Assembly (NCBI GenBank): GCA_044229845.1 | Contig: JBGASG010000001.1 | Span: forward strand, 672,001 to 736,000 | Direction of reading: 5' to 3' | Length of the DNA stretch: 64,000 nt | Source of the DNA: Candidatus Obscuribacteraceae bacterium | Lineage (GTDB): Bacteria; Cyanobacteriota; Vampirovibrionia; Obscuribacterales; Obscuribacteraceae | The notes under the pieces: generated by a model | Seen by the model: the letters and a program-made list of their open reading frames with translations, nothing else | Databases searched by the model: none | Told to the model about the DNA's origin: nothing | In this document: positions 1 to 64,000 of the stretch, one piece after another | Position numbering within the stretch: the stretch's first letter is position 1 | How the letters are laid out: each line of letters starts with the position of its first letter | Translations under genes and position numbers: made by a program

Positions 1-5
1 AAGTC

Positions 6-551
6 TCAGGTGGTAGCCTGTTGGGCAGCGGCCAACCGATAGTTGGCGGCATATCCGACATAGTTTCGCCAGCCTCGCGCGATGCGCTCTCTGTCCTCGG
101 GGCGCACGGGACGTACGACTTTGCCGGGCACACCCATGACGATGCTGTTAGCCGGAATGCGGGTGTTAGGCGCCACAACTGAGCCGGCGGCGATCAGGCA
201 GTTTTCTTCCAGGTGAGCGCCGTCCAGAACAATGGCTCCCATGGCTATCAGGCAGTTCGGTTCGACGTGACAGCCATGCAAAATGACGCCGTGCCCGACG
301 GTGACGTTGTCTTCGATGATTAAAGGATGGCGGTTGGTGACGTGAAGCAGGCACCCGTCTTGAATATTGCTATTCAGTCCGATCTCTATCCTATTAATGT
401 CGGCGCGGACGACCGTATGAAACCAGACGCTGCTGTTGGTCGCCATGGTCACCTGTCCGATCAGGACAGCGGTCGGGGCGACGAAGCAAGAAGGGTCAAT
501 CTGTGGGGTTTTCCCGTCGTAGGAGTAGACGGGGTAGCCCTGGGGAGGCAT
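6..551 (-). CDS. Gamma carbonic anhydrase family protein (YrdA/CaiE-like, left-handed beta-helix)
   Basis: Hexapeptide repeats and motifs VRADINRI, NIQDGCLLH, VTVGHGVILHGC. Start placed at ATG 549-551 (MPPQGY); the ORF track extends it to 674. Confidence 0.9.
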   Translation of the reverse strand: MPPQGYPVYSYDGKTPQIDPSCFVAPTAVLIGQVTMATNSSVWFHTVVRADINRIEIGLNSNIQDGCLLHVTNRHPLIIEDNVTVGHGVILHGCHVEPNCLIAMGAIVLDGAHLEENCLIAAGSVVAPNTRIPANSIVMGVPGKVVRPVRPEDRERIARGWRNYVGYAANYRLAAAQQATT

Positions 552-709
552 TGGGTTATTCACGGGCGGTTGTAATGTTTTGAAAACCCGCGTAGTAGGG
601 CCAGCGGGCAGATTAGAGCGAACTGAGATTTTACTCTCTTCTAAACAGGGGGCTTTGGCTTTAGTGATTGCCAAGATGTTAAAATTAACTCCCGTGGGGA
701 GGTACTTGC

Positions 710-1036
710 ATGACTGCTTATTACGACCAGCCTCTACGGAAGCTGTTGGGAACCCTGTCGCCTACAATTAACTGGCTCACGGCCGAAGGGTGTGTGGATG
801 TAAGCCGCGTACCCGCCGAACATCTTGACGCTATCAAACAGCTCGAGCGCATTGGCGTTGTCCACAAGCGCAACAATCGTCTCTACGAACTCCAGAAAGT
901 TCGTCTCAAAAAGCTCATGGACTCTATGGGTATGGAAAAGCTGGTACCGCTTGCTGCGGCCGCCGCAACCATCGAAACTCCGGTCGCCAGCCTGGAAAAA
1001 GCAACCGCACCGGCTGACCCAACCGCCATCAATTAG
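710..1036 (+). CDS. Small hypothetical protein, possibly winged-helix-like
   Basis: 108-aa ORF with GGGAGG SD upstream; the fold is only guessed from IKQLERIGVVHKRNNRLYEL. Confidence 0.7.
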   Translation: MTAYYDQPLRKLLGTLSPTINWLTAEGCVDVSRVPAEHLDAIKQLERIGVVHKRNNRLYELQKVRLKKLMDSMGMEKLVPLAAAAATIETPVASLEKATAPADPTAIN

Positions 1037-1139
1037 TTAGAAGACGTAGACCAGCTCGTAAAGTATGTTCGCCTGGGCACCTGATGCTGATGACGCATCA
1101 GACGCCTGTAGTCGGCGGCCAGAACAACACGAGTGGTAT

Positions 1140-3572
1140 ATGAACGTGTCTTTGTCCATCTCCATAGCTAGCCGCACCAGCAAATCTCTTGAGTGGGATC
1201 GCCTGAAAGCGTTTCTCATTCGAGAGGCTAACAGTGTTCCCAGCAAAGAACTCTGCGAACAACTGCAACTTCACGATCAGTTGGAAGTGGTCGACATCTT
1301 GCAGGCAGAAACGGCTGAAGCATTGGCCATGCTGTCGGGTGGTTTCAGTGTCGCGCAAATCGGCTTGCCCGATCTGCGCGACATCATCGCGCGTCTTGGC
1401 GCCGGTGGACAGATGTCACCGGCGGAACTGTTCGACATCGGCAAGACGCTCACACTCTCTCGCCAGACCAAAATCACCCTAAATGGCCTTTCGAAAGAAG
1501 ACTTTCCGCAGCTCACATCATACTTGCCGCGCGTGCATGTGCTCGATGAGTTGATGCAGTCCATTGCCGATGTGATTGCCGAAGACGGCACCATCCGCGA
1601 TGACGCCAGCGCCGCTCTCCACAAACTGCGCAAAGACGTGGTGCGGCTGACCAATCAAATCAAAGATGAACTGACCAAAGTCATCAATTCATCCACGCTG
1701 TCCAAGGCGCTTCAAGAGCCTATTTACACCCAGAGAAACGGGCGCTGGGTGTTGCCAGTCAATGCCAGCATGCGTCAGACCATTGGCGGCCTCGTACACG
1801 ACAGCTCCGCTTCCGGTTTGACTGTCTACGTCGAACCGTTTGCTGTGGTGGAGATCACCAACAAGATTCGTCTGCGTGAAGCTGAAATCGAGCGTGAAAT
1901 AGACCGGCTGCTGAGCGCGTTGACTTTGCAAACGCAACAAAAACTAGATCCGATTGCGCAGTCTTTCCAGACGCTCGTGGAGCTTGATTTTATTGGCGCC
2001 AGAGCATCATTGGCTCGCAAATACAGGGGAACGCGTCCGGAGCTGTCCAGCCAGCCAGTATTGAACTTGAAGGCGGCCCGTCATCCCTTGCTGATTCTTC
2101 AGGATCTCAATCGCGCATCGCAGGTAGTGCCCAACGACGTAGCGTTAGGCGGTTCCGTTCGGACTCTGGTAATCACAGGACCCAACACCGGCGGCAAGAC
2201 TGTTTACTTGAAGACGGCTGGTCTGCTTGCGTTGATGGTTCGAGGTGGTTTGCTGTTGCCGGCTGATGCAGGTTCGACAGCCGGAATCTTCAGTCAGGTT
2301 TTTGCAGATATCGGGGACGAGCAGTCACTTGAACAAAGTCTTTCTACCTTCTCCTCGCATATGACCAACATCGTCGAGGTGATCAACCGCGCCGGCCCAT
2401 CCACGTTGGTCCTTTTGGACGAAGTCGGAGCCGGCACCGATCCCCGTGAGGGATCGACGCTGGCTCGCGTGATTCTCGACCACCTTAACGAATGTGGGGC
2501 GGCAACTATTGCCACCACTCACTACGGAGAATTGAAGAGCCTTGCCTATACGGCCCCTGGTTTTATGAACGCCAGTCTGGATTTTGACGACAAGACTCTC
2601 TCACCGACCTATCGTCTGCGTCTGGGTGTGCCGGGCAGCTCGAAAGCGATGACGATCGCATCGCGCCTCGGACTCAAACAAGACCTGGTCGAACGGGCCA
2701 ATGAAATGTTGTCCTCTGAGGAAGACGACGTTGCCGAAGTGATCGGGCAATTGCAAGCCAGACTACAGGCCTTGAGTGTCGAAGAAGAGGATCTGGCTCG
2801 GCGCATCGCCGAGTCGCGTGAAATGGAAGCGAAGGCTTTGCGCGATCTGGAAGAGATTACTCAGGAAAAAGAAAAGAGCCGTCTGCGTTTTGCCAGTCAG
2901 TTAGAGACCGACTACAAGCAAGCGCGAGACCAGCTGCGGGCTTTAATTGCGGAGTTGCAGAAAAATCCCGACATGGCGCGCGCGCAGAAAGCGCGTACCG
3001 ACATAGAAAAGATTCGCAACGACTTGGGTTGGAAATCCGAGAGCGATTTGTCTTCTCTGTCCGAAGTGAAGGTCGGGCAGAGAGTGTCCATCAAATCCTT
3101 GAATCAGCGTGGCGTCGTTGAGGCGGTGCTGGAAGACGGCGGCAAAGAGCTGGTGGTGGCAGTGCGCGCCGGTAACCTGCGCATCAAAGTATCTCTGTCA
3201 GATCTGATTCTTGATTCAAATCAAGCATCTGCCGCTCCTTCTAAAAAGCATGCACAACTGCCGCCCAAAGGCAGGCAGAAAAAGACCGATCTGGCTCGCG
3301 AAGAGCGCGCTGTGGAGGTGTTTGTTCGCACAGCCGGCAATACTCTCGATCTGCGCGGGCAGCGCGTCGATGAAGCTATGGGTAAGCTGGAGCGCTTTGT
3401 CGATTCGAATTTTGCATCGCACACTTCACCTTTGATGATCATTCACGGACATGGAACCGGCGCAATCAAATCGGCTGTGCGAGCCTTTCTTAGCCGCGGA
3501 GATTATCGTTTGCAGTTTCGTCCCGGTGAGCTTTATGAGGGCGGCGACGGCGTGACTGTCGTGACATTCTGA
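1140..3572 (+). CDS. mutS2: Endonuclease MutS2 (MutS2/RqcU family)
   Basis: LEWDRLK N-terminus, Walker A ITGPNTGGKT, DIGDEQSLEQSLSTFSSHM, LLDEVGAGTDPREG, C-terminal Smr domain (LDLRGQR, IIHGHGTG, GGDGVT). Start uncertain (ATG 1140 vs 1065). Confidence 0.96.
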   Translation: MNVSLSISIASRTSKSLEWDRLKAFLIREANSVPSKELCEQLQLHDQLEVVDILQAETAEALAMLSGGFSVAQIGLPDLRDIIARLGAGGQMSPAELFDIGKTLTLSRQTKITLNGLSKEDFPQLTSYLPRVHVLDELMQSIADVIAEDGTIRDDASAALHKLRKDVVRLTNQIKDELTKVINSSTLSKALQEPIYTQRNGRWVLPVNASMRQTIGGLVHDSSASGLTVYVEPFAVVEITNKIRLREAEIEREIDRLLSALTLQTQQKLDPIAQSFQTLVELDFIGARASLARKYRGTRPELSSQPVLNLKAARHPLLILQDLNRASQVVPNDVALGGSVRTLVITGPNTGGKTVYLKTAGLLALMVRGGLLLPADAGSTAGIFSQVFADIGDEQSLEQSLSTFSSHMTNIVEVINRAGPSTLVLLDEVGAGTDPREGSTLARVILDHLNECGAATIATTHYGELKSLAYTAPGFMNASLDFDDKTLSPTYRLRLGVPGSSKAMTIASRLGLKQDLVERANEMLSSEEDDVAEVIGQLQARLQALSVEEEDLARRIAESREMEAKALRDLEEITQEKEKSRLRFASQLETDYKQARDQLRALIAELQKNPDMARAQKARTDIEKIRNDLGWKSESDLSSLSEVKVGQRVSIKSLNQRGVVEAVLEDGGKELVVAVRAGNLRIKVSLSDLILDSNQASAAPSKKHAQLPPKGRQKKTDLAREERAVEVFVRTAGNTLDLRGQRVDEAMGKLERFVDSNFASHTSPLMIIHGHGTGAIKSAVRAFLSRGDYRLQFRPGELYEGGDGVTVVTF

Positions 3573-3726
3573 ACTGCCTTTTTTTTGACCAGGGTGCGCG
3601 GCAAGGCTCGTCCTTCAGGGCGAGGAAGAAGTAGAAAATGCCAATCAGGCTGTCCTTTCGATGCTGTCAGCCGGAATGAACAACGCCATTCTCACCGCCA
3701 CTGTCGTGTAGATGGCAGAGTCAGCC

Positions 3727-6700
3727 TTAACGTCCTGCTTGTTGCTTCAAGGCATCTTGTCCGCGGCGCATTTGAATTTCGATGGCGGCCTTGGCCTGGG
3801 CTTGTGCCTCAGACATCTTCGGATTGAGGCGGCGATAGGCGTCGGCCAGTTTTTGTGGATCCTGGGCAGCTGCTTGCGCCGCCAGCAGGTCCTGCGAGAT
3901 CGAAAATTCGGTGCCGGCTTTGATCACCTCAGATGCAGTGGTGCGACTGAAGGAATAGACGGCGGCAGCTTCCTGGCTGGACAGTATCGGGTTGAGTCCG
4001 GAGATCCTCGAGAGACCGATACGCGGACCGGCTGTCAGAGCTGGTGCCACCAGTCCGGAGACCACTGCGGATTGAGCGCCTGACGTGAATACTTTTTTGG
4101 TACCGTCTACGATACCATCGACTTTGGTTTCGCCGTCGGCAATCTTCAACGTTTCATGACCGGCGCCTACCGCAAATGCCGTTTGCACTGTGCGATAGTA
4201 CTGCATGGCTTGCAGGTTGTGTCGAATGGCGAGGATCTGCGCGGCATCGGCGGCCGCTATGTTGGCTTCCGTTACCAGTGGGTTGGTGCCCAGGAAATTG
4301 GAACGGGTAGCCAGAGCTGCGGCAGTTTCTTTGACTGTATTTTGTGCTTGCACTTTCCATGGGGCCGGCGTGGTCAGCGCTGCTTCGCCGCCGAGGGCCG
4401 CGATGCGTGCCTCCGTCGCCTTGGCTAGAGTGGCATGACTCCATTCGCCGAGCAAGCTCTTGTAAGCGGCGTGTCCGCCCAGTCCGACTCCGCCGCCGCG
4501 CGCCCAGGCGCCCGGATCTTTGAACGGTCCGTCCAGTTTTTCGTCTTCTAAGTAGTCGCTGACGCCGGCTGCCATCAGAGCAGCGGCGGCGATCTTCAAA
4601 GGCGCCGGCAATGCTTTGCCACCATACTTGAGCAGACCAAGTCCGTAGTGAGTGGCACCATATGCCGCGAGCGAACCGCCGTCGCGCAATAGCCCGTTGC
4701 CGGCCGCTTGTCCCGGCGCAGCTGCTGCTGCAACGCGCAAATGTGTCGTCGCCGGATCCAGTGCCAGGCTGTCGGCTAATTGTACGGTTGCCGCACTTTG
4801 TGCTTCCAGGCGTCCGGAGAAGACCCGGCCGTCGGTGAAGCCAGCCAATCCACGAGCTGCCAGTCCGTTGCCGACCACATAATTGCCGGCAAAACCCAGC
4901 GCCGGTAGCGGCGCCGAAGCGGTGTGCACTTGCGCGTCGGCTGCGGTCACTATTTTGTCTGCCATGCCGGCGTCGGCTGCCGAAGTCAGGTATTGAGCGG
5001 CCCCAGGATCTTGTGCGGAAGCAGAGATCAACTCTAAAGCTTTCTGATGATCCTGGGCTTTGGGCGACAGTACCAGGACACGAGCCTGATAGCCTTGCAC
5101 GATCGCGGCCGCGTGAGAGAGTTGGTCGAGATTTTTGGTGGCGGTCATGAACATGTCTACGAGACCGGCATTGCGCGCTCTTACAATGCGCTCTTGTTCG
5201 GTCTGCGTGCTTGGACCTTCTTTGCCTGCAAGGAAGTCTTGCTTGGCTTTGCGGGCAGCCATCAGGGCAGTCACCGTCGGGTCATTTGGAACGCGGGTTT
5301 CGGCTTGTGCATTGAGCGCCTGCAGCTCTTTCTGATACTGCTGGTTGCGTTCGACCTTGGGGACGTACTTGTCGTTCAGTTGCTTCAGATATGTATTGCG
5401 TTGCGCGCTGTTGGGCTGAGTGATGCTGACGACGGTTTGCAATTCACGCTGAAACTCGGGATCGGCTTTCAGATATTTGGCCTGCAACTGATCCTTGTCG
5501 CTTTGTGTTTGTCTTTCCCAGTTGGTCATGGCTTCTTTGCCAGCCGGTGTCAGGGCGGCTTCTGCTTTGGCGACCTCGGCGTTGAGCGCAGTCAGTCGCT
5601 GCGTGATGGCAGGCTGATCGGCTTTGGGCACCATTGCATCGAGACGCAGTTGATGTATCTGTCTTTGGGCATCCACAGCTTCAGCCAGTTTGTCGGGAGG
5701 AAACTTGCTGAGGATGCCGTTTGCCTGTCCAAAGAAGGCGCGCACTTGTGGTGGCACGTCTTTCAGCGGTCCTTGCTTTTGCAGGGCTTGCACTTCGGCA
5801 AAGGCATTGGCACTGCCTTGCATAGCCTTCTCAAGGTCGCTCAGTCCCTGCACCTTGGCCGCCAGTTGCGGCGGAATCTCAACCTTCACTTCGGGCGCGG
5901 TGGTCGGCACGTCGGTGCGTCGCTCGGTACCGGTGTCGGTGCCTGGATTGGGCACGATCGGTGGTTTGTCCTTGTCTGTACCTGTTACAGGAGGCGCTGC
6001 CTGTGCTCGTTCAAGTTCGGCAATTTTTCTCCTGGTCGCTTCGATCGCCTGTTGTTTCTCATAAAACATTCGAGTGGCGGGCGAGTTTTTGATTTGCTCC
6101 TGCACTGCGCCAATCTGTACTTTGGTGTTGAGCATCTGCCCGAATGCCGAGTTGATCTCAGCGAACTTCGGATGCGACTTGATCAGCTGAGCTGTCGCTG
6201 TCAGGTTAGGATCTCTGGTGGAGAGCAAGTTGCGATAATCCTGCACTGTCTGGCAGTTGTCCCACATATATCCAAGGGCGCGCTGCTGATCGGGAGTGCC
6301 GGCTCTTCCCAGGTTGGTGATCTGATCGGCGAGAGCTTTTTTCTGGTTTTCCAGTCGCTGCAAGTCGAGTGAGTACTTATTGAGCGGATTGCGCGGATCG
6401 CGTCTCGCTGCTTCCATCTGCAAGGAGACATCTTTTTCTTGTTGCGTCAGCTGCGCTTTCAGCCTGGCCAGTTCAGTCGCCGGTGCCGGAGCAGGCGGAT
6501 CGACCTTGCCGCCGCCGGGAGGCAAGATGGGATTAGGGACGTCTCTGGGAGGCAGGAAAGGACCAGGCCGTGGACCGATGACTCGGCCGTCGCGAGGCGG
6601 TGGCACCACGTCGGTGCGTGGCGGCACGACCGGATTGGTTCCATCTATATAAGGAGTGGCGTTTATCGCGCGCACGATGGCATCACGATGTTTCAAGAAA

Positions 6701-7410
6701 TTTGGATCGGCTGCTACACGCGGCGGATCGCCGAGCATCCAGGGGTCGTGAGCGGCAGCCACCTGCAGCATCTTGTTGCCCTGCTCGGTCTGCTGATCCC
6801 GCTGCTCTCTCGGCAGGTACACGGAAGTGCGAATCAGAGCCAATCCGAAGTTGGCATTGGCATAGCCGTTGGCGCGCAAAACGTCGCCGAGCATGGCGTA
6901 TTCCTGAGATAGCCTCTGGTATTCGGCTGGATTGCGCGTGCGCGTGGCCGTCATTTCTTGCTGTAGCCGCTGCCGTTCTTGTTCGGTTGCTCTATAAAAC
7001 TGATTGGGCGTCATGCGGCCGTTGGCGTCGGTGTCATAGAGCATCGTCGATGCTTGTTTGATGGCCTGGAAGTAAGCCTGCTTTGCTTGATCGAAGGTCT
7101 GATCGTATTCGCGCGTGCCTGGCCCATAGCCTTGTTTCGCCATCGCATGCAAAGCTTTCATCTGATCTCTGCCGTTTTCCAGTGACGAGATCACACCGGA
7201 GAGCCGCTGCTGTGCATGTCGGCGGAACTCCACTCTCTCTGGCTGCTCGTACTGACCTGATGTGCGTCGAACGGCGTCCTCTGCGGAGCCGGGAGTGCGG
7301 TAGCGATCGAGCCGATCGCGCGTCGCGGTCGTGGCTTGATCGTCGCCGTACGAAACTTCGTCGACGCGCTGAGGCTCGCGAGCCTCTCGCTGCGTTTTAT
7401 CCATATTCAT
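3727..7410 (-). CDS. Giant orphan protein A1 (1227 aa), paralog of 7953..12872; helical body, Pro-rich linkers, Gly/Ala-rich hydrophobic C-terminus
   Basis: Long ORF sharing blocks with A2: AMLGDVLRANGYA[N/H]ANFGLAL, DPNF[L/M]KHRDAI, QPNS, ATK[N/D]LD[Q/A]L[S/E]HAAA, DGP..DPG..AR.G.VGLGGH.AY. Confidence 0.9.
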   Translation of the reverse strand: MNMDKTQREAREPQRVDEVSYGDDQATTATRDRLDRYRTPGSAEDAVRRTSGQYEQPERVEFRRHAQQRLSGVISSLENGRDQMKALHAMAKQGYGPGTREYDQTFDQAKQAYFQAIKQASTMLYDTDANGRMTPNQFYRATEQERQRLQQEMTATRTRNPAEYQRLSQEYAMLGDVLRANGYANANFGLALIRTSVYLPREQRDQQTEQGNKMLQVAAAHDPWMLGDPPRVAADPNFLKHRDAIVRAINATPYIDGTNPVVPPRTDVVPPPRDGRVIGPRPGPFLPPRDVPNPILPPGGGKVDPPAPAPATELARLKAQLTQQEKDVSLQMEAARRDPRNPLNKYSLDLQRLENQKKALADQITNLGRAGTPDQQRALGYMWDNCQTVQDYRNLLSTRDPNLTATAQLIKSHPKFAEINSAFGQMLNTKVQIGAVQEQIKNSPATRMFYEKQQAIEATRRKIAELERAQAAPPVTGTDKDKPPIVPNPGTDTGTERRTDVPTTAPEVKVEIPPQLAAKVQGLSDLEKAMQGSANAFAEVQALQKQGPLKDVPPQVRAFFGQANGILSKFPPDKLAEAVDAQRQIHQLRLDAMVPKADQPAITQRLTALNAEVAKAEAALTPAGKEAMTNWERQTQSDKDQLQAKYLKADPEFQRELQTVVSITQPNSAQRNTYLKQLNDKYVPKVERNQQYQKELQALNAQAETRVPNDPTVTALMAARKAKQDFLAGKEGPSTQTEQERIVRARNAGLVDMFMTATKNLDQLSHAAAIVQGYQARVLVLSPKAQDHQKALELISASAQDPGAAQYLTSAADAGMADKIVTAADAQVHTASAPLPALGFAGNYVVGNGLAARGLAGFTDGRVFSGRLEAQSAATVQLADSLALDPATTHLRVAAAAAPGQAAGNGLLRDGGSLAAYGATHYGLGLLKYGGKALPAPLKIAAAALMAAGVSDYLEDEKLDGPFKDPGAWARGGGVGLGGHAAYKSLLGEWSHATLAKATEARIAALGGEAALTTPAPWKVQAQNTVKETAAALATRSNFLGTNPLVTEANIAAADAAQILAIRHNLQAMQYYRTVQTAFAVGAGHETLKIADGETKVDGIVDGTKKVFTSGAQSAVVSGLVAPALTAGPRIGLSRISGLNPILSSQEAAAVYSFSRTTASEVIKAGTEFSISQDLLAAQAAAQDPQKLADAYRRLNPKMSEAQAQAKAAIEIQMRRGQDALKQQAGR

Positions 7411-7952
7411 GACCCTAAGGAAAAAGTGCCCTAATCTTTCAGTGATCTGATGTCAAGAAATGCCATCCGCCTGGCGATCATCCAAACACCGTCCTGCCTG
7501 CTGACGATTGTTGATTTGAATTGTGGAATTTGCGTGGCAATGCGATGGGAGAAATACCCCTGGCCCGGCTTTCAGGATTTAATCCGGGTGACTTCCAGCG
7601 CTGGAACGCCTCATGCCATGGGCTCGCGCAGCCTTCAAAGCGATTGAATTTCTTGCGATCCGGGCATTAATTTCTGGGGCTGAAGCCATTTTTTGCTGCA
7701 GTTAGTCGACTGGAACACGTATTTCTCCCACGAAAATTTCAAATTTCTCTGGCAGATTGTGTCCAAAATCGACCCAGTGCCGATACACCCGGTAGAAACA
7801 GCCGCAAAATCTGCTTTGAAACTGCGCTCTCGTTGATTAAAATTTGCCCGGCCCATGGGCGATCTACGTAATTTCCACACAGACGAGCACGGTCCTCATA
7901 GCTAAGCTAACAGAGCGGGAAAAGGGACACACGGAGAGGAAAGCAACAGACC

Positions 7953-10900
7953 ATGAGTGATAATCCCGAACAAGGCAAGGCAAAACCAGGTCAGGGTACG
8001 GAAGTTGAACGTACTTCCGGGACTACTGGCGATGGCGCCACCACCGACCCGCTGGATCAATATCGCTATACCGGCTCGCCTGAAGAGGTGGGACGCACAG
8101 GTGGTGCCGACGCCGCGGAGCGTCAGCAGTTTCGTCGCGAAGCGCACGACAAACTGAACCCGATCATCACCTCTCTGGAATCAGGCCGCAACAACATGCA
8201 GGCCCTGCACGAACTGGCCGCCGCCGGTCAGGGACCCGGCACCAAAGCTTACGATGACGCATTCAAGGCCGCCAAAGGCGCCTACTTCCAGGCGATCGAT
8301 CAAGCCTCGAAGATGCTTTATGACACCGATGCCGAAGGTCGTCTTACTCCCAACAAGTTTTACAAGGACGTAGAAGCCGAGCGCGTTCGCTTGCAAGCCG
8401 ACATGGCTGCTGCGAAAGACAAGAACCCGGCAGAATACCAGCGTCTGGCACAAGAAAACGCCATGCTCGGTGATGTCCTGCGCGCCAATGGGTATGCGCA
8501 TGCCAACTTCGGTCTGGCACTCGTGCGCAGCTCCGTGTACCTGCCGAAGGCAGAGCGCGACAAACAGATGGAACAGGGCAACCAGATGTTGATGCTGGCT
8601 TCCCGCTACGACAAATACATGATGGGCGATCCGCCGAACGTTCCGCCGGATCCCAACTTCATGAAACACCGCGATGCGATCATGAAGGTCGTCAACGAGA
8701 CCCCCTATAAGGATGGGGGCACCAGACCGGGCGGCGACACACCGCCACCAACTGCGACCGTTCCCGATCGTATTCAGTCGACCAATCAACAAGCCAATAC
8801 AGTGGATATCTTCACCAAGAATCCCGATGGCAGCTATACGCACACGCAATTCAAGCCGTTGCCGGCCGGACAGCAAGGTCCGCCCACACCAACGCTCAAC
8901 GAGAAAGTGACAGACGTCAAAGCCAATGCTGACGGTACCTTCTCTTATAAGAATCCGAAGGGCGAAGTGGTGTCGATGAAACCAGACCAGCCGCTCACTC
9001 CGGCACCGGGACCCGGCACGCAAACCACAGGCGAACTGCCTCAGGGTTACAAACTGCGCACCGCCGGTTCGCAATCATTTATAGACGGTCAAGACATCAG
9101 CGTTCCCACCGGCAAAACGGTGCTGAAGCTGGATGGACAGACTGCCGATCCCAACGATCCGTTGGCGATCGCCCAGACTGGTGATCTTGATAAAGCCATT
9201 GCGGCAGCCGATGCACTGGACAAAGTGCCGCTGATCACGCAAATCACAGCGTTGAAAGGACAACTCGGTCCTCTGCAAGCCTCGCTCAAGCAAGCGATGG
9301 ATGCCGCCAAAGCCGATCCGAAGAATCCACTCAACAAGTATGTCAACGACTCCGAGCGCATCAACGGCGAACAAACCGCGTTGCGCACCAAGATGGCCGA
9401 CCTGGTCAAATCAGGTTTGCCGACGGACGGCACGGCACCCACGCAACAACAGCAACAACAGCAACAAGCGCTGGCCTGGATGTGGGCGAACGTCAATACG
9501 ACTGCCGACCTGCAAAAGTTCTTGACCGCCACCACGCCTCCTGAACTGAAGGCGATGGCTGATGCAGCCAAGAGCCATGCGAAGTGGGCCGAGATCAACT
9601 CCAGCTTCGGTCAGTTCCTCAACAACAAGACCGCTCTTGGCGCTCTCGAAGACGGATTGAAGAACAATCCCGCCACCAAGGACTTCTACGACAAGAAGAT
9701 GCAGTTGATTCAGGGAACGCAACAGCTCAACTACCTGACACAACTCTACATCTCGCCGATCACACTGCGTGAAGCCAGAGTCGATCAATTGACTGCGGAT
9801 CCGGAAGTGCAAGCGCTGATCAAGGCGCAAGACAAAGCCAACTTCCCGCAGAAAGACGATCCGGAAGTGAAAGCGATTCGCCAGCGTGTCAACGAACTGA
9901 TCAACATGCAAGCGAAGCCCGAGCAGGGATTGCTCGATCTGCAAAAAGCTCTCGGCGATGCCAGTACATCGACCGTGCCACCGCAAACCGACAACACCGG
10001 CGGCGCTCAACCAGACCGCCTCGTCAGCACCTCGGCGGACAAGACTACCCAGGATGTCTTCACCAAGAATCCCGATGGCACATACACGCACCAACAACTG
10101 AAGCTGCTTCCGGCCGGACAACAGGGAGCACCACAAGTGCTTGGTACCGAAAAGGTCACCGAAGTCAAAGTCAATCCGGATGGAACCTTCAGCTTCAAGC
10201 GTCCAAGCGGCGAAGTCGGCACACTGAAGTCCGATGCACCGGCGACCGTGCCACCGACCACGACACCGGACATCGATCCGGCAACCGGCAAACCGCGCGA
10301 AGTAAATCGTACCGGTGACGTCACCAACTTGCCACCAGATGTGGCGGCAAAGATCAAAGATCTGCCGAACGTCGAAAAAGCGTTCAGCGGCGCTGCAATT
10401 GCATTCTCCGAAGTGGCGGCTCTCCAGAGATTTGCCACCGAAGTAAAACTGCTGCGTGAATTCGATGCCAAAGTGAAAGCGATGCCCGAAGCGGATCGCA
10501 CACCAGAGAACATCGCCAAGCTGCAACGCGAAGTGATGAAGCAAGACGAATTCATGTCGGTCATGTATGGACCGGATGCCGGGCCGCAAGGCAACCCGCC
10601 CGGACGCCCCGACCTGTATAAACAGATCGATCAGGCGATTGCCGAATCGCAACAACGCAACTTCAGCACCAGCCCATATCTGGCGCAGAAGTACGTGCAA
10701 GCACCGGATCCGAATGATGCCAGCAAGACTGTCAACCCGAGACCCAACCTGGCTAACGAAGTCAAACTCGATCCGACAGGCAAGTATCTGGCTGAAATCC
10801 CGGCCGATGTGCGCAAGTTCTTCGACGAAGCCAACAAAGTGCTCGCCGACAACAAGGACATTCCGGGATCGGTGGCAGCACAACGCGCTGTGTACAAACA

Positions 10901-19579: not shown

Positions 19580-21251
19580 TTCAACGCCGACTCCAGAACC
19601 TGTCGAGCAACCGTCGAGTGGGGAAAGTGCGCCGCCACAGCGCAATCCACTGCCCAACGTCGGTGATATCCTTTTCGTCTTGATGCTCTACTTGATGCTG
19701 TTCACTCTGCCCAATTTCCTTTTGGGTGACGGGTCGACCGGCTGGCATATCGTCACCGGCAACTGGATCATCGATAACCATCAGATACCGCGCACGGACA
19801 TCATGTCGTACACCTTTCCCGATAAGCCCTGGGTGGCGTACGAATGGTTGTTCGATGTGATTCTCGCCGGCTTCGAGCGCATTGGTGGGTTGCCACTTGT
19901 GGCGGTGGCAATCGCCACATGCATCGCCGGACTGTTCACCTTGCTCTATCAGAGTTGCCGCAAGGCTGGATGTTATTTTCTAACCGCCATGTGGTTGTGC
20001 CTGATCGGCTCCATAGTTTCTTCCATACACTGGCTCGCTCGCCCGCACATCGTCACCTTCTTCGGTCTCTATGTCTATGCGACGTTGCTGGAAGACTATT
20101 ATCGCGGCTTAGCATCGACCAGGAAACTCTTGCTCGTTCTCGGGCTGTTTATGATCTTCTGGGTCAACTGTCACCCGGCTTTTTTGGCAGGTTTTGTTCT
20201 AATTGGAATTTATTGGTTCTCAGCCCTGATTGTGCGTTTCGTCAATAGCAACCCGGAGAGCCGGGCTCGTTCGCAGAAGCAACTCAAAGATTTCTCGCTG
20301 GCGTTGGCTGTTGCGGTTGCCGCCAGTTTCGTCAATCCGTACGGCATCGAACTCTACAAGTATGTCTGGGAGTACTTGCATCAAGGTGTCGTCCTGGCGG
20401 CAAATACCGAGTTCATGTCGCCTACGTTTCACGGTGGTCTTCAGCCGACATGTCTGGAGTTTCTCTACTTCCTGCTCTGCCTGGGGCTGGCGACTTCAAC
20501 TAAAAAGCCGACGCTGCCTCAGTTTCTTGCCGTGCTGGCGTTTGCCCACCTGTCATTGTCGAGTGTTCGCAGCGGGCCTTTCTTCGTGATTGTTGCGCTG
20601 CCCTTCATTGGTGAACAACTGGGCAACAGCAGACTGAGAGACCTGGTGCCTGGAGTGTTCGAGCCGACGAACATCTTGGCCAAACTGAATGCCTTTTTGA
20701 AGCGCATTGGAGATACTTTTGACGAGCAAGAGTTTTCGTGCACCATGCACATCTTGCCTATCGTAGTGGTGCTGTTTCTCTCAGTGTCTTGTCTGAATGG
20801 CGGCAAGCTATTCGGTGTGCAGATCGTCAAATCTACTTTCGATGCCAAAACCAAGCCGTATGCCACTCTCGATTATCTCGAGAAAAACAAGATGTGGGAT
20901 CAACGCGGCGTCAACTACGACAACTGGGGCGGCTACTTGAGATACAAGACCGGACACCGCGTCTTTATCGACGATCGATCCGACTTTTATGGAGAGAAAT
21001 TCTATCTCGACTATGGTGCCATGTCTGTGCTGGAACCAGGCTGGCAGAACGTCCTCGACAAGTACAAGATCGATTGGGTGATCTATCCCAAGGGCGGCGC
21101 TCTAGCGGAAGGTCTGAAAGAAACAGGCAAATGGCGCGTAGCGGCCGAGGATCAAGCTTCGGAAGTGTTTGTTCGCGTAGTGCCTCTGGGCGCTGCGCCC
21201 GACAAGCAACAGGAACAGAAGCAGGAACAAGGGACACCCCCTCAGAAGTGA
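19569..21251 (+). CDS. Polytopic membrane protein, probable GT-C-fold glycosyltransferase
   Basis: About 10+ hydrophobic segments; D.STGWHIVTG.WI, W..YEWLFD, ARPH, W.N.H, NPYG, WGGYL, VFIDDRSDFYG. Overlaps the GT2 stop. ATG 19569 chosen over the ORF-track start 19413. Confidence 0.75.
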   Translation: MEASSTPTPEPVEQPSSGESAPPQRNPLPNVGDILFVLMLYLMLFTLPNFLLGDGSTGWHIVTGNWIIDNHQIPRTDIMSYTFPDKPWVAYEWLFDVILAGFERIGGLPLVAVAIATCIAGLFTLLYQSCRKAGCYFLTAMWLCLIGSIVSSIHWLARPHIVTFFGLYVYATLLEDYYRGLASTRKLLLVLGLFMIFWVNCHPAFLAGFVLIGIYWFSALIVRFVNSNPESRARSQKQLKDFSLALAVAVAASFVNPYGIELYKYVWEYLHQGVVLAANTEFMSPTFHGGLQPTCLEFLYFLLCLGLATSTKKPTLPQFLAVLAFAHLSLSSVRSGPFFVIVALPFIGEQLGNSRLRDLVPGVFEPTNILAKLNAFLKRIGDTFDEQEFSCTMHILPIVVVLFLSVSCLNGGKLFGVQIVKSTFDAKTKPYATLDYLEKNKMWDQRGVNYDNWGGYLRYKTGHRVFIDDRSDFYGEKFYLDYGAMSVLEPGWQNVLDKYKIDWVIYPKGGALAEGLKETGKWRVAAEDQASEVFVRVVPLGAAPDKQQEQKQEQGTPPQK

Positions 21252-21276
21252 CCCCTGCTCCAGGCGTGTGATGTTG

Positions 21277-22344
21277 TTACTGAACCGGTTGAATGCCAGG
21301 TTTATCGACAATCGGTCGATGATACTTCTGTTCCTTGAGCTTGATCATCTCCGACGCCGTGACCACAGGCGAGTTATCAGAGTACTTGTCGATCCAGCTG
21401 ACGACGGTATCTAATGTGGTATCGTCGAACTGACCTTCTTCAAGAACCAGGTGACTCGACTGTCCTTGCAGGACGAGTCCCTTCTTGTCTGTCTTCACTT
21501 TATTGAAGACTTTGATGATCGACTTCGGGCTGACCAGTCTGTCTTTGTAGCCCTGTACGATCAGAATCGGCGTGTGGTCGATCTGCGTCGCGGCTTTCTT
21601 GTTGCCCATTGCCAGTTTGCGGAACGCCATCAAATCGCGCACGCGCAGGCGGCGACGCTGCTTTGGATCATTCAGGAGTTTCTGTTTCACGTTTTCGCTT
21701 TCGGTAGCGTTTTCAATCACGAGCTTGCCGATATCGATTTGAGCATCGGCACCACCGACCAGTCCGGCTGCCACCATCTTCGCCACTGTCGGTAATGTGT
21801 ATCGCGAGTTGCCCGCCGGCACCGATGCGATGACGCCGTCCATCAGTTCAGGGTTCTTCGCTGCTACGTGCAGTGCGATTGAACCGCCCATCGATTCGCC
21901 CATGAGGAACACCGGCAGTCCTTTGTTTCTTTCCCGGATGACTTGCAGACCCTCTTTGATGTCTTCGAAGGTAAGGTCGAAATTGACCTTCGGGTCGGAC
22001 GCATACTGCCAGACGCCGAAACCGCGCACGTCAATCGCGTAGACAACGATGCCCAGTCGAGCCAGCTTGCGAGCCAACTTTCCATAAGTCTCCTTGTGGA
22101 ATCCGAGACCGTGCACGGCAAGTACCGTTGCCCAGGGTTTGACGCTCGGATCAGCCCATGTGCAGAAGGCTGCCTTGTTGGGTAGTTCAACATCAACAGG
22201 ATTGATTTCCTGAATCGCCACCGCCACAGGCGCCGGCGCATCCGTACCGACTATCGTTTCTTCTGCTTTGACGGACCCCACGTTACCGACCAAAAATGCT
22301 GCTGCTGCCGCTGCGCATAGCACTTGTTTCCTCATCTCGCTCAT
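21277..22344 (-). CDS. Exported alpha/beta hydrolase (lysophospholipase/monoacylglycerol lipase-like)
   Basis: Signal-peptide-like N-terminus, VHGLG, IDVRGFG, nucleophile elbow GESMGG, QG..D.LV, late His. Confidence 0.88.
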   Translation of the reverse strand: MSEMRKQVLCAAAAAAFLVGNVGSVKAEETIVGTDAPAPVAVAIQEINPVDVELPNKAAFCTWADPSVKPWATVLAVHGLGFHKETYGKLARKLARLGIVVYAIDVRGFGVWQYASDPKVNFDLTFEDIKEGLQVIRERNKGLPVFLMGESMGGSIALHVAAKNPELMDGVIASVPAGNSRYTLPTVAKMVAAGLVGGADAQIDIGKLVIENATESENVKQKLLNDPKQRRRLRVRDLMAFRKLAMGNKKAATQIDHTPILIVQGYKDRLVSPKSIIKVFNKVKTDKKGLVLQGQSSHLVLEEGQFDDTTLDTVVSWIDKYSDNSPVVTASEMIKLKEQKYHRPIVDKPGIQPVQ

Positions 22345-22490
22345 ATGCTTTCACTTACTCCCGTGGGGTGTTTTCGGAAGTCCTGACGCAAATGCAGCGG
22401 TTGAGGTTTCCACCTGGCAACAATAATTTTTGTTGTCGGCTATGGGGCTGATTGTGCTTTCTCCCTAAAGAGTTGTCCATGACGGTTACC

Positions 22491-23099
22491 TCACTGGATC
22501 TTGCCTGTCTTGGCTCCCGGCACCATCGATGTATAGCCAATACGTTTGCTCGCTGCTGTTTCCAGGTCAGATATGGAGGCGCCCGATTCGCTCGATTGCA
22601 CTTGCTCCATGTTGTTGTACAACACGTTGAATATTTGCTCCCCTCCGCTGCGAACGCAATCTTGAAAGAGTTCCGCTTTGGAGATAAATCCGTCTTTGTC
22701 CGAGTCGATATCGTTGAAGAGTAAGCTGACTCGGTATGCATCGCCGAAAACACTCTCTTGCACGTCTGAAACGCGATGTGCTTCATTGAGGATTTCGAGA
22801 TCACCGAATTCGACGACGTCCGGATCGCCTGCCGTGGAGGCAATGGACTAGTACTTGGAGTAAAGCGCGCGCACGGTGCTGGGCGGGTCTATTCTCATAA
22901 GCCGAAATGCCGCCAGCGTGTCTCCGGTTTCCTGGCGCGAAAGCGTGCCATCGTCATTGGTGTCAACTGCCGACGCGTGCCTGAGATCGTAAAGTTGAGG
23001 CGGGTACTGGTAAGGGAGCAGCTTCTGGGTGCACTTATCTTAATCCGAGACAGGCGGTGCGAATTCAGACGGAATAAGTAGATTGCGGGTCAGCCTCAC
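22491..23099 (-). pseudogene. Degenerate EF-hand protein remnant
   Basis: One frame carries two EF-hand loops (DTNDDGTLSRQE, DSDKDGFISKAE) interrupted by in-frame TAG (22848-22850) and TAA (23040-23042). Confidence 0.65.
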
Positions 23100-23733
23100 C
23101 GAGATCCCACGGCGCAAGTTTCATTTCCCAGAAGCCGTCCAGGCGGCCGCAGGCGACGAACGAGAGATCCAGAGCCGCCGATGCATCCCGGCGCACGCCG
23201 TGAGAAGCGTCGGTTACGCGGACGAACTGCTCGAAGTTGTTATATTTGGCGTTCTGGCTGTCTGGAGGAAACCCGGTCGCCAACAGCGATACAGCCAGCG
23301 ATTTGCTTTGAGAAACCTTGATCTGTTTTTCGTTCAGATAAGCTCCCTTGCCCCGCTCCGCCCAAAACACTTCATCGGAGATCGGATTGTAGACCACGCC
23401 GAAACGCGCCTGACCTTCGACTTCAAAGCCGATGGAAACGCTGAAGAATGGATAGCTGTGGGCGAAATTGGTGGTTCCATCGAGCGGATCTATAAGCCAG
23501 CGCCGCTTTGCGTCCTTGCTCTCCAGTAAGCCGCTCTCCTCAGCCAGGATGTAGTCGTCCGGAAAAGCTTCGCGAATAATCGAGATGACGAGCGCTTCCG
23601 AGGCTTTGTCGACGTCGGTGACCACGTTGAAGGCGCTTTTGTAGTCGATGTTCTTGATGTTGCCGACACCCTTGCGCAGTACTTCGCCAGCCTCCTGGGC
23701 GGCGCGCAACGCGACTTCCTTGACTTTCTCCAC
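23065..23733 (-). pseudogene. suhB: Inositol monophosphatase family (SuhB), 3'-truncated
   Basis: VTDVD, ILAEE, WLIDPLDGTTNFAH, SAALDLSFVACGRLDGFWE. Ends at PWDLG plus 10 unrelated residues, lacking the AAG..I..EAGG segment. GTG start with AAGGAG SD. Confidence 0.75.
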
Positions 23734-23812
23734 TGCGGTCTCCTTTTCTTTCGGCCCGGCTATTGTAGCTAAGAGGGGCAATAACAATCGTTTACCAAGC
23801 GCTGCTGCCCGA

Positions 23813-23841
23813 TTGACGGGTCTTGGCCTTGAAAGTAGTGT
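23813..23841 (+). promoter_or_regulatory. Putative sigma70-type promoter for the ileS leader: TTGACG-17 bp-TAGTGT
   Basis: Near-consensus -35, TAnnnT -10 and canonical spacing, ~30 nt before the leader ORF. Confidence 0.5.
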
Positions 23842-23871
23842 TAACCTATTAAAGTGAGCGTCCCCTCTCCG

Positions 23872-23976
23872 ATGAAAACCGTGTCACCAGCAACCCAACC
23901 GAAAGTCCCAAATGTGGGCGCCTCTGGCGCTTTCAGTTTGTTGCTGGGTTCTCAGATAATCATTATTGGCGGCTAA
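23872..23976 (+). CDS. Putative ileS attenuator leader peptide MKTVSPATQPKVPNVGASGAFSLLLGSQIIIIGG
   Basis: Four consecutive Ile codons ATA ATC ATT ATT (23956-23967), two codons before TAA. No clear SD; alternative in-frame GTG/TTG starts exist. Confidence 0.72.
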   Translation: MKTVSPATQPKVPNVGASGAFSLLLGSQIIIIGG

Positions 23977-23979
23977 TCG

Positions 23980-24038
23980 GCTGGGGCAGCAAGGTTTTTC
24001 CTGCACCAGCGCCTCAGGTCGCTGGTTTTTTGTTTTTT
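23980..24038 (+). terminator. Attenuator: antiterminator overlapping an intrinsic terminator upstream of ileS
   Basis: Terminator ACCAGCG (24005-24011)/CGCTGGT (24020-24026) plus T tract; antiterminator GCTGGGGCAG (23980-23989) pairs with CTGCACCAGC (24001-24010), 9 of 10. Confidence 0.78.
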
Positions 24039-24061
24039 AGAGCACATGTGGAGTTACCGTA

Positions 24062-26893
24062 ATGAGTGAGAAGCAGTACAGCGTCAATTTGCCGCAGACA
24101 GGCTTTCCAATGAAGGCCAACAGCGCGGTGCGCGAAGTGGAACTGCAAAAGATGTGGGATCACGAGCGCGTCTACGAGAAAGCGCTGGATAACCGCAAAA
24201 AGGGCGACAAGTTCGTGTTGCACGACGGTCCGCCTTACCTGAGCTCGGCGAAGATCCACATCGGCACGGCGCTCAACAAAATATTGAAGGACATCGTCAC
24301 CAAGTACAAGGCCGTCAAGGGCTTTTACGCTCCTTATGTGCCCGGCTATGACAGCCACGGGCTGCCGATCGAAACCGCCGTCTTGAAGGATGTGAAAGGC
24401 GGTCGCCATGCTTTGACTCCGGTCGAACTGCGTAAGCGCTGTCGTGAGTTTGCGCTCAGCAATTTGAAAGGACAGGAAGCCAACTTTAAACGCCTTGGTG
24501 TCTGGGGAGATTGGGAGCACCCGTACATCACGCTCGACCAAAAGTTCGAGGCGACTCAAATCCGTGTGTTCGGCAAAATGGCAGAGCGTGGGTATCTCTA
24601 CAAAGGATTGAAGTCTGTTCAGTGGTGCCCGACCTGCGAAACAGCATTGGCTGAAGCCGAAGTCGAGTACGCAGACCACGTGTCTGATTCGATCTACGTC
24701 AAGTTTTCGGTCGCCGATGACTCGCGGGATAAGCTGCCGCCGGAGGTGAAAAACGAAAAGGATGTGTCGTTCGTGATCTGGACGACTACTCCGTGGACAC
24801 TGCCGGCTAATCTAGGCGTGGCATTGCATCCTGATTTTGTCTACGAGTTTTTGAAAGCTCCGACCGGCGAAGTCGTGGTGGTGACTGAGGCTTTGAAAGA
24901 AGCCTTCCTCAAGGAAGTCGGTTGGGATGCCGCGCAGACAAAGGTTCTTGCCACTCGCAAAGGCAAAGAACTCGAACTTATGAACACACGGCATCCATTT
25001 ATAGACCGCAACAGCCTGGTCATGGTTGGTGAACACGTAACCGCCGAGACCGGTACCGGTGTTGTGCACACCGCTCCCGGCCACGGTCCTGAGGACTTTG
25101 AGTTGGGCGCGAAGTACAAGGTCGGCGTTCTCAATCCGCTCGATGGACGTGGTGTCTTCACCGAAGAAGGCGGCAAGTTCCAGGGGTTGCGGTACGACAA
25201 GGCCAACCCGGAAGTTGTGGCGCACTTGAAAGAACTAGGAAAGCTGCTCAAGCACTCAACCTACTCGCACAGCTATCCGCACTGCTGGCGGTGCAAGAAA
25301 CCGCTCGTCTTTCGCGCGACGGAACAATGGTTTGCGTCGGTCGACGGATTTAGAGATAATGCGTTGCGCGCAATCGATGCTGTGCAATGGTTGCCGGCGT
25401 CTGGTCGCAACCGCATATTCGCCATGGTCGAAAATCGCTCCGACTGGTGCATCAGCCGCCAGCGCGCCTGGGGCGTACCGATACCGGTGTTCTACTGCAA
25501 TCAGTGCAATAAACCGGTCTACACGCCGGAGACGGTCGAACGCATCGCCTCAGTCTTCGAAAAAGAAGGCTCCGACAGTTGGTGGGAGCGCGAACCCGAG
25601 CACTTCCTCGGCAAAGGATTCAAGTGTCCGCACGATGGCGGCACCGAATTCACGCGCGAGACGGACATCATGGATGTCTGGTTCGACTCGGGAACCACGT
25701 GGGCATCCGTCATCGACGGACGTCCGGAGTTGCTCGGCTCTCCCTGCGAGATGTATCTCGAAGGCAGCGACCAGCACCGCGGATGGTTCCAGTCATCCCT
25801 TCTGACCAGCGTCGCCGTACATGAGCGGGCACCATACAAGACCGTGCTCACGCATGGTTTCGTCGTGGATGAAACCGGACGCAAGATGTCCAAATCAATG
25901 GGCAATGTCGTCGAGCCTGATGAAGTGATCAAGCAGTACGGCGCCGATGTACTGCGTCTCTGGGTGGCTTCTGTCAACTACACCGATGACATACCGATCG
26001 GCAAAAACATGCTGGCTCAGCTGGCCGAGGTATATCGCAAATTACGCAACACTGCACGCTATCTTCTGGGTAACCTGCACGACTTCGACCATGCAACCGA
26101 TGCGGTCCCTTTGGAGAAACTGAAAGGGCTGGACGCGTACATATTGCATCGCCTGCAAGAGGTCGTGAAAGAAGTCACTGAAGACTTCGACCGCTACGAG
26201 TTCTTCAAGTACTACCAGCTGTTACAAAACTTCTGCGTAGTCGATCTGTCCAGCTTTTACTTCGACATCGTCAAAGACAGACTCTACACCTCAGGCAAGA
26301 AAGACGAGAACCGTCGCGCTGTCCAAACAGTATTGAACGAGATACTGCAAGTGTTGGTGCGTCTGCTGGTGCCGGTAACGCCACACCTTGCGGAAGACAT
26401 CTGGCAGCACATACCGTCGCAATTGCGCGGCGTGGAAGCGAGCGTGCTTCTCACAGATTTTCCGAAACCACGAGCGGATCTGATGACTCAAGATCCAGTC
26501 TTCTGGGATGAGTTGATCAAGGTGCGTTTCGTCGTCAACAAAGCGCTGGAGCAAGCCCGCGCCAGCCGGAAGATCGGCAGTTCGCTGGAAGCTCAGGTCA
26601 AACTGAAAGTCGACCAGCCCGATCTGGCGACCAAAGTTTCGTCGCTGGGCGCTGAGTTGCCCGGATTCTTCATCACTTCGCAAGTAGAAGTGTTGCCGGA
26701 GAAGGAACAGCTGCATACCGAAAATGGGCACCTTTCGCACGTCAGCGAAGGCGGTGTCAGTGTACTTGTGCTGCCGGCGACGGGAGCCAAGTGCGCACGG
26801 TGCTGGAAGTTCTCCGACAAGGTCGGCGACGACAAATCCTTCGCCGATCTCTGCGATGTCTGCGCAGCCGTAGTCGGTGCTGAGAAAAAGTAG
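24062..26893 (+). CDS. ileS: Isoleucine--tRNA ligase (type 1)
   Basis: LHDGPPY, HIGT (HIGH variant), WTTTPWTLPAN, GTGVVHTAPGHG, DWCISRQR, EGSDQHRGWF, KMSKS, C-terminal CARC...CDVC zinc finger. Confidence 0.99.
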   Translation: MSEKQYSVNLPQTGFPMKANSAVREVELQKMWDHERVYEKALDNRKKGDKFVLHDGPPYLSSAKIHIGTALNKILKDIVTKYKAVKGFYAPYVPGYDSHGLPIETAVLKDVKGGRHALTPVELRKRCREFALSNLKGQEANFKRLGVWGDWEHPYITLDQKFEATQIRVFGKMAERGYLYKGLKSVQWCPTCETALAEAEVEYADHVSDSIYVKFSVADDSRDKLPPEVKNEKDVSFVIWTTTPWTLPANLGVALHPDFVYEFLKAPTGEVVVVTEALKEAFLKEVGWDAAQTKVLATRKGKELELMNTRHPFIDRNSLVMVGEHVTAETGTGVVHTAPGHGPEDFELGAKYKVGVLNPLDGRGVFTEEGGKFQGLRYDKANPEVVAHLKELGKLLKHSTYSHSYPHCWRCKKPLVFRATEQWFASVDGFRDNALRAIDAVQWLPASGRNRIFAMVENRSDWCISRQRAWGVPIPVFYCNQCNKPVYTPETVERIASVFEKEGSDSWWEREPEHFLGKGFKCPHDGGTEFTRETDIMDVWFDSGTTWASVIDGRPELLGSPCEMYLEGSDQHRGWFQSSLLTSVAVHERAPYKTVLTHGFVVDETGRKMSKSMGNVVEPDEVIKQYGADVLRLWVASVNYTDDIPIGKNMLAQLAEVYRKLRNTARYLLGNLHDFDHATDAVPLEKLKGLDAYILHRLQEVVKEVTEDFDRYEFFKYYQLLQNFCVVDLSSFYFDIVKDRLYTSGKKDENRRAVQTVLNEILQVLVRLLVPVTPHLAEDIWQHIPSQLRGVEASVLLTDFPKPRADLMTQDPVFWDELIKVRFVVNKALEQARASRKIGSSLEAQVKLKVDQPDLATKVSSLGAELPGFFITSQVEVLPEKEQLHTENGHLSHVSEGGVSVLVLPATGAKCARCWKFSDKVGDDKSFADLCDVCAAVVGAEKK

Positions 26894-26917
26894 CGCAGCG
26901 AGAAACAAGGAGTCAAA

Positions 26918-27184
26918 ATGAGTCCAGAGCAGATGGCCGGGCGGGTTTGGATATACGCCGTTGCTGCACTGGTGCTAGTACTTACTGCACTTCTCTTGCC
27001 CGATCTGATTGCCAAAGTGCGCAAGGTGGAGCTGACGAAGCCGGCGGATCACCCGTTATTCCGCAATGGTGGAGTCATTGAGGTGGTGGTGATGCTGATC
27101 TTGTTTCCATCCCGCCTGGTTGAGGCATGTTCGAAGACTCCGGCAATTAAAGCGAAATCCGACGAAGAACAGAAACTTGAATAG
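26918..27184 (+). CDS. Small membrane protein
   Basis: AGGAG SD and hydrophobic segments. Confidence 0.6.
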   Translation: MSPEQMAGRVWIYAVAALVLVLTALLLPDLIAKVRKVELTKPADHPLFRNGGVIEVVVMLILFPSRLVEACSKTPAIKAKSDEEQKLE

Positions 27185-27198
27185 CACGTGGTCGTAAT

Positions 27199-28119
27199 CT
27201 ACTGATTTAAGACCACGGCTGTGTTTTCCCAGTCGGCCCAGGAAGCCCGACGCATGTGCGGAGGGCTGTCGGCGAGAGTGGGGTCACCGGAGCCGATGGT
27301 GTCTCTGATGCGGTTTCCGCTGTGGATGCGAATGGTGTAGTTGTTAGGTCCGCCGGGGATCCACTCGCGAGTGCCTTGCCCGTCCTTCAGCGGCTCCACC
27401 ATGCGTCCATCCGGGTACTTCGTAAACCAGCCGCCGTCTGCGTAAGTTCGCTTGATGCCACCGTCCGGGGTGGGTGTCTCGTCATAATTGTCATTCGGAG
27501 TCGGTCCCCACACGTGTCGGCTGCCGTCTGGCTTCACGACGAAGCCTTTGTCGTCATCGCCCAACATGGATACTTCACGGACCGTGCCATCCGGCCAGGT
27601 TGTTACGGTGCGAAGTGTCTCCCAGTTGATTCGCTCGATGCCACCATCGGCGGTGGTTTCGTAGTTGTCGGCCGGGGTCGGACCCCAATGTTTTCCAGAC
27701 CCGTCGGAACTGACCACGAATCCCCGCCCATCCGGGTATTCCACGCGGACGGTATTGTCCGGCCAAACGGTTTTCAGACCTCCCTTTTCCCAGTACTGGG
27801 TGCCGCCATCCTCGGTCTGCCAGCAAACGCCCTCCGGCGGTTTGCCGGTGGCGGTAGGTGCTTTCGTGGTGTCGGCTGCGGATCCGTCCTTGCCGCCGCC
27901 GACCTGGGCTTGCAAGTCTATTTCCACGGCCCCGGGAAAGCCGCCGGGCAGATCTGCAGCTGCTCTCATCAGCAACGCACTATTGGATCTGGAACTCAAA
28001 TCGGTCGCCAGCGCCAGCTCTGTAGTGCCGGCGTTGCCGCCGACCGGCAGTTCGCCAACTATTATCTCCGGTGTCGGTCCAGACACCTTCTTGAAAGTAG
28101 CTTCGGGTTCGGGGCTCAT
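27199..28119 (-). CDS. Hypothetical protein with [WY]PDG beta-hairpin repeats
   Basis: Repeated WPDN/YPDG/WPDG/YADG and duplicated GFVV..DGS...WGPTP.DNY...DGGI.R. Confidence 0.75.
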   Translation of the reverse strand: MSPEPEATFKKVSGPTPEIIVGELPVGGNAGTTELALATDLSSRSNSALLMRAAADLPGGFPGAVEIDLQAQVGGGKDGSAADTTKAPTATGKPPEGVCWQTEDGGTQYWEKGGLKTVWPDNTVRVEYPDGRGFVVSSDGSGKHWGPTPADNYETTADGGIERINWETLRTVTTWPDGTVREVSMLGDDDKGFVVKPDGSRHVWGPTPNDNYDETPTPDGGIKRTYADGGWFTKYPDGRMVEPLKDGQGTREWIPGGPNNYTIRIHSGNRIRDTIGSGDPTLADSPPHMRRASWADWENTAVVLNQ

Positions 28120-28261
28120 GCGGGAAGAGTCCTATCTCGGTGGTAATGAGGCGGGGTGGTGGACCGGTCGGGTGTACTTGAGTGGGGTTTTTGGGTGGAC
28201 TTGATTGTTTTGGATGGCGAGTCGGTAACCTACCGCTCTACGGGCACATGCCCCGTCTTTG

Positions 28262-28717
28262 TCACGCACTGCCGGTCGACATCGTCGAAACCGGCGGAAT
28301 CACTGCTGATGGTTTGTAGATGGGTGGTGCGCCGGACCGGTATGCAAAGCAGTTGCCTTGTCCCTCGTAGGCGCGATGCGCGCTCCAGCGGTCGATATTG
28401 CTCAAGGCGACCCAGGCGTTGTACTGCATCCGCTTGTCGGAGCTGTGGTTGTATACCCACATGTATTCGGTTTGAGCCATTTTGATCTGGGTGAGTGCCT
28501 GGTAACACAGTCCCATGTAATAGTGCGCCCGGGCATCTTTCGGGTTCTTTTTCACGAGAGCCTGGAACTTCGTCAGAGCCTTGCCGTACTGGCGCTGGTT
28601 GTATAGGTTGATGGGGTCTTCGGCATTGGTCAGATTGCCCGCGCCGACGGGCTGCCCCAGTCCCGCCAGGGAGACCAGCAGCATCAATGTCGCAATGCCG
28701 TGACTGATTAGTCGCAT
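28262..28717 (-). CDS. Small exported TPR protein
   Basis: Signal peptide; NPKDARAHYYMGLCY TPR. Confidence 0.8.
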   Translation of the reverse strand: MRLISHGIATLMLLVSLAGLGQPVGAGNLTNAEDPINLYNQRQYGKALTKFQALVKKNPKDARAHYYMGLCYQALTQIKMAQTEYMWVYNHSSDKRMQYNAWVALSNIDRWSAHRAYEGQGNCFAYRSGAPPIYKPSAVIPPVSTMSTGSA

Positions 28718-28738
28718 CTGCTTGATATCTTACACCAG

Positions 28739-29515
28739 CTAAGCCGTTTTTGAGCGCCCGCGCACAATTTCGGCAATTAGCGTCACGCCAATAGTACTGG
28801 CGATCATTAGGGTGCTGAGCGCATTAATTTCCGGGCTCACTCCAAATTTAACCGAGGCGTAGATCCAGAGAGGTAGTGTTGTGTCGCCCACCCCAGCCGT
28901 GAACTGGGTGATGATGAAGTCATCCAGCGACAGCACAAAGGTGAGCAGGCAACCGGCCAGAATGCCTGGCGTCAACAGCGGCAGCGTGACTTTCATGAAT
29001 GCCATTAATGGCGGTGCGCCGAGATCGCGGGCCGCTTCCTCGAGTCTTGGATCCAACCCTTCTAATCGACCCATCACCACCAACGTCATGTAGGCAACGC
29101 AGAAAACGATGTGCGAAACGATCACCGTTGCCAGCGAAAGCTGCAGGCCGAGAGCGATGAACAGCGTCAACGCCGCGACCGCCATAGCGATCTCTGGAAT
29201 GATAATCGGTAACATGGTCAGCGCCCTGTACAGACTTTCGCCGCGGAAGCGCAGGCGCGAGAGCCCGACTGCCGACATGGTTCCCATCACCGCTGAGATG
29301 CCGACAGCAATCGATGCCACTACCAGGCTGTTCTTCAACGCACCCAGGAGGTTTTCATCGTGGAAGAGCAGGTCATACCACTTGAAAGTGAAGCCGGTCC
29401 ATGTGACTGCCAACCGCGAGTCATCGAAGCTGAAGAAAATCAGCACCGCAATTGGTGCGTAGAGAAACATATACACGCACACCGCCAGAAGTGTCAGCCA
29501 GATTGAACCCTTCAT
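28739..29515 (-). CDS. potC: Spermidine/putrescine-type ABC transporter permease (PotC/PotI family)
   Basis: FLYAPI.VLI.FSF, FT.KWY, LEEAARDLGA (EAA loop), SLDDF.IT, TLPL.IY, PEINALST. ATG 29513-29515 overlaps the upstream TGA. Confidence 0.92.
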   Translation of the reverse strand: MKGSIWLTLLAVCVYMFLYAPIAVLIFFSFDDSRLAVTWTGFTFKWYDLLFHDENLLGALKNSLVVASIAVGISAVMGTMSAVGLSRLRFRGESLYRALTMLPIIIPEIAMAVAALTLFIALGLQLSLATVIVSHIVFCVAYMTLVVMGRLEGLDPRLEEAARDLGAPPLMAFMKVTLPLLTPGILAGCLLTFVLSLDDFIITQFTAGVGDTTLPLWIYASVKFGVSPEINALSTLMIASTIGVTLIAEIVRGRSKTA

Positions 29516-31470
29516 AAAGCGGGCACCAAACGAAATCGCACACCCCAGGCTTTGATTCCTTCCAGTTCGGACGTGATGTACTCGTCGAAGTCGTTCATCT
29601 CGATTTCCATTCGAGTGGTGCCGTCGTATCTGTGCTGGAGACCGGCACCGGACTTGTCCGGCGCTCCTTCCTTCGGGCTTAGTTTCTTGATCAGCTGGCG
29701 GCAAGTCATAGAGACTTGCATTGGGCTCTTGCCGTAAGTCGCGGTGCTACCAATGGTGGAAATTGAGGCGCCGGAAAATTTCACCTCTGTGTCGTGGTAC
29801 ACGTTCGGCGATTTGAGCAAGTATTCCATTGCTTTGTTGTACCAGTCGACAGCTTCGCTGAATTTGCCTTGTTCTTGTTTTACACGGGCGATGTCGGTCA
29901 TGACTGCAGGCACTTCACCGTTAGGCTGATGCAGAGCCTGGGCTTCGGCAAGCTCTTTGGTCAGAATTACCAGCGCCTGATCGAGGTTTTTGTTGCGCGC
30001 GGCTTGCAGAGCCGATACCCGCTTTTGCATACAGGTCCACTGAGCCTTGCGGCGGTCCTGGCGGGTTGCCAGAATTTTGTCACGCTCGCTTCTGTATTGG
30101 GCCGCCTTATCCTTGTCGGGTGTCGGGCAGTGCTCAAAAATGCGAGCCATGTCCTCATAGACCTGAGCCAGCGAGTGCGAGTCTTCACCATACTGGGCGG
30201 TGAGTTCCTTGAGTCGAGTCTTCTGTAGCTCCAAGGCCTGGTCGACTTTTCCTTGCCTGGTCAAGACGTGTCCCAGCATCTGCCGAGCCTGCTCGCGTTC
30301 GAGTATGCTTCCCGATGATGTGGCCAGGAAATTCTTCAATATGTTTTCTGCTTCCGGTAAGTTACCGTTCGGTCCCAGCCCCATCATGCTGCGCGCCTTG
30401 GTCAATCGCGGGTCTTCCCGATGCTGGAAATCCATGGACCCAGTGGTGAGGGAAGGGTTATGCGGCGTGGTTGTGAATCCGAAGGAAGTGTTGGTTGCCT
30501 GGGTTCGGAATACAGAAATTGCTGCGAGTTCTATTTTCGTGAACGCATTCAAATCGTTGTAGGTTCTTTCGAATGAGTCTTGCCGTAACGCTGCTGATAC
30601 GGTCTTCGTAGCCGCTCTGGAAGCAAGCAGAGCCGGGTCGATCTGAGGCAGTTTGTCGAGCTGTCCAGTGTCCGTCAGGAGCTTTTTGCAGATCGGATAC
30701 AGATTATCGATTTTGAAAACTTGACGATTACCTCCACTTGAAGATTCACCACTCTCGGTGACGCGAAATCGGAAATATGGATACTGACCATCATTGTGTT
30801 TCGCCAGAATCGAGATCGCTTCCGCCAGCAACAGACCTGCATCGGCAAAATGTTTTAATTCTTGTTGCGTACGGGCGAGGTCAATCAGAGCCATCGGTAG
30901 TTCGGGGCTGCTGTCGGGGAGTTGTCTGCGTGCTCTTTGTATTTCTGCCTTGAGTACTATGGCCGCCTCCGCGGAGTTACCTGTCTGTAAGAGAGTGAGA
31001 GCTTTCTCTCGCTCTCCCATGAGTGCCAGCTCGCCAGCCGTTTGCTTCTTATCTGCTTCGATAACCTGGTCGCGCATTTGCCGCAGGTACTTCGCTAGTG
31101 CTGGAGAATTTTTTTGCGCGCCCGTGGCCGATTGGTGGTACTTCTGTGCGAGATGCAAATCATTAGCGCCGTAATAGTCATTGAGGTGACTCATTTCTTT
31201 CGCGATCAGTTTAAGAGCCTTCGCGTCTTCTCCTTCTCGTGAATAGACCTCCACCAGTTGCTCATAACCGACATGGTGAAACTGACCAAAGGTCGGATCT
31301 TGATAGATAGAAAGCCATATTTTTTCAGCCTTCTTTAGATCGCCGGCCTTCATAGCCGCCCAACCAGCCAACAAGGTCGGCTCGTCGTTGGATTCACCGG
31401 TGGCTGAAGATTGTCTGGTGGCAGCTGCTAGACAGAGAAGAAGCATCAACAATATTGATGCTCGTCTCAT
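29512..31470 (-). CDS. Exported TPR-containing protein with internal duplication
   Basis: Signal peptide; two similar halves (ELPMALIDLAR.QQE / EVPAVMTDIARVKQE); TPR-like helices. Confidence 0.8.
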   Translation of the reverse strand: MRRASILLMLLLCLAAATRQSSATGESNDEPTLLAGWAAMKAGDLKKAEKIWLSIYQDPTFGQFHHVGYEQLVEVYSREGEDAKALKLIAKEMSHLNDYYGANDLHLAQKYHQSATGAQKNSPALAKYLRQMRDQVIEADKKQTAGELALMGEREKALTLLQTGNSAEAAIVLKAEIQRARRQLPDSSPELPMALIDLARTQQELKHFADAGLLLAEAISILAKHNDGQYPYFRFRVTESGESSSGGNRQVFKIDNLYPICKKLLTDTGQLDKLPQIDPALLASRAATKTVSAALRQDSFERTYNDLNAFTKIELAAISVFRTQATNTSFGFTTTPHNPSLTTGSMDFQHREDPRLTKARSMMGLGPNGNLPEAENILKNFLATSSGSILEREQARQMLGHVLTRQGKVDQALELQKTRLKELTAQYGEDSHSLAQVYEDMARIFEHCPTPDKDKAAQYRSERDKILATRQDRRKAQWTCMQKRVSALQAARNKNLDQALVILTKELAEAQALHQPNGEVPAVMTDIARVKQEQGKFSEAVDWYNKAMEYLLKSPNVYHDTEVKFSGASISTIGSTATYGKSPMQVSMTCRQLIKKLSPKEGAPDKSGAGLQHRYDGTTRMEIEMNDFDEYITSELEGIKAWGVRFRLVPAL

Positions 31471-33242
31471 TCGTTAGCTTTGACCAGCTGATTGAGATTG
31501 ATCGCTCTGATTTCCTCGGCACGCTTCCTGGCAGCCGCGGCTTCAGTTGGCTGTTTGAGCATTTCCAGCAGCGGTGCGTATTCTCGCAGGGTGAGGGCGA
31601 TGTCCGGATGAGTAGGATCGAGAGGTTGTTGCAGTGCGAGCGCTTTCTGGAAGCAGGTTTGAGCTTCTACAAACCTATCCATGGCCATCAGCAACTTGCC
31701 AAGATTGACGTGGTTGTATGCCAATTGCGGATCGTCGGGTGCATTCAAACGATTAGCCGACTCCAAGGCTTTGAGAAGAAACTCTTTGGAGCCCGCTAGA
31801 TTTCCCTGCGCGCGCAGACAGTCGCCGATATTGTTTTGCACCGCAGACAGTATCAAGTCAAGATCACGATTTTTGGGGTCGGCTGCGATCGTATTGGCCT
31901 TTTCCAGAAATCCTTGAGCTTCTCTGAATTCGCCTTTGCGGATGTGCATAAGGGCCATCGTGTTCAGGAGAGAGGCAATCCAGACCGGATCATCGGTGCC
32001 ACCGGATGCACCAGCCATAGACATTGAGCGCTCCGCCGCCGAGCGAGCCTCGTCAAAGCGCTCTTGTTCTACGTAGACAGCTGCCAATTGCGCCAGGTGG
32101 TGCTTAAGGTGTTTCTGACCTTCAGGAGATTGATCTCCGCCTCTGAACAAAATCAATTGCTTGATGCGTTGCTCGGCTCCGTGCAAATTGCCCTCGCGCT
32201 TGTCGATGATGGCAAGCAGTTCTTCAGCTTCCAACTTGTGCTTGGCTGAAAGCGGTTTGCGTGACTCGGGCGATTCACCCGTGAGTGTCTTGATCGACCA
32301 GGAGACTGTCTTCCAGAGATTGGCGCCCTCATCCCGCTTGGCGCGCAACAGCTCGTTCGTTTCGACAACTATTTGATTCAGATCGACATTCAGTTTGCTG
32401 AGGACCTGCCCGGCTCGGTTTTCTGGATGTTTGATCAAGCCCAACATGATGTGCCCGGTGCCGATCATGTCATCCATAGCCACGGCTTCGGCAAAGGCAT
32501 CTCCGAGCGCGCGGGAGAGTTCATACCGATTAGCGCGTTGCGTATCGCTGCCCTTGAAGGCTTTCTCAGCGTGGAAGCTCTGGCTGACTACCGCGCGTAC
32601 CGCGTCCGTGTCAATCTCTCGCTTGCGCAGCGGCTCGCCGCCGGCAAACTTGGTATCGGAGATGAGTGCCAGCAGTACATGCTCTGTGCCTACCATCTCA
32701 CTGCCGTCTCGCAAACATTCTTCGTTGGCTCGCATGATCAGCTCGTCGGCCCGGTCCACAAAACATGCATAGAAGAATGAACGTGGAGTAGTTCCACTTT
32801 GCTGCATGACGTGCATGGCCATTTGTTCGACTTGCGGGCGCAAGCGGTTGGCGTCCACTCCCAGGGACTTCAGCACCACTAGAGCGCGATTGTCCGCCTG
32901 TTTAATAAGCCCCAACAATAGATGTTCGGTACCGACGTCTGTCGAGCCAAGCCTTTTAGCCTCCTGCGCGGCGATATCCATGACTTGCTGCCCGTCGGGC
33001 GCAAAGGAGATATCAAGACCGCCTGGCTCACTGGCAGGCGTGTTGGACTTTTCGATTTCCGCATGCACAGCCTGGAATGAGACTCCGGCCGCCTTCAAGA
33101 TTTTGGAGGCAGAACCGCTGCCTTCGGCGATTAGACCGAGCAAAAGCTGCTCGGAGCCGATGCCTTTTTGCCGAAAGCGTCGAGTCTCTTCCTGAGCGAG
33201 GGAGATCACTTTGATTGCGCCGGGTGTGAAATTTTCGAACAT
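31467..33242 (-). CDS. Clp N-terminal-repeat (x4) plus TPR protein, no AAA+ module
   Basis: MFENFT start; GSEQLLLGLI, GTEHLLLGLI, GTEHVLLALI, GTGHIMLGLI; C-terminal kinesin-light-chain-like TPRs (HPDIALTLREYA); no Walker motifs. Confidence 0.88.
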   Translation of the reverse strand: MFENFTPGAIKVISLAQEETRRFRQKGIGSEQLLLGLIAEGSGSASKILKAAGVSFQAVHAEIEKSNTPASEPGGLDISFAPDGQQVMDIAAQEAKRLGSTDVGTEHLLLGLIKQADNRALVVLKSLGVDANRLRPQVEQMAMHVMQQSGTTPRSFFYACFVDRADELIMRANEECLRDGSEMVGTEHVLLALISDTKFAGGEPLRKREIDTDAVRAVVSQSFHAEKAFKGSDTQRANRYELSRALGDAFAEAVAMDDMIGTGHIMLGLIKHPENRAGQVLSKLNVDLNQIVVETNELLRAKRDEGANLWKTVSWSIKTLTGESPESRKPLSAKHKLEAEELLAIIDKREGNLHGAEQRIKQLILFRGGDQSPEGQKHLKHHLAQLAAVYVEQERFDEARSAAERSMSMAGASGGTDDPVWIASLLNTMALMHIRKGEFREAQGFLEKANTIAADPKNRDLDLILSAVQNNIGDCLRAQGNLAGSKEFLLKALESANRLNAPDDPQLAYNHVNLGKLLMAMDRFVEAQTCFQKALALQQPLDPTHPDIALTLREYAPLLEMLKQPTEAAAARKRAEEIRAINLNQLVKANE

Positions 33243-33251
33243 AGCCGCAAA

Positions 33252-34733
33252 TTATATCGTTCGGGCCGGCTCTGCGGTTTCGAGGGCTTGCTTAAACTCA
33301 ATCGCGCTTTGTACCCGCTTTGCTTCATCGACGGCTGTGGCACGCGCTATCAACTCGTCAAGAGCAGTCGTCACGGCAGCATTGAAGTTTTGTGGATGGG
33401 CGGGCGTAATCGGCTGTGGATCTTGACCGGTCAAAAGAAAGTGGAGCGTGCCGCCCATTGCGTACACGTCGCTGCGGGGTGTCGGCTTGCCGCGGAACTG
33501 TTCCGGCGGAATGTAAGCATGTTTGCCGACTACTGTTGCGGTCGTTGTTGCTTCTCTCTGGTGCGCGACGTTGAAGTCGATTAGCTTTAGAGTGCCCGCG
33601 GTGGTCAAGATTAGGTTGTCCGGTGTGAAATCGCGGTGCACTACCGGTGGTGCTTGATCGTGCAAGTAGGCCAGAATCTCACACATTTGCAAGCCCAGCT
33701 CAGTCACCATGCTCTCCAAAAGCGGCCCGTTGTCGGTCACCAGCTTGCGCAGTGAATTGCCTTCAATCAACTCCAGAACCAGATAGCCCCGATGGTCTTC
33801 GAAGAAGAAATCGAGAAGCTGCACGATTTGTGGGTGTTGCAGTTTTTGCAACAGCTTCGCTTCGTGCTGCAGCACCTCGATTGATTGTTTGCGCGCATTC
33901 AGAGTCACGTGCACCGGCAATACATACTCTTTGAGAACTACAACCATCTCTTCGCGGTCGTCTGTGGCCAGTGACAGCGCCTTATACGCGGTGCCCTGAC
34001 CGCCCATCCCGATGCGGTCGACAATCACATAGTTGCCACCTTGGAGTTTGGTGTCCGGTGCCAGCGGTGCCAGACGTTCTCTTTGCGGAGTAGCCGAGAG
34101 TGCGTTCAGCCACAACTCTGTATAGGTATGATCAGGAGGCTTGGCGAGCAGCGCCGTCACTTCATAGTCTCGGCGCACGTCTTTGGCATATTTGTTGAGG
34201 GCGCTCAGCACCTTATCTTTGCCGTCAGCCTCGATCAATCCGCCGACGCGAATTTGCATGAGCCGTTTTGGTTTCTTCTGTTTATTTACACCATTGAAGG
34301 TAATCATGGCGTTGTCCTGCAGGGTGCTGCCCGGCAACTGTCGCACTTCGATGTTGTCCACTTGCGACCATGGCACTACCCGTGATGCGCGATCGCCCAT
34401 CTGTTTCCAATGTGTGCGCAGACCTTCGGAGCTGATCTCCAGGTGAGTCGGCTGCAAAAGAAAGCGCGACAGACGTCTGAGGACTATGAATGATACTGGT
34501 GCAAATATCAGCCACCAGGCGGGGTGGAGGAGCGTCGCCCAGACCGCGCCGATAGCCTTTTCCAAGCCTGGTGTAAGCGAGTACAGCGATTCTTTGAACA
34601 ACCACAGAAGACCTACTGCCACCACTGTCGTCAGGTAGAGAATTGGATACGAATTCTCGCGCTCGATCAGATACGCGAGCCAACGACTGGTGTTGCCTTC
34701 TGGTCGATAGGAAATCAGTTGCTCGTCGCTCAT
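33252..34733 (-). CDS. Membrane-anchored Hanks-type Ser/Thr protein kinase
   Basis: Two N-terminal TM segments, GMGGQG, VVLKE, HRDFTPDN, DFN, GKHAYIPPE. Confidence 0.92.
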   Translation of the reverse strand: MSDEQLISYRPEGNTSRWLAYLIERENSYPILYLTTVVAVGLLWLFKESLYSLTPGLEKAIGAVWATLLHPAWWLIFAPVSFIVLRRLSRFLLQPTHLEISSEGLRTHWKQMGDRASRVVPWSQVDNIEVRQLPGSTLQDNAMITFNGVNKQKKPKRLMQIRVGGLIEADGKDKVLSALNKYAKDVRRDYEVTALLAKPPDHTYTELWLNALSATPQRERLAPLAPDTKLQGGNYVIVDRIGMGGQGTAYKALSLATDDREEMVVVLKEYVLPVHVTLNARKQSIEVLQHEAKLLQKLQHPQIVQLLDFFFEDHRGYLVLELIEGNSLRKLVTDNGPLLESMVTELGLQMCEILAYLHDQAPPVVHRDFTPDNLILTTAGTLKLIDFNVAHQREATTTATVVGKHAYIPPEQFRGKPTPRSDVYAMGGTLHFLLTGQDPQPITPAHPQNFNAAVTTALDELIARATAVDEAKRVQSAIEFKQALETAEPARTI

Positions 34734-34734
34734 G

Positions 34735-36177
34735 CTACTTTTTCGCGATACTAATGACGTGCGGGGCGATCTGGTCCTTCAATGCTTCGAGGCGTTCTGT
34801 TAAGTCTTCCGCCGACTGAACTCGTTCGCTGACATCGAACTGGTTGCACGCCATCACCAGTTCCGCAACCTCGTTCGACACGCGGGGATTCACGGTCCGC
34901 GGATCATTGGTTGCCAACGCTTCGGGATCTTGTCCAGTCAAAAGGAAATACATGCTGCCGCCCAGAGCGTAGATATCGCTTTGCGTCGTTGCATGCCCCT
35001 GAAATTGCTCGGGGGCGATGTAGGCTTGCTTGCCGACCAGCGTGCCGGTGGCTGTACCGATCAATTCGTTGGCGGCACCAAAGTCGATCAGCACTACTTC
35101 GGCGGCATTACGCAAGACCAGGTTATCTGGAGTCAAATCGCGATGCACGATGGGTGGCTCTTGATTGTGCAGATATTTCAAAATCTTGGCGGTCTGCAAC
35201 GACCAGTCCAGAACAGTGCCCTCATCCTGGGGACCAGCCTGCCTGACCACCTGTCGCAGATCTTCGCCTTCAAGATACTCCAGCATCAGATAATGACGAT
35301 CGTCTTCAACAAAGTGATCGTGCACTTTGGCGATATGGTCATGTTGGAGCCGGCGCAGATAGTTGGCTTCCCGCTCGAACATCTGTCTGGCTTTATTGCG
35401 CAGGTTTTCGTCTGCGGTGTCCGGCACCACCGACTCCTTGAGCACCACGGCTTGCGTGCCGTTCAACTGCGCTAGATAAATGGCTGACAATCCGCCGAAT
35501 GCCAGTTGCCGGATGATCTTCAGCCGCTCCCCCTGGACAAACTGCCCGGGCTGCAGGGGCACGAATGCAGTGGAAGCGAAGCGGCGATTGAGCTCTTCTT
35601 CCCACATCTGGGTGTACGAAAGCTCCCCGACGTTGGCTCTCTCATCGTGCAACTGTCCAAGCAGTGCAGTCAGGCTCATGTCCTTCTCGGCTTCGGTGGC
35701 TCTAACTTCAAGGGCTAACAGCAGTTGTTCCAGGTTTTCGCGGTCCAGATTGGCGAGCGAGAGGCGTGCAACGCTGCCGTTTTTGAAGAAGAGTCGCAGC
35801 TGGGCTTTCTCGTCCGCCATGTCCATGGCAATGCGCGTCAATTCCTTCCATTTCCTTTGCCGCCGCAGCGCTAGGGCAAACAAGAAAACTCCTGGCAGAC
35901 AAATTCCTTCCTTATTGAGAGTGATCGACTTTTCAGCGAAGTTGATCAAAGCGATCAGACCGAGCGAAGTGACCACCAGACTGAGAACAAACGGCACCAG
36001 CAGGTCGGCGGGAGCCTCGGCGCCTCCAAACAGCGCCAGTTTAATCAAGAAACCCAGATAGCCGATCGCGACTAGCGGAGACATAATTGCCCAAACGGGC
36101 ACCAGCGTGCCGGTCACGACCAGTCCGGCGTTTCCAATTCGGCTGCGGTAAGGGATGGAGAGTTCGCTCTCTGCCAC
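34735..36177 (-). CDS. Membrane-anchored Hanks-type Ser/Thr protein kinase (paralog)
   Basis: TM segments, AFGGLS, VVLKE, HRDLTPDN, DFG, GKQAYIAPE. Start uncertain (GTG 36177 vs 36309). Confidence 0.92.
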   Translation of the reverse strand: MAESELSIPYRSRIGNAGLVVTGTLVPVWAIMSPLVAIGYLGFLIKLALFGGAEAPADLLVPFVLSLVVTSLGLIALINFAEKSITLNKEGICLPGVFLFALALRRQRKWKELTRIAMDMADEKAQLRLFFKNGSVARLSLANLDRENLEQLLLALEVRATEAEKDMSLTALLGQLHDERANVGELSYTQMWEEELNRRFASTAFVPLQPGQFVQGERLKIIRQLAFGGLSAIYLAQLNGTQAVVLKESVVPDTADENLRNKARQMFEREANYLRRLQHDHIAKVHDHFVEDDRHYLMLEYLEGEDLRQVVRQAGPQDEGTVLDWSLQTAKILKYLHNQEPPIVHRDLTPDNLVLRNAAEVVLIDFGAANELIGTATGTLVGKQAYIAPEQFQGHATTQSDIYALGGSMYFLLTGQDPEALATNDPRTVNPRVSNEVAELVMACNQFDVSERVQSAEDLTERLEALKDQIAPHVISIAKK

Positions 36178-36417
36178 GGCTGGGTCTCGTAGTAATCCGC
36201 TTTGAGCGGGTATTGCCAGTTTCTTAGCGTTTGCAAGGACTGTCAATATCCTTTTCCCTGAAACGGCAGGTTTCAGCCGGTTCGGGTTTCTGCAGGGAAA
36301 AGTGCGCAAGCCCGCACAGTTTCTTGGGCAGGCGGATATTTCACGGGGCTGCCACTTTCGTGTTTTATGTTGCTCGCAGCTCGAGCATACAGCTGCAACT
36401 CGGCCTTCTTACTACAC

Positions 36418-37044
36418 ATGCCGGAGAAGATTTGCATGGTCAATTACACCGATTGCTGCTTGAGCAGCGATTTGGAGGCACTCAGTACCGCAGGTGGTAT
36501 CAATACAGAGCATCAGCACCATCATCAGCAGCATGGTCATCCTTCCTGCGATCAACGCAAAGACGCTGCGCTGCGACTGGCCCGGCAGAACAGGCTGCTG
36601 CGCGAGCGTGACATGGAGAGTAAGAGCTGGGGACGTTTCTGCAACGATTGCTACGATCTCGAGGGCGCCGTTATGGCTGGTGACTCGCGATCTACGCAAG
36701 CCATGCTGAAGAACTTCAGACAGGACATAACGCGGTGCATCGGTCTGATTCTTCAGCAGGTAGCGGTCGATTTGAAGTTTGGTGGCATCACCATGAACTA
36801 TGTGCTGCTTTCGACGGATCAGTATCGTATCGAGGTGAGCCTGCAGACTGCCTTTAATGAGAAGCGCTGGCCGGTTGTTTCGTTCAACACGCACCCACTG
36901 GCGCAACCGTATGTGGTGGGCGGACTGTCTGCTGGAGCTCCGACGGTTGAGCAAGCGTTCAAACTGATCGGAGATCGTGGTGTTATGTTGCTGGCAGGTG
37001 CTACTGCCGTAGTGCCTGCAACTGAGCGGTCGCTTCATTGTTGA
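36418..37044 (+). CDS. Hypothetical protein with His/Cys-rich N-terminus
   Basis: ORF fills the gap between genes; HQHHHQQHGH, CC and CNDC. Start uncertain. Confidence 0.55.
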   Translation: MPEKICMVNYTDCCLSSDLEALSTAGGINTEHQHHHQQHGHPSCDQRKDAALRLARQNRLLRERDMESKSWGRFCNDCYDLEGAVMAGDSRSTQAMLKNFRQDITRCIGLILQQVAVDLKFGGITMNYVLLSTDQYRIEVSLQTAFNEKRWPVVSFNTHPLAQPYVVGGLSAGAPTVEQAFKLIGDRGVMLLAGATAVVPATERSLHC

Positions 37045-37195
37045 AGCACGCTCTGGCGTAGGATATGCTGTCGTCCAGCATTCGATTTATGTCGGCGGTT
37101 GAGACATACAGATCGTCAGACAATATGGTTCACCGAGACTCTAATGATTAGATTCCCAGAAAGGCGAGAAATGTACCGCAAGGTGCCGCGCTGCT

Positions 37196-38038
37196 TTACC
37201 GCGGCGACAACCCGAGATAGGGATCGTCGAGGTCGAAGTTGAGAACCTCCCGAAAGAGCCATTTCGTCACCGCGTCCGGGCGCACCGGTTTTGACTTGGC
37301 CAGCGATTCGTGAATCGTGCTACGCCTGTGCACTTCGTTGTCGCGTGTGTCCTGCACCAGGGCCTGCCACTGTGAGGCTTCATCCATAGTCAGTTTTTGA
37401 ACACCCGGAGCAACCTCCGGCAAATCTGGTTTTGTCGAGGCGATCGGCTTGGTAGAGCGCTCGGTCGCAGTAGCGGCGCCTCCGCCAGCACCCATCCCTG
37501 CGGCAGTCAGAGAGATGGAATGAGGTGTGGACTTCAACGAAAGCCTTTTAATGGCGTCGGTGTGGTATTCGTAGAGAGCCGCCTGGCGCCTTTCGAACGG
37601 CATTGATGCGATGTAGTCCAACGTTTTGAACCACTTCAGCTGCGCCAGGTATGCATCCGGAGTGTACATACCCGGCAGAATGTCCAGCACTTGCCCGTCC
37701 GCTGCGAGAACATAAGTGGCAATGTTGCCGGGGATGGTGCGATTGATGACGTGTCCATTTCGGAAGTCGATGCTGATGATGGGAACGTCTCGAACAGATT
37801 CCCAAACGGGCTCGAACGTCGCGTTTATGAAGTCGGCAATCCTCTGGTCTGAGAACAACATCGTTCTCGCCAGCCGAGCATTGGTGCAGCACAATTCTTC
37901 GTCGAGCTTACCCAGCATCTGAAACAGAAAAATGAGTGCACCCGATTCGCTCGCGCTTTGACACGCAGTGACTGCATCGGCACGCCATCTGATTAAGCCT
38001 GGTTCGCAACGGTTACCTTGATCACACGGCAAATCCAT
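37196..38038 (-). CDS. Thioredoxin-like protein resembling bacterial selenoprotein-N-like family, Cys-Cys form
   Basis: LG.LDEELCC.NAR..R..LFSD..I..FIN..F.PVWESVR, IDF..G, GNIATYV...DG.VLD.LPG.YTP. Family recalled from memory, not searched. Confidence 0.6.
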   Translation of the reverse strand: MDLPCDQGNRCEPGLIRWRADAVTACQSASESGALIFLFQMLGKLDEELCCTNARLARTMLFSDQRIADFINATFEPVWESVRDVPIISIDFRNGHVINRTIPGNIATYVLAADGQVLDILPGMYTPDAYLAQLKWFKTLDYIASMPFERRQAALYEYHTDAIKRLSLKSTPHSISLTAAGMGAGGGAATATERSTKPIASTKPDLPEVAPGVQKLTMDEASQWQALVQDTRDNEVHRRSTIHESLAKSKPVRPDAVTKWLFREVLNFDLDDPYLGLSPR

Positions 38039-38376
38039 GATCGACTACCCCTGAAGAGCGGGAGGCACATTGCAATTTTCATCATAACAAAGCAGTAATC
38101 TGAACGAGTGTGACCAAAGTCGCCAGGAGCGGCATGAATAGTCAATGCGCGCCAGATTAGACGCGGTTCAGATTTCTTGCTACATTCCGCAATCATAGAC
38201 TGAAAGCGTGTTTCGGCAGATTTAAGCAGAACATCCGGTAACGATGGGTTTAAAGATTAGATTGGCGTTTCAGTGAGGTTTGTACGAATGACACACCCCA
38301 GGAAGCTCCTCTAACATATTGCCGAACTGTTCCCTGTCCTAGCGGTTGGCGGCTTCAATATTTTGAGGGTCCTTGC

Positions 38377-38808
38377 ATGAGCGATGACTTGTTCTCCGCC
38401 TATGCAATCTATTCCAACACTCATGCGAACCTGCCGAAGCAGGATATTCGTGTGCCTGGATTGGGCGAGTGCATGCTGCGCGCGTTGGGTTTCAAGCGAA
38501 ACGAGCCCTTCTACGGCGTTGATGGCGATCGCATCGCTGCGCGGTTTCCGCATAGAGGCTGGGATTGGGCGAGGCATGGCTACCAGGAAGATGAGCCCTT
38601 CTGGATCACCGAGGGCAAGCAAAACGAAATGTCAGCGCACTTCATTTTGGCGTTCATGGCCATGAATGTAGCGTTTGCAATTTACATCATCGGAGAAAAA
38701 GCGAAGCCACAAGAGCAGTCGGTGGCCGCTCCTCCCGCTGTGCGATATGCACAACCGGACAAGCAGCAAGCGGCGGTATCACGGGTGCAGTTTTACGTTC
38801 AGCGCTGA
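38377..38808 (+). CDS. Hypothetical single-TM protein, paralog of 38815..39309
   Basis: DLF.AYA.Y, IRVP...EC..R..G.KR..PF.G.DGD.IAAR shared with the next gene. Confidence 0.8.
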   Translation: MSDDLFSAYAIYSNTHANLPKQDIRVPGLGECMLRALGFKRNEPFYGVDGDRIAARFPHRGWDWARHGYQEDEPFWITEGKQNEMSAHFILAFMAMNVAFAIYIIGEKAKPQEQSVAAPPAVRYAQPDKQQAAVSRVQFYVQR

Positions 38809-38814
38809 GGAAAT

Positions 38815-39309
38815 ATGAAACACGATCTGTTTACAGCCTACGCAAGCTATTACTGCAATACGGAATCGAATCCGAACATTCGTGTGCCGGATGTGATCGA
38901 GTGTGTGGCGAGAATCTTTGGCTACAAGCGCGGGCAGCCCTTTTTCGGCAGCGACGGCGATAAAATCGCGGCGCGCTATCAATCGCGCTGCAGCTGGAAC
39001 TGGGCCGACGACATCGAGCAAGCCCCCGACCCGACTCCGTGGTGGGTGGCGCAGGGCCGGCGCAATGAAAACATGGCATACATCCTGGTCTTGTTCATGG
39101 CGCTTTTTGCGGGCGGTGGACTCCTGGCACTGTGGACCACATACGCCGAGGCTAAGTATCAAGAACAGTCCGCTGCTCGCTGGCAGCAGGCGCAAGAGCC
39201 GTACGCGCAGTTCAGTCCTACTCCTCAGGTTCAACCGTACGGGGGTTATAGCTCTCCGGATCAGCAGAGCATTGCCCAGACGCGGGTGCACACCTATACG
39301 CCGCGCTGA
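38815..39309 (+). CDS. Hypothetical single-TM protein, tandem paralog
   Basis: As above; GAGGA SD; Q/P-rich tail. Confidence 0.8.
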   Translation: MKHDLFTAYASYYCNTESNPNIRVPDVIECVARIFGYKRGQPFFGSDGDKIAARYQSRCSWNWADDIEQAPDPTPWWVAQGRRNENMAYILVLFMALFAGGGLLALWTTYAEAKYQEQSAARWQQAQEPYAQFSPTPQVQPYGGYSSPDQQSIAQTRVHTYTPR

Positions 39310-39315
39310 TTGCGC

Positions 39316-40332
39316 CTAGTTCTTTGACGGTGCACCGTAGGTGGCGGCCTTGGGTGCTGCCTTCGATTCGACACCGGCTGCTTGTTGAAACTTATCGAGG
39401 GACGCATTCCGATTGGCTTCGGCTTCGCACAGAGCCGGGTTACAAATCAAAGCTTCGTCGAACTCTTTAAGCGCGCGCTCGTATTCGCCTGCCTCGTGAT
39501 AGGCGATGCCTAGCTTGTTGTGAACTTCGCCGAGTTTTGGATTGAAAGTCAGCGCTTGCTTGAAGTCAGACACCGCTCGCGGATAGTCTTGCAGCGCCAG
39601 GTAAATCTGCCCGCGATTGTAATAGGCCTGCCAGTTGCCTGGATTGTTGTAGATAGACTTGTTGTAATCGGCTAGAGCGGCATCGTAGTTGCCGATGCGG
39701 ATTAGCGCGTTGGCTCGATTGGTCAATGCTTCCGCATGGTGTGGATCTTTTTTCAAAGCCTCGTTGTATTCAGCGACTGCTTTGTCAAACTTGCCCTGCG
39801 CGTAGCAAACGTTGCCACGACCGTAGTATGGCTCGGCACTGCCCGGATCCAGCTTCTGCGCTCGATTGAAATCGGCGACCGCAGCTGCGAGATTGCCGGC
39901 TGCACTGTTGCATGCACCACGATTCATATAAATGAGCGGTGAGTCCGGATTGGTTCGCAGCGCCGCGCCGTAATCTGCAAGCGCCTGCGAATATCTCTTC
40001 TGGGCGGTCAATGACAGGGCGCGGTTGGCGTGCGCAGAATATCGGGATCTATCAAGCGCCAGGCATCTGGTGAAGTCCGCGATCGCCTGCTCGTGCTTTT
40101 GCATAGCAGCGTACGCCAACCCGCGATTGTAGTAGGCGGCCGCATTCTTGGGGTTGAACGCGATTGCCTTGGTGAGATGGGCGATCGCATCTTTGAGGTG
40201 ATGAAACAAATACGCGTGCGTGCCCTGGTTGTACTCGCTCTCAGCCGGCGTGGCAGCTTTTGCGGATGGAGCGAAACCAGCGCACGCGACGACAACAGCG
40301 GTGAGAAACGCGGCCGCCAGAATCTTCTTCAA
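39316..40332 (-). CDS. Exported TPR protein (about 8 repeats)
   Basis: Signal peptide; AYYNRG, YMNRG, YYGRG repeats. Confidence 0.92.
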   Translation of the reverse strand: MKKILAAAFLTAVVVACAGFAPSAKAATPAESEYNQGTHAYLFHHLKDAIAHLTKAIAFNPKNAAAYYNRGLAYAAMQKHEQAIADFTRCLALDRSRYSAHANRALSLTAQKRYSQALADYGAALRTNPDSPLIYMNRGACNSAAGNLAAAVADFNRAQKLDPGSAEPYYGRGNVCYAQGKFDKAVAEYNEALKKDPHHAEALTNRANALIRIGNYDAALADYNKSIYNNPGNWQAYYNRGQIYLALQDYPRAVSDFKQALTFNPKLGEVHNKLGIAYHEAGEYERALKEFDEALICNPALCEAEANRNASLDKFQQAAGVESKAAPKAATYGAPSKN

Positions 40333-41135
40333 GAGCGCAGACCTCGAATGAACGAAACTCTTATGTGAACCCGCGAAATGCCGTAACTGGGGAAACGACC
40401 GGCAGATTTCCGCAGCAGCTCGAGAGTGCGGCGCGCCGATTTCTCCAACTCGTCTGTGGCGAATTTGTTGTCCGACTGATCTGAAATTTCGAGGATGTTG
40501 AAATTCTCGTCCACCACCAGGTGGAACGAGATGGCGCCCTCACCGCTGGCATTTTTCTGCCAGATGCTGGTGGCGGCTTCTTGCAGTTTTTCTTCCCAGC
40601 GCTGCCAGGCTTCGCCGTTGTTGCTCATCTCGCGTTCAAAAGCCATCCACATCGCTCGCATACCCGGGTCTGCCGGCGGGCAGCGCACCAGATGCACCAT
40701 CACCCGCACGCGCTCGCCGTTTTGATCGATGCCTTCATCCAAGCGGGTCGTCTTTGCTTTCAAAATGTCATCATCAAGTTTTGCGCTGGCGGCCACGAAA
40801 CGCACCGTTGCTGGTATCGCCGGCATAAGTCGTGCTTGATTGGTGAAGCCTTTCAGATCCATCTTTTGCCAATCTTGAATCGTAATCGTGTTTAGTTTTG
40901 CCTCGCCCTGCAGTTGCGTCGAGTTGGTGCCGCCCTGCAGTTGGGTTGCACCAGTGCCGCCCTGCAGTTGCGTCGAGTCGGCACCACCCTTCAAGCTTCC
41001 GTCATCCAGTATGGGTGTCTGCTGCTGCAGCGACTGCTTACCGCTCTGGTTTACCGCGGGTTGATTTTTTGCGGGCGCCGGCTGGTCCGCGGTCAGCAGA
41101 AAACAGACAAGCAATAGGAACATGCAGCGTCTCAT
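40329..41135 (-). CDS. Exported hypothetical protein with 9-aa repeats; possible TonB-C-like tail
   Basis: Signal peptide; (xxxTQLQGG)x3; overlaps both neighbours by 4 nt. Confidence 0.7.
   Translation of the reverse strand: MRRCMFLLLVCFLLTADQPAPAKNQPAVNQSGKQSLQQQTPILDDGSLKGGADSTQLQGGTGATQLQGGTNSTQLQGEAKLNTITIQDWQKMDLKGFTNQARLMPAIPATVRFVAASAKLDDDILKAKTTRLDEGIDQNGERVRVMVHLVRCPPADPGMRAMWMAFEREMSNNGEAWQRWEEKLQEAATSIWQKNASGEGAISFHLVVDENFNILEISDQSDNKFATDELEKSARRTLELLRKSAGRFPSYGISRVHIRVSFIRGLRS
40905..40985. repeat. 27-bp tandem repeat x3 in coding sequence
   Basis: GCCCTGCAGTTG at 40905, 40932 and 40959. Confidence 0.88.
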
Positions 41136-42865
41136 AGTGCAGCCACCCGCTCTTGCATCTCTTTCATGGGTGTCATATCTCCCCGCTTCGAAGCAACTGC
41201 AATCCCGTCCTCGTAAGTTTTCAATGCGGCGTCCTTATCGCCTAGCGCCTCCAGCGCTTTGCCGAGCGCGACATATGCCACCGTGTGCGTTGGTTTGATT
41301 TCGAGAGCTTTGCGCAAAAACGGCAGAGCGCTCTCGTAGTCTTCTAATTCTACAAAGGCGCTGCCCATTCCGTGGTTTGCCAGCAGATCGTCAGGATCAA
41401 TCTCGAGAACCTGCTTGAACATACCCATGCGATGTTCCGCTTCTTGTCGTTGCTGCTGTCGATCCTTTTCGTTTTGCTGTTTTTCGGCGAATTCGCGGGC
41501 AACCTGTGACATGCGGATGCTCATCGCTTTCGCCTTCTCTTCCTCGGCCAGTTCTTTATTGCCTTGTTGCATGTAGAACACAGAAAGGTTGGCGTGCGCC
41601 ATAATCGATTCCGGGTCGAGAGCTTCCAGCTTTTGCATGAGAGCGATGGCTTCGTCGTATTGCTCATGCCGAGAGAGGATAACTCCGAGCGCTTCGTATG
41701 CGTCTGCAAAGGTAGGATTTAATTCAATCGCTTCACGCAATAGAGAAACTGCCTTGCTTTCGGAGCCGCCGGCGAACTCAGCCAGTCCTTCCTCATAAAG
41801 TCGTTTGGCATCAGCGCTGCGCGAAGCCGGTGTATAGAAAGGCAGCGAGACAACCGTAACTCGATGTTTTGATTCTCCGACCCTCAGCGCAATTTCTTTG
41901 TTGGGGACTCTGAACTCCCGCGACACGTAGGCAAGGGCAATGGTGCAGTTGAGAGTGGGCGAGAATACGTTGCTGCGGATGATGACAGTCTCGCTGGTAT
42001 CATTGATGGTGCCGGTGGCACCGTTCTCGAATTTCAGGTGTTCTCCCTGAATAAATTTGATGCCCATCAAGCCGCGTTTTGGTGCACCATAAGTCTTGAT
42101 GCGAGCGAGCACTTCCTGTCCTTGAAAGCACCCTTTCGTGTAGCTGGCCGCCGTGTGTTCCAGTCCCGTTTCCGGGAGCAACTCTTCCTCACTCATATCG
42201 GTCCCGAACAGCGGAATGCCGGCTTCGACACGACAGGTGTTCAGGGACTCTCGACTGACTTGGGATAGTCCGGCTGCTTGCGCTGCCGATCGCAGTTTCT
42301 CACCAAACTCGGTGGCGCCGGACGGAGCCAAGATCAGCGCACCATTTTCGCCGGTGAGATTTCGCCTGACCAAGATGATGTCATCTACATCTAAGAATTT
42401 GCAGCCCACAATGCCGTTATCTGCAGCAGCGCTGTCAGTCGCCGGGGAGAGCACTTTTGTGCTCAGCGGACCCTGTACCGTAAACACGAGGTATCGGTCG
42501 CTGACTACTTCGTACTCGACCTGTTCGCGGAAGTGGTACTTCTCCAGCTCCGAATAGATGAGCGGAATCTGACCGGTTTCCGCCACTATCCAGTAGGTTT
42601 CTTCCAGACGATGCAGCGAGAAGAACGCCATGATATGCCCTTTACGCTCCAACAAGGCGGTCAGCTCGCCCTGTCCGGAGGCTACTGCCAGGACATCATT
42701 GGAGACACGCGCCTGCAGAAACTGGGCCGCCTGCGGACCTTTGATCAGAATAAAGCCGTACGTTCCAGAGAGGTCGGCATAACCGCCCGCTCGACGTACG
42801 GCGTTTACTTCATCGTTTGACAATTCGGTATGGAGGCTGAGTTGAGTAGCGATTAGACGCTGCAC
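41132..42865 (-). CDS. ygfZ: YgfZ/Iba57 (GcvT-fold) Fe-S maturation protein fused to C-terminal TPRs
   Basis: RVEAGIP, LLPETGL, signature SYTKGCFQGQE; about 5 TPRs after VSLPFY. Confidence 0.88.
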   Translation of the reverse strand: MQRLIATQLSLHTELSNDEVNAVRRAGGYADLSGTYGFILIKGPQAAQFLQARVSNDVLAVASGQGELTALLERKGHIMAFFSLHRLEETYWIVAETGQIPLIYSELEKYHFREQVEYEVVSDRYLVFTVQGPLSTKVLSPATDSAAADNGIVGCKFLDVDDIILVRRNLTGENGALILAPSGATEFGEKLRSAAQAAGLSQVSRESLNTCRVEAGIPLFGTDMSEEELLPETGLEHTAASYTKGCFQGQEVLARIKTYGAPKRGLMGIKFIQGEHLKFENGATGTINDTSETVIIRSNVFSPTLNCTIALAYVSREFRVPNKEIALRVGESKHRVTVVSLPFYTPASRSADAKRLYEEGLAEFAGGSESKAVSLLREAIELNPTFADAYEALGVILSRHEQYDEAIALMQKLEALDPESIMAHANLSVFYMQQGNKELAEEEKAKAMSIRMSQVAREFAEKQQNEKDRQQQRQEAEHRMGMFKQVLEIDPDDLLANHGMGSAFVELEDYESALPFLRKALEIKPTHTVAYVALGKALEALGDKDAALKTYEDGIAVASKRGDMTPMKEMQERVAAL

Positions 42866-42867
42866 GA

Positions 42868-43218
42868 TTAGACGTTAAAGGACTGACCGCAACCGCACGA
42901 ACTCTTCGCTTGTGGGTTTTTGATGGTGAAGCCGTGTCCTTCCAGACCGCCGTCGAAATGCAGAATGGTGCCTTTGAGATAGATTGCACTCTTGGGGTCG
43001 ACATAGACTTTGACACCGTTGCTTTCAACAACGTGATCCTTCTCTTGCTCGTTGTCGAAGCTCAACCCGTAGGACATGCCGGAGCATCCGCCGCCGCGAA
43101 CTTCCAGGCGCAAACCGGATTTGTCGGGCTCATTCGCCAACAGCTTTTTCACTTCCGCTGCCGCTTCCGGCGTCACGTTGACGATGGTTTCGCTGGCGGT
43201 GGTGGTAGTGTCTGCCAT
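42868..43218 (-). CDS. iscA: A-type Fe-S carrier (IscA/ErpA/HesB family)
   Basis: GGGCSGMSY, VDPKSAIYL, NPQAKSSCGCGQSF; GAGG SD before ATG 43218; TATAAT on the minus strand at 43261-43266. Confidence 0.95.
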   Translation of the reverse strand: MADTTTTASETIVNVTPEAAAEVKKLLANEPDKSGLRLEVRGGGCSGMSYGLSFDNEQEKDHVVESNGVKVYVDPKSAIYLKGTILHFDGGLEGHGFTIKNPQAKSSCGCGQSFNV

Positions 43219-43353
43219 GATAATTTCCTCTTGTACAGCTGTGAAAGCGCTCACGTGCCAATTATAGCCTGGTTGCCAATGTACTCGACCCCAAGCCTCT
43301 GTTTTTCGCAACATTTGAGGCGGCGGGGGTCTTTTTCGGCCTTAGGGCGTTTA

Positions 43354-43414
43354 AACACTTCTGTTGTAACCAAGAGGTCCGGGCACTGCGCCTCTTGATT
43401 ACAACAGAAGTGTT
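43354..43414. repeat. 24-bp inverted repeat (1 mismatch) with 13-nt loop
   Basis: AACACTTCTGTTGTAACCAAGAGG (43354-43377) and CCTCTTGATTACAACAGAAGTGTT (43391-43414). Confidence 0.92.
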
Positions 43415-43449
43415 GATTTGGCATAGGTGACGAAATAGCACCCCCGCCG

Positions 43450-44127
43450 TCACCGAGAACGTTCGTCGCTCTGGATTTCGCCGTCTTTAAACCGTATCAC
43501 CCGCCGGGCATAGGTCGCGATGTCGGGCTCGTGCGTCACCAGCACTATGGTCATGCCCTGGTCATGCAGTTCGCGAAGCAAGGTCATTATTTCGGCTGAG
43601 GTATGCGAGTCGAGTGCGCCGGTTGGCTCATCTGCTAGCAGGAGTGAGGGATTGTTGACCAGGGCGCGAGCGATGGACACTCGCTGTTGCTGTCCTCCGG
43701 AAAGTTCGTTGGGACGGTGATGAACACGGTCGCCTAGCCCCACCAGTCGCAATACCTTCTGGGCGCGTTCCAGCCTCTCTTCCTTGCGCACCTGGGCGTA
43801 AATCAACGGCAGCATCACGTTTTCCAGGGCATTCATGCGGGGCAAGAGGTTGAATTGCTGGAAGACAAAACCGATCTTGCGGTTGCGAACCTCAGCCAGA
43901 GTATCTTCCGAGAAGGTGTGCACCGGTTCGCCTTCGAACATATATTCTCCGGTGGTCGGCTTGTCCAGACAGCCGACGATGTTCATCAGAGTCGATTTGC
44001 CGGACCCGGATGATCCCATGACGGCAACATATTCGCCGGCGAGAATCGACAGGTTGACGCCCCGCAACGCATGCACCGGTTGCGAGCCCGCCAGGTAAGT
44101 GCGCGTGATTTGTTTTAGTTGAATCAC
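43450..44127 (-). CDS. MacB/LolD-family ABC ATP-binding protein
   Basis: GSSGSGKST, LSGGQQQRV, LLADEPTG, VTHE. Confidence 0.96.
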   Translation of the reverse strand: MIQLKQITRTYLAGSQPVHALRGVNLSILAGEYVAVMGSSGSGKSTLMNIVGCLDKPTTGEYMFEGEPVHTFSEDTLAEVRNRKIGFVFQQFNLLPRMNALENVMLPLIYAQVRKEERLERAQKVLRLVGLGDRVHHRPNELSGGQQQRVSIARALVNNPSLLLADEPTGALDSHTSAEIMTLLRELHDQGMTIVLVTHEPDIATYARRVIRFKDGEIQSDERSR

Positions 44128-44148
44128 TTCACGCCTGCTTGCATATCA

Positions 44149-45381
44149 TTACTCTGTGCGCAGCGCCACGATCGGGTCTAGCTTGGCTGCCTGACGAGCC
44201 GGATAGACGCCGAAGAAGAGCCCGACGATGATAGAAACTCCAAAGGCCAGCACCACCGAAATTGGTGTCACTACCGTCGTCCATTTGGCGAAATAAGTGA
44301 CCGCATAGGACGCTCCTATGCCGATGGCGATGCCGATTATCCCGCCCGCCAGTGACAACACGGTGGCTTCGATGACGAATTGCCACATGATATCGGCGTA
44401 CTTGGCGCCCACCGCTTTGCGCACGCCGATCTCCCGCGTGCGTTCGGTGACTGAGACCAGCATGATGTTCATAATGCCGATGCCGCCGACGATGAGCGAG
44501 ATTGCCGCAGTCGAGCCCAGCAGCGATGTGAAAATGCCGGTGATGTTTTGCGAGGTCTGCAGCAGGTCTTTTTGCGTGCGCAGCATGAAGTCTTCCGTGC
44601 TGGGATCCGTAATGCGGTGCCGTTGCCGCAGCAGGTTGGTGATTTGAAATTCGGCCGGCACCACGTCATCTTCGGATTTGGCACTGACCAGAATGAATTG
44701 GACAGCGCGTCCTGTCACAGGTTTCATCCCGAAAATTCGATTGAAGCCCGTGGTCAGAGGAATAAACACCTGGTCGTCCATATCGGTAAAGGCGGTGCTG
44801 CCTTTGTGTTCCATGACGCCGATAACGGAAAAATTCTCGCCCTTGATCAAAACATTTTTGCCGATTGCATCATCTTCTTTATCGAAGATGGCGTCTTTGA
44901 CCACCTCACCGAGAACGACGACGCGACTGTTCTTGTCCAGGTCGACTTGATTGATAAAGCGGCCGGTCGCCGTATGGAAATTGCGAATCTGCTCGTAATC
45001 AGGAACGATAGCGCAGACATTGGTGGTGGTGTTTTTCGCACCATACTGGACTTGTTGCATACCCTGCACGCCCGGGCACACATCTTCAATTGCCGGACAG
45101 ATCTCGCGCATCGCTTCTGCATCTTCCCAGGTCAGCGTATTCGAAGAACCCATCCCGTAAGAAACACCGGAAGCATGCGCCTGCCCGGCGCGCACGAAGA
45201 TGAAATTGGTGCCCAAGCTCTTGATCTGTTTGTCGGCCTCTTCCTTCGCGCCGTGTCCAATTGCCAAAAGCGCGATCACGGCCGCGATACCAATGACGAT
45301 ACCAAGCATGGTCAGGCAACTGCGCATTCTGTTGGCGGCTATGCTGTGCCAGGCAAGTAGAATCAGTTCCCAGAATCGCAT
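44149..45381 (-). CDS. MacB/FtsX-family ABC permease
   Basis: RS.LTMLGIVIG, GGIGIMNIMLVSVTERTREIG.RKA.GA, PARQAAKLDPI.ALR. Confidence 0.96.
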   Translation of the reverse strand: MRFWELILLAWHSIAANRMRSCLTMLGIVIGIAAVIALLAIGHGAKEEADKQIKSLGTNFIFVRAGQAHASGVSYGMGSSNTLTWEDAEAMREICPAIEDVCPGVQGMQQVQYGAKNTTTNVCAIVPDYEQIRNFHTATGRFINQVDLDKNSRVVVLGEVVKDAIFDKEDDAIGKNVLIKGENFSVIGVMEHKGSTAFTDMDDQVFIPLTTGFNRIFGMKPVTGRAVQFILVSAKSEDDVVPAEFQITNLLRQRHRITDPSTEDFMLRTQKDLLQTSQNITGIFTSLLGSTAAISLIVGGIGIMNIMLVSVTERTREIGVRKAVGAKYADIMWQFVIEATVLSLAGGIIGIAIGIGASYAVTYFAKWTTVVTPISVVLAFGVSIIVGLFFGVYPARQAAKLDPIVALRTE

Positions 45382-45399
45382 ATCAGATCTGCATTATTC

Positions 45400-46977
45400 T
45401 TAGCGACCGCCCATGCCGCGTGGCAAGCCTGGACCGCGACCACCGCCGCCGCCACCGCCGCGACCACCACCACCACCGCCGCCGCGTCCACCGCCGCCGC
45501 CGCCACCCATGCCGCGCATGCCCATGGCGCCGGGATCTTCATAACCCTGTTCGATCAGTTGTTCTTTGGTTAGCGCCAGCAATATCTCGTCGCCTTCCTT
45601 CAAACCGTCGGTGACAGCAGTTTTGGTACCGGAAGCCAGCCCCACCTTGATCGGTTTGAATTTTGGTTTTCCTTCTTTGCCCGCCACGAAAACGCCCGTC
45701 TTGCCGTGCTTGCTGACGACGGCAGCTGTGGGGATCTGCAGTACATTTTCCATCCGTCCAGAGGTGAACTGAGCGTTGACGTTCATCCCGGACATCAACT
45801 TATGTTTGGGATCGTCGGTGACGGCAGCATGCACTTCGAAAGTGGTGACGTTTTGATTGACGATTGCCTCGGGCGCAATCAGTGTCACCTTGCCGTGATA
45901 AACCTTGTCTGGAAAGGCGTTGGCGACGATGGTGACGACCTGTCCGATGTGCACGTTTTCGATGTCGGTTTCAGAAACGGCCGCTACCATCTCCAGATTT
46001 CCCGCCAGCGAAATTATCGAACTGGACGTGGCGGAATTTGTTGCCGACGCGGTCGTCGGTGTGACGATGGCGCCGATATCGGCGTATTTTTGCGTCACTA
46101 CGCCGTCGAATGGAGCCTTGATACGCGTGTCGTTGAGCTGGCTCTTCAGGTATTTGTAGTTGCCCTCAGCTTGCAGCATTGATTGCTTGGCGGCGCGCAC
46201 ATCTTCCTGACGAAATCCTTCCTTCATCATGCTGTATTTTTGTTCGGCGCTGGACACGTCATGCTTGCTCTGTAGATTGGAAGCTTCAGCGGTGCGCAAG
46301 TCATCTTGCGACTTCTCGAGAGCAGCTAGAGACATCTCGGCTTGCGTGGCGGCGTTCAGTCGATCCTGGTCGCTGATGGCACCGTCTTTTGCCAGTTGAA
46401 TCAGGCGGGCTGCATTCAACTGATCTCGTTTCAGCTGCGCCGTGATCGACTTCACGTCGGCTTTCGCCTTGAGCACCACGCTCAGGCTGGACGTCAGTGC
46501 GTTCTCGGCTTTGCGCAGCTGTGCTTCGGCATCCAATACTTCTTGCACACGGTTACCGTGCAGGCACTTTTCATAGTTGGCTACGGCGGCTCCATAAGCG
46601 GACTCAGCCGACTGCACCTGGCCGATCAAGTTGCTGTCGTCCATGACTGCGACCAGCTGACCTTGCTTGACGAAGTCGCCCTGTTGCACAAGCAATTCGC
46701 GCAACAGTCCGGTGTACTTCGGGCTCAGCTTCACCTGGTTGTAAGGTCTGATTGTGCCGGTGGCACTGATCTTTAGATCGAGCGGACCGCGCGTCACTTT
46801 GATGACAGTCTTGGCGTCGGCGGTCTCAGCTGGTTTGCCAGGACCCCAGGTCATCCAGGCGTAGACGCCGCCAGCTACAGCCGCCAGTGCAACTGATGTC
46901 CAGATTACGAGCGCAACCAGACGACGGCGTTTTGCCTTCTGTATAAAGCCTGACTCTACGCCAGTTTCGCTGACCAT
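45400..46977 (-). CDS. Efflux periplasmic adaptor (MacA/HlyD family) with Gly/Arg-rich tail
   Basis: N-terminal TM, GDFVKQGQLVA, long coiled hairpin, IKAPFDGVV, GLKEGD; tail of G7R repeats. Confidence 0.93.
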   Translation of the reverse strand: MVSETGVESGFIQKAKRRRLVALVIWTSVALAAVAGGVYAWMTWGPGKPAETADAKTVIKVTRGPLDLKISATGTIRPYNQVKLSPKYTGLLRELLVQQGDFVKQGQLVAVMDDSNLIGQVQSAESAYGAAVANYEKCLHGNRVQEVLDAEAQLRKAENALTSSLSVVLKAKADVKSITAQLKRDQLNAARLIQLAKDGAISDQDRLNAATQAEMSLAALEKSQDDLRTAEASNLQSKHDVSSAEQKYSMMKEGFRQEDVRAAKQSMLQAEGNYKYLKSQLNDTRIKAPFDGVVTQKYADIGAIVTPTTASATNSATSSSIISLAGNLEMVAAVSETDIENVHIGQVVTIVANAFPDKVYHGKVTLIAPEAIVNQNVTTFEVHAAVTDDPKHKLMSGMNVNAQFTSGRMENVLQIPTAAVVSKHGKTGVFVAGKEGKPKFKPIKVGLASGTKTAVTDGLKEGDEILLALTKEQLIEQGYEDPGAMGMRGMGGGGGGGRGGGGGGGRGGGGGGGRGPGLPRGMGGR

Positions 46978-47070
46978 GACTCGGTTCGCACCAGTTCAAG
47001 AAGGGTGTGATGCCCTAATCTTACCAAGTACTGTGTTTTTCGGGCGTTAAAGCCTGGGGAAACGGGCGCA

Positions 47071-47640
47071 CTACGACGAAAATGAATCGAACAGGACCTG
47101 CCCCAGTTCTGCCATTTCCCGGAAGGTGACGCGGACGATGTCCAGGTCGAGCGCAGTAAACGATGTCGGCTGTGACAGATAAATCCCGGTATTCGTCTTG
47201 ATCACCATCTCACTAAACTTCGACAGGTGTTCCAGCGCTAGCAGCCGGTCGTCGACACCCGGATAGCGCAAAAAGCGTTCCGCCACGTCGCGGTTGTCGT
47301 AACCCAGTATCAGTTTGGACTCCAGTTTTTTGTCACCGACCGTCTGTCCCCGCGACTCAAACAGCAACACCTGGCTGAAGAAACGAAACAGCCCCCGGCC
47401 GACCCGTGGTGTTACTGAGATCTTGGCACTGTCGTACATTGAGCGGTCGTCGTGATCGGGATTGGTTTCAATCGTATATGCGACCGGCCAGGGCCAGCCG
47501 GCTCCCACTGCTTCGAACGTGGCTGGAAAACCCATCACGATGCCTTTGACGCAGATACCCACGCGCTCGCCGTCATCGACGACATGTCCGTCGATAATCT
47601 CGGCAATTGCGTTCTGCTTGGCGTCTAAGTCGATGGACAA
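47071..47640 (-). CDS. Hypothetical protein
   Basis: 189-aa ORF starting 3 nt after the TPR gene stop. Confidence 0.7.
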   Translation of the reverse strand: MSIDLDAKQNAIAEIIDGHVVDDGERVGICVKGIVMGFPATFEAVGAGWPWPVAYTIETNPDHDDRSMYDSAKISVTPRVGRGLFRFFSQVLLFESRGQTVGDKKLESKLILGYDNRDVAERFLRYPGVDDRLLALEHLSKFSEMVIKTNTGIYLSQPTSFTALDLDIVRVTFREMAELGQVLFDSFSS

Positions 47641-47643
47641 GAC

Positions 47644-48726
47644 CTAATTCTCTTCTCCGCCTGCCATCTTAGTGGAGTCGGGGACAGCTGTCGATCCCTC
47701 AACCGGGGCAACCACGTTCATGCGCACTTGCGGTTCATCGCCCGCGGTATCACGCGGAAACGAAGACTCTATGTCTTTGATTTGTCTTTTCGCTTCCGGA
47801 GCAAATTCAGCCTCTGGAGCCAATTTCAGTGCATCGGTCAAAAGTGAGAAGGCTTGCGCCGGGTGTTTCATTTTGCAGTAAATGAGTCCGGTTCGGTAGT
47901 AAGCTTCAGCCATTTTGGGGTTGGCGCGCAGTGCTTTCACATATTGATTGAGCGCACCCTGCAAGTCTTTTTCTTGTTCGAGTGCATTGCCCATGTTGAC
48001 GTACGCGGAGTCGAAGCGCGGATCAATATCCACTGCTTGCTGCCATTTCTCCATGGCTTCCTGCAGTTTGCCCTTGGCGTAGAGCACCGTTCCCAACCCA
48101 TTGAGCGTGTAAGGGCGGGCGGGTTTGAGTGCCAGTGCTTTTTTGAAGGCGTCGAGGGCCTGGCTGTAATTCTTTTGTGAGCAGTAGATCAGTCCGAGGT
48201 TGCTGTACGCCTCTTCGAGCCGTCCGTCAGCCGCAAGAGCTGCTTTGTACTCCATGATCGCCGAATTGAGAGCGGCTTTCTGGTGAAACTCGACACCCTT
48301 GTTGTAGTGCTTAATCGCTTCATCTTTGTAAGGGCGATTGGGGTCTTCATCACCCGAGGCGGCTTTCTTCGAGGTAACTGACTGATCAGGAGATTCCGGC
48401 TGCGCTGCCTTCTTGCTCTCTGACTTAGATGATTTTTTACTGTCGGTCGAGGATTTTGCCGGGCTGGCGCCGTCATCGCCGGCTACGGCGCTGGGTTGGA
48501 TGGCAGCGTCCATGGTCGGGTCGGCTGCCGGTTTGGCGCTGGCATCGACCGTATCGGCCGCATTGGTGGTGCTGTCTGCCGATTCGGTCTTGGCAGCCTC
48601 CGTCTCAGCTGCAGTCGCTTTCTTAGACTTAGCTGCCGCGGGCATCTGTCCAAGCGATGCAGTCAGCGAGAACGCCGCGCAGAAGGCTAGAAGCGCTATC
48701 GGAGCCTGCCTCATAATGTGCCGCAT
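47644..48726 (-). CDS. Exported TPR protein
   Basis: Signal peptide, low-complexity linker, 5 TPRs (AYSNLG, AYVNMG). Confidence 0.9.
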   Translation of the reverse strand: MRHIMRQAPIALLAFCAAFSLTASLGQMPAAAKSKKATAAETEAAKTESADSTTNAADTVDASAKPAADPTMDAAIQPSAVAGDDGASPAKSSTDSKKSSKSESKKAAQPESPDQSVTSKKAASGDEDPNRPYKDEAIKHYNKGVEFHQKAALNSAIMEYKAALAADGRLEEAYSNLGLIYCSQKNYSQALDAFKKALALKPARPYTLNGLGTVLYAKGKLQEAMEKWQQAVDIDPRFDSAYVNMGNALEQEKDLQGALNQYVKALRANPKMAEAYYRTGLIYCKMKHPAQAFSLLTDALKLAPEAEFAPEAKRQIKDIESSFPRDTAGDEPQVRMNVVAPVEGSTAVPDSTKMAGGEEN

Positions 48727-48955
48727 GTGACCGCGTCTCCATCAAAAGCCATTTGCCAATGGGAGTGATTATAGTTGATGAGTGAAAACTGCACCCGCGG
48801 AATGGCTCACGAAGCCGAAACGGTTACAAACATCAGATGAAATTCACCGAGAAGGCAGTTGAAGGCGTTCTCTACTATACTTCCCGCAGACTCTCAGGGA
48901 TCCCGGACATTATTCAACCGCACAAAAACACGAAAACGACTCGGAGGTCGAATTC

Positions 48956-49792
48956 ATGCACACGGTCAATCGAGCCTTCTCTGCGACAGTTGCCGTCGCT
49001 GGTCTTTCCCTGATGATGACCTTTGCGATATCACCTTCATGGAGCGCGGAAGTTTCCAACAAGATGCTTGCGGAAGCGACGAAGAGCGAAACACCGACGG
49101 CGGCGGCGAAGTCCAATCCGGCGGTACAAAAGCTCCTCGATAGCGCTTATGCCAAAGATGAAAAAGGGGATTTTGCAGGCGCTGAAGCCGATTGCGACGC
49201 CGCGCTCAAACTCGATCCCAATAATAAAGACGTGCTGACCGAAAGATGCAATGCGCGCTACTACGTGGACAAATTCATGGAGTCCCTCGAAGATGCAGAT
49301 CAGCTTGTGCAGGCTGATCCCAGCTATCAGTGGGCCTATTACATGAAAGGTCGCTGCCGCATGGGACTCAACGATTTCGACAATGCAATCGACGATTTGA
49401 CCAAGTCAATCGAACTGAACAAAAACAAGAAGTGGTCGTATTTTGAACGGGGTTGCTGCTATTACTTCATCGAAAAAGATGATTTAGCGATCAAAGATCT
49501 GAACAAATCGATTCTGATCGATCCGAAGCACTGGGATTCCTACTATTACCGCAGCATCACTTACAAAGACATGAAAAACTATCCGGCCGCTCTCAAAGAC
49601 GCTGAAAAATGCGTCGAATTGGGTCCGGACGCTGCCAGCTCTTATGATGTGCGCGGGGATGCCAAAGCGGGCAACGGAGACAAACCCGGTGCAGTCGCCG
49701 ACTACAAGAAGGCAGCCGAAATCTATACAGCGCACAAGAAAGAAAAGCTCGCTCAAAAAGCGCTGGATAAGGCAGCTAAGCTTGGCTCCTAG
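48956..49792 (+). CDS. Exported TPR protein
   Basis: GGAGG SD, signal peptide, AYYMKG/SYFERG/SYYYRS TPRs. Confidence 0.9.
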   Translation: MHTVNRAFSATVAVAGLSLMMTFAISPSWSAEVSNKMLAEATKSETPTAAAKSNPAVQKLLDSAYAKDEKGDFAGAEADCDAALKLDPNNKDVLTERCNARYYVDKFMESLEDADQLVQADPSYQWAYYMKGRCRMGLNDFDNAIDDLTKSIELNKNKKWSYFERGCCYYFIEKDDLAIKDLNKSILIDPKHWDSYYYRSITYKDMKNYPAALKDAEKCVELGPDAASSYDVRGDAKAGNGDKPGAVADYKKAAEIYTAHKKEKLAQKALDKAAKLGS

Positions 49793-50235
49793 GCTCTAAT
49801 TATTCTGACGATTGCATTCAAGCCGAGGGTGTAGCTCTGCGCGCCCAGTCCGATGATGACACCGGATGCGATATCAGACAGGTACGACTTGTGCCGAAAA
49901 TCTTCGCGTGCAAACGTGTTGGAACAATGCACTTCCACAAACGGTATTGCCACCGCCAGCAGTGCATCACGGATGGCAATCGATGTGTGACCGTAGGCGC
50001 CCGGGTTGATCAAGATGCCGTCGGCCGTGCACTCTTGTATCCAGGTGACCAGCTCACCTTCTATGTTTGACTGTTTGATGTCGACTGCGGCGCCTTCGTT
50101 CTTAGCGATCTGACGTAAATCCTGGTTTACGGTGTCGAAGGTCGTGCTGCCGTAAAGACGCGTTTCTCGCATTCCCAAGAGGTTCAGATTGGGACCATGC
50201 AGAACCAGAATACGCGGCTTAGTTGTGTTCTTCAC
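49789..50235 (-). CDS. aroQ: Type II 3-dehydroquinate dehydratase
   Basis: HGPNLNLLG.RE...YG, QSN.EG, INPGAYGHTSIAIRDAL, EVH.SN..ARE.FRH.SY. Confidence 0.97.
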   Translation of the reverse strand: MKNTTKPRILVLHGPNLNLLGMRETRLYGSTTFDTVNQDLRQIAKNEGAAVDIKQSNIEGELVTWIQECTADGILINPGAYGHTSIAIRDALLAVAIPFVEVHCSNTFAREDFRHKSYLSDIASGVIIGLGAQSYTLGLNAIVRIIRA

Positions 50236-50833
50236 TCATTGCCTCTAACGCGCAATTAGCTTCGATCAAAAACGGATCGTTCTTGGCGAGGAGACCACGT
50301 CCCTGTGCCAGTTTGATCAACTGCTGCAGAAGTTCGCGGGTAGCCATGGTGCCACTGCCCAGTTTCAATTCATCAACGATCAAAAACATGACGGAGCCCA
50401 GCAGAACACGGGCTTCGACGTGTCCGATTTCCTGAGTGGTGGTGATGCCGTTGAAGATTTCCTGATCGATGGAATTTTCGTAGAGCAAGCCATGACACAG
50501 CGTTCCGACGTTGCCTTTCAACGGGCGACTGCGCTCGTCAGGCAAAGTGGCGGCGGCGCGTATCAGATTTAGCTTGTTGCCGGCATCGCCGAGAGATTCG
50601 GCGCTGTCGACCAGGTTACGCACATTGTTTGCCTTGGTGTTGAACTGACGCTTCAGTTCGGTTTCAGCCACGTTGGCGTGCGGTTTGGTTGCCTGGTCGA
50701 ACCGTTTCTCGTAATAATCCTGCACTTGCTGGCGCTTCAATTCAACGCCAAACGGCACCAGCTCCAAAAAGATAGACTCTAGACCTTCAAGTTGAGATTG
50801 CAGAAACATCAACTCTTCTTGGGAAACAGGCAA
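50219..50833 (-). CDS. Hypothetical helical protein between aroK and aroQ
   Basis: TTG start with GGAGAG SD; overlaps the aroQ start. Confidence 0.75.
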   Translation of the reverse strand: MPVSQEELMFLQSQLEGLESIFLELVPFGVELKRQQVQDYYEKRFDQATKPHANVAETELKRQFNTKANNVRNLVDSAESLGDAGNKLNLIRAAATLPDERSRPLKGNVGTLCHGLLYENSIDQEIFNGITTTQEIGHVEARVLLGSVMFLIVDELKLGSGTMATRELLQQLIKLAQGRGLLAKNDPFLIEANCALEAMSEEHN

Positions 50834-50929
50834 TGGACTCTCCTTCTTGAAATCGGGCGCTGGTAAGGGGTTGGGTTTTTCCTACGGCATTTTAGCCGGG
50901 ATTTTTTGGTTGAGGGCTCCATTGCTCTG

Positions 50930-51481
50930 TCAGGAGAGCAAAAGGGCAATCTTGTTTACGACTTCCTGCGCTGAGAGGTCGGACGTGTCAATCTTATACC
51001 TCGCCCGCTCATAAACAGGCGCCCTTTCTTCAAGCAGTTGTTCCAGTCGGCGATAAGTCGGAGATTTATCGGAAGGCGGTGTTTCAGCCCCCTCAAGGGA
51101 TGAAATTGCAAGCAGAGGGCGACTTTCGCCAGTTTCTACCCTACCCTCCAGAACATCCAGGCGGGCTGCCAGATAGACAACAACGCCAAGGGCGAGCAGT
51201 TTGTCCATATTGTTTCCAAAAACCGGCAACCCGCCACCGGTTGAAAGGATATATGGGGATTTGGTCGGTGCATCGCCCAGGAGTGTATCGACCATTTCAG
51301 ACTCCATTTTGCGGAAAGTGCCTTCGCCGTGGCGGGCAAAAATTTCGGCTACTGTCATGCCGGCTGTTTCGGCAATCAGGTCGTCGATGTCGGTGAAAGT
51401 CCAACCCAATTTTTGCGCCAGGAGGGCGCCGCAGGTCGATTTGCCCGAACCGGGTGGACCTATCAGAATGACAGTCTGCAT
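50930..51481 (-). CDS. aroK: Shikimate kinase
   Basis: GPPGSGKST, D.D..I, GEGTFR..E, STGGG, RPLL, R.PVY. Confidence 0.95.
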   Translation of the reverse strand: MQTVILIGPPGSGKSTCGALLAQKLGWTFTDIDDLIAETAGMTVAEIFARHGEGTFRKMESEMVDTLLGDAPTKSPYILSTGGGLPVFGNNMDKLLALGVVVYLAARLDVLEGRVETGESRPLLAISSLEGAETPPSDKSPTYRRLEQLLEERAPVYERARYKIDTSDLSAQEVVNKIALLLS

Positions 51482-51507
51482 GCTTGCGAAGGTCTTTCTA
51501 GGGCGGT

Positions 51508-52878
51508 TTAACCACCGGCCATGCCGACGCGCCGGTACGCCTCTTCTATTTTCACACGACAATCGCTGAGCTGAGGATTGAGGTTCTGAGCCAGCTTGAA
51601 CTCTTTAATGGCGGGCACGTAGCTGCGCATGTTGTAGAAGATCAGCCCCAGTCCGTAATGTGCAGATGCCATGTTGGGGTCAAGCTTGATGGCGCGCTGA
51701 AACTCGACCATTGCATCCGGCGTGTCACCCTGCAAGGAAAGCGAAGTGCCGAGATTGTTATGAGCGCGGGCGTTGTGTGGATCGTGCGCGACCGCATAAC
51801 GGAAAGTCTGAGTGGCTAGATCCAGGCGACCCTGTGCCGAATACAAATTGCCGAGATTGATGGCAGCTTCGGCTGAACGGGGATCGAGGTCGCTGGCGCG
51901 GGCGAAGGCTGCCGCTGCCTGTCCCGGCATTCCGAGCGCTTGATAGGTCAGTCCCAGGTTGTTATGCGTCTGTGCCGACTGTGGATTGAGCCGGGCGGCG
52001 GTTTCCAGCTCGTCAACCGCTTGCACATGGTTGTTGCCCATGGCCATCAACACACCCAGTTGGTGGTGAGCTAGGGCGACTGATTGATCCTGCTCCAGAA
52101 CTCGCCGGTAAGCCATCTCGGCTTCTGCGTAGCGCCTCTGACCCATGTAGCCTTCAGCTGCAGCCAGCGTTCTGGCGGTCTCGTGGGTCATGCGATGGGC
52201 GATTATCGTCCGCTGGGAGGCTGTGCCACCATCGAAAAGAACGCCTTCCTTATTGAGCGCATCCAGTTCAGCCAGCACTTTGTCGTGGGCTCCCCGCAGT
52301 TCGTACACACGAGCCAGGTTACTGTGGGCGGCGGTCAACTCTACATTGAATTGCGATGCTTCTAAAAGTGCAGCAGAAGCCTGTTCGGTCTGTCCCTGTT
52401 TCTTCAGCGTCGCCACACGATTGTTTGCCTGGGCTATCGAATCGCGGGCATTGGTGACCGCCCGGTGGAACGAAGCCACTGCCTGGTCCGTATCACCCAG
52501 ACTGAGGTAGACCAGTCCTAGCTTGTTGTGCAAAGCGGGATCGAAAGGCTTTTGTTTGAGCTGAGCAGTCAGTTTCTTCGCTGCTTGTTCGAGCAACTGC
52601 AGATTTTCCGCTGGGGCGGTCGCGGTCACCGGTGGCAATTGTCCACGTTGCGAACCCGCGGTTCGCGTCGGCGGCGCTTGAGGAGCAACTTGCTTCAGCC
52701 AGTTTTGACCTTGTTGCATCAGGTCGCCGACTGAAGGAATCAGGTTGTTGTTACCGGCAAAAAATCCAAATGGCAGGACAGGTACAGCTACAGCGGTTAT
52801 CACACCGGCAAATATGATCAAAAACCGGGATGCAGGCATCCGTCGTGGCGTCAGTGCGCTAACGTTTGATCGGGTCAT
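51508..52878 (-). CDS. Membrane-anchored TPR protein
   Basis: N-terminal TM and about 8 TPRs (AHSNLA, THNNLG, AHNNLG, AHYGLG). Confidence 0.9.
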   Translation of the reverse strand: MTRSNVSALTPRRMPASRFLIIFAGVITAVAVPVLPFGFFAGNNNLIPSVGDLMQQGQNWLKQVAPQAPPTRTAGSQRGQLPPVTATAPAENLQLLEQAAKKLTAQLKQKPFDPALHNKLGLVYLSLGDTDQAVASFHRAVTNARDSIAQANNRVATLKKQGQTEQASAALLEASQFNVELTAAHSNLARVYELRGAHDKVLAELDALNKEGVLFDGGTASQRTIIAHRMTHETARTLAAAEGYMGQRRYAEAEMAYRRVLEQDQSVALAHHQLGVLMAMGNNHVQAVDELETAARLNPQSAQTHNNLGLTYQALGMPGQAAAAFARASDLDPRSAEAAINLGNLYSAQGRLDLATQTFRYAVAHDPHNARAHNNLGTSLSLQGDTPDAMVEFQRAIKLDPNMASAHYGLGLIFYNMRSYVPAIKEFKLAQNLNPQLSDCRVKIEEAYRRVGMAGG

Positions 52879-53055
52879 CGAGCTGTGTAGATCCGCCTAA
52901 TGTAGAACAGAAGACTAAGGTGGAAGTCAGGAGTCGTCAATACGTAGAATCCACGTGAGGCCGCATTTTGGGGACAATTCGCAACAATGGCGTGATGACA
53001 ATCCGCAACAAATTTTTTGGAGTTAACATCTAGATAGGAATCCCGAGGTATCCCC

Positions 53056-53481
53056 ATGCCAGCAGCAGTCTCTACTCAAGAAAAAATCCGCCAGTTTCTG
53101 GCGGCGCCATCATATGCGGTCGTAGGCGCCAGCAACAATCCGCGTAAATGGAGTCACCGGTGCTACTCCTGCTACAAAGAGAAGAACCTGAAGACTTACG
53201 CAGTCAATCCGAATGAGACGACAGTGCTCGGTGATCCTACATATCCGGATCTGTTGTCGTTACCTGAAAAAGTAGAAGCGGTTTCGATTATCACACCACC
53301 GCCGGTGACTGAGAAAGTAATCGATGATGCCATTGCCAGTGGTGTCAAATTTGTGTGGATGCAACCGGGTGCCGAGAGCTTTGCAGCCGTACAAAAAGCT
53401 GAGGCAGCGGGGCTGACCGTCATCCACGGCGGCGCCTGCGTTCTTGTCGAACTAGGCTGGAGCGGCTTCGGTCTCGACTGA
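53056..53481 (+). CDS. CoA-binding protein (YccU family)
   Basis: AVVGAS.NP.K, VNP, YPDL.SLP, VWMQPGA, C..VE. Confidence 0.92.
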   Translation: MPAAVSTQEKIRQFLAAPSYAVVGASNNPRKWSHRCYSCYKEKNLKTYAVNPNETTVLGDPTYPDLLSLPEKVEAVSIITPPPVTEKVIDDAIASGVKFVWMQPGAESFAAVQKAEAAGLTVIHGGACVLVELGWSGFGLD

Positions 53482-53483
53482 GT

Positions 53484-54581
53484 TTACTTAGCCTTGAAGT
53501 ATAAGATGATCAAACCGACGGTGCCGATGGCGGCGTTTGGCAGCCAGGCGGCGACAATCGGCATCAGGCGTCCCGAGTCTCCCAGTGCGCCGGCGGTCGA
53601 TTGCAATACGTAATAGGCGAACACGATGACAGCCGAATAGATCAAACCGATGCTGCTTCGCGAACGTCTGGCCAGCAAGCCCAGTGGAGCTCCGGCTAGG
53701 GCGACGATCAAACAAGCAAGTGGTTGCGAGAACTTCTGGTAGAAACGCACTTCCAGGTCGCGCGTCACGGCGTTGCCTTTCTGCAGCAACTGAATGTAGT
53801 TGCCGAGCTCCGTGATGTTCATGTCTTTGGGCGCGATCTTCTGCGAGTCGAGCGCCTGCTGTGCGTTCTTGATACCGGGAATAACAAGGTTGTCGAACTG
53901 CAGAATTCGGGTGATATCGCTATCGCCTGATAAGACGTACGTTCGCCCTTTCTCCAGTACCCATTGACCGCGCGTCCAGGCACCACTGGCGGCACTAATG
54001 ATTTGCGTCAGTTTGTCGCGGGTGAAGTCTAGGATCAATATGTTGTACAGCTTCTGCCCGTTGTAATAGCCGATGTAGAAGACGCGGTTGAGTTTTAAGT
54101 CTTTGCCTCGTTCCATATAAGTAAAGTTGGCCTGACCGGCAGGTAACTCTGTTTTGAACAGAGCCACGAATTCCAGTTTCTTGGAAGTGCGGTTGGCGAC
54201 CGGCACCACATATTCGTTGATGCCGAACGAAACTGCGGACGTGATGATGCCGAACAAGAGCGGCGCCATCATGATGCGGTAAAAACTGATGCCGCTGGTG
54301 CGCAACGCGATGATTTCGGAATCGCCGGACAATCTATTGAATACCAGCAAGGTACCGAGTAGCACCCCGATTGGAATCGTCATGACGATCACTTCGGGCA
54401 GGTGCAATCCCAGAATGGTGAACGCCAGATGCGGCGGCACGCCGGCTTGCATGATCAGTTTGAAGATCGTCTTCAGCTGGTCGGCACCGAAGTAGACGCC
54501 GGTGACGATACCGATACCGAATAACAATGGCTGCCAGAACTCGTTAGCGATGTAACTGTCCAGCATCTTGATGCCGATCAT
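53484..54581 (-). CDS. LptF/LptG-family LPS export permease
   Basis: LD.YI, RLSGDSEIIALRTSGIS..R, K.S.PLAC, AAWLPN. Confidence 0.93.
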   Translation of the reverse strand: MIGIKMLDSYIANEFWQPLLFGIGIVTGVYFGADQLKTIFKLIMQAGVPPHLAFTILGLHLPEVIVMTIPIGVLLGTLLVFNRLSGDSEIIALRTSGISFYRIMMAPLLFGIITSAVSFGINEYVVPVANRTSKKLEFVALFKTELPAGQANFTYMERGKDLKLNRVFYIGYYNGQKLYNILILDFTRDKLTQIISAASGAWTRGQWVLEKGRTYVLSGDSDITRILQFDNLVIPGIKNAQQALDSQKIAPKDMNITELGNYIQLLQKGNAVTRDLEVRFYQKFSQPLACLIVALAGAPLGLLARRSRSSIGLIYSAVIVFAYYVLQSTAGALGDSGRLMPIVAAWLPNAAIGTVGLIILYFKAK

Positions 54582-55297
54582 AACGAGAAATCCTCACCGA
54601 GGTATTGCTTGCGCGCCACCGGATCGTTCGCCACTTCGTAGGACGAGCCGGCGACCAGAATTTTGCCCTGGTCGATGAGATAAGCGCGGTCAGTGATCTT
54701 AAGAGTTGCTCTGGGGTTGTGGTCTGTGAGCAAAACGCCCAGATTGAATTCGTTGCGCAGACGGCGAATCAAAACTTGAATGTCTGCGATAGAAATCGGG
54801 TCGATCCCGGTAAACGGTTCATCCAACAAGATAAAACGCGGATCGCTGGCCAGGCAGCGGGCGATTTCCAGACGGCGACGTTCACCGCCGGAGAGCTGCA
54901 CTGCCATGATGTGTTCGAGGTGATCCAGCCCGAACTGGCCGAGCAGTTCCATGGCGCGAGCTCTTTGTTTCGAACGGGAAAAGCCGCGCAACTCGAGAAT
55001 CATGCGCAGGTTGTCGTAGACCGACAGTTTACGAAACACCGAGGCTTCTTGCGGCAGATAGCTGAGACCTCTGCGGCAGCGAATGTGAATCGCTTCCTTC
55101 GAAATTTCTTTGCCATCCAGAGTGATGCGTCCCTTTTCCGGTTTCACCAGTCCCAGCACCATGTCGAACGACGTGGTTTTGCCGGCGCCGTTTCTGCCCA
55201 GAAGACCGACGACTTCGCCGGCTTTGACATCGAAGCTGACGCCGTCGACCACACGTCGCCCGCCGTAGCTTTTCTGTAATCGGTCGACAACGATCAT
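54578..55297 (-). CDS. lptB: LPS export ABC ATP-binding protein
   Basis: GRNGAGKTT, YLPQEASVFRKL, LSGGERRRLEIAR, LLDEPF.GIDP, TDHN, YLGEDF.L. Confidence 0.97.
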   Translation of the reverse strand: MIVVDRLQKSYGGRRVVDGVSFDVKAGEVVGLLGRNGAGKTTSFDMVLGLVKPEKGRITLDGKEISKEAIHIRCRRGLSYLPQEASVFRKLSVYDNLRMILELRGFSRSKQRARAMELLGQFGLDHLEHIMAVQLSGGERRRLEIARCLASDPRFILLDEPFTGIDPISIADIQVLIRRLRNEFNLGVLLTDHNPRATLKITDRAYLIDQGKILVAGSSYEVANDPVARKQYLGEDFSL

Positions 55298-55327
55298 AAT
55301 CGCGCCTCTGAAGGAATCCGAACTGAA

Positions 55328-56569
55328 CTAGAGTTTCTTCACGCGCTGGTCGTCAGCCATGCGTGTGTTGTTTGAGAACGGCACCACCGGCGTTGTCGCC
55401 GGTGCCGATTTAGTTGGAGTTTGCAGAATGAATGCTTTGGTATTGCCGGTGGCGACTACCTTATGTTCGGCAACAACAAAAGTGATGGCGTCGGCAATCC
55501 AGCGTCGTCCGGTCTGCGAAATTTGAGAACGTCCAATGAAGTAGACCTTCTCGGCTTTGCCTTCCATGTTGCGGATCAGAATGACTTTTGGTCCGGCTCC
55601 AATAGTGTCCTGGTAATACACCTTCACCGAGCCGGTAGCAGTCATCTTGCCCGTATCTTTGGAGTAATCCTGGGCATCGGACGTGATGATAATCGTTTCG
55701 TCCTGGTCCTGTTTGTTGCTCGAAGCTGCACCGGATGTGGTGGCAGGGACCGCTGCCGATGCGGAGACTGGTTTAGCCATAGCGATCGGCAAACCGCCCG
55801 TATCGAGGAAGGACATTTTCTTCGGTTGGCCTTTCTCGTCTTTCTTCTCCTGGATGACTTTCGACTTGACGTTGCCCGTCGCTTGCAGGCGTTGTGTCGA
55901 GAGGAAGTAAGTCATCGTATCGGCTGACGTGGTGTTTCTTCCTTGCTGCGCTGCGACGTGACCGGTGAACACAGCGGTCTCGGGTTTCTGGTCGGCACCG
56001 TACACCAGCTGCAGGCGGTCTGAGTTGACTTTGATGTCGCCGTGATTGACGCGCACGTGACCGACGGCTTCGAACTTGCCGCCCAGCTTGTCGTATTCCT
56101 GGCGATCCGAGTCAGTAATGATTTTGCTCGGTGCTTTCGGCTTCGATTCGCCGCCGTCACCACCCGCGGTATCATCACCTTTGGAAATTACTTCCGAGTG
56201 CGCATTGCCTTCGGCAATTACTTTCGAGCCGGCAATGTCGAAGGTGAGCACGGCGGCGTCGATGTTGTTGGTGCCCTGGGTGAGATGCGGATGTCCGGTG
56301 AACACCGCGCGTTGCGGGTTGCCGCCCGGGTCGCGGCTGAGCACAGCCATGGGACCGGTGATGACGCTGTCTTTGTAGAGCACGCGCACGTTGCCTTTGG
56401 CAATTACGGAATCACCGGCGAACTCTTGTTCGTCCGCGTGAATATCGATCGGTCCACTTGGTGCGCTGTTGTCGAATTGAGCTTGAGCCGAACGCAGTCC
56501 GATGGTGGCAAGGGCGACTGCGCAGAGCGCGACGGTGGTCCAATTTCGTTGAAGATGGGAGATTCTCAT
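55328..56569 (-). CDS. lptA: LptA/OstA-family protein with tandem beta-jellyroll repeats
   Basis: Signal peptide; three similar units (IHADEQEF..AKGNVRV, TDSDRQEY..AVGHVRV, ITSDAQDY..ATGSVKV); lies between lptC and lptB. Confidence 0.8.
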   Translation of the reverse strand: MRISHLQRNWTTVALCAVALATIGLRSAQAQFDNSAPSGPIDIHADEQEFAGDSVIAKGNVRVLYKDSVITGPMAVLSRDPGGNPQRAVFTGHPHLTQGTNNIDAAVLTFDIAGSKVIAEGNAHSEVISKGDDTAGGDGGESKPKAPSKIITDSDRQEYDKLGGKFEAVGHVRVNHGDIKVNSDRLQLVYGADQKPETAVFTGHVAAQQGRNTTSADTMTYFLSTQRLQATGNVKSKVIQEKKDEKGQPKKMSFLDTGGLPIAMAKPVSASAAVPATTSGAASSNKQDQDETIIITSDAQDYSKDTGKMTATGSVKVYYQDTIGAGPKVILIRNMEGKAEKVYFIGRSQISQTGRRWIADAITFVVAEHKVVATGNTKAFILQTPTKSAPATTPVVPFSNNTRMADDQRVKKL

Positions 56570-56588
56570 AAATTCCGATTGCTCGTTT

Positions 56589-57197
56589 CTATTGCACGGT
56601 GATTACTGCGTGTGTGTTGCCGACGATTTTGAAATTCTTCGGTCCGCCGCCGCTCAAATCGACCTTTCCGGAGGCTGAATCTCCTGTAACCTTCGCCACT
56701 CCGGGATATTCGATGATAACACCCCCCGTAGCCAAGAACTGGTTGTTTCTATTTAATTCCACTTGTTTAGCCTGGAAACGGTTCTTGCCGCCGTCGCCTT
56801 CAGCAAGCACCAGATCCTTATCTTTCGACAGCATCTTGACATTGCGAGTGGTCTCGTCGGCTTCGCCGCGAGGGGCATGAATGCGCGCTTTCAGCGTCTT
56901 GCCGTCGAAGTACGATACGGTGACGTCATCGAGTTCGACAAACTTTGTTTCAGGATTCAGCTTGCCTTTTTTCGAGATTAACGCCCAGCGCGTCTGGTTG
57001 GTACCATCGACTTCCTTGAGCGTGTAATCCTTCACCTCAAGCGCCGTCGCAGTCGGATGTTCCTTTTGTTCTTTTTTGTATTCTTCGACTTCGATTTTCG
57101 CTGCTTGTTGCGAATAGACGAAAAACCAGGCGATTAAACCTGGAATAGCCAGGGCAATGCCGACTTTTACGAGGCTGCGGACAGATGGAAGTTGCAC
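56589..57197 (-). CDS. lptC: LPS export protein LptC-like
   Basis: Single N-terminal TM, beta-rich domain (G...W.L), operon position. Confidence 0.75.
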   Translation of the reverse strand: MQLPSVRSLVKVGIALAIPGLIAWFFVYSQQAAKIEVEEYKKEQKEHPTATALEVKDYTLKEVDGTNQTRWALISKKGKLNPETKFVELDDVTVSYFDGKTLKARIHAPRGEADETTRNVKMLSKDKDLVLAEGDGGKNRFQAKQVELNRNNQFLATGGVIIEYPGVAKVTGDSASGKVDLSGGGPKNFKIVGNTHAVITVQ

Positions 57198-57234
57198 GGA
57201 CCTGGTGGCTCCTTCTAGAGATCCTTTTTGAAAG

Positions 57235-58467
57235 CTAGTTGCCTAGCGCGCGCAGAGCGACTGCTTTGGAAACGTGATTCAGCGATTCCTTCAGGTTACC
57301 CTGTTTCAGGTAACCTTCGCCCAGGAAGAAATAGGCTGCCGGATTATTAGGATATTCTTTCTTGCAACGAGTCCAGGTGTTCATTGCTTCGGTGAGGTCG
57401 CCTGTGTACTCGGCTTTCAGATGCGCCCGATAAACGATCGCCCACACATCGTGCGGTTTGTTGGCCAGCATTTCGTCGAGTTTCTGCAAAGCCATCTCAT
57501 AGTATTTCTTGACTTCCGAAACATCCTGGGGCTCGCATTGTTCCATGGGTGTAGGAATACGCAGCTTGTCAGTAGACATTGATCCGTTGGTCAGACCGGC
57601 GACTGCGCCCAGCAGTTTTCCCAGTCCAGAGGTGTCGCCACCGATATTGAGTGGTACCGCAACTGGTGCGGCAGGCGCAGTTTGTGCGGCAGCCACTGCC
57701 GGGGCCGGTGTCGTCGCTGGTGCCGGTGCATTGGTCACCGCCGCCGGTGCCGGTGTCTGGGCTTGCGCCTGGGCGGCTTGCGCGGCGGCTATTTTGGCGG
57801 CCAGTTCTGGATTGGCGCGTTTCCAAATAGCACTGCGCTTGGAATACTTAGCAATCGCGTAAGCCTTCATGTAATAGGCCCACGCCAGGTGATAGCGAAC
57901 GCGGTCTTCGTTCGGGAAGTTCTTGAGCATGGCCTCGTAGGTTTCGATCATTTTGTCGAAATAAGCGGGACCGCCCTTGCCTTCAGCCAGTTTGCGGGCG
58001 CGGCGCACTTCTTTCAGTGCATCTTCGACGCGGCTGGTGCGGGTCAAATTGACTGCATAGATAAAGGATGCTTCCGGGCTGTCGGGATAGGCTTGCACCT
58101 GTTTGGTGGCAATATTGATATCGTCTGTGGGTTGAATGTCCTCTACATCGGTATCGGTGGAGAGGGTCTGACCGGGCTTCCACATCACTTTGCCGCCCAC
58201 GTTCGGGGTGACGGCGTCGTCATCGTCGGATGCGGCGGACAGCGCCTTCAACGCGCTGGCGGGTGAGGCGGACGGTGCATCTGGTGCGCTCTGGGTGGCG
58301 GTCGTCGTCGCCGGTGTCGCCGTCGTAGCGGACGCAGCGGTAGCTGTGGCAGCCGGGTCGGCGGCGGGAGCCGCGAGCTGGCACTGCGCGACGAATGAGA
58401 CTGCCAGCATCAAGCTGAAGCTGCGGGCTGTGACAAACCGACTGATTGCGGCTGAAGGCGTGGTCAT
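57235..58467 (-). CDS. Exported TPR-like protein with Ala/Thr/Pro-rich linkers
   Basis: Signal-like N-terminus; YPNNPAAYFFLGEGY. Confidence 0.8.
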   Translation of the reverse strand: MTTPSAAISRFVTARSFSLMLAVSFVAQCQLAAPAADPAATATAASATTATPATTTATQSAPDAPSASPASALKALSAASDDDDAVTPNVGGKVMWKPGQTLSTDTDVEDIQPTDDINIATKQVQAYPDSPEASFIYAVNLTRTSRVEDALKEVRRARKLAEGKGGPAYFDKMIETYEAMLKNFPNEDRVRYHLAWAYYMKAYAIAKYSKRSAIWKRANPELAAKIAAAQAAQAQAQTPAPAAVTNAPAPATTPAPAVAAAQTAPAAPVAVPLNIGGDTSGLGKLLGAVAGLTNGSMSTDKLRIPTPMEQCEPQDVSEVKKYYEMALQKLDEMLANKPHDVWAIVYRAHLKAEYTGDLTEAMNTWTRCKKEYPNNPAAYFFLGEGYLKQGNLKESLNHVSKAVALRALGN

Positions 58468-58671
58468 GGGTAATTCCTTCCTGTGGCGAAGCATGCAAGG
58501 GACAGGTTGAGACGCTCAAAACGCTCACTGCGACTGCATCCACGCAGGTTGCAATTATGTGGGTCTGATCATAGCAGACGACCACTTTCGCTCTTGTGTT
58601 GCCGCGATCAGGAAGTCAATGTATGAGAAAACTCTCTTGCAGGTTAATTCTTGCTTGGCAACGCGAAAATC

Positions 58672-59331
58672 CTAACTGGCCCTGCCATTCAAGATTAATG
58701 GGGTAACTTCATCGAGGCTGCTCACAATGTGACGAGGTTGCGATTTTTCAAGCAACTCGCGCGTGTGAATGCCGGTAGTCACTCCAATCGCATCGGCGCC
58801 CGCGTTGCGAGCCATGTCGAGGTCGAACGACGAGTCACCAATGACGACAGTCTGTGCAATCGGGATATTGAGGTCTTTTACCGTGCGCAAAACCGACTCC
58901 GGGTGCGGCTTGTGGTGTTCGACATCCTGAGCACCGACCACCATTTTGAAATACTGCGAGAGGTTGTGGTGCTCGAGCACCGTGTCGATCAAGTTGCGGC
59001 GCTTCGAAGACGCTATGGACATGAAGACATCGCGCTCATGCAGCCGCTCGAGCATGTCGCGAAGTCCCGGAAACAATGGGCAGATCTCGATGGTTTTGGT
59101 GTCGTAGATAGCGCGATAGCGGTTGGCCAGCTCGGCATGAAACTCCGGTGTCTTCTCGGGAAAGAGGATCTCGGCTTGTCTCAAGAGCGGAACCCCAATC
59201 AGAAGACTCCACTGCTGCAAGAGTTCGTCGCCCAGGTTGTATTCGATGACGACGTCGCGCATGACGTCTACGATTCCGGGCGCGGAATCGACGAGCGTCC
59301 CATCGAAGTCGAAGATCGCTAGTTTGTACAA
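58672..59331 (-). CDS. HAD-superfamily phosphatase (Gph/PpaX-like)
   Basis: FDFDGTLVDS, KPHP, IGDS..D...ARNAG. Confidence 0.94.
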   Translation of the reverse strand: MYKLAIFDFDGTLVDSAPGIVDVMRDVVIEYNLGDELLQQWSLLIGVPLLRQAEILFPEKTPEFHAELANRYRAIYDTKTIEICPLFPGLRDMLERLHERDVFMSIASSKRRNLIDTVLEHHNLSQYFKMVVGAQDVEHHKPHPESVLRTVKDLNIPIAQTVVIGDSSFDLDMARNAGADAIGVTTGIHTRELLEKSQPRHIVSSLDEVTPLILNGRAS

Positions 59332-59332
59332 A

Positions 59333-64000: not shown

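Follow-up and report, generated by a model that had tools for sequence, protein, structure and literature searches.

Attenuators with Ile regulatory codons are found in ilvL, ivbL and thrL, which belong to biosynthetic operons and in which Ile codons are mixed with Leu/Val or Thr codons. The classical attenuator model of the synthetase operon pheST comprises four segments with a protector pairing. Such a protector helix is part of the trp-type four-segment layout; attenuation as such does not require one. A survey of synthetase attenuators across phyla was reportedly presented by Lopatovskaya et al. in 2010. The available part of PMC1262725 cites pheST as a synthetase example of attenuation and describes ileS of Actinobacteria as being under translational T-boxes. 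Some lineages swap T-boxes for leader peptides, as the portions of PMC1262725 and PMC2965389 at hand indicate for trpS and leuS of Streptomyces and for a hisS paralogue and hisZ of Bacillus. PMC2965389 contains 0 mentions of ileS. In Caulobacter crescentus, CCNA_03934 has been named an "ileS leader CDS" in a study that mapped CDSs by ribosome profiling (PMC4117421, in excerpt). According to the same excerpt, leader CDSs (ileS, trpS) may regulate the downstream genes, and the ileS leader CDS is used only as a negative control (PMC4117421). A literature search on Obscuribacterales/Melainabacteria returned no description of a regulatory RNA or attenuator, and no account of this mechanism acting on ileS was retrieved either. 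The novelty suggested for an ileS attenuator in the first-pass annotation of the present DNA is to be tempered, since a translated leader CDS of ileS had already been named in Caulobacter.

The window, i.e. the whole stretch of 64,000 nucleotides that was analysed, contains an ileS gene of an Obscuribacteraceae bacterium. Upstream of this gene, the first-pass annotation had located a putative promoter, a 34-codon ORF with a run of four Ile codons, two complementary segments A and B, and a terminator. All of these were recovered at the same positions, including the T tract ending about 23 nt before the ileS ATG (T tract to 24038, ATG at 24062). In window coordinates, the leader is composed as follows:

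23813..23841, plus strand: promoter-like site with TTGACG (-35) at 23813-23818, a 17-nt spacer and TAGTGT (-10) at 23836-23841.
23872..23976, plus strand: putative leader ORF with ATG at 23872, 34 codons and TAA at 23974-23976, encoding the peptide MKTVSPATQPKVPNVGASGAFSLLLGSQIIIIGG.
23956..23967, plus strand: putative regulatory codons ATA ATC ATT ATT, four Ile codons and the sole Ile codons of the ORF, with the stop two codons on.
23980..23989, plus strand: segment A, predicted 5' arm of the antiterminator, GCTGGGGCAG, beginning 3 nt past the stop codon.
24001..24011, plus strand: segment B, shared arm, CTGCACCAGCG, predicted partner of A (antiterminator) or of C (terminator).
24005..24038, plus strand: predicted intrinsic terminator with an ACCAGCG/CGCTGGT stem and an 8-nt loop (24005-24026), followed by TTTTTGTTTTTT to 24038; a terminator scan concurs.
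24062..26893, plus strand: ileS, isoleucyl-tRNA synthetase, 943 aa, with Pfam tRNA-synt_1 (E 2.4e-134) and Anticodon_1.

The whole element is compact, with a length of about 190 nt. Its transcription start is predicted near 23848, and the leader ORF is predicted to be translated. Segment A (GCTGGGGCAG) pairs with CTGCACCAGC (24001-24010) at 9 of 10 positions, leaving one G/A mismatch, and the terminator hairpin has a folding energy of -13.1 kcal/mol. The ATG of ileS at 24062 is preceded by GGAG at a distance of 9 nt. Upstream, on the minus strand, lies a divergently oriented inositol-monophosphatase-like gene. RNA contigs assembled from four metatranscriptome runs are short and cover only 24111-24747 within ileS.

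The roughly 250 bases before ileS are likely to attenuate transcription by means of a leader peptide and a translating ribosome, with charged tRNA-Ile as the signal sensed. Transcription would begin near 23848, and the leader would be translated while RNA polymerase proceeds. With plentiful Ile-tRNA(Ile), the ribosome would reach the TAA codon and hide segment A (GCTGG...) with a footprint extending about 9 nt past the stop codon; as A begins only 3 nt past the stop, a terminating ribosome would cover it. Segment B would then be free to pair with C once C is made, and the hairpin with its U tract would end the transcript before ileS. When charged tRNA-Ile is scarce, i.e. when isoleucine or IleRS activity is short, the ribosome would stall 3-6 codons earlier, within the Ile run. 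Segment A would then be exposed and bind B at a time when C has yet to be transcribed, the terminator would come too late, and ileS would be transcribed. As a net effect, IleRS output would feed back directly on transcription of ileS. That the leader is translated, that transcripts terminate before ileS and that readthrough responds to Ile are predictions from sequence, and the mechanism is the textbook one; no concept is changed.

Known RNA families do not account for the element. The T-box model (RF00230) gave no match in 23600-24200 at E-values up to 10. Across the genome, whose completeness is 88%, it likewise gave 0 matches, whereas control genomes responded. The amino-acid leader families of Rfam 15 likewise gave no match in the region at E-values up to 10. 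Five weak Rfam matches (E 0.12-5.8) belonged to unrelated sRNA or snoRNA models falling on the terminator hairpin and were discarded as chance matches.

The distribution of the element was determined with a covariance model that begins with the Ile run, ends with the T tract and excludes ileS sequence. This model matches 61 of 104 Obscuribacteraceae genomes, representing 23 of 37 genera, and 43 of the 104 have no match. Each matching genome has one match, with the exception of one genome (G107) with two. All 61 examined matches are located 14-88 nt upstream of an ileS homologue on the same strand, and 60 of these 61 hold an ORF that has at least two Ile codons among its last eight and terminates at the equivalent position with respect to the hairpins. 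Zero matches were obtained in 120 genomes from ten other families of the class and in 150 other genomes of the phylum, a wider search in which divergent versions may be missed by this sequence-specific model. Reading 41 match-less ileS upstream regions, including those of Gastranaerophilales and Vampirovibrionales, revealed no Ile-run ORF with a terminator. A motif in one group of these regions, TGTAATATTATT, reads as an extended -10 box and not as a leader.

The matches comprise 58 distinct sequences, which served as the set for counts of geometry, helices and folds. Anatomy, conservation, covariation, geometry and the position before ileS are matters of observation in this set. Four Ile codons are found among the last eight codons in 29 sequences, three in 14, two in 14, and one in a single sequence; at one locus (L075), the Ile run is lost. 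In the family alignment, codon positions 1 and 2 of the Ile run are near-invariant and the third position is T, C or A. The last Ile codon precedes the stop by 0-4 codons (2 codons in 37 of 58), and the spacer between the stop and segment A is 0-4 nt long in 54 of 58 sequences; one genus (g3) has a 9-nt spacer and weak A:B pairing. The leader peptides have lengths of 9 to 34 aa when the shortest in-frame start is used, and the sequence preceding the Ile run is unconserved between genera. Measured as the fraction of alignment rows carrying the majority base, conservation is 0.82 for the Ile-run columns, 0.80 for the stop and 0.79 for the T tract, and it is 0.91 for the GCTGG core of A, 0.83 for B and 0.77 for C. 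Segment B is kept as a CCGCCAGCG-like sequence, with the shared arm CCAGCG conserved. Spacers and loops are poorly kept (0.20-0.47), the loops and the A-B spacer being the least conserved parts (0.20-0.28).

The initiation signals were also compared across the family. A simple promoter scan made no call at 23813..23841 in the window and was silent because the -10 element matches at just 3 of 6 positions. A looser pattern of TTGACN-16..18-TANNNT, however, precedes the leader ORF in 44 of the 58 distinct family sequences, compared to 57 of 2900 shuffles. There is no Shine-Dalgarno sequence at the leader ATG in the window, nor in most relatives. The caveat of the first-pass annotation on this point therefore holds family-wide: at leader starts, anti-SD pairing has a median of -2.3 kcal/mol, versus -5.6 at ileS starts, which were picked by a script and in a few cases are upstream TTG codons inside the attenuator. 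Only 8 of 58 leader starts reach an anti-SD pairing of -6 kcal/mol.

The lack of a Shine-Dalgarno sequence would suit a different reading, in which the switch is real but is set by a factor other than the ribosome, such as IleRS acting on its own leader, uncharged tRNA-Ile or a small molecule, with the ORF being incidental. ThrRS acts in this manner on its own thrS leader. The sequence conservation of GCTGG and CCAGCG, which exceeds the needs of pairing alone, points in the same direction, although conservation of B is also expected of an arm with two pairing partners. A ligand-binding RNA, however, needs neither Ile conserved as codons, with wobble, in frame and with the stop 0-4 codons on, nor a stop that is followed by segment A after 0-4 nt, as is the case in 54 of 58 sequences. 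Moreover, the loops and the A-B spacer, which would be the sites for a ligand pocket or a tRNA mimic, are precisely the least conserved parts, no T-box or riboswitch family matches the leader, and Leu and aromatic leaders precede cognate biosynthetic genes in the same genome. Control by such a factor is therefore considered very unlikely, and a translating ribosome remains the preferred sensor.

Ribosome-mediated attenuation depends on two alternative helices. The predicted antiterminator and terminator are mutually exclusive, both using the 5' arm of the terminator. In the family, 93.3% of the cells of the terminator are paired and changes on both sides occur in 5 of 9 pairs, while the antiterminator has 73.9% of cells paired in a fixed register and double changes in 6 of 10 pairs. 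The covariation scores were reached by 0 of 500 shuffles for either helix, counts that overstate independence, since the sequences are related and their alignments had been fitted to the model. In slid registers, pairing was 28-55% for the terminator and 25-50% for the antiterminator. In individual sequences, the A:B duplex has a median energy of -15.7 kcal/mol versus -8.1 for shuffles, and the terminator has a median of -14.6. In 47 of 58 sequences, A:B beats 95% of its own shuffles; against other segments taken from its locus, it reaches the same 95% mark in 54 of 58. The comparison of ileS leaders from relatives that the first-pass annotation had put forward as a check thus yielded a conserved Ile run and compensatory changes in both helices. 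More generally, its assignment to attenuation of the trp/his/pheST type agrees with all sequence-level predictions testable here, namely a wobbling Ile run, the spacing of A, compensatory changes, a promoter-like site and the lack of a T-box.

The first-pass annotation had further proposed that a ribosome at the stop masks the antiterminator arm, while one stalled on the Ile codons frees it. Nascent transcripts were folded with ribosome masks and scored for sequestration of at least 5 nt of the terminator 5' arm by A. The antiterminator was present in 46 of 58 sequences without a ribosome and likewise in 46 when the first Ile codon was occupied, but in only 7 when the ribosome was placed at the stop. 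In the window, A:B is the minimum-energy structure of the nascent transcript when the third or fourth Ile codon is occupied; with the first or second occupied, it comes to within 0.2-1.8 kcal/mol of the minimum. These nascent folds agree with the proposed switch, but equilibrium folds of the full-length leader do not. In the window, equilibrium favours the terminator by 4.5-5.8 kcal/mol even when A is free. Across the family, masking the stop with a ribosome yields the terminator in 56 of 58 full-length folds. When the mask is on the first Ile codon instead, the minimum-energy fold contains the antiterminator in 19 of 58, the terminator in 22 of 58 and another structure in 17 of 58. An equilibrium switch was therefore rejected, as the masked full-length folds gave no clean switch. 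Since the terminator wins at equilibrium, the predicted switch must be kinetic, with A:B being kinetically trapped.

A conserved upstream partner of A, corresponding to the 1:2 protector or pause helix of the trp model, was not found in the family sequences. Only in the genus of the window is there a 5'-UTR segment able to pair with A, at an energy that differs from that of the A:B fold by no more than 0.7 kcal/mol. The predicted layout of the leader is one of three segments with no conserved protector hairpin. As a conserved protector is missing, an untranslated leader is predicted to read through and not to terminate.

The terminator as the favoured equilibrium fold could also be expected of a constitutive element, i.e. 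a terminator that shields ileS from transcription arriving from upstream or gives rise to a small RNA, or an ORF that tunes ileS via translation-dependent mRNA stability. Some small RNAs derived from attenuators are known to have their own functions, an example being rnTrpL. The upstream gene is divergent, however, leaving no plus-strand gene whose transcription would have to be ended or kept away from ileS. If the terminator were constitutive, ileS, an essential gene starting 23 nt further on, would require a second promoter, and none is apparent in these 23 nt. As such an element would furthermore leave the conserved segment A, the spacing of A to the stop and the Ile run unexplained, it is regarded as very improbable, and attenuation by the leader peptide is retained.

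The signal from the window alone is modest, and it is conservation that raises the predicted element above chance, in a genome in which Ile accounts for only 4.9% of the codons in long ORFs of the contig (C1). In the window, the A:B duplex has an energy of -16.2 kcal/mol compared to a shuffle mean of -10.2 and is equalled by 3% of shuffles. The fold of the whole leader is not better than that of shuffles (z -0.88), and a scan found 5 terminator-like sites in 4.5 kb versus 5.5 expected. These weak window statistics, with an unremarkable fold and terminator-like sites no commoner than in shuffles, are what a chance coincidence of ORF, complementarity and hairpin in an intergenic region would give, but this explanation has a negligible probability and is refuted by 61 genomes from 23 genera that keep the identical order of parts before ileS although the intervening sequence has diverged.

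The ileS leader is accompanied by others in the same genome, in which a Leu-rich leader with a terminator precedes leuA and an aromatic-rich leader with a terminator precedes a DAHP-synthase-like gene. In related loci, cognate-rich mini-ORFs, defined by at least 4 cognate residues that make up at least 20% of the peptide, are present before leuA in 21 of 26 cases and before the aro gene in 22 of 29. A genome-wide leader scan returned 62 raw candidates, which were mostly noise. An ORF ending in WWW on contig C14 was dropped as probably spurious, with a weak hairpin (-9.1 kcal/mol) and an unidentified ORF downstream. It appears fairly probable that the ileS leaders form an undescribed RNA family, consisting of an Obscuribacteraceae-specific, three-segment Ile attenuator of ileS that lacks a Shine-Dalgarno sequence and belongs to a set of cognate leaders (Ile for ileS, Leu for leuA, and Phe/Tyr/Trp for DAHP synthase).

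The element is a well-supported cis-regulatory candidate in Obscuribacterales/Melainabacteria, a lineage for which metagenome bins are almost the sole source of knowledge. If the proposed mechanism is true, uncultured non-photosynthetic relatives of cyanobacteria sense amino-acid supply via coupled transcription and translation, and a synthetase gene is under a type of control that other phyla assign to T-boxes. With the predicted attenuator, ileS would join the few synthetase genes that are under leader peptides instead of T-boxes. Together, the Ile, Leu and aromatic leaders would imply coupling of transcription and translation in these bacteria, and they may be used as markers for annotating their operons.

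Compared to the systems described so far, the ileS leader CDS of Caulobacter is likewise a short CDS upstream of ileS, in Alphaproteobacteria; the excerpt of that study gives no sequence, Ile-codon content or terminator model for it. The synthetase leader peptides of Streptomyces and Bacillus concern other amino acids and other phyla than the ileS leader described here. With the T-boxes of ileS, the leader shares the gene and the signal, i.e. charging of tRNA-Ile, and those of Firmicutes also have the terminator/antiterminator output in common with it. In contrast to T-boxes, which bind uncharged tRNA directly with a structured leader of roughly 200 nt, sensing is here assigned to a putative translated ORF, and A and B are only about 25 nt apart. 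The enterobacterial attenuators of ilvGMEDA (ilvL), ilvBN (ivbL) and thr (thrL) resemble it in having Ile regulatory codons, a terminator with a competing antiterminator, and kinetic co-transcriptional control. Unlike these, the present leader would control a synthetase and has Ile as its sole regulatory residue. In Escherichia coli pheST (pheM), a synthetase gene is preceded, as it is here, by a leader ORF rich in its own amino acid and by alternative hairpins, with the charged cognate tRNA being read by the ribosome. This comparison is made by layout and not by sequence, as pheST responds to Phe and belongs to gammaproteobacteria while the present leader has Ile codons. In contrast to the classical pheST model, the ileS leader of Obscuribacteraceae is predicted to operate with three segments and no conserved protector.

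The leader region of ileS was read between positions 23500 and 24300. Segment A is the 5' arm of the predicted antiterminator, segment B is a shared arm that can pair with A or with segment C, and C is the 3' arm of the terminator. The features, identified by reading the sequence unless another source is given, are the following:

23813-23818 and 23836-23841, plus strand: promoter-like site, TTGACG, 17-nt spacer, TAGTGT
23872 (ATG) to 23974-23976 (TAA), plus strand: leader ORF of 34 codons, MKTVSPATQPKVPNVGASGAFSLLLGSQIIIIGG
23956-23967, plus strand: ATA ATC ATT ATT, the sole Ile codons of the leader ORF
23980-23989, plus strand: segment A, GCTGGGGCAG
24001-24010, plus strand: segment B, CTGCACCAGC, of which 9 of 10 positions pair with A
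24005-24026, plus strand: terminator hairpin ACCAGCG/CGCTGGT formed by B with C (also from a terminator scan)
directly 3' of the hairpin, to 24038, plus strand: T tract, TTTTTGTTTTTT
24062 (ATG), plus strand: ileS, 943 aa (Pfam tRNA-synt_1 plus Anticodon_1)

Thus, the promoter-like site, the ORF with its single Ile run, the complementary segments, and the terminator with its T tract were all found as the first-pass annotation had described them, and the terminator scan reports the same hairpin. The absence of a Shine-Dalgarno sequence at the leader ATG holds in the window and in most relatives; in the family, anti-Shine-Dalgarno pairing has a median of -2.3 kcal/mol at leader starts versus -5.6 kcal/mol at script-picked ileS starts.

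Taken alone, the statistics of the window are weak. In scans of the window region, the promoter-like site was not called and terminator-like sites were no more frequent than in shuffles. The fold of the whole leader is no better than that of shuffles (z -0.88), and the A:B duplex of -16.2 kcal/mol is equaled by 3% of shuffles.

The hairpin is not the terminator of an upstream plus-strand gene because the upstream gene is divergent. This neighbor (23065-23787, minus strand) belongs to the inositol-monophosphatase family (Pfam Inositol_P, E 1.1e-55), and its likely start, by reading, is a GTG near 23734-23736 with AAGGAG ahead of it rather than the longest-ORF TTG at 23787. An AT-rich motif, AATAACAATCGTTTACC, lies at 23781-23797, 15 nt 5' of the -35 box, and AATAAGAATCATTAACG was read at the equivalent place in several relatives; searching the 58 leaders with a loose pattern recovers the motif in only 12. 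Possible roles are an UP-like element, a binding site for a regulator, or a portion of the promoter that serves the divergent minus-strand gene. Four sludge metatranscriptome libraries contain short contigs that match the ileS coding sequence exactly; they extend over 24111-24747 only and could stem from DNA carry-over.

In a DNA search of 41 relatives, 17 genomes yielded the ileS 5' end, and the same layout was readable in 12 of these: a short ORF with an Ile run near its stop, GCTGG-like, CCAGCG-like, and CGYTGG-like segments, and a T tract. These 12 sequences were aligned over the span between Ile run and T tract, both included, and used to build a covariance model whose structure is the terminator and which contains no ileS sequence. 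The model matches in 61 of 104 genomes and 23 of 37 genera of the Obscuribacteraceae, once per genome except for two matches in one genome (G107), and has no match in the other 43 genomes. All 61 examined matches, the 30 best of which were checked first, lie 14-88 nt 5' of ileS on the same strand. The alignment of ileS leaders from relatives, proposed as a check in the first-pass annotation, revealed a conserved Ile run in 60 of these 61 matches, with an ORF ending inside the match and containing at least two Ile among its last eight codons, and compensatory changes in both helices. The lone exception, locus L075 of genome G105, has kept A, B, C, and the T tract and lost the Ile run.

The model also matches 38 of 80 named ileS loci, which have IleRS N-termini up to 99% identical and titles such as Candidatus Obscuribacterales bacterium, Candidatus Obscuribacter sp., and Candidatus Melainabacteria bacterium; the window belongs to this non-photosynthetic group, which is related to cyanobacteria. 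None of the loci titled Gastranaerophilales or Vampirovibrionales was matched, and in 41 match-free ileS upstream regions no Ile-run ORF followed by a terminator could be read. There were no matches in 120 genomes from ten other families of the class or in 150 other genomes of the phylum. So far as a sequence-specific model can detect, the element appears to be confined to one family.

In the 58 distinct aligned sequences, the majority base is shared by a fraction of 0.82 of rows in the Ile-run columns, 0.80 in the stop, 0.91 in the core of A, 0.83 in B, 0.77 in C, and 0.79 in the T tract, compared with 0.20-0.47 in spacers, loops, and post-run codons. The first two positions of the codons in the Ile run hardly vary while the third is T, C, or A, which is the signature of codon selection and not of a DNA motif. 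The shortest leader peptide has 9 aa (MYTSIIIPT) and the longest have at least 34 aa; 5' of the Ile run, the peptides have nothing in common between genera.

In the family alignment, 93.3% of the terminator cells are standard pairs, and changes on both sides were found in 5 of 9 pairs; slid registers are 28-55% paired. The antiterminator, scored in a fixed register (columns 28-37 with 58-67), has 73.9% of cells paired and double changes in 6 of 10 pairs, with 25-50% in slid registers. None of 500 shuffles attained the covariation score of the terminator, and none of 500 attained the paired percentage or covariation score of the antiterminator, counts which overstate independence because both alignments were fitted to the model and are made up of related sequences. 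Since bulges shift the register in many sequences, A:B was also scored per sequence. The duplex of the 20 nt after the stop with the B region has a median of -15.7 kcal/mol versus -8.1 kcal/mol for shuffles. Of the 58 sequences, 47 have a duplex better than 95% of shuffles, and 54 have one better than 95% of the other windows at their own locus. For the terminator hairpin, the median is -14.6 kcal/mol. In one genus, GCCGGC in A and GCCGGCG in B represent a compensated T-A to C-G change, and B forms G-U pairs with segment C. In another, GGCGTGG pairs with CCACCGCC; the register is shifted, yet this pairing still overlaps the arm of the terminator. The element is degenerate in genus g3 (loci L070, L072, and L109), with a 9-nt gap between stop and A and weak A:B pairing.

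The distance from stop to A is 0-4 nt in 54 of the 58 distinct sequences, and the last Ile codon lies 0-4 codons 5' of the stop (two codons in 37 of 58). Four Ile codons are present in 29 leaders, three in 14, two in 14, and one in a single leader. Nascent transcripts were folded to the end of B with a modeled ribosome footprint that reached from 15 nt 5' to 11 nt 3' of the A-site codon's first base, and A was scored as sequestering the terminator 5' arm when it held at least 5 nt of it. The first-pass annotation had proposed that a ribosome at the stop masks A and that one stalled on the Ile codons frees it. For nascent folds this switch stood: A sequesters the terminator arm in 46 of 58 sequences with a ribosome on the first Ile codon and in 43 of 58 on the last, versus 7 of 58 on the stop; the count is also 46 of 58 without a ribosome. 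In the window, A:B is the minimum-energy fold with a ribosome on the third or fourth Ile codon, is 0.2-1.8 kcal/mol from the minimum on the first or second, and is impossible on the stop. At equilibrium the switch was not clear-cut. With C added, the terminator is favored, by 4.5-5.8 kcal/mol in the window, and when a ribosome sits on the first Ile codon, only 19 of 58 family sequences have the antiterminator as their minimum-energy fold. Hence, the switch has to be kinetic. Classical attenuators are kinetic too, in that the first helix formed decides.

No protector helix is conserved in the family, and readthrough is thus predicted for a leader that is not translated. In the nascent leader of the window, folded without a ribosome, CCCCUCUCCGAU (23858-23873, 5' UTR and start codon) pairs with AUCGGCUGGGG (23976-23991) and covers A. 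This minimum-energy fold, noted in the genus of the window alone, is only 0.7 kcal/mol better than A:B; according to the folding, it could be a protector helix in that genus. Of the 58 sequences, 44 have TTGACN-16..18-TANNNT 5' of the leader ORF, versus 57 of 2900 shuffles, and such promoter-like sites would fit a transcription start ahead of the leader.

Conservation, covariation, stop-to-A geometry, and nascent folds make ribosome-mediated Ile attenuation of ileS, as the first-pass annotation had suggested, the best explanation; the feature is real, and we consider it probable, with good confidence, that it functions in this way.

The whole assembly was also scanned for short ORFs ending in a single-residue run before a terminator with a long ORF after it. 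Noise aside, this yielded three cases, namely the ileS leader and the following two:

contig C3 of the same genome, stop at 192238, minus strand: Leu-rich leader ORF, MQSMTQFQLLLGALSLLLNGGALLLSLEN, 11 Leu of 29 (locus L167/L169)
contig C1 of the same genome, stop at 160928, minus strand: aromatic-rich leader ORF, MTTQRNWFYGYFFFARGFPG, with a -17 kcal/mol hairpin and T run (locus L168/L195)

Directly 3' of the Leu leader stop, AAACAGAGTC has complementarity to the 5' arm of a terminator (-19 kcal/mol). The terminator leads into a T run and, about 50 nt beyond, a gene start. Judging from the N-terminal sequences, the downstream genes likely encode 2-isopropylmalate synthase (Leu leader) and DAHP synthase (aromatic leader). 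Mini-ORFs were counted if cognate residues numbered at least four and accounted for at least 20% of the peptide; they precede the leuA homolog in 21 of 26 related loci (Leu-rich) and the aro gene in 22 of 29 (aromatic-rich). The aromatic leader peptides of relatives, for example NWFYGFYFYARESPG and YYWYFFFFAGGTPG, often end in R-G-x-P-G. No T-box was found in the genome. Three leaders with a codon bias matching the amino acid of the downstream gene argue for ribosome-mediated sensing in these bacteria.

The ileS element is thus predicted to be an Ile attenuator with three segments that controls a synthetase gene and is specific to one family of an uncultured lineage. Literature searches for an ileS leader peptide, attenuator, or uORF found no description of it, while the survey of Lopatovskaya et al. 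(2010) may list ileS attenuators in other phyla; searches for attenuation in Melainabacteria, Vampirovibrionia, or Obscuribacter found nothing on the element or the lineage. T-boxes of ileS are known from Actinobacteria, and candidate leader peptides of Streptomyces trpS and leuS have been likened to pheST (PMC1262725). His leaders upstream of a Bacillus hisS paralog and a general switch from T-box to leader peptide have been described in an article whose accessible text leaves ileS unmentioned (PMC2965389). In Caulobacter, an 'ileS leader CDS (CCNA_03934)' served as a control in a study remarking that leader CDSs may regulate downstream genes (PMC4117421).
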